Both the position numbers and the translations under genes were made by a program. DNA of 22,858 bases from Candidatus Woesearchaeota archaeon (GTDB taxonomy: Archaea > Nanobdellota > Nanobdellia > Woesearchaeales > UBA9642): contig JANNSE010000105.1 in NCBI GenBank assembly GCA_031402215.1, forward strand, positions 1 through 22,858. Direction: 5' to 3'. This document shows positions 1 to 22,858 of the stretch, piece after piece (positions within the stretch are counted from its first letter, which is position 1; each line of letters opens with the position of its first letter). The notes below the pieces were generated by a model. It ran no database searches. It saw only the letters and a program-made list of their open reading frames with translations, and was not told the DNA's origin.

Positions 1-19
1 GTGGATAATATAGAATGAA

Positions 20-541
20 TCAGTGCTTCAAAAGCACAACATTAGTCATTCCACGTCTCTTACGCTCAATCAAACCTTTGCCTTCCAATCTATCTAGAAT
101 ACGCGTTATTTTGACTTTAGTCAGACTCAAATCATCAACCAATTGTGATTGAAAAATAGAACCGTTATTTTCTATAACCTTTTCTAGAACTGCGCGCGCT
201 TCTGAATCTAAATCACGTAAAACATCTTTGAAGTGTGCCTTATCTAATTTTTTTGATTCAACTTGCTCTTTTACAATTCTTGTTTCGCGGTGTACTTCCT
301 TAACAACTACCGGATCATCTTTAGCAAAGAATATCAAGTATAATCCCACTATTATAACGAACACCATTAGTCCTATCCCTACATTCGTTTGAAAGCGTAT
401 ACTACCCCACATAGGACAAGTAGAACCATGACTACAACTAACGTTAACAATATCGGATAAAGACTTATTAAATAACCAAACTAAAAAACCTATAAGTAAA
501 GATATTCCGACTATAATCATACCCACATAACGATTTCTCAT
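20..541 (-). CDS. Membrane-anchored winged-helix transcriptional regulator (MarR/TrmB-like HTH)
   Basis: 173 aa. Two hydrophobic helices (MIIVGISLLIGFLVWLF and IGLMVFVIIVGLYLIFF) flank a Cys/His loop (SCSHGSTCPMWG). The C-terminal wHTH reads SQLVDDLSLTKVKITRILDRLEGKGLIERKRRGMTNVV. A TATA-like box lies 22-29 nt upstream of the ATG. Confidence 0.7.
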   Translation of the reverse strand: MRNRYVGMIIVGISLLIGFLVWLFNKSLSDIVNVSCSHGSTCPMWGSIRFQTNVGIGLMVFVIIVGLYLIFFAKDDPVVVKEVHRETRIVKEQVESKKLDKAHFKDVLRDLDSEARAVLEKVIENNGSIFQSQLVDDLSLTKVKITRILDRLEGKGLIERKRRGMTNVVLLKH

Positions 542-562
542 AATAGACGAACAGAACCGATG

Positions 563-570
563 TATTTAAA
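563..570 (-). promoter_or_regulatory. TATA-box-like element (TTTAAATA on minus strand) for the wHTH gene
   Basis: The plus strand reads tatttaaa at 563-570, 22-29 nt upstream of the ATG at 541. The same spacing is seen at 9537-9544. This suggests a leaderless or short-leader archaeal promoter. Confidence 0.4.
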
Positions 571-607
571 GGTTATGAAAGGACGAGAAGATTTAGAAAA
601 ACGTTTC

Positions 608-1165
608 TCAGAACGATCCTTTAAGCAAATGTCTACCTAACCAAAGATATTCTAAGCCTGAATAGATAGTTATAATTGTAGCAACAAACATCAATACACC
701 GAAATAAGGAATATTAAGTATTACTGCACCTATTGCGAGCATTTGAACCCAAGTCTTAATCTTACCCGACATCTTTACAGGAATATCTGTGTTCTTAGTC
801 AAAGCAAGCATTCTTAGACCAGTTATTAATAGTTCTCTAGCAATAATCGTATAAGCCATCCAAGGAGCCACTCCTCGACCAATTAAAAACACCAATGCAG
901 CACATACTAATAATTTATCTGCAAGAGGATCGAGCATTGCCCCGACAGCACTAACTTCATTACGCTTTCTAGCTATGTATCCATCTAAAGAATCTGATAA
1001 GGCAATGATTGCAAATACTACAGTAGATATGATTGCATGATACTTTATGTCGCTTAATAGAACTACAATGAATACTGGAATCAGAAGTATTCTCGCTAAA
1101 GTGATTTTATTAGCTAAGTTAGAGATTCCTTTCGAACCATTTAATTTTTTATTTAACTTCTTCAT
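608..1165 (-). CDS. CDP-alcohol phosphatidyltransferase (PgsA-like; archaetidyl head-group transferase, specificity undetermined)
   Basis: 185 aa polytopic membrane protein with the family motif D-x2-DG-x2-AR-x8-G-x3-D-x3-D (DSLDGYIARKRNEVSAVGAMLDPLADKL). Its start overlaps the upstream gene's stop by 4 nt (ATGA). Confidence 0.85.
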   Translation of the reverse strand: MKKLNKKLNGSKGISNLANKITLARILLIPVFIVVLLSDIKYHAIISTVVFAIIALSDSLDGYIARKRNEVSAVGAMLDPLADKLLVCAALVFLIGRGVAPWMAYTIIARELLITGLRMLALTKNTDIPVKMSGKIKTWVQMLAIGAVILNIPYFGVLMFVATIITIYSGLEYLWLGRHLLKGSF

Positions 1166-1749
1166 TCTGTCTTACCAACTAATACATTATACCCTTTGAA
1201 TATATAAATTATTCCAGATAATAAAGTCATTACTACAGTCAAATAAATTAGTATGTCAATCCACAACGCATAATAACTATTAATCGCAGCAAGAATAAAG
1301 ACTACAAAGGTTGTTAATTGAAACGTTGTTGAAACTTTTCCAAAAATATTTGGAACTAAAGATTTTCTCTGATTCTTACGTAAAAAGAGTAGTCCGCCTA
1401 GTAATATAATTATATCTCTAGACAAAATTATTAGACCTACCCAGAGCGGAAAATTAAATGTAATTAATAACGCAACCACAGTACAAAATACTAAGACTTT
1501 ATCTGCAATAGGATCTAGTATTCTACCAAACTCTGTCTGCATGTTAAATCTTCTAGCAATTTGACCATCAAGAAAATCAGTTATAGAAGCAATTACAATA
1601 ACAATGAATGCTGCAATATACTTATTGTTTAACAATAAAATCATGAATACGGGTGCAAGAATCAATCTAAGCATCGTCAGGGAATTAGGTATGTTAAATT
1701 TGTTCTCTACAATATTTTTCGGTGATTTTTTTATGTGCTTCTTTTTCAT
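1162..1749 (-). CDS. CDP-alcohol phosphatidyltransferase, second paralog
   Basis: Carries the motif DFLDGQIARRFNMQTEFGRILDPIADKV. The ORF track starts at 1767, but the ATG at 1749 is preceded by GGTGA-N4 (plus strand tcacc at 1754-1758), so I prefer 1749. That start gives 195 aa, against 201 aa for the track ORF. Confidence 0.8.
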   Translation of the reverse strand: MKKKHIKKSPKNIVENKFNIPNSLTMLRLILAPVFMILLLNNKYIAAFIVIVIASITDFLDGQIARRFNMQTEFGRILDPIADKVLVFCTVVALLITFNFPLWVGLIILSRDIIILLGGLLFLRKNQRKSLVPNIFGKVSTTFQLTTFVVFILAAINSYYALWIDILIYLTVVMTLLSGIIYIFKGYNVLVGKTE

Positions 1750-1753
1750 TAGT

Positions 1754-2332
1754 TCACCATTTTTCATTTCTAATACGCAAATAAAATGCTGTATGATTAG
1801 ATAAGACGTGTAAAAAGAATGTTATTATAATAGAACAAAGGAACAACGTCCATGAAAGTTGAGCATACAAGAGAGGAACTACAAATATATATGCACCAAT
1901 AACCAAATCAATTTGGTCCCATGGTTTCAAACTTTCTCCAGGATTTACACTTAATCTTCTTTTGAAAAAACTTTCAATTAAATCGCCAGTAATAGCACCA
2001 AGACCCATTAACAAACCAAGTAATATGACTATAATATGACTAGTATAATCTATTCCGGGAATACTAATTTGTTGAAAGAAAAAAAATTGATATAAGAACA
2101 TCTGCAAATATGCTCCGATTATTCCTCCAATCGCCCCAACAACAAATCCTCTACAAGTCTTATTCGTACCGAATAAAGGTTTGCCATCTTTGAACTTTTT
2201 TCCTTTATCTACAGGAATATTTAGAAACTCTAGAAACTTAGCTTTTTTTACTAGTGGCGGAGCCATATTAGCAAAATATGCCGGTATCAAGAAGTAAGCG
2301 CTTTGCAAGAGCAATAATATAAAATCGTTCAT
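1754..2332 (-). CDS. carS: CDP-archaeol synthase (CarS, DUF46 family)
   Basis: 192 aa membrane protein. Blocks match my recollection of the CarS family: PVDKGKKFKDGKPLFGTNKTCRGFVVGAIGG, GAITGDLIESFFKRRL, WDQIDLVIG and a C-terminal HVLSNHTAFYLRIRNEKW. It is the first gene of an operon with two CDP-alcohol transferases. Confidence 0.8.
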   Translation of the reverse strand: MNDFILLLLQSAYFLIPAYFANMAPPLVKKAKFLEFLNIPVDKGKKFKDGKPLFGTNKTCRGFVVGAIGGIIGAYLQMFLYQFFFFQQISIPGIDYTSHIIVILLGLLMGLGAITGDLIESFFKRRLSVNPGESLKPWDQIDLVIGAYIFVVPLLYAQLSWTLFLCSIIITFFLHVLSNHTAFYLRIRNEKW

Positions 2333-2438
2333 CTAAATCTCTCCATACAGGTATGCTATCCTATATTTATGTCGATTTATTAAGTTTTTGTAGAATTATA
2401 GAAAAAGTAATAGAAAGTAAAAAATAAATTAATTTAGT

Positions 2439-2990
2439 TTAGAACCAACTAATTATATTATTAACATAAGCTTGGTTCAGATGCTTTTTTCCAACTAAAG
2501 CGGCAGATACTTCTGATTTAACTTTTATTAGATCTATATGATCAGCCAGTTCTTCTTCTTTAGCCAGAGCGTTAGAAAACTCTGAACTGTACTTACCATA
2601 GTTTTCTATTTCAGAAAGTAAATTTTTTAATTTATCAACAGCATGTGCAGTTGTATGTTCATCCTTGTGTTTCTTATGAGCATCTACTGCCTTTAATGCG
2701 CTTTCAACAGCAGAATCTAGTTCTCTAAGTTGTTTCAACAAATCCATTGCCCATCTCTTTAATTTCATAGGTTTAGATGCTCCTCTAGGATGTTCAGACA
2801 TTATATCTACAAGTGTAGAATAAGAAGAGTTGTGTGATACAGCTTCCTTAATAGAATTTTCTACGTGCGTATTCATTTCATTCAAGAATTTATCTGCCTC
2901 TTGAACATTTGCATCAGAGAATAACTTAATAGCGCTAAACTTCTTTAGCATTTCAACAGAATATCTAATGTAATCTTTGTGTAAAAACAT
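2439..2990 (-). CDS. Hypothetical all-helical, His/Lys-rich protein
   Basis: The ORF track extends to 3071, but I prefer the internal ATG at 2990 (MFLHKDY...). A TTTATAAA-type element lies 31-38 nt upstream at 3021-3030, and the longer start would leave almost no promoter space for the divergent MFS gene. I recognised no family. Confidence 0.45.
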   Translation of the reverse strand: MFLHKDYIRYSVEMLKKFSAIKLFSDANVQEADKFLNEMNTHVENSIKEAVSHNSSYSTLVDIMSEHPRGASKPMKLKRWAMDLLKQLRELDSAVESALKAVDAHKKHKDEHTTAHAVDKLKNLLSEIENYGKYSSEFSNALAKEEELADHIDLIKVKSEVSAALVGKKHLNQAYVNNIISWF

Positions 2991-3086
2991 GTTCTCACCC
3001 AGTATACTTTGTATAGTGTCGTTTATAAATTTAGCGAGAATTGTCAGAAAAGTTTTTAAAACAACGCACATAAAATAACTATAACA

Positions 3087-4328
3087 ATGAGAAGAGTATT
3101 ACCGATTCGAAAAGCGACTTATTTTGCCTCACCAATATATGTACTAGGCATGTTAATCTTTTTCTGGACGCTATTCGATAGTATGATAACATACATCACA
3201 CCATTAATTTTAGAAAGTCATGGTTTTTCAAATACAATAATAGGATTAATAATTGCAAGTTCTTCCGTGTTTGGAGCATTATTCGATTTTCTGATTTGTA
3301 GATTCATCAAAAATACTAGTTTCAGAAGAACACTTTTATTCATGTTAATACTTTGTTTCACATATCCTCTAATATTAGGAACAGCTAATAGCATAGTTGT
3401 ATTTGTTCTAGCAATGCTTGTTTGGGGTTTGTACTACGACTTTTATGGATTTAGTATCTATGATTACGTTAGTAAATACACAAAAAAAGAAGAACACTCA
3501 TCAAGCTTCGGAATTATGCAAGTCTTCCGTTCAACCGCTAGCATAATCGCTCCACTACTCGTAGGATTAATACTTGTAGGAGTTATATTTAAGAAAGTGT
3601 TTATATGGGCTTATTTTTTCTTAGCAATTGCACTAGCATTATACTTCGTACTTACATATATCACAAAAAGAACTAAGCTTGAATCAGAATCCAAAGAACC
3701 AGAGAGAAAAAGAAATACATTAATAGAATTTCACTTATGGAAAAAAATAGGAAGAAAAATTGCATCACCATTAACAATAACATTCTTCTTGTTTTTTATA
3801 GAAGCATTCTTCTGGACACTTTCACCATTATATTCTGAAAATTTTAGTATGCCTTTATTCGGAGGAATATTCTTAGCAGCATATAGCGTTCCTATGCTAA
3901 CAGCAGGATGGCTTGTGAAAGGATTTACGGAAAAGTATGGAAAGAAAAGAACTGCAATAGTAAGTCTACTTCTCGGTTCTCTAACGATGTGCGCTTTCCT
4001 AATAATAACGAACCCATACTGGGCAATTGGCGTTGTGTTAATATCAGCATTCTTCTTCGGCCTGGCGTTCCCTTCAATAAGCGGAGCATATGCCGACTAT
4101 ATATCCGAGCAGGTTACAGTAGAAAAAGAGATAGAAACACTAGAAGATGCATCATTTAATGTTGCATACGTTCTAGGACCGATTGTAGCAGGGATATTAT
4201 CTGACATATTCGGCATATCTAATGCATTTGCAATCTTAGGAATGATTGGACTAATACTAGCAATTACATTACTAATTGTAACACCTAAGAGCATAAACAT
4301 TAAGATAACGGCAGAAGATTTGAAGTAA
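3087..4328 (+). CDS. MFS-type transporter (about 12 TM segments)
   Basis: 413 aa made of two 6-TM halves separated by a charged loop (KRTKLESESKEPERKRN), which is typical major-facilitator topology. Confidence 0.75.
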   Translation: MRRVLPIRKATYFASPIYVLGMLIFFWTLFDSMITYITPLILESHGFSNTIIGLIIASSSVFGALFDFLICRFIKNTSFRRTLLFMLILCFTYPLILGTANSIVVFVLAMLVWGLYYDFYGFSIYDYVSKYTKKEEHSSSFGIMQVFRSTASIIAPLLVGLILVGVIFKKVFIWAYFFLAIALALYFVLTYITKRTKLESESKEPERKRNTLIEFHLWKKIGRKIASPLTITFFLFFIEAFFWTLSPLYSENFSMPLFGGIFLAAYSVPMLTAGWLVKGFTEKYGKKRTAIVSLLLGSLTMCAFLIITNPYWAIGVVLISAFFFGLAFPSISGAYADYISEQVTVEKEIETLEDASFNVAYVLGPIVAGILSDIFGISNAFAILGMIGLILAITLLIVTPKSINIKITAEDLK

Positions 4329-4378
4329 ATTCTAGAAAATAAAAATTAAAGAAATATAATCAAAAAAATAAAAATTAC

Positions 4379-5116
4379 TTAATCGTTCTCTATTCTTGGT
4401 GCAAGGATGAATACCATTTGTATTTTGTCTAATTCCTTGTACTCCAATTTTAGAGGATAATCTTTACTGAATTGTATATGTACATTACTGCTTATCTTTG
4501 AGCCTTGAATCATTTTCTTCAAGTATTCAATAGAATATTTTGATTTAACTTTCTCTGCAGTTTCTATATGTACATTATCTTCAGATTTAATGTCAACAGT
4601 TGCTTTTCCTGTGTCTCCAGTTGCGCTTACAATGAATTTCTTATCTTCAGACTGGAATGTTACTGATTCAGCAACAATCTCAACATCTTCAATAGCATCA
4701 TTCAGCATACTTGATGGACACTTTATTGTAGTCTTGAATTTTAAATCTGGTTCCTTGTGATCCTTTTCTTGTTGATCAATTAAAGGTAAGTAGAATGTTC
4801 TTACTGTTGAACCTGTTAATACTAATTTCAACTTATTATCTGATAACTCTAAAGTTAGATTATCGCTACCCTTGATTCTTCTCAAAACTTGCTTTAGATT
4901 GTTTAAGTTTATTGCAATGCTTGTTTCTTCTTTAACGCTGTATTCTACAAATGCAGAACTTAATAATCTAAATAAGACCATAGCAACATTTGCTGGATCC
5001 ATGGCAATCATTTCTATACCATTCTTTCCAACCTTAAACTTAGCTTCTGTTACTAAATCAGAAATAATCGTTATTGGTTCTTTGATAAGCTTTGTTTCAG
5101 CTAGTACTAATTTCAT
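4379..5116 (-). CDS. pcn: DNA polymerase sliding clamp (PCNA)
   Basis: Length and sequence are typical of archaeal PCNA (MKLVLAETKLIKEPITIISDLVTEAKFKV..GIEMIAMDPANVAMV...). The ORF track starts at a GTG at 5131. I prefer the ATG at 5116, which is preceded by a GGGGG SD-like run. Confidence 0.9.
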   Translation of the reverse strand: MKLVLAETKLIKEPITIISDLVTEAKFKVGKNGIEMIAMDPANVAMVLFRLLSSAFVEYSVKEETSIAINLNNLKQVLRRIKGSDNLTLELSDNKLKLVLTGSTVRTFYLPLIDQQEKDHKEPDLKFKTTIKCPSSMLNDAIEDVEIVAESVTFQSEDKKFIVSATGDTGKATVDIKSEDNVHIETAEKVKSKYSIEYLKKMIQGSKISSNVHIQFSKDYPLKLEYKELDKIQMVFILAPRIEND

Positions 5117-5316
5117 ATTCAACGCCCCCACATATTATAACATATTTGTTATAAAAAATCACTCTGGACAATCCACAATGATACAGTAGTAAAATCATAT
5201 TGCTTTAAAAATTTGATTATTGGAGGCTGAAGGATTGAAAGTTAGGGTAAAACCGTCACATGAGCATAACAACAGGTCATAACAACATTTTTAAATTATC
5301 ATCATAGACTAAAATC

Positions 5317-7158
5317 ATGAAATCAAAACCTAAAGCATCAAAACAAAAATCAAATACATCAGAGACACAATCTTCTAAAAGCGCATCAAGCACATCCAGT
5401 AAATCACAAGATATTTGGAATATTAAAGATACGTTAGGCGGACAAAGTTTTGAAGCATTAGTAAAAGAGTTAAAATCCAAATCAGAAACATTCATGAATT
5501 ATAGAAAGTTATTGAATAACAAGCTGAGTGTGGATAAATTCTTGGAAATATTAAAGTTTATTGAGAACATACACGTTATAGCTGTACGATTGAATGCGTA
5601 TTGTGAATTAAAATCTAGCGAAAACACGAAGGATGCTGACGCACTAGCAAAAGCATCTCAACTTAAACAAATTAGTTCAGAAATATCAAATAATATTATG
5701 TTTTTTACATTGTGGTTTATGCATCTAGACGATTCTAGTGCGAAAACACTTATGAGTGCTAAGCAATTAGAACCATATAACTATTATCTAGAAGAGGTTA
5801 GAAGATTAAAAGCATATACGAAATCTGAAGAAATAGAAAAACTATTGAATATTAAAGATACGAATGGTCTTGGCGCATTTAGCGAACTGTATGAAATAAT
5901 TACAAACGGATTTAATTACCAATTAAATGGAAAAACCGTTACTGAAGAAGAACTTAGAGCTAAAGTTGTTTCTCAAGACCCTAAAGAACGTAAAGATGCA
6001 TACGATAAAATCTTAAAAAAATTTTCTGAACACAGTACAATACTATCTGAAATATACAAAGATATAGCTATAGAATGGTATAATGATGGAGTAAAAATTA
6101 GAGGATATAAAAACTCTATAAATATCAGAAATGTTAGTAATGACGTTACAGATAAATCTGTAGAAGTATTGATGCGAGTAGTTCGTCAAAATGTCAAAGT
6201 GTTTAACGAATATTTCAAATTAAAATATAAAATAAATACGCAAAATGGTCAGAAGTATCCTTATTCAAGATATCATCTATATGCACCATTCCCACTAAAA
6301 TTAACTAAAAAATATACCTATGAGGAATCTAAACAAATCGTCCTAGAAACATTCAAAGAATTTGATATGAGATTCTATAATAATGCATTAAAAGTCTTGA
6401 ATTCAGGACATATACATTCACATCCAAAACAGGATAAACGAAGCGGAGCATTTTGTGCACCAATGCACAACAAAATAGTGCCTTATGTAATGTTAAATCA
6501 TACTGATACGTTAAGAGATGTATTCACATTAATACATGAATTAGGTCATGCAATGCATTACCTATTCGCAGAAAATTGTACTAATCTAACATATCATGCA
6601 GGAATACCTGTGGCTGAAACAGCATCTGTATTCAGCGAAATGTTACTATCCAAAAAGTTGTTGCGCGAATGTAAAACGGATGCAGAAAAACAATATATTT
6701 TGATACAATTACTAGATAATCAATTTGCTACCGTAATCAGACAAACATATTTCACAATCTTTGAACAATATGCGCATACAAAAGTCTTAGAAGGAATAGA
6801 CGCGGAAGTATTGAATACTGAATGGTATAATACATTAAAAGAACAGTTCGGAGATATGGAAATACCTGAATCATTCAAAAATGAATGGCTATACGTATCA
6901 CATTTCTTTAATCAACCATTCTATTGTTACGGATATGCTTGGGGTAATTTACTAGTATTAGCTTTATTTGATATGTATACAAAGGAGAATGGAAAGTTTA
7001 TCGATAAATATATCAAATTATTGAGCGCTGGCGGTTCTAAATCTCCTATGACGTTATTGAAAGAGTTGAATATAGATCCTGAATCTGAAGAATTCTGGCA
7101 GAGAGGATTTAATACGATTAAGGAAGAGATTGAACAATTAAGAAAATTAGCGAAGTAG
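5317..7158 (+). CDS. pepF: Oligoendopeptidase F (M3B metallopeptidase)
   Basis: 613 aa with the zinc motif HELGHAMH and a downstream E (VAETASVFSE). Overall layout matches PepF. The first roughly 30 aa form a Ser/Lys-rich low-complexity extension. Confidence 0.9.
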   Translation: MKSKPKASKQKSNTSETQSSKSASSTSSKSQDIWNIKDTLGGQSFEALVKELKSKSETFMNYRKLLNNKLSVDKFLEILKFIENIHVIAVRLNAYCELKSSENTKDADALAKASQLKQISSEISNNIMFFTLWFMHLDDSSAKTLMSAKQLEPYNYYLEEVRRLKAYTKSEEIEKLLNIKDTNGLGAFSELYEIITNGFNYQLNGKTVTEEELRAKVVSQDPKERKDAYDKILKKFSEHSTILSEIYKDIAIEWYNDGVKIRGYKNSINIRNVSNDVTDKSVEVLMRVVRQNVKVFNEYFKLKYKINTQNGQKYPYSRYHLYAPFPLKLTKKYTYEESKQIVLETFKEFDMRFYNNALKVLNSGHIHSHPKQDKRSGAFCAPMHNKIVPYVMLNHTDTLRDVFTLIHELGHAMHYLFAENCTNLTYHAGIPVAETASVFSEMLLSKKLLRECKTDAEKQYILIQLLDNQFATVIRQTYFTIFEQYAHTKVLEGIDAEVLNTEWYNTLKEQFGDMEIPESFKNEWLYVSHFFNQPFYCYGYAWGNLLVLALFDMYTKENGKFIDKYIKLLSAGGSKSPMTLLKELNIDPESEEFWQRGFNTIKEEIEQLRKLAK

Positions 7159-7176
7159 AAACTATAAGTGATTTAA

Positions 7177-7536
7177 ATGCGCATTCCAAAACGTTACGGT
7201 GAATCTAAACTAGAAACTTGTCCTTTTTGTGGACGACAAGCAATCATAAAGAATCCTCAAGGCGTTCCAGTATGTACAGATCATAGAGATAAAAACATGC
7301 CTGATTTTAAATGTGTATGCGGATCATATTTATTGATGCAAGAAGGGAAGTTCGGAATATATTTCAATTGCATGAAATGTGGCAACATGAATCTGAAGAA
7401 AGTTCTGGATATAAATCCTAACATCATGCATGCTGAAAAAGCTAAAGAGAAGATTACTCGACCAGACATTGTTAAGAAACAAGAATCTCGAGAACAAACA
7501 GTTAGAAGCGATGATCCAAGATATTTCAGGGATTGA
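7177..7536 (+). CDS. Double zinc-ribbon protein (topoisomerase-type C4 ribbon-like)
   Basis: 119 aa. Has CPFCGRQ...CTDH, then CVCGSYLLMQEGKFGIYFNCMKCG, which resembles topoisomerase IA C-terminal ribbons (G-x-FG-x-[FY]-x2-C). The tail is basic. Confidence 0.55.
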   Translation: MRIPKRYGESKLETCPFCGRQAIIKNPQGVPVCTDHRDKNMPDFKCVCGSYLLMQEGKFGIYFNCMKCGNMNLKKVLDINPNIMHAEKAKEKITRPDIVKKQESREQTVRSDDPRYFRD

Positions 7537-7549
7537 ATCTAGAAAGTGT

Positions 7550-8869
7550 TTATTCTATCTTAAACCTGTGTCCATTCTTTAATATGAAGCAATTCTTATT
7601 CTCTTTGTAGCCCATTTCTTCTGCTAACTCTACGAACTTTTCAGATGTGACTATCTCAGAATGTGAAGGTAACAATATTTGTGGTTCAATAGTATTAATC
7701 AAATCTCTCTGATCTTCTCTCGCGCCGTGTCCTGAGACGTGAATGTCTGTGAATATTCTTACTTTCTTTTTTCGTAATTCTGCTTCCATAGCGCCCCTGT
7801 TCTTTATGTTTGCTTCTCCAGGAATTATTTGACAACTAAATATTACAATATCTTCTTTCTTAAATTTGAAATAATTTTGGAATATCATTCTAGCTAAAAC
7901 CGATTTTGGTTCGCCTTGATGTCCTGTTACAACGAATACATAATCTTCTGGATTCTTACAATTCTTCAAGAATTTCTGAACTTGTTGTCTATACTTTATG
8001 ATTTTAGCTTGCTTTGAGAATTCTACTATACCACATTTTTCTCCGGCCATAACATACTTATCTAGACTTCTTCCTAAGAAGACTACTTTTCTATTCAACT
8101 GTTTAGAAAACTCTATTATGGATTTTATTCTAGCTAAATGACTTGAGAACGTAGAGACAATCATCGCTTTACCTTTGCTATTTGTACTTATCATTACTTC
8201 ACGTAATAACTCTTTAGCAACAGATTCAGAAGGCGTCTTAATCGGTTTGTGTGCATATAAAGAATCTACAATTAATGCTTTTACATTCTTTAATTCGCGC
8301 ATTCTTCCAATGTTAGATTTGTGTCCTAATGTTGGTTGATTATCTAATTTGAAATCGTTAGAATAAACAATTGAGCCATACTTTGTGTGTAAAACTAGAA
8401 GTACAGCGTGTACAACTGAATGTGTTATACTTATGAATTCTATTTTAAGATTATCAGAAACTTTGAACATTGAATTAATATCGTGAGAAATCAATTTATT
8501 TTGTACACGTATTTCTTTGTCAGCAATTAATGCTTTTAGAACTTCCATTGTATAAGGTGTTCCATGTATGGCGCACTTGAATTTTGAAGCTAAGAAAGGA
8601 ACCGCACCGACATGATCTAGATGCGCGTGACTGATACAAATTGCTTTTGTTAATGGAATCCAATCTTCTATTAGATTTATGTCCGGAACAGCCTTTATTT
8701 CTATTAATTTGTTTAAAGATAAATCTGCATCATCATCGTCGCCAGTATAATCAATGTAATGTTGTAAATGTAAACCCATATCAAATATTACAACTTCATT
8801 ATCAACTTTAATTGCTGTACAATTTTTTCCTACTTCTCTAAAGCCGCCTATTGGCATAATTTCAATCAT
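7550..8869 (-). CDS. rnj: Beta-CASP metallo-beta-lactamase ribonuclease, archaeal RNase J-like
   Basis: 439 aa. The N-terminus MPIGGFREVGKNCTAIKVDNEVVIFDMG, the HxHxDH motif (SHAHLDHVGA) and the late HVSGH motif fit the MBL/beta-CASP layout. No KH domains are present, so aCPSF1 is excluded. Confidence 0.8.
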   Translation of the reverse strand: MIEIMPIGGFREVGKNCTAIKVDNEVVIFDMGLHLQHYIDYTGDDDDADLSLNKLIEIKAVPDINLIEDWIPLTKAICISHAHLDHVGAVPFLASKFKCAIHGTPYTMEVLKALIADKEIRVQNKLISHDINSMFKVSDNLKIEFISITHSVVHAVLLVLHTKYGSIVYSNDFKLDNQPTLGHKSNIGRMRELKNVKALIVDSLYAHKPIKTPSESVAKELLREVMISTNSKGKAMIVSTFSSHLARIKSIIEFSKQLNRKVVFLGRSLDKYVMAGEKCGIVEFSKQAKIIKYRQQVQKFLKNCKNPEDYVFVVTGHQGEPKSVLARMIFQNYFKFKKEDIVIFSCQIIPGEANIKNRGAMEAELRKKKVRIFTDIHVSGHGAREDQRDLINTIEPQILLPSHSEIVTSEKFVELAEEMGYKENKNCFILKNGHRFKIE

Positions 8870-8924
8870 ATAATGAGGTACACATAGGATAGTATAAAAA
8901 GATTTGTTTTTTGGTTAGTGAAAT

Positions 8925-9515
8925 CTAATTAGAAAATAACTTGAATTCTAGTGTTTTTACAATCGGTTCTTCTGTACGAGCATCAACAATAATCCCTTTG
9001 CCTGACCTGTGTTCAAGGTCTTTGTTCTCGAGTTTCTCGCTGGAAGGTACAAAAATCATGCCGTATTTTTTAAAATTAGAATCGTTAGAAGGAATCTCTT
9101 TAACGCCTGCATAATCTACAACTCGCTCATACATATCTCTAGTCAATTTATCATCTATTGTTTCTTCAAAAGAAGTTTCATCAACAATATCTCTGGCTTT
9201 GCTAAGCTTAACCTTAGTAGACAGCGGCTTTAAATCAACTTTTGCAGGATTAAAACATCCGGGGATGTTACTAGCTAAAGTAATAAATTCCTTTGTTATT
9301 TCTGCATATTTTATTCCATTATCATCTACATCTATTTTCATATAAGGAAGCTTACCTTGTATAATTAAAGATTCATTAACATGATATAAGTCCGCTAGAG
9401 CTTTTATTTGAGAAAAAGCAGTTATATCTGTTCTACCAAAACCTTCGCCAGTAACATAAGATATGTCTGAAATTGGTTTGAGATACTTTCTTAAATTATT
9501 ATTAACATTAACCAT
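8925..9515 (-). CDS. Hypothetical protein
   Basis: 196 aa soluble ORF with genome-typical composition. A TATA box (TTTATAAA) sits 22-29 nt upstream of the ATG. I recognised no family. Confidence 0.5.
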   Translation of the reverse strand: MVNVNNNLRKYLKPISDISYVTGEGFGRTDITAFSQIKALADLYHVNESLIIQGKLPYMKIDVDDNGIKYAEITKEFITLASNIPGCFNPAKVDLKPLSTKVKLSKARDIVDETSFEETIDDKLTRDMYERVVDYAGVKEIPSNDSNFKKYGMIFVPSSEKLENKDLEHRSGKGIIVDARTEEPIVKTLEFKLFSN

Positions 9516-9536
9516 ACAGTTGAAGAACGGCGACCG

Positions 9537-9544
9537 TTTATAAA
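9537..9544 (-). promoter_or_regulatory. TATA box (TTTATAAA) with adjacent 5-bp inverted repeat
   Basis: TTTATAAA lies 22-29 nt upstream of the ATG at 9515. The inverted repeat aacgg-cga-ccgtt (9526-9538) sits between the TATA box and the start. Confidence 0.4.
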
Positions 9545-9563
9545 TTTAATTATTTGTAACTAC

Positions 9564-9656
9564 TCTAAAGAAACGACAGAAACCCTTTTCTTTTTAGCGC
9601 AGTGTTTCGGACAACTTTATGTTGTCCTTTAAGTCTTTACTGCATTTTTCTTTAGA
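9564..9656 (-). other. Candidate structured RNA element directly 3' of tRNA-Leu (three nested helices)
   Basis: Outer 10-bp inverted repeat tctaaagaaa (9564-9573) / tttctttaga (9647-9656). Middle helix gcagt (9599-9603) / actgc (9639-9643). Inner 7-bp helix ggacaac (9609-9615) / gttgtcc (9621-9627) with loop tttat. Confidence 0.2.
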
Positions 9657-9660
9657 AAAA

Positions 9661-9744
9661 TGCGGGGAGAAGGATTCGAACCCTCGAAAGCACTAAGCTA
9701 ACAGATCTTGAGTCTGTCCCATTTGGCCACTCTGGAATCCCCGC
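9661..9744 (-). tRNA. tRNA-Leu (anticodon CAA), type II with long variable arm
   Basis: The reverse complement folds by hand into a cloverleaf: acceptor GCGGGGA/TCCCCGC, anticodon stem ACAGA/TCTGT, loop CT-CAA-GA, variable arm TAGCTTAGTGCTTTC, T arm GAGGG-TTCGAAT-CCTTC, discriminator A. No CCA is encoded, and TTTTT follows directly. Confidence 0.9.
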
Positions 9745-9864
9745 GAGCCTTTTTAGAAAAAGCCTCGGGAAAAATAAATGCCGCTAAAGCGGCGTTATCT
9801 CCTGTACTTTAACTATAGAATATAGAACTGTCTAACCATTTATAAAATTATTCGAAAAAAGAAT

Positions 9865-10425
9865 TTATTGAAGTGTTTTTAGCTTCTTCTCGATGTTTGC
9901 CAAGGATTCTTCTAATCTCTCTAGTTCTGTTCTGTCAGGCCTTATTTCAGCTGGTTTTCGTAAAGCAGCAGTCTTTATATTTATAGGCTTGACTTTATCT
10001 GTACTTGGAACATTTGATAAGAAGTGCATATTATATTTAGGTAATTTCTCATTGAATTTTTTATTTAGATATAACAATTCTCTGACACAAGTCTTTAACT
10101 TGTTCATTTCCTCTAATTTTTTTTGTCTTATTAAGACCACTTTATGATGACTTCTTAGACAAAATAATATTTTCCTAGAACTTTCTAATAAATGTCTTCT
10201 ATACTCTAAAGGTTGTCTCAAATAAACAAAATAAGTCTCATGTTCTGGCGTAACTTCAGCTAATTTCTTTTTCTTAAATTGCGTTTTTATCGTCGCAGCT
10301 TTGGCCGATTGAACTACTATCTTATTCAAGTCAGATTTTGTAACTAATCTAATCTTAGCCTTAGCTACAGGCTTTGTTTTTGTACTCGACTTTACTGTCG
10401 CTTTTAAAATAGGTTTCTTACTCAT
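9865..10425 (-). CDS. Coiled-coil protein with Lys-rich basic N-terminal tail (third gene of paralog trio)
   Basis: The ORF track starts at a TTG at 10446. I prefer the ATG at 10425 (MSKKPIL...), which overlaps the upstream stop in ATGAGTAA. The central region (YFVYLRQPLEYRRHLLESSRKILF...LYLNKKFNEKL) keeps the hydrophobic register of the module seen in the two upstream genes. The C-terminal amphipathic helix is ELERLEESLANIEKKLKTLQ. Confidence 0.6.
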   Translation of the reverse strand: MSKKPILKATVKSSTKTKPVAKAKIRLVTKSDLNKIVVQSAKAATIKTQFKKKKLAEVTPEHETYFVYLRQPLEYRRHLLESSRKILFCLRSHHKVVLIRQKKLEEMNKLKTCVRELLYLNKKFNEKLPKYNMHFLSNVPSTDKVKPINIKTAALRKPAEIRPDRTELERLEESLANIEKKLKTLQ

Positions 10426-10642
10426 TTTCGAAAAATGCTGAATCAATGAATGCTAGTCTACGGGATATCTCTGTAACGTTTTTCTCCCACTCTTGCAATT
10501 CTTTGTCTTCTTCTGACTTTAAATCTTTTATTTTGTTGAGTGTTTGTGTTGTCTCTTTTAATTTCTGTTTCATAACATCAACAACGTTTAATACTTCTTT
10601 GTAATCATTAATTTTTACAAATACTGGTAAATTTTTATCCAT
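10418..10642 (-). CDS. Small coiled-coil protein, minimal copy of the shared module
   Basis: 74 aa, with AGGTGAT 4 nt upstream of the ATG (plus strand tcacc at 10647-10651). Sequence: PVFVKINDYKEVLNVVDVMKQKL...RRLAFIDSAFF. Confidence 0.6.
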   Translation of the reverse strand: MDKNLPVFVKINDYKEVLNVVDVMKQKLKETTQTLNKIKDLKSEEDKELQEWEKNVTEISRRLAFIDSAFFENE

Positions 10643-10653
10643 ATAATCACCTT

Positions 10654-11448
10654 TTATTGTGTAAATACTTTTTTATCAACTTGACTTATTCTTCTATATA
10701 AGTATTCCATTTGATCTTTAGCTTGATTTAATAACGGCTCTTCTCTTTTTAACATCTCTTCATACTTATCTAATTGTGAATCTATAGCTCCTAACGTTTT
10801 ATTCATTTGATCTAACTCAGTAAATACTCTACTATATGCTCTTCCACGTATGAATAACTCCATCGGTTTTGGAGTTGGAGAAAAAGCATCTCTAAATGGT
10901 TGTGCCGGTTCTGCGATTGGTTCTGTTGAAAGTGGTTGATTGTCATTTGCATTTTCATCAAATTCAGGTAAATCTGTTTCTCCGAAGTCTGAAGGTGTTG
11001 GTTCTTCAATTTTTTCATCAGGATAAGGATCAAAATTATTCCAATCAGGTTCTTTCCAGTCTGGATCAGTGATGAATAGTTTGTTTAAATCTTCAGGATC
11101 TACAGGTGTTGCTTCTGATGTAGGATTAGATGGAGGTGTTGGCGGAGCCAAATCATTAATTGACGCCCTAGGTCTAGCCATCTGCTCTGGTTCATCATCA
11201 GATGGAGGAAGACTAAAATCAAATGTAGGAACATTAAAAGATATAGACTTAGAATTTTCACCTTGTGACGAGTTATCAAGTGAAGGTAACTGACTAATAT
11301 TACCATAATTTTGCACATTACTACCATCAAAGTTTCCAGCAGAATTACCATCTATAGCCGGTAAGTCAGAAAAAGGTTGTTGATTGTCTGAAGAAGGGAC
11401 TGCAGATTGGTCTGATGCCTTCTTCTTCCAAAAATTAGTTAACCCCAT
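10654..11448 (-). CDS. Protein with N-terminal amphipathic helix, about 185-aa acidic/Pro/aromatic disordered region and C-terminal shared coiled-coil module
   Basis: 264 aa, with GGGGTG SD-like sequence 5 nt upstream of the ATG. The N-terminus is MGLTNFWKKK. The disordered region carries DPDWKEPDWNNFDPYPDE, DFGETDLPEFDE and FDFSLPPSDDEPE. The C-terminus ELFIRGRAYSRVFTELDQMNKTL...YRRISQVDKKVF aligns without gaps to the 74-aa protein. Confidence 0.6.
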   Translation of the reverse strand: MGLTNFWKKKASDQSAVPSSDNQQPFSDLPAIDGNSAGNFDGSNVQNYGNISQLPSLDNSSQGENSKSISFNVPTFDFSLPPSDDEPEQMARPRASINDLAPPTPPSNPTSEATPVDPEDLNKLFITDPDWKEPDWNNFDPYPDEKIEEPTPSDFGETDLPEFDENANDNQPLSTEPIAEPAQPFRDAFSPTPKPMELFIRGRAYSRVFTELDQMNKTLGAIDSQLDKYEEMLKREEPLLNQAKDQMEYLYRRISQVDKKVFTQ

Positions 11449-11600
11449 TCAACACCCCTTTATCTTATAGAAGTACTATTTCAGAACACTATTAAAAGTT
11501 TTCTTATTATTATAGAATGGTAAAAGATTTTTATCGAGAATATTTTAGTCACACAAAAAACTATAACAAAAAATTAATACTAGAAACCATTATGTAGATT

Positions 11601-12659
11601 ATGATTGCTGAAAGCTCTAAAAAAAACACCTTAACAAAACAGTATGAAATAAAAAAATACTATGATACTGTTGGAAACAGCGATAAAATAATTTGCAAAC
11701 TATGCCCTAACAACTGCGTAATATTAGAAAATAAGTCAGGCATGTGTGGCACTAGGATAAATTCTGAAGGAAAATTCTATAGCATAGTTTACGGTCGCCC
11801 ATGTAGCTTACATATAGATCCTATAGAGAAAAAACCATTATATCACTATTATCCTGGGGAAGGCATACTTTCATTAGGAACGTTTGGATGTAATTTGTTT
11901 TGTAAAGGATGTCAAAATTTTGATATTACCAGAACAGATGCAATCACTAGTGTAAAGCATCTAAAGTATTACACTCCAGAAGAAATCATTGAAACGGCTT
12001 TAGAAAATGATATTAAATTAATAGCGTACACATACAATGAGCCGACAATATTTTTTGAATATATGATAGACATAACAAAACTAGCTAAAAAAAACGGAAT
12101 AAAGAACGTTATCGTAAGCAACGGATATATTAATCCTGAGCCATTAAAGGAATTATGCAAATATATTGACGCAGCAAACATAGATATAAAAGGAATAACG
12201 CCCGAATTTTATAGAGAATATAGCAAAGCAAATATTAAACCTATTCTTGAAACAATCAAAACATTGCACAAAAACAACATATGGTTAGAATTAACTAATT
12301 TAATAATACCAGGACTTAATGATGATTCTAAAGACATAACAAAATTGTGCAAATGGATAAAAAGCAATTTAGGCGAGCAAGTACCGCTACATTTTTCTAG
12401 ATTCTACCCACATCATCATGCGTCTAATATAATGCCTACTCCCGCAAAAACATTAGATTACGCAAAACAAATTGCGAGAGAGTGTGGAATAAAATATGTT
12501 TATACAGGAAATTTAGGATTTCTAGATAACACGCACTGCGATAAATGCAAATCTATTCTTATCTCTAGAAATTATAATGGTATTGATATGCAAGAATTAT
12601 CAGGACAAAACAGAAACAGATGTGCTTGTGGAGAAAATCTTCCTGGGATGTTTAAATAA
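11601..12659 (+). CDS. amrS: AmmeMemoRadiSam-system radical SAM enzyme (AmrS; PFL-activase-like)
   Basis: 352 aa. N-terminal Cys cluster CKLCPNNC...MCG, then DPIEKKPLYHYYPG, and the radical SAM motif CNLFCKGCQNFDIT (CX3CX2C). Confidence 0.85.
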   Translation: MIAESSKKNTLTKQYEIKKYYDTVGNSDKIICKLCPNNCVILENKSGMCGTRINSEGKFYSIVYGRPCSLHIDPIEKKPLYHYYPGEGILSLGTFGCNLFCKGCQNFDITRTDAITSVKHLKYYTPEEIIETALENDIKLIAYTYNEPTIFFEYMIDITKLAKKNGIKNVIVSNGYINPEPLKELCKYIDAANIDIKGITPEFYREYSKANIKPILETIKTLHKNNIWLELTNLIIPGLNDDSKDITKLCKWIKSNLGEQVPLHFSRFYPHHHASNIMPTPAKTLDYAKQIARECGIKYVYTGNLGFLDNTHCDKCKSILISRNYNGIDMQELSGQNRNRCACGENLPGMFK

Positions 12660-12675
12660 AAGAATCAAGAACAAG

Positions 12676-12692
12676 TCCGTAAGACGTACGGA
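12676..12692 (+). terminator. Hairpin downstream of amrS (possible terminator)
   Basis: Stem tccgta / tacgga with a 5-nt loop, 17 nt after the stop codon. It is followed by the palindrome tttcgcgaaa (12693-12702). Confidence 0.25.
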
Positions 12693-12756
12693 TTTCGCGA
12701 AATATATTCGATAATTCTATAGACAGACTTATTAAAACAAAATAATTCTACAAAAC

Positions 12757-14130
12757 ATGAAAAAACTTTGTATATTGTTTTTAATGAGTATAATAGTACT
12801 ACATCAAGCTCTTGGTTTTCAAATTACAGAAATAATGTTCAATCCTGACGGAGCAGATAGTGGGAGAGAATGGATTGAAATAGAATTAAACTCGAGCGAA
12901 GAATGTATTAACTTAACAGAATATAAATTGTTTGAAGAAGGAACAAATCACAACATATACGAATCCGCTTCAGACATATTCTGCAAATATGCGATAATAT
13001 CTTCGGATGTAAATAAATTCTTTCAAGAGTACGCGTATATTAACAACACATCAAACGTTGTCGTATACAAAAGCACGTTTAGTTTAAGCAACAGTGGAGA
13101 AAACATTGCCATAAAAAAAGGAAGCGAAATTATTGATGAAATAAATTACACATTATTAATAGAAAACATAAACATCACAGAAGGGTACAGTCTAGAATAT
13201 TATTCTAATTATTGGAGAACCTCTGAATTATTAAACGGAAATCCTGGAGAATTGATTTTTGAAGAGAATGTGTCGGGAAATAATACTGTAATTGAAAACT
13301 CTACAAATATCACGAACACTATAGACGACAACTCGACCAACAACACAATTAATACAACCAACATCACTACAGATAACTATTGTAATATCGCATTAAATAT
13401 TTTAATAAAAAACTCTTCAACAATTTATGAAAATGATGTTTCTATAAAATTTCAAAATAAATTAATGAAAGAAAACTATACAAACATCGACGAAGAATAT
13501 GTTATTGATTATTGGGTTGAAGATTTGTTTGGGAATATTATCAAAAACAAAATCTCTACGAACAATCAAGATGAAAAATCCTTCACGCCAAAGATAGAAG
13601 AGCCGGACAAAATACTTGTTATAAAAAACATGTTGAAAAACATTAGTTGTAATTTATCTAATACTTCTGATGTTAGTGGAGAAAGAATTATTTTAATTAA
13701 AAACAGTAAGTATTCCGAGACCAAGTCTAAGTCGGCAACGTGTCCTGTTTGTAGCAGCAAAGCTACATCGTGCGAACCTTGCATTTGTCTTGATCTACAA
13801 AAAAGCGCACAAAACAACAGTCAGCCATTTATAAAAATAATAAATGTCTGCAACGCTTCTAAAGAATCTAAAGAAACACAAAATAGCGTCACAGAGAATT
13901 CTTTTGAATTAGGCTCGATTCAGATACAAGATTCGCCTTCTAATAACTTGTCTAATAAAAGTCTAGCCTCAAATACAAGTAAAATGACTAGTATGGTAAT
14001 CTATGAATCTCCTAACCTAAAAAATAGACTATATGCGCTAATAGGATTAATACTTGTAGGTCTAATCTGCACAAGCATCATAGTATATAAACTCGCATCT
14101 AAAGTAGCGCGTAACCAAAAAATCGAGTAA
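12757..14130 (+). CDS. Secreted, C-terminally membrane-anchored surface glycoprotein with lamin-tail domain (LTD)
   Basis: 457 aa. Signal peptide MKKLCILFLMSIIVLHQALG. LTD signature ITEIMFNPDGADSGREWIEIELN...NLTEYKL. About 25 N-x-S/T sequons and a Cys cluster (CPVCSSKATSCEPCIC). The C-terminal TM segment LYALIGLILVGLICTSIIVY is followed by a basic tail. Confidence 0.8.
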   Translation: MKKLCILFLMSIIVLHQALGFQITEIMFNPDGADSGREWIEIELNSSEECINLTEYKLFEEGTNHNIYESASDIFCKYAIISSDVNKFFQEYAYINNTSNVVVYKSTFSLSNSGENIAIKKGSEIIDEINYTLLIENINITEGYSLEYYSNYWRTSELLNGNPGELIFEENVSGNNTVIENSTNITNTIDDNSTNNTINTTNITTDNYCNIALNILIKNSSTIYENDVSIKFQNKLMKENYTNIDEEYVIDYWVEDLFGNIIKNKISTNNQDEKSFTPKIEEPDKILVIKNMLKNISCNLSNTSDVSGERIILIKNSKYSETKSKSATCPVCSSKATSCEPCICLDLQKSAQNNSQPFIKIINVCNASKESKETQNSVTENSFELGSIQIQDSPSNNLSNKSLASNTSKMTSMVIYESPNLKNRLYALIGLILVGLICTSIIVYKLASKVARNQKIE

Positions 14131-14196
14131 TAAATCTAAGCGATAGATTTATAAAAAAGATATGGTTTATCTTCTATAGTTTAAGGAAGTGTTTTT

Positions 14197-14793
14197 ATGG
14201 CAGAAGAATCAAAACAATCAAAAGAAGAAAGAGATAAGAATCGTATAGTGTGTAGAGTAATATTTGAGATGGCCGGAAATCCTCAAGAGCACGTAGAAAA
14301 AACTTTTAGAGATTACATCAAAAAAATAAAGGAAGATCCTGAGTACGTTTTCACAAAAGAATATTTTTCCCCTTCTGAAGAGAACGAGGGAATATGGAGT
14401 TTATTCTACGAATCCGAAGTAATCATAGCAAACTTAGAAAAATTAAATGTATTGTGTTTTAATTTAGGCCCTGCTAGTGTAGAAATAATACATCCTGAGA
14501 ACATTACACTTTCAGATAAACAGTTGACAGATATATATACAGATTTTGCATCAAAATTACATGAAGTAGGCATTGTTATAAAAAATGCTACTAATGAAAG
14601 CGACATATTAAAAGTCAATCTTAACAGAGCTATAAGAAATTGTGTAGTATTAGCTTTGAACGAACCTAAAACAGCTAGTGAAATAGCTGAGAAAGTAGGC
14701 GTAGAAGCAGAAAACTTACAACCATTCTTAGAAGCTATGATAAGAGAAAAAAGTTTGGTGAAAGATGGTGAAAAGTATCATAAAAAAAGCTAA
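14197..14793 (+). CDS. Hypothetical protein: N-terminal beta-alpha-beta-beta-alpha-beta (ferredoxin-like pattern) domain plus C-terminal winged helix
   Basis: 198 aa. The C-terminal region NEPKTASEIAEKVGVEAENLQPFLEAMIREKSLVKDGEKY looks like a wHTH. The 3' end overlaps the scpB start by 29 nt. It is not ScpA-like, since the kleisin N-terminal motif is absent. Confidence 0.5.
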   Translation: MAEESKQSKEERDKNRIVCRVIFEMAGNPQEHVEKTFRDYIKKIKEDPEYVFTKEYFSPSEENEGIWSLFYESEVIIANLEKLNVLCFNLGPASVEIIHPENITLSDKQLTDIYTDFASKLHEVGIVIKNATNESDILKVNLNRAIRNCVVLALNEPKTASEIAEKVGVEAENLQPFLEAMIREKSLVKDGEKYHKKS

Positions 14794-16114
14794 GAAAAAT
14801 TCTAAAACAGACGTAAAAAAAGGGCATAAGATACAAGAAGTCAAGAAGAAATTTCCAAAAGCAAAAGTTTTGGAGCAAGTAAAAAAGCCCTTGCCTGTTA
14901 AAAGTCTTCCTAAAAAAATTGTCAAAGAAGATGTTAAAAAAGATAATAAACCATTAGCACAAGTTAGCGAAATAAATTCTTTCAAGGAACTTGAAACTAA
15001 AATTCTAGAAAAATTCGAAGAGAATAAACCAGAATTAAATGCTCTTTTAGATATCAAAGATGATCCTGTAGACGAAATAATAGCTAAAATGGATATTCCT
15101 AAAAAGGAAGTTGAGAAAAAACAATCGGTTAAAAAAGAGCATAAAGAACATTCTGATAAGGAAGATCAAACTAAAGAACATAAAGCGCGTGTTGAAGCAA
15201 TACTGTTCGCCGTGGGTAAATACTTGGATGAAGAGATCATATCACAATTATGTGATTTAGACAAGCGCCACGCGAAAAAAGCTTTAGAAGAGATTAAGAA
15301 AGATTACGATGAACGTGAAACGGCATTAATGATAGTACAAGAAGGTAATAGTTGGAAGATTAATGTTAGAGAAAAATATCTATCTCTGGTCAGAAAAGTC
15401 GTTGCAGATACTGAATTATCAAAATCTATAATGGAAACATTAGCAGTTATAGCATGGAAAACTCCAATATATCAAAATGAGGTCGTAAGAATACGCGGAA
15501 ATAAGTGTTATGATCACATTGCAGAGTTAGAAAATGCGGGATTCGTGACTAAAGACAAAAAAGGAAGAAGTTACGTATTAAAAACTACAGATAAATTCTA
15601 TAATTATTTTGATATAGATCAAAAACAACTTCATGGAGTAATGAGTGAGGCAAAGATGCCTGTAACACAAATGAAATTAGAAGAAGACAAGCCTGAAGAA
15701 GTAACATACAGTAGAGAAAAGTTATTACAAGCATTAGAAACTATTGAAACTAAAAGTATTGTTCAAACAGAGGAAGATAAAGTTGCACAAAAAGAGTTCT
15801 TGGAAAAAATCCATAATAAAATTGATGCTGCATCAAAGAGAACTGATGAAGTTGTAGCAGAAATTCCTAGACCGATGCACGAACAAGTTCACACAGAACC
15901 AACCATCGATCATGTTCCTCCTGAACTAGATACTGATTCGATAACGGAAAAGGGCGAAGATATTGTTATCAATACAGACGTTAACGATGCTGAGCATCAC
16001 TTTCAAAAGCCGGAAGAACAACCGCAAAAGGTTAAGCAGTTAACAAAGAAGCAATTAGAAAAGAAATTTAAAGAGGAACTGCAAAGAGTAAAAGAAAAGA
16101 GTGAAAAAAAGTAA
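14765..16114 (+). CDS. scpB: Segregation and condensation protein B (ScpB) homolog with long Lys-rich N-terminal and charged C-terminal extensions
   Basis: 449 aa, with GGTGA-N3-ATG at 14757-14767. The central core matches the ScpB family: EAILFAVGKYLDEE...LSKSIMETLAVIAWKTPIYQNEVVRIRGNKCYDHIAELENAGFV...GRSYVLKTTDKFYNYFDI. Confidence 0.8.
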   Translation: MVKSIIKKAKKNSKTDVKKGHKIQEVKKKFPKAKVLEQVKKPLPVKSLPKKIVKEDVKKDNKPLAQVSEINSFKELETKILEKFEENKPELNALLDIKDDPVDEIIAKMDIPKKEVEKKQSVKKEHKEHSDKEDQTKEHKARVEAILFAVGKYLDEEIISQLCDLDKRHAKKALEEIKKDYDERETALMIVQEGNSWKINVREKYLSLVRKVVADTELSKSIMETLAVIAWKTPIYQNEVVRIRGNKCYDHIAELENAGFVTKDKKGRSYVLKTTDKFYNYFDIDQKQLHGVMSEAKMPVTQMKLEEDKPEEVTYSREKLLQALETIETKSIVQTEEDKVAQKEFLEKIHNKIDAASKRTDEVVAEIPRPMHEQVHTEPTIDHVPPELDTDSITEKGEDIVINTDVNDAEHHFQKPEEQPQKVKQLTKKQLEKKFKEELQRVKEKSEKK

Positions 16115-16127
16115 AACAGGTGAGCAA

Positions 16128-16286
16128 ATGTTAAAAGTTTCATGTCCAAGATGCAAAAAAATACAAAATTATCAACCAAGAGATAATAAAATAACAGATA
16201 AAATTAAAGTCTGCGTCTATTGCGGGTGCTCATTTAAAGTTCATTCCGGTCCTAATGATAGTAGGATTATTGAAAAGAAAAAGTAG
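16128..16286 (+). CDS. Small zinc-ribbon protein (DUF1922-like)
   Basis: The ORF track starts at a GTG at 16101. I prefer the ATG at 16128, which is preceded by AGGTGA-N4 (16118-16123). Has CPRCKK...CVYCG, 52 aa. Confidence 0.5.
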   Translation: MLKVSCPRCKKIQNYQPRDNKITDKIKVCVYCGCSFKVHSGPNDSRIIEKKK

Positions 16287-16296
16287 TTTATTAGTT

Positions 16297-17256
16297 CTAA
16301 TCAGGTATCATAGATAACTTAGGGAATCCGGTATAACCCATATATTCATAACTCTTTATTGTTCCTTTGAATTTTTGCATTATCTCCTCTAGAATTTCTA
16401 ATAGATGAGCTAAATCTTTTACAACTACTTCACATTCAAAGTCCGCACCACCTATTGACTTATTTATTTGATAAAAATATTTATGATATTTTATGTATTC
16501 AAATAATTCTTTTGTTTTTTCCATTGAATTTAACGCAAAATCGACACGATAACCCTGAAACCCTAACTTAGGGAGATTTAAATCAATCTTATATCCTACA
16601 ATAACTTTCTTCTGTTCTAATGTTTTTATTCTTCTACGTACAGTCTCAATGCTTGTTTTCGCTTCTTTAGCAATAACTGCAAGACTTTGCCTAACATCTG
16701 AAGAATAGATAGAAAGTATTTTCTCATCTAATTCATCGTGCTCTACAAATCCTTTCTCACCATAAACTCTAGAAATTAATTCTTTACTTTCGTAGAAAAA
16801 TCGTTTGTTAAAATTATAAATAGGAGCGTAGATTGCAATCTTATACTCAGCAACAAAAGGCTTATATTTTAATAAAATAGCATTCCAAATACTTTGAAAT
16901 TTTTCAATATACTCGTCTCGCTTTATTCCGAGAAAAAATGCAAAATCCCATTTACCATGAAGTTCTGTTGTCGTCCATATATTCTCATAGAGACCTATAT
17001 CTTTGTAAAATTCTTGTTTCAAGTGTAGAGTCATATTCTGCCATCGAAAATAAATTCTAAAGGTTAAATAACCTAACTTCGACATGTCAACAATCGCTGT
17101 ACAATTCCTCAATATATTTTGTTCTTTAAGACGATTTATACGATAAGTCACAGATTCTTTAGAGCGCTTAATCTTCTTAGCTAAAATACTTACAGGAATG
17201 GAAGAATCTTTTTCTAACTCGAATAATATCTTCTTATCAAGCAAATCTAACATCAT
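16297..17256 (-). CDS. Tandem (duplicated) Lrp/AsnC-family transcriptional regulator
   Basis: Two HTH_AsnC-type modules (LDKKILFELEKDSSIPVSILAKKIKRSKESVTYRINRLKEQNIL and LDEKILSIYSSDVRQSLAVIAKEAKTSIETVRRRIKTLEQKKVI), each followed by a RAM-like domain. The ORF track starts at a GTG at 17322. I prefer the ATG at 17256, which has an AT-rich TATA-like sequence upstream. Confidence 0.8.
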   Translation of the reverse strand: MMLDLLDKKILFELEKDSSIPVSILAKKIKRSKESVTYRINRLKEQNILRNCTAIVDMSKLGYLTFRIYFRWQNMTLHLKQEFYKDIGLYENIWTTTELHGKWDFAFFLGIKRDEYIEKFQSIWNAILLKYKPFVAEYKIAIYAPIYNFNKRFFYESKELISRVYGEKGFVEHDELDEKILSIYSSDVRQSLAVIAKEAKTSIETVRRRIKTLEQKKVIVGYKIDLNLPKLGFQGYRVDFALNSMEKTKELFEYIKYHKYFYQINKSIGGADFECEVVVKDLAHLLEILEEIMQKFKGTIKSYEYMGYTGFPKLSMIPD

Positions 17257-17395
17257 TGTGTAAATAACAAGCTTAAATTTAAATATTTTCCCATAATCTG
17301 AGCATTTGTAGGAAATAATCACAGATAGTTCTAGAAATTCTTATATATTACAATCACTTTACAGTAGTATAAATAATATAAAGAGGTAAATAAAA

Positions 17396-17767
17396 ATGAA
17401 TTATGAAAAAGCATTCAAACGAGCAATGACGGGGCTTGCAATCTTAATAGGAATGACGCCCACAATATATACTGTCGGGAAAGATATTGGATACTACAAA
17501 GGTTTTGAAGATACCAGATCAGAGATACGAAGAGATGTTGTCGGAGTATATCGAATGATAATACATAAAGAGGATGAAGCCACAAGTAATTGGTGGAAAA
17601 GTAACGACACAACAAAAACTACACTTAAATATGCGTATCACATCGAAAGAGATGCATTTAGATATTGTTACGAACAACTAGACGACCTTCTGTCTGTAAA
17701 TATAGATAAACTAACAGAAAAAGAAGTAAAGGAATCGGCAGAGTTTGAAAGAAAATACCAAAAATAA
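17396..17767 (+). CDS. Hypothetical small protein with N-terminal hydrophobic anchor or signal
   Basis: 123 aa. It has an N-terminal hydrophobic segment (MTGLAILIGMTPTIY) and genome-typical composition. I recognised no family. Confidence 0.45.
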   Translation: MNYEKAFKRAMTGLAILIGMTPTIYTVGKDIGYYKGFEDTRSEIRRDVVGVYRMIIHKEDEATSNWWKSNDTTKTTLKYAYHIERDAFRYCYEQLDDLLSVNIDKLTEKEVKESAEFERKYQK

Positions 17768-17887
17768 AAGATATAGAAAAAGTGACACAATTCTTTTCAA
17801 TTTCTTTTTTTCTCGTCAATAAAAGCCCTAAAATTCAACCAAAACACTTATAAATAAAGCAAATTTCTAAACTATTATTCTGATGGT

Positions 17888-20377
17888 GTGAAATATACAA
17901 TGGTAGAGGAGAAAGTTAAAGTTCCAAAAAGCGTAAGTGCAGATGATAGTAGAATCATTATGCAGACTGTCGAAGATGAGATGAAGAAATCTTATTTAGA
18001 TTACGCAATGTCAGTAATAATTGGAAGAGCACTACCAGATGTTAAAGATGGCCTAAAACCGGTCCATAGAAGAATTCTTTACGCAATGAACGAGTTAAGT
18101 AATACTTATAATAAACCTTACAAGAAATGTGCTAGAATTGTCGGAGAAGTACTTGGTAAGTATCATCCACATGGTGACACGGCAGTATATGATTCTTTAG
18201 TTAGAATGGCTCAAGAATTCTCATTAAGATATCCGTTAATACAAGGTCAAGGTAATTTTGGTTCTATAGATGGAGATTCCGCAGCAGCAATGAGGTATAC
18301 TGAAGCAAGATTATCAAAAATATCAGATGAAATGCTTCAAGATATTGAAAAAGAAACTGTTGAGTTTACTCCAAACTTCGATGGCACATTAAAAGAGCCT
18401 GTTGTTATGCCTTCTAGATTTCCTAATCTATTCATAAATGGAAGTAGCGGTATTGCTGTAGGAATGGCTACAAATATTCCGCCACATAATGTTACTGAAA
18501 TGTGTAATGCTGTTGTTGCAACAGTAGATAATCCAGATATAAGCACTGAAGAGTTATTATTAATTGTAAAAGGCCCGGATTTCCCGACAGGAGCAGAGAT
18601 AATTGGAAGAAAAGGAATTATTGATGCATATAACACTGGTCGTGGAAGTATAAGAATAAGATCTGTAATTGAAATTGAAGAAAAGAAAGAGCGTAAAAAA
18701 TTAGTTGTAAGAGAGATACCTTATCAAGTTAACAAAGCACAATTAGTAGAAGCAATAGCAGAATTAGTTAAGGATAAAAAAATTCCAGACATAAGCGATT
18801 TAAGAGATGAATCGGATAGAGATGGAGTAAGAATTGTTATTGAACTAAAGAGAGATTCTAATCCTGAAATTGTTAAAAATATGTTATATAATTATTCTAG
18901 ACTAGAAGATAGTTTCGGAATAAATGTTGTTGCACTTGTTAATAACGAACCAAAATTATTATCACTAAAATTATACTTAAGACATTACATAGAGCATAGA
19001 ATTGAAGTTATTAGAAAGAGATGTGTATTCGATTTGCGAAAAGCAGAAGAAAGAGCACACATACTTGAAGGATTAAAACTCGCATTAAAGCATATTGATG
19101 AAATAATTGCGATATTAAAGAATAGTAGAAGTGCTGATGAAGATGCTAAAGAAACTTTAATGGATAAATACAAGTTCAGCGAACCTCAAACTAATGCAAT
19201 CTTAGAGATGAAGATTAGAAGATTAGCAATGCTTGAACAGGAAAAGATTAACACAGAATATACTAATCTAAAACTAGAAATTACGGATTTAAAGGATATA
19301 TTAAATTCAGAAACTAGAGTTAGAAACATAATTAAGACAGATATGAGTGAAATTGTACAAACATATGGTAAAAATGATTCTCGTAAAACAAAGATTGTTG
19401 ATGTGCCTGATGAAGAATTAGATTATGAAATGGAAGATTTAATACCAGATGAAAACGTTGTAATAACATTATCTCACTCAGGATACATTAAGAGATTACC
19501 TATAGAAACATATAAAGTTCAGAATCGTGGTGGAAAAGGAGTAATTGCGTCTGATGTTAAGGATGATGATTACATCGAGAAACTATTTGTTGCAAGAACT
19601 CACTCCACATTGTTAATAATTACAAATAAGGGTCAATTATATTGGTTAAAAGTTTACAAGGTGCCTGATGCATCAAGACAATCACTCGGAAAAGCAATAG
19701 TTAACTTGCTTGAATTAGATGCTGATGAGAAGGTAAATGCTATAATCCCTGTAAAGGATTTTGATGATAAACACTTCTTAGTTATGGCTACTAAGTTTGG
19801 AACAATCAAGAAAACTAATCTAATCGAATTCTCAAATCCTCGTAAAGGAGGAATTGCAGCAATAAACTTAGATGATACAATCCAAGATAAACTAATCAAT
19901 GTAGTTATGACTGATGGAATGAAAGACATCATACTTGCTACTAAAAAAGGAGTGGCTTCAAGATTCAGCGAAGAAGATGTTAGAGCAACAGGAAGAACTA
20001 GTCAAGGTGTTCGTGGAATAAGATTAGAAGAAGGAGATAACGTTGTCGGAATGCTTATAGCAGAAGATACACATAAGATATTAACTCTTACTGAGAATGG
20101 TTTCGGTAAAAAGACAGAAATGACGGAATATAGAAAAATTAACAGGGGCGGTAAAGGAGTTATCAATATCATTTGTTCAGAAAGAAATGGAAATGTTACA
20201 GGAATACTTCCAGTCATGGATGATGATGAAGTATTGTTTATATCTAGAAAAGGAATTCTAATTAGAACATCATGTGATCAGATTTCTACAGTCGGTCGTA
20301 ATACACAAGGTGTAAGATTGATTAAGCTAGGCGCAACTGATAAAGCGATTAACATGACTAAGGTTATGAAAGAATAA
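17888..20377 (+). CDS. gyrA: DNA gyrase subunit A
   Basis: 829 aa. Hallmark motifs: [48 protein letters not shown], and C-terminal beta-pinwheel repeats ([16 protein letters not shown]). The track start is a GTG at 17888; an alternative ATG lies at 17900. Confidence 0.95.
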
Positions 20378-20439
20378 ATTATTTCTTAATTTTAATTAAA
20401 GTTATTAGAATTCTTATAAAAAAAATAAAAATAACCTAA

Positions 20440-21186
20440 CTTGTATCGATTTGTTGATTTTTTCAACTATTAATGTCCCGTCTTACTTGGATGTTCTCTA
20501 CTTGAACTCTAAAGTCTTCGCGTGTTTTTTGACGATTCTTGAAGTTGTTACAACGTGTTGTGTGTTTTAAGTTAATTGTTGTACGCCAATTTCAGTTCCC
20601 ATCTATTTGTTGCTATGAAGACTCCATTGTTGTTCTAGTTTTCTCATCAATACACACTGTTAGATGCGTATCGTTGTCGAACACTTTTTTTCAGGCTAAC
20701 TTTACCAAGTCCTTGTGCACTATTGTGCGAACTCGATTATAGTCTATACCTCAACATTTCGACACAGTTTGTAGTTAGGCATTTTTCTTTTTTGTTACTG
20801 TTGTCCTTTACGAACTGATGTTTCTTTGCCTTTTGTTTCTCTTTTTCCCGTTTTTGCTTTTTTTCGTCGTCTCTATTTTGGCTATTTGCCAAGTCATCTC
20901 TTCTATTTACATAAACTGAGTGTAATGGGCCCTCCTAAGATTTGGATTCCTAGGAGGTCAAGGATTGCGTGAATACTTTTCAGTATGATTGTGTATGGTT
21001 CATAACCATAAATACAAGTCTGGTTTAATGTAGAGTCATCCTCCACTTTTGAACGTTTCGGGAATAAAACCAAAGTCTTGCTTTCAGATCCTACTTTTGT
21101 TCGTAAATGACGTTTTCATATCCTTCTGTTTGGGGTCCACACGAGTGGACTTTGAAGGGTTGAAAGATTCGCTTAGCAATTCTTGC
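20440..21186. other. ORF-free block with coding-like composition (candidate ncRNA or heavily decayed gene)
   Basis: No minus-strand ORF of 60 aa or more. Hand counts give about 32-47% GC per 60-nt line, against roughly 20% in ordinary spacers here. The minus strand is purine/A-rich like the coding strands. Hairpins lie at 20931-20957, 20994-21010 and 21135-21150. Confidence 0.3.
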
Positions 21187-22038
21187 TTAACTCATCGTTT
21201 CTTGTAGGTTCATTAAAGTTTTATTCAAGTCTTCTAACTTCTCTGCTACTTTCGTTCCTTGTGTACTCGACCTTAGGAAGCTGTATTCTTCGTATAGTTT
21301 CTGTGTTGTCTTTGTACATTCAGCGATTGTTGCTGTTATTGACTCTTTTTTCCAATCCGCTTTTCTGTGATTGAATGCCTCTAGCATTTCAACCATTCTT
21401 GAGAGTGAAAAGTTGATACCGTTTAAGATTAGCTCTATTCGCAAGCTACTGTTCTGCTTTTGTTCCGCAGTCAATTTATTACTGGCATGATCAATGTTGT
21501 GTAAAGCAAGTTTAAGCATACTTAGTGATTGCTCAAAATTCTTAACTTCATTGGTAACCTTTTTGCTGCTTGTGATTTGCTCGTTAATGTTTTTTATGTC
21601 ATTTCTGAATATGTACATCTCCGAGATTGCGCTATTGGTTGATTCCTCGAAACTTAGCTCTTCAACTTCTTTTTCAAGCTCTTCCTGTTTGACTGCAACG
21701 ATTTTGGCGATAAACAATCCGAACAATGCAATACTAAAGATTGCTTCCAGAATTACTGCTAATTTTGAGTATCCGGATGGTGTTATGTCGTTGTAGCCTA
21801 TAGTCATTGCTGTAATAAAGCTGAAGTATAAGCTGTTTCCTAAACCATTTACATTTTTCGTTAATGGTTCGTTGTGGTATATTAGGGGTTGATTAATGAA
21901 TATTAATGCGAAATAAATTGCACCGAACAATATGATGCCTATGATCCATACTCCTATAACTTGAAGCAAACTAAGTCTGTCAAATACTTGAGTCCCTTTC
22001 ATTTTCGTTACGGATGCGTTGGATGTACTGTAATTCAC
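21187..22038 (-). CDS. Two-TM pore-loop cation channel (K+ channel family) with atypical filter and helical C-terminal domain
   Basis: 283 aa. TM1 is LLQVIGVWIIGIILFGAIYFALIF. The pore helix plus filter is LGNSLYFSFITAMTIGYNDITP. TM2 is LAVILEAIFSIALFGLFIAKIV. About 170 aa of helical/coiled-coil sequence follows, with no GxGxxG. The track start is a GTG at 22038; an alternative ATG lies at 22002. Confidence 0.75.
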   Translation of the reverse strand: MNYSTSNASVTKMKGTQVFDRLSLLQVIGVWIIGIILFGAIYFALIFINQPLIYHNEPLTKNVNGLGNSLYFSFITAMTIGYNDITPSGYSKLAVILEAIFSIALFGLFIAKIVAVKQEELEKEVEELSFEESTNSAISEMYIFRNDIKNINEQITSSKKVTNEVKNFEQSLSMLKLALHNIDHASNKLTAEQKQNSSLRIELILNGINFSLSRMVEMLEAFNHRKADWKKESITATIAECTKTTQKLYEEYSFLRSSTQGTKVAEKLEDLNKTLMNLQETMS

Positions 22039-22348
22039 TTATTGGATGTATCTAGGTATACACTTTTGTATACCAATATCCATTATAATGATTGAGCTTA
22101 TATTTAAATGTTCTGATTTGTGCTTAGTTGTGCGAGAGAAAGCAGGGAAAAAATGAAAAAAAGAAGAAAAAATGATGAAAAAATCAAATGTTTTATCGAC
22201 GAGAACATGAAAATTTTAGTTTTTATTATGGCATTAAATTTGCTCAAGTAGAGCACAAAAAACGCATTAGAGAAACAATAAGAATAAAAAAAACTTAGGC
22301 GCAACATTTAAATAAAGCCATTCCTAAAAGTTCTAAAAAGAGGATTAA

Positions 22349-22858
22349 ATGAAGATAAACAAACTCGACTTGTTATCAAAGGGATGGAATGCTTCTGAGA
22401 TAGAGAGTGCATCTAAGATTCTTGAAAAAGCAGAAGGAGATAATCAAGGCGGAATAAAGTTTGTAGACGGTCTTAGAATAACGGTTCTAGGCGCATTGAT
22501 GATTGCAAACGGATTCATATGTTCTAAACTATTAGTTCCCTTCATGTACGCTATACCTTCAAATTTTATACTCGTAATCGCAGCAATAGTGGGATTCATG
22601 TTTAGTATGTTATTCACATTAGTAATATACGACTATGAAAGAATACATCACGCTCACGAAACAAATTTATTTGTAGCATTCATAGTCAGTGGAGCAGTAA
22701 ACTTCTATCTTATTCTAGAATTTGCAGCACAATTCGGAATTAAAACAAGATTACCGTTAACACACAATATATACATAATTGCTGGAACATATTTTGTAGC
22801 ATTCTTAATACCGCAACTAGTATATCAGATGCAAAAACGTACTCCGGTTCAAGAGTAA
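22349..22858 (+). CDS. Hypothetical integral membrane protein (about 4 TM segments)
   Basis: 169 aa. A soluble N-terminal helix-hairpin (LLSKGWNASEIESASKILEKA) is followed by four hydrophobic segments. A GAGG SD-like sequence precedes the ATG. The stop codon falls at the window end. Confidence 0.55.
   Translation: MKINKLDLLSKGWNASEIESASKILEKAEGDNQGGIKFVDGLRITVLGALMIANGFICSKLLVPFMYAIPSNFILVIAAIVGFMFSMLFTLVIYDYERIHHAHETNLFVAFIVSGAVNFYLILEFAAQFGIKTRLPLTHNIYIIAGTYFVAFLIPQLVYQMQKRTPVQE

Follow-up and report, generated by a model that had tools for sequence, protein, structure and literature searches.

A conserved three-gene operon of woesearchaeal genomes encodes the components of a possible membrane-tethered coiled-coil scaffold

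The window analysed here, a stretch of 22,858 nucleotides from a Candidatus Woesearchaeota archaeon (contig JANNSE010000105.1), contains three genes that we call A, B and C. All three were confirmed as real, co-directional open reading frames on the minus strand (Table 1). The initial annotation had described them as an operon of three tightly packed genes, with an 11-nt gap containing AGGTGAT and a start/stop overlap. Each of these features was present as claimed. The stop codon of B and the ATG of C overlap in ATGAGTAA by direct reading, and the trio is adjacent across relatives (see below), so that the description as an operon stands. The protein motifs quoted in the same annotation (MGLTNFWKKK, DPDWKEPDW, DLPEFDE, FDFSLPPSDDE and ELERLEESLANIEKKLKTLQ) were all found. 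The mechanical list of open reading frames starts C at a TTG at position 10446. We preferred the ATG, because homologues of C begin with MSKK or MNKK. Direct reading further revealed a ribosome-binding-like GGGGTG 5 nt ahead of the ATG of A. This sequence and the TATA-like boxes upstream of A are putative ribosome-binding and promoter signals. At the other end, the T6 run past C is probably an archaeal oligo-T terminator that would close the operon.

Table 1. Features of the three-gene locus, in window coordinates
Feature	Position	Strand	Size	Description and basis
Region upstream of A	11449-11530	minus		A/T-rich, TATA-like boxes TCTATAATAATAA and TTCTATAAGATA; direct reading
Gene A	10654-11448	minus	264 aa	Amphipathic-basic N-terminal peptide, acidic Pro-rich disordered linker, coiled-coil module at the C-terminus; ORF and translation
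A codons 1-10, MGLTNFWKKK	11419-11448	minus		Predicted membrane-targeting amphipathic helix
A residues 11-193	10870-11418	minus		Acidic linker; composition and motif conservation
A residues 194-264	10657-10869	minus		Paralogue of the B module, with ELFIRG as hydrophobic segment ahead of a heptad helix
A-B intergenic gap	10643-10653	minus	11 nt	AAGGTGATTAT on the coding strand, with a Shine-Dalgarno-like AGGTGAT for B; direct reading
Gene B	10418-10642	minus	74 aa	Bare module: extended PVFVKI, then single helix 11-72
Gene C	9865-10425	minus	186 aa from ATG	Lys-rich tail 1-63, YFVYL and helix 72-127, basic linker, helix 167-185
C residues 166-186, TELERLEESLANIEKKLKTLQ	9868-9930	minus		Amphipathic helix of three heptads, held by a flexible basic tether; pLDDT about 91
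T6 run	9855-9860	minus		5 nt past the C stop codon; direct reading

The C-terminal module of A and the whole of B have a common build, in which a short hydrophobic stretch leads into a helix of about 60 residues whose heptad pattern is unbroken. Hydrophobic residues occupy 88% of the a/d positions in the A module and 82% in B. An ungapped alignment of A 197-262 with B 6-71 had been proposed from the sequence, and it was borne out: 14 positions are identical, and the BLOSUM62 score is 61. Smith-Waterman alignment of A and B scored 66, compared with 27.7 +/- 5.5 for 1000 shuffles, none of which reached the observed value (z = 7). Comparison of broad profiles of the B family and of A-like C-termini by hhalign gave a probability of 99.3% over 74 columns (E = 1.9e-20). 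Within the window, A and B found each other in reciprocal HMM matches, and the broad B-family HMM matched A 195-263 with E = 7.6e-6. Judged by these comparisons, the view that A and B are true paralogues holds. AlphaFold2 predicted the B monomer as one 62-residue helix (residues 11-72, pLDDT 89.7). Of the strand-plus-coiled-coil module that had been suggested, the long helix was thus recovered in B, as it was in C, and the strand was not; it appears as an extended hydrophobic segment in the AlphaFold2 monomers.

B is the best conserved protein of the trio, with a mean column identity of 76% among 95 close homologues. At E <= 1e-10, its relatives form 258 clusters (50% identity). A metagenome scan for further relatives was made with an 18-sequence subset of a 140-sequence alignment. 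Residues E45 and W52 are invariant in the 140 diverse members, and K42 and E45 form a conserved polar layer in the core. Mean pairwise identity of B was 0.51-0.55. The corresponding values from the same loci were 0.43 for ScpB, 0.59 for RNase J and 0.73 for PCNA, and by this measure B evolves as slowly as housekeeping genes.

The third protein had been thought to keep the same register more weakly. This part of the proposal was not confirmed. Pairwise alignment of C with A and B gave z values of -0.2 to 1.8, and hhalign gave E = 0.15 and 0.073 with narrow profiles and E = 0.027 (probability 1.8%) with broad ones. The idea of one module in three variants is not supported, C having no detectable homology to A or B. 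Its predicted layout is the same, however, a short hydrophobic segment (YFVYL) and one long helix. In the AlphaFold2 model this helix spans 56 residues (72-127, pLDDT above 90), and a separate C-terminal helix covers residues 167-185. Among the 57 homologues of C, the terminal helix has eight invariant positions (L171, E172, S174, L175, I178, E179, K181 and L182), and all its a/d positions are hydrophobic, with a spacing of 0, 3, 7, 10. In the PDB sequence profile search it resembled only designed coiled-coil peptides. A weak match to B 42-68 (E = 6.7e-4, probability 27%) was not relied on. C is strongly basic. Its N-terminal tail, with 27% Lys, has a charge of +15; for the core the value is +9 and for the linker +4. 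The basic linker is common to all C-like proteins. The long Lys tail is limited to the clade of the window, and most C-like proteins begin at the FFV segment.

Thirty-six homologues of A were collected, 35 of which were aligned. Their N-terminal peptide has the family consensus MGLLNFWKKK and the broad consensus MGFLKFLKREKK. It is short (8-10 residues), amphipathic and basic, and near-universal, being the most constant feature among A-like proteins. Of 73 distinct A-like genes, 63 have a strict form of the motif next to the start codon. Six of the other ten are cut by contig ends, and variants are found in three of the four complete ones. These counts strengthen the earlier suggestion that the N-terminus of A targets the membrane. 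The hydrophobic moment of the peptide ranges from 0.36 to 0.61, the sequence of the window standing at 0.36, which is merely moderate. Peptides of this kind are also borne by independent longer module proteins (MGLFSSKKK, MGLFTKKR and MALFDFGKKKKK). From the sequence pattern we infer that the peptide binds membranes.

The linker of A has a net charge of -29 and 15.8% Pro. It contains several conserved short motifs, namely DLPxIDG, KSISFNVPTLDFSLPxSDD, EDLNKLFIxDxxWKEPDWxNFxPY, EEPxPxDF and DLPxF; KSISFNVPTLDFSLP and WKEPDW..F.PY are among the motifs as well. In the wider relatives of A, the linker contains 18% Pro and 16% Glu; the medians are 134 aa for its length and -15 for its charge. A [DE]LP motif was present in 62 of 64 of these sequences. 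A likeness of DLPxF and IDG to FtsZ tails was considered and dropped: archaeal FtsZ tails centre on GID, and there is no link.

The initial annotation had named co-occurrence in related genomes beforehand as a check that could refute it. An A-like gene precedes B in 67 of 70 loci from dereplicated relatives, and a C-like gene follows B in all 75. Median gaps are 5 nt (A-B) and 1 nt (B-C), and 27 of 76 B-C junctions overlap. The trio is hardly ever split and frequently shows translational coupling, and this adjacency is near-perfect across lineages in which the A module is only 36% identical. The proposal thus passed this check as well as the two others named with it, the comparison with shuffled controls and the search for a known family, without being refuted. 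All named relatives are Woesearchaeota or Nanobdellota. A scan of a genome collection with clade-specific patterns returned nine species and understates the distribution of the family. Viral contigs (IMG/VR) contained no relatives of the trio, and a viral or mobile origin was rejected on this ground. With the housekeeping genes around it, a cellular origin is favoured.

Pairing of the helices was assessed with an e/g heptad charge-complementarity score, which is a heuristic. In parallel, in-register arrangement the score was 3.42 for A:B, 1.78 for A:A and -0.24 for B:B. All shifted registers scored below the in-register A:B pair, and none of 500 shuffles reached the observed value (null -0.04 +/- 0.23). 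The A:B score exceeded the mean of the homo-pairs in 69 of 74 loci. Because the sequences are phylogenetically related, the significance of this measure is overstated. The suggestion of a hetero-oligomer thereby gains indirect support, with e/g charges that would favour a parallel, in-register A:B pair. The same register scan of C against A or B gave no peak. The place of C in a complex is a guess, because it has no preferred register relative to either partner. This absence, with the absence of detectable homology, is what one would expect if there were no joint complex, that is, if three independent small coiled-coil proteins of a chaperone-like or adaptor kind were adjacent by synteny alone and the A peptide had a non-membrane purpose. 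Every functional inference made here is also indirect. We nevertheless consider this explanation improbable. The near-perfect adjacency, with gaps of 1-5 nt and frequent overlaps, persists at the low identity of the A module, and the charge complementarity is specific to the in-register A:B hetero pair. Moreover, a lone amphipathic helix of 60 residues is unlikely to be stable, and long single amphipathic helices need partners.

Next to these comparisons within the trio, known families were searched. A, B and C, together with 140 B-like and 45 C-like relatives, were scanned against Pfam, NCBIfam, PHROGs and PADLOC, which returned only sub-threshold coiled-coil noise (Nuf2, Med9, NPV_P10, Laminin_II, IFT20, DUF1940). 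DUF1940 (PF09155) was rejected, since its best score was 23.5 bits against a gathering score of 25, over a single-helix stretch, with 7 of 140 members matching (best E = 7e-4). V-SNARE_C was touched by 2 of 140 members at E = 0.0018, below the cut-off. A SNARE was rejected as well: there is no transmembrane segment, and a polar layer such as K42/E45 is not specific to SNAREs. For the SepF core (PF04472), Pfam gave no match at E <= 10 to A, B or C; it was absent among the top families of the 140 B-like and 45 C-like relatives and had no PDB sequence match. Prefoldin has two long helices flanking a beta hairpin, as opposed to one helix after one short extended segment in each protein here, and its profiles gave no match. 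PDB sequence profile searches with five alignments gave no match below E = 0.02, the best being designed helices, troponin and homing-endonuclease helices. Foldseek searches of the PDB with the AlphaFold2 models of B and C returned zero matches, as expected for single helices. The earlier statements that the module belongs to no known family, and that it is not SepF, ESCRT-III or prefoldin, agree with these results. Across the databases searched, the trio appears as a novel family that matches no described one. A, B and C have neither a signal peptide nor a transmembrane segment, and the suggested role in host contact is not supported.

A remodelling polymer of the ESCRT-III/PspA type would be built here from separate helices, with the MGLF-type N-terminus of A as alpha-0 and the end helix of C as a MIM-like recruiter. 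C does have a basic helix that a flexible linker connects to an amphipathic helix at its end, and the MG-hydrophobic-basic start of A is like those of Vipp1, PspA and CHMP proteins. However, Snf7 and PspA_IM30 profiles were absent from the Pfam and NCBIfam scans of about 190 family members. The defining alpha1-alpha2 hairpin is missing, as AlphaFold2 gives uninterrupted single helices (B 11-72, C 72-127), and about 185 disordered residues lie between peptide and helix in A. The hydrophobic spacing of the terminal helix of C is unlike MIM1, and no Vps4 or other AAA/MIT-domain gene was found within +/-8 kb in 95 loci. We regard such a polymer as very improbable.

In organisation, the proteins recall several known systems. 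The N-terminus of E. coli MinE, MALLDFFLSRKK, has a short hydrophobic stretch followed by a basic cluster, comparable to MGLLNFWKKK and MGFLKFLKREKK. The likeness is confined to these 10-12 residues; A does not have the MinE fold, and no MinD partner occurs in its neighbourhood. Proteins of the ZapB and DivIVA/GpsB type, 70-100 residues in length, are in essence a single long coiled-coil helix and provide scaffolding or crosslinking at the membrane or Z ring. They show no profile similarity to the trio and are bacterial homo-oligomers, whereas the trio comprises two paralogues and a third partner and has the K42/E45 core layer and the invariant Trp52. SepF has an amphipathic membrane-targeting helix at residues 1-12, a flexible linker and a core (PMC8178401). 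A resembles it in starting from MG with a short amphipathic helix (about 12 residues in SepF), predicted to bind membranes in A, and in continuing with a flexible linker and an oligomerising or binding C-terminal domain. The SepF core is alpha/beta, in contrast to the single heptad helix of A, and the linker of A is acidic, bears motifs and exceeds that of SepF 3-4 times in length. A is also accompanied by two obligate operon partners. In the haloarchaeal FtsZ1 anchor CdpC (HVO_0399), an amphipathic helix and a disordered linker precede an FtsZ1-binding C-terminal domain, and, as in A, the architecture is conserved while the sequence evolves fast (10.64898/2026.07.16.738847). CdpC comes from a different lineage and has neither a coiled-coil module nor B and C partners. 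It was rejected as a homologue, since it needs zinc fingers in its N- and C-terminal domains (10.64898/2026.07.16.738847) and A is without any cysteine.

This shared layout raises the possibility that the trio is devoted to anchoring FtsZ or another filament to the membrane or to regulating it, as a DPANN counterpart of SepF or CdpC in which linker motifs or the coiled coil bind the filament. A places its amphipathic helix, disordered linker and binding domain as the two proven archaeal FtsZ anchors do. There would also be room for lineage-specific division factors, as the Dip/Arco positioning system is reported to be missing from most DPANN (PMC13228585). Dip/Arco itself is an operon of a Ras-like GTPase, a DUF2073 SepF-like protein and a Zn-ribbon/disordered protein (PMC13228585, 10.64898/2026.07.23.738820). 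It was rejected as a homologue, because the GTPase, DUF2073 and the Zn-ribbon are all missing from A, B and C. An FtsZ anchor is hardly probable, given that there is no homology to the SepF core, the CdpC zinc fingers or DUF2073, that neither ftsZ nor sepF occurs within +/-8 kb in 95 loci, and that A, B and C have no part shown to recognise the GID of archaeal FtsZ tails. Compared by description only, the DPANN-specific dark-matter cluster cls.004340 (NEQ484; PMC6393860) fits B or C.

The neighbourhood of the trio is a housekeeping one, with ScpB, PCNA and RNase J. No division, cytoskeletal or ESCRT gene adjoins the trio, and an Rfam scan gave nothing beyond tRNA. ScpB and its constant partner, an MJ0538-like protein, are encoded 1-7 kb upstream of the trio in 29-36 loci, as they are in the window. 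One explanation would make the trio a chromosome-to-membrane tether or an SMC-ScpB accessory, with A at the membrane, the Lys-rich tail and linker of C on DNA and the coiled coil joining both, aiding segregation in very small cells. The strongly basic character of C and the basic linker of all C-like proteins agree with this, and the long Lys tail does not, as most C-like proteins are without it. The trio showed no DNA-binding fold. ScpB lies on the strand opposite to it, behind a surface protein or radical-SAM gene, and its linkage is matched in frequency by RNase J and PCNA. We therefore consider a role of this kind distinctly unlikely.

The neighbourhood bears in a similar way on a membrane-anchored recruitment scaffold for RNA-processing enzymes, comparable to a degradosome. 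Both RNase E and RNase Y are tethered to the membrane and have disordered, motif-bearing or coiled-coil regions. RNase J is found downstream of the trio on the same strand in 38 loci (median distance 1.6 kb), a tRNA gene lying between them, and the several conserved short motifs of the A linker are typical of scaffold microdomains. The terminator-like T-run, a tRNA gene and another open reading frame separate RNase J from the trio, no RNA-binding domain was found, and the linkage is no stronger than for PCNA or ScpB. This explanation is most improbable. The conserved neighbourhood may be frozen synteny and not shared function.

We tentatively prefer, somewhat short of calling it probable, the reading that the three proteins form a heteromeric coiled-coil scaffold, cytoplasmic and tethered to the membrane, which is specific to DPANN archaea of the Woesearchaeota/Nanobdellota type. 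The MGFLKFLKR or MGLLNFWKKK peptide would sit on the inner face of the membrane, as do the N-terminal helices of SepF and CdpC and the MinE targeting sequence. The A module and B would form a parallel, in-register pair, the N-terminal hydrophobic segments fixing the register, and the long basic helix of C could enter this bundle. The C-terminal three-heptad zipper of C, on its flexible Lys-rich tether, might crosslink complexes or dock back on the bundle. The A linker of about 130-180 residues would serve as a spacer whose short motifs recruit clients. As to the process, our leading guess is division or chromosome segregation at the membrane, because of the housekeeping neighbours (ScpB, PCNA, RNase J), the slow evolution of B and the analogy to archaeal FtsZ anchors. 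A bolder version, which we consider unlikely, sees in the trio a cytoskeletal or organising machine that is peculiar to the Nanobdellota (DPANN) lineage and has so far gone unrecognised. As a lattice of heteromeric coiled coils anchored in the membrane, it would position or drive cell division or the partitioning of chromosomes in ultra-small cells. Its evolution would have been independent of SepF, CdpC, Min, Dip/Arco and ESCRT, and the acidic, proline-rich linker would contribute docking motifs ([DE]LP, PEFP, WKEPDW) of a class new to archaea.

A large part of archaeal diversity falls within the DPANN. To our knowledge, almost nothing is known of membrane organisation, division and DNA segregation in their very small cells. 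For DPANN cell organisation, the operon offers a concrete candidate that is conserved and amenable to experiment. Were it to encode no more than a generic coiled-coil adaptor, it would still yield definitions of the families and, for Woesearchaeota-type genomes, a marker of synteny. If it encodes a membrane-tethered scaffold, it would represent a third, non-homologous solution of the form amphipathic helix, linker and binder, beside SepF and CdpC, and also define three new protein families without a name in current databases.

The operon consists of three genes, here termed A, B and C and together the trio. A and B are separated by 11 nt (AAGGTGATTAT), and the B stop overlaps the C start (ATGAGTAA). 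For C, the ATG was taken as start rather than an upstream TTG, because homologues begin with MSKK, MNKK or MTK. Boxes of A/T that resemble TATA elements lie 5' of A, as does a GGGGTG that looks like a ribosome-binding site. A T6 run (9855-9860) follows 5 nt past the C stop; beyond it, at 9771-9793, a hairpin of sequence GCCGC-TTTA-GCGGC and a T-run precede a tRNA-Leu(CAA) gene (9661-9744), which is on the same strand directly downstream of C. A tRNA-like position after the trio recurs in relatives, for example in the related locus L015.

Coordinates of the trio genes in the window
Gene	Position	Strand	Product
A	10654-11448	-	264 aa ORF
B	10418-10642	-	74 aa ORF
C	9865-10425	-	186 aa counted from ATG

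The initial annotation had aligned A residues 197-262 with B residues 6-71 without gaps, and the 14 identities counted there were confirmed. This alignment beats shuffled sequences (Smith-Waterman 66 versus 27.7 +/- 5.5, z = 7). Profiles from close homologues only gave a modest match of A to B (E = 0.003 over 70 columns). With broad profiles, built from 140 diverse B-like proteins and 71 A-like C-termini taken from syntenic loci, hhalign returned a probability of 99.3% and E = 1.9e-20 over 74 columns. The A-terminus HMM detected B of the window (E = 1.7e-19), and the B HMM detected residues 195-263 of A (E = 7.6e-6). Judged by these comparisons, the module, a short hydrophobic segment plus a heptad helix of about 60 residues that is C-terminal in A and forms the whole of B, is real. 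C had been proposed to share it; this homology was unsupported by any test. Pairwise z ranged from -0.2 to 1.8. For C, hhalign on narrow profiles gave E = 0.15 and 0.073; on broad ones the E-value was 0.027 and the probability 1.8%. The broad alignment of B with the C core is in register from the hydrophobic segment onward, and a very remote homology of the two is possible.

Structures of B and C were predicted by AlphaFold2 with family alignments. The B model has an extended N-terminus (PVFVKI) and a single helix at 11-72, with a mean pLDDT of 89.7. The C model shows a disordered Lys-rich tail (1-63), YFVYL, a single helix at 72-127 with pLDDT >90, a basic disordered linker and a helix at 167-185. 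Foldseek with both models returned no match, which is uninformative for single helices. Over about 60 residues, hydrophobic residues occupy 82% of the a/d heptad positions in B and 88% in the A module; C is less regular (56%). Across 140 B-like sequences, the e and g positions of the N-terminal third are hydrophobic too, the core positions include a conserved polar pair, K42/E45, and neither E45 nor W52 varies. This pattern would fit a multi-helix, register-specific bundle. All C-like proteins end in a basic linker and TELEKLE(S/E)(S/E)LxxIExKLKxL, an idealised three-heptad helix that resembles, among database entries, designed coiled-coil peptides only.

Pairing was assessed with parallel helices assumed to be in register, the register being that of the homologous A/B alignment. 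The g-to-e' charge pairs were scored in 74 distinct loci and normalised to 16 contacts. The score was 3.42 for A:B, 1.78 for A:A and -0.24 for B:B, and all shifted registers scored lower (-1.4 to 2.0). Shuffling e and g of A gave -0.04 +/- 0.23, and the observed A:B score was reached in 0 of 500 shuffles. A register scan of C against A and B by the same scoring gave no peak. The charge complementarity is supportive of A:B hetero-association, not proof, because the sequences are phylogenetically related.

Outside the module, the N-terminus is the most constant part of A-like proteins (consensus M-G-F-L-K-F-L-K-R-E-K-K). Of 73 distinct A-like genes, 63 have the peptide right at the start codon, and 38 of these 63 (loci L016-L095) start with GTG or TTG. 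The genes without it comprise four complete ones (three with variants) and six frames cut by contig ends. Automatic gene callers often shorten A-like genes to an internal ATG, whereby this peptide, predicted to target the membrane, is lost. The linker of A is acidic and Pro-rich, with 15.8% Pro and a charge of -29 in the window. Linkers of wider relatives have 18% Pro and 16% Glu and, at the median, are 134 residues long with a charge of -15. [DE]LP occurs in 62 of 64 linkers, in about three copies each; PEFP, PELP and LDLPPAPPP also recur, and the clade of the window adds KSISFNVPTLDFSLP and WKEPDW..F.PY. A, B and C are taken to be cytoplasmic, since no signal peptide or transmembrane segment was read in their sequences.

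The B profile was searched against 1.84 billion cluster representatives. There were 258 clusters with E <= 1e-10, nearly all of 71-84 aa and matched end to end. The few longer matches carry the module at their C-terminus and have the architecture of A: MGLFSSKKK, MGLFTKKR or MALFDFGKKKKK, a Pro-rich linker and the module. Where names were given, relatives were Woesearchaeota, Nanoarchaeota, Nanobdellota or plain "archaeon"; no relative was found in viral contigs. For synteny, 95 loci were fetched and dereplicated, and only contigs leaving room were counted. Here the three-gene arrangement held: a module-bearing gene precedes B in 67 of 70 cases and a C-like gene follows it in 75 of 75. Median gaps are 5 nt (A-B) and 1 nt (B-C), with 27 of 76 B-C junctions overlapping. 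Mean pairwise identity of B is 0.51-0.55, which exceeds that of ScpB (0.43) and falls short of RNase J (0.59) and PCNA (0.73) of the same loci; the C core has 0.41 and the A module 0.36.

The wider gene block is also conserved. The divergently oriented side carries a glycoprotein (44 loci), an MJ0538-like protein (36), ScpB (29) and, in some cases, a radical-SAM enzyme (17). RNase J (38 loci) and PCNA (21) occupy the opposite flank. In the window, the glycoprotein (12757-14130, plus strand) has 457 aa; it carries a signal peptide and a C-terminal transmembrane helix, is rich in N-x-S/T sequons and had no Pfam family match. Its family is secreted and membrane-anchored and may be functionally linked to the trio. 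At 14197-16114 (plus strand), a 198-aa ORF, whose relatives carry PF27325 "MJ0538", overlaps by 29 nt the start of ScpB (449 aa, including a 140-residue N-terminal extension). This pair is kept in 29-36 loci, and the smaller protein could be a partner of ScpB that has gone unrecognised. ORFs at 8925-9515 (minus, 196 aa), 2439-3071 (minus, 210 aa) and 17396-17767 (plus, 123 aa) had no Pfam or NCBIfam match. In the slot of the first, between trio and RNase J, ORFs without family match that are alike in size and position occur in L001 and L003-L006.

The window, of archaeal origin and with a G+C of about 31-35%, carries genes for CDP-archaeol synthase, PCNA, archaeal-type RNase J, ScpB and GyrA. 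Named close relatives of A, B and C are mostly Candidatus Woesearchaeota; one labelled Alphaproteobacteria is apparently a mislabelled MAG. Several trio-bearing records (L009-L013) are named "Methanosarcinales archaeon" or "Alphaproteobacteria bacterium", labels that look wrong because the gene content matches Woesearchaeota-type loci. Two tandem CDP-alcohol phosphatidyltransferase genes and the CDP-archaeol synthase (CarS) gene (608-2332, minus) serve membrane-lipid head-group biosynthesis; lipid synthesis is often said to be absent from this genome type. The 341-aa product of 16297-17322 (minus), with two tandem AsnC-type helix-turn-helix domains, represents a regulator of an unusual, duplicated type.

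The evidence best supports a model in which the trio forms a heteromeric coiled-coil scaffold tethered to the membrane. The N-terminal amphipathic-basic peptide of A would bind the inner leaflet, its module would pair with the paralogue B, and C would enter or crosslink the bundle via its long helix and tethered zipper. The acidic linker would act as a spacer from the membrane, its short motifs recruiting partners. The same layout as in A is found in SepF (PMC8178401) and CdpC (10.64898/2026.07.16.738847), both proven archaeal FtsZ anchors. Homology of A to either was ruled out by the tests run, which found no SepF core, zinc finger or cysteine. The recently described Dip/Arco oscillator (PMC13228585; 10.64898/2026.07.23.738820) is unrelated to the trio in composition. 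Based on analogy and the ScpB/PCNA neighbourhood, a role in division or segregation is favoured; DNA tethering, recruitment of RNase J and ESCRT-III-like remodelling by the trio are weaker alternatives to it.

Searches of curated families, solved structures and literature found no description of A, B or C. Among the entries of a 2019 survey (PMC6393860) is a DPANN-only "alpha helical protein in house-keeping context" (cls.004340, NEQ484), which may be the same family as a trio member. The trio protein family is new, and we rate the trio as a predicted new, non-homologous example of an already known type of system, the amphipathic-helix-tethered scaffold.

Follow-up and report, generated by a model that had tools for sequence, protein, structure and literature searches.

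The window, that is, the whole stretch of 22,858 nucleotides that was analysed, lies on contig C105 of a 1.14-Mb Woesearchaeota genome (G000; 94% complete), and the genes on this contig include those encoding PCNA, an RNase J-like protein, an ScpB-like protein and GyrA. Elsewhere in the window (608-2332, minus strand), two adjacent CDP-alcohol phosphatidyltransferase-like ORFs are followed by a CDP-archaeol synthase-like ORF, as judged by motif inspection only. Between gyrA (17888-20377, plus strand) and a gene for a two-TM pore-loop channel (21187-22002, minus strand) lies a gene-free stretch, originally delimited as 20440-21186 and noted for its unusual composition. Most of what had been described there is borne out: GC content is 33-47% per 60-nt line (37% for the region against 32% for the window), 20821-20880 contains a single A, and there is no noteworthy ATG-started ORF, the longest frames lacking a usable ATG. 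The three predicted hairpins are also present; the first (20931-20957) and the third (21135-21150) are kept with changing sequence in homologs, whereas the second (20994-21010) falls within a variable segment and is not conserved. The longest open minus-strand frame had been put at 58 codons, but the stop-to-stop frames reach 70 codons (20903-21115) and 65 codons (20737-20934), the latter being the Lys/Glu-rich one. The purine skew that had been called coding-like stems from A-rich loops and linkers. A gap of this length is no rarity in the genome, where 19 internal stretches of at least 550 nt are free of any 75-aa ORF, so that the case for this one depends on conservation; unlike the length of the stretch alone, conservation together with covariation is beyond chance. 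Other ORF-free stretches, 800-930 nt long, were seen on contigs C122, C33, C103, C36, C46 and C8 of the same genome.

The channel gene encodes a protein of 271 aa starting at the conserved ATG at 22002, not at the GTG at 22038; this methionine is invariant among homologs, and a near-invariant 17-nt start-codon context (21998-22016, minus strand) is kept across the genus. The protein matches Pfam Ion_trans_2 (E 2e-13) and has the pore-loop architecture, with an all-helical C-terminal domain (model pLDDT 85.6) that is also present in outgroups lacking the RNA described below. A Foldseek search with the channel model gave no match at E 0.001 and no significant RNA-binding fold; the translin/C3PO rows were weak and correspond to generic helical bundles. 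The K+-selective TxGYG/GFG filter is absent. TIGYND occurs in the window channel (21790-21810) and in 33 of 51 close homologs, of which only 7 have the canonical GYGD filter, and outgroups have TTGFGD-type filters. Variants within the genus comprise TIGYND, TLGYGN, TIGYNN, TVGYSN, TIGSGN and TLGNGA, a drift that, as far as sequence goes, fits a changed role of the channel and proves nothing. A second full-length channel paralog, on contig C93, has no recognisable filter. Upstream of the channel gene, alignment of the homologous regions reveals a TATA-type promoter conserved genus-wide (22108-22097, minus strand) and a near-invariant palindrome without covariation (22074-22055, minus strand), which could be operator-like or a leader hairpin.

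The stretch is conserved in related genomes, with 74% identity over 750 nt in one of them (G006). Past the channel gene, each of the 13 genomes of the genus has 650-1100 non-coding bases in which the motifs come in the same order, and the RNA lies, as a single copy, directly behind the channel gene in all of these and in 17 further metagenome sequences; RNA-bearing genomes span 0.8-1.7 Mb. The 30 aligned sequences share 49-91% identity over well-aligned columns. The RNA is single-copy in the window genome, where no second copy was detected. The convergent gene on its other side differs among genomes, and gyrA, the convergent neighbour here, is not part of the unit, other genes intervening in many relatives. 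Two of these relatives have gyrA inteins (L134:4244-5813 and L138:4039-4823; 1000 and 1228 residues).

A search with a pattern consisting of one stem, with the channel gene disregarded, gave 62 matches, 29 of which had further motifs or context, all with the channel directly upstream. The remaining matches, in bacteria and viruses, had no channel gene and lacked the other motifs, and are chance matches; model R1 found nothing in 24 channel-less pattern matches. Nine more loci, fetched via channel homologs (45-68% identity), all matched R1 with 54-118 bits; the model had been built without seven of these. At a channel outgroup with 33% identity, R1 had no match. Two further models, one per domain, found the RNA in 13 of 13 genomes of the genus, but there was no convincing match among the 6 other genomes of the family and the 150 of the order that were searched; weak matches outside the genus (23-32 bits) lacked hairpins or context, and the three alignments inspected were chance-like. 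In sister lineages, the gene following the channel ortholog lies within about 70 nt. Judging by these searches, the distribution is confined to one genus of Woesearchaeota. Five loci (L072, L087, L089, L095 and L097) were deposited as Methanosarcinales or Alphaproteobacteria yet carry the Woesearchaeota locus; the submitter names look wrong.

This locus almost certainly encodes a conserved structured RNA. Helices were evaluated in an unsupervised, tree-aware scan in which compensatory events were counted as independent on the tree; a ranking by plain mutual information was dominated by the split into two clades, so the tree-based count was used. Six helices have at least four independent compensatory events each, whereas 100 column shuffles averaged 0.05 and never exceeded 1. 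All six also appear in the window sequence when it is folded to minimum energy, and three have a strand in coding sequence. Single-pair covariation counts are noisy; it is the helix-level test alone that stands clear of the null. Among the explanations first offered for the stretch, a long structured ncRNA is therefore supported by conserved, covarying helices. An old pseudogene is refuted: indels relative to the 10 closest homologs ignore the reading frame (67 of 349 are multiples of three), the stretch has no translated match in its own genome, the only one searched, and conservation tracks the helices; moreover, the 30-sequence alignment contains no ORF common to the homologs. An acquired or decaying island is likewise refuted, by an RNA and an intact channel ORF that are syntenic and conserved throughout the 13 genomes of the genus.

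The whole structured RNA, with predicted ends and strand, comprises about 980 nt (20425-21402, minus strand), as delimited by closing helices, the onset of synonymous conservation at 21408 and RNA contigs spanning 20445-21391; homologous RNAs, as excised, are 887-1333 nt long. The stretch from 20440 to 21186 is thus a real feature that had been drawn too short: it is the 3' three quarters of this RNA, which reaches to about 21402 and starts some 215 nt inside the channel ORF, with pairing that crosses the stop codon. The analysis establishes a conserved two-domain RNA of about 1 kb, in one Woesearchaeota genus, whose 5' domain is overprinted on the channel gene, over its final ~71 codons.

Domain I (21015-21402, minus strand; MFE z = -2.96) is multibranched and encloses the channel stop codon; the first 215 nt, at its 5' side, double as the final ~71 codons of the channel gene. 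Its long closing helix (21401-21379/21035-21015) comes from a single-sequence fold, with compensatory changes in homologs recognised by eye. Alternative local pairing is available (21395-21388/21375-21368), and of 21 folded homologs, 13 favour the distal and 6 the local partner for the first strand of the domain. Two covarying helices lie wholly within coding sequence (21345-21341/21231-21227 and 21338-21335/21238-21235, minus strand; jointly 21227-21345), with 8 of 9 pairs canonical in 23 of 23 sequences, two-sided changes, and 4 independent compensatory events each. The helix that joins coding to post-stop sequence (21226-21219/21069-21062, minus strand; 21062-21226) has 21 two-sided changes and 7 independent events. 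The third of the hairpins mentioned above belongs to the nested stems CCUUC/GAAGG and GUCCA/UGGAC (21122-21158, minus strand). Synonymous codons are about 0.45-0.57 identical through most of the channel ORF; among the five blocks that lead from 21408 to the stop (21408-21192), four have an identity of 0.64-0.74.

Between the domains, on the minus strand, the homolog alignment contains a near-invariant single-stranded box, ACGCAAUCC (20962-20970), for which no pairing partner was found. A GC-rich hairpin of variable sequence (20931-20957, the first of the three originally predicted) is present in all homologs by eye. The A-rich linker (20790-20925) varies from 47 to 383 nt in length and contains the repeated motifs AGYRAYRAC, GGGAAAAAGAG and GGCAAAGA. 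Thirty-nine copies of AGYRAYRAC, against 1.0 expected, were found in 23 of 30 linkers, at one to three per linker; the motif is absent from the other seven, including that of the window genome. GGCAAAGA is represented in 24 of 30 linkers, and CAUAACRA, the motif preceding the channel start codon, recurs at different places in 13 of 30 RNAs. GGGAAAAAGAG has changed place, being found in the linker in one clade (20841-20851 of the window) and in a Domain II loop in the other (L016 and L017). Five homologs (L017, at about 1180-1290, L012, L010, L046 and L051) carry one or two insertions of a small hairpin unit with a TCAC..CGTTCG core immediately ahead of the invariant box; these units are possibly miniature repeat elements.

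Domain II (20432-20781, minus strand; MFE z = -6.19) has a closing helix (20779-20751/20457-20435), side hairpins, a covarying core helix (20744-20739/20470-20465) and a further helix (20696-20692/20484-20480). In its core, 90.4% of the cells are paired and 16 of 24 pairs show two-sided change, a score that exceeds those of 500 of 500 shuffles and all slid controls but is inflated by derivation of the structure from the same sequences; two core helices have 10 and 8 independent events. A pseudoknot pairs GUUAG with the hairpin loop CUAAC (20700-20696/20663-20659, minus strand; 20659-20700). It is paired in 94.8% of cells and nearly invariant, with one two-sided change, so that its support comes from complementarity more than from covariation. 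Right behind the closing stem, a U-rich tract (20414-20431, minus strand), matched by a T-tract at this place in most homologs, is likely to be an archaeal terminator by sequence. Scans for sigma-70 promoters and intrinsic terminators carry no information for an archaeon.

The RNA is very probably encoded on the minus strand. When helices were chosen by Watson-Crick pairs only, G-U outnumbered A-C on this strand (65 versus 28); the folding z-scores are negative on both strands, so the strand call taken from the folds is moderate. The promoter of the channel gene is the only conserved one upstream of the RNA, and the homolog alignment has no conserved TATA at 21410-21450. No downstream gene is co-oriented with the RNA, and convergent genes follow the U-tract. 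The RNA overlaps the channel ORF and lacks its own promoter, and for that reason the suggestion of a very long 3' UTR retains some plausibility.

Six RNA runs hold part of the locus. In four of these, from four metatranscriptome studies, assembled contigs, which carry no strand, true ends or levels, cover 20445-21391 of a 10-kb stretch, limits that agree with the structural ends of the RNA. The RNA contigs are those of related strains; some are 99% identical (0-2 differences over 100-220 nt), and one shows adapter run-in at 21391, which would fit a 5' end at this position but is a single record. Beyond the covered part, the channel ORF is represented by one contig (depth 2.3), and other genes mostly by short foreign pieces, though a part lacking contigs need not be silent. 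The runs were picked using this stretch, and conserved RNA sequence maps more easily than diverged coding sequence. The contigs are a hint of a stable abundant RNA, short of proof; on balance, the RNA is rather likely to be a separate stable species.

Comparison of the window (E up to 10) and 12 homolog loci (E up to 5) with Rfam gave chance matches only. RNase P and SRP RNAs of this genome score over the cut-off elsewhere, on contigs C34 and C1, respectively, and neither a tRNA-like domain or tmRNA nor SmpB was found. A group II intron or retroelement was rejected on the lack of D5 geometry and Rfam match, with RVT_1 not found in the 94% complete genome. TnpB omega-RNAs and other sense-overlapping transcripts, as well as 3'-derived sRNAs, are comparable in being structured, in overlapping the 3' end of their own protein gene on the sense strand and in being released by processing, the last of these a proposal for the window RNA. 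Compared with TnpB omega-RNA, the window RNA is five times longer, has an ion channel as its partner gene and no transposon ends, and is not mobile. Group I introns have a P3-P7 core with an invariant G-C guanosine site. The candidate P7-like helix here (20744-20739/20470-20465) changes freely and matches no model; the channel ORF is complete, there are no flanking exons, and the U-tract and convergent genes follow. All 39 reported archaeal group I introns, Woesearchaeota included, are in rRNA genes (PMC6125680); these are likewise large pseudoknotted RNAs, from the same lineage, but the window locus lacks flanking exons, a core match and a homing endonuclease. The RNA was not found in phage or viral collections, and a literature search with limited coverage of subscription journals found no paper describing it or such an RNA in Woesearchaeota.

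The best explanation, to which we assign a probability of about one half, is that processing of the channel transcript releases a stable RNA which, by analogy with OLE RNA, serves as a scaffold for proteins. In Bacillota, ole and oapA are in tandem, and OLE RNA is abundant, membrane-localised and tied to ion stress (PMC9723947). Like it (PMC9723947, PMC12286853), the window RNA is a large, many-helix RNA encoded in tandem with a membrane-protein gene; it may be abundant too, given the selective contig cover in four metatranscriptomes, although contigs do not give levels. The two differ in that the window RNA has no sequence or model match to OLE, is archaeal, is longer (~980 versus ~600 nt), is limited to one genus, and lies behind and overlaps its membrane gene, which encodes an Ion_trans_2 pore-loop channel rather than OapA; the likeness is one of analogy only. 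One transcript would run from the conserved channel promoter to the U-tract, with the RNA as its 3' half. Because Domain I cannot stay folded under translating ribosomes, the 5' part would be lost, by trimming or by a cut, as far as the long closing helix (about 21402), and a stable abundant RNA would remain. Domain II would be the pseudoknotted core of a ribonucleoprotein scaffold, the repeated single-stranded motifs candidate protein sites, and the channel with its drifted filter a candidate protein partner, like OLE with its tandem membrane protein. The overlap in itself forces a link between RNA and channel, however, and that link may be a matter of history and not of function.

The main rival, appreciably less probable, is a 3' element that controls the channel mRNA in cis and in which Domain I would switch between local and long-range pairing in response to translation or a ligand and set termination, stability or translation of the channel message, while Domain II protects or senses. 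The obligate overlap, the pairing across the stop codon and the lack of an own promoter are all as expected for such an element, as is the first strand of Domain I with its distal (13) or local (6) partners among 21 folded homologs; tight control of the channel gene is evident from its leader and start-codon context, both strongly conserved. Since translation must unwind Domain I, the domain can be folded only in a processed product or while the message is not being translated. However, at about 1 kb and with several invariant single-stranded boxes, the RNA is large for such an element, neither leader-to-3' pairing of at least 6 bp nor any conserved pairing with the leader was found, and the RNA contigs end near the structural 5' end instead of running on through the ORF.

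Size and a pseudoknotted core with conserved junction nucleotides could also suit a ribozyme, a domesticated intron-derived RNA or an RNA-only multimer, and the duplicated complementary strands of Domain I might pair between molecules. The ROOL and GOLLD RNAs, the latter often over 800 nt, are of the same size class, with linker-joined domains and long-range pairing (PMC12286853), but the window RNA has no match to their models, is a chromosomal single copy that overlaps coding sequence, and has no phage or tRNA-island context. This group of readings is unlikely, considering that no Rfam match (window and 12 homolog loci) or 3' exon was found, that the P7-like helix varies where group I introns keep G-C, that D5 geometry is lacking, and that the 94% complete genome yielded no reverse transcriptase and the viral and phage collections no copy. 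A decoy that titrates a regulatory RNA-binding protein, like CsrB, appears slightly less likely still: the enrichment of AGYRAYRAC (39 copies versus 1.0 expected, one to three per linker) and the scattered recurrence of CAUAACRA in 13 of 30 RNAs point to it, but copies are few per molecule, AGYRAYRAC is missing in 7 of 30 linkers including that of the window genome, and the two conserved folded domains are left unexplained. A plus-strand antisense RNA, a DNA-level element such as an origin, or a decayed gene is highly improbable, since the possible promoter site in the AT-rich gap behind gyrA, the strand-blindness of Watson-Crick covariation and the better-than-shuffled folding of both strands are outweighed by the excess of G-U over A-C, the U-tract and the conserved promoter, which all favour the minus strand, and by presence in RNA libraries, helices spanning 300-400 nt and indels that ignore the frame.

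The window RNA belongs with the large ornate RNAs: a structured RNA of kilobase size, hitherto undescribed and restricted to one genus of DPANN archaea, that overlaps an ion-channel gene and has a putative function. Going further, and speculatively, it might represent a new class of kilobase archaeal RNAs, born by overprinting a channel gene, that assembles with the filter-altered channel or gates channel synthesis through refolding across the stop codon; we consider this fairly unlikely. If true, it would be an RNA-channel particle in a DPANN symbiont that originated independently of bacterial OLE. The narrow distribution and the uncultured host limit the reach of the finding, and the RNA is a ready target for structure probing and cryo-EM. 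Large ornate RNAs (OLE, ROOL, GOLLD) have been described from bacteria and phages, whereas this one is archaeal. It is a datable example of a large RNA that emerged, or changed beyond recognition, at the root of a single genus, partly via overprinting. An RNA of about 1 kb that constrains some 70 codons and is retained by genomes of 0.8-1.7 Mb must have an effect visible to selection.
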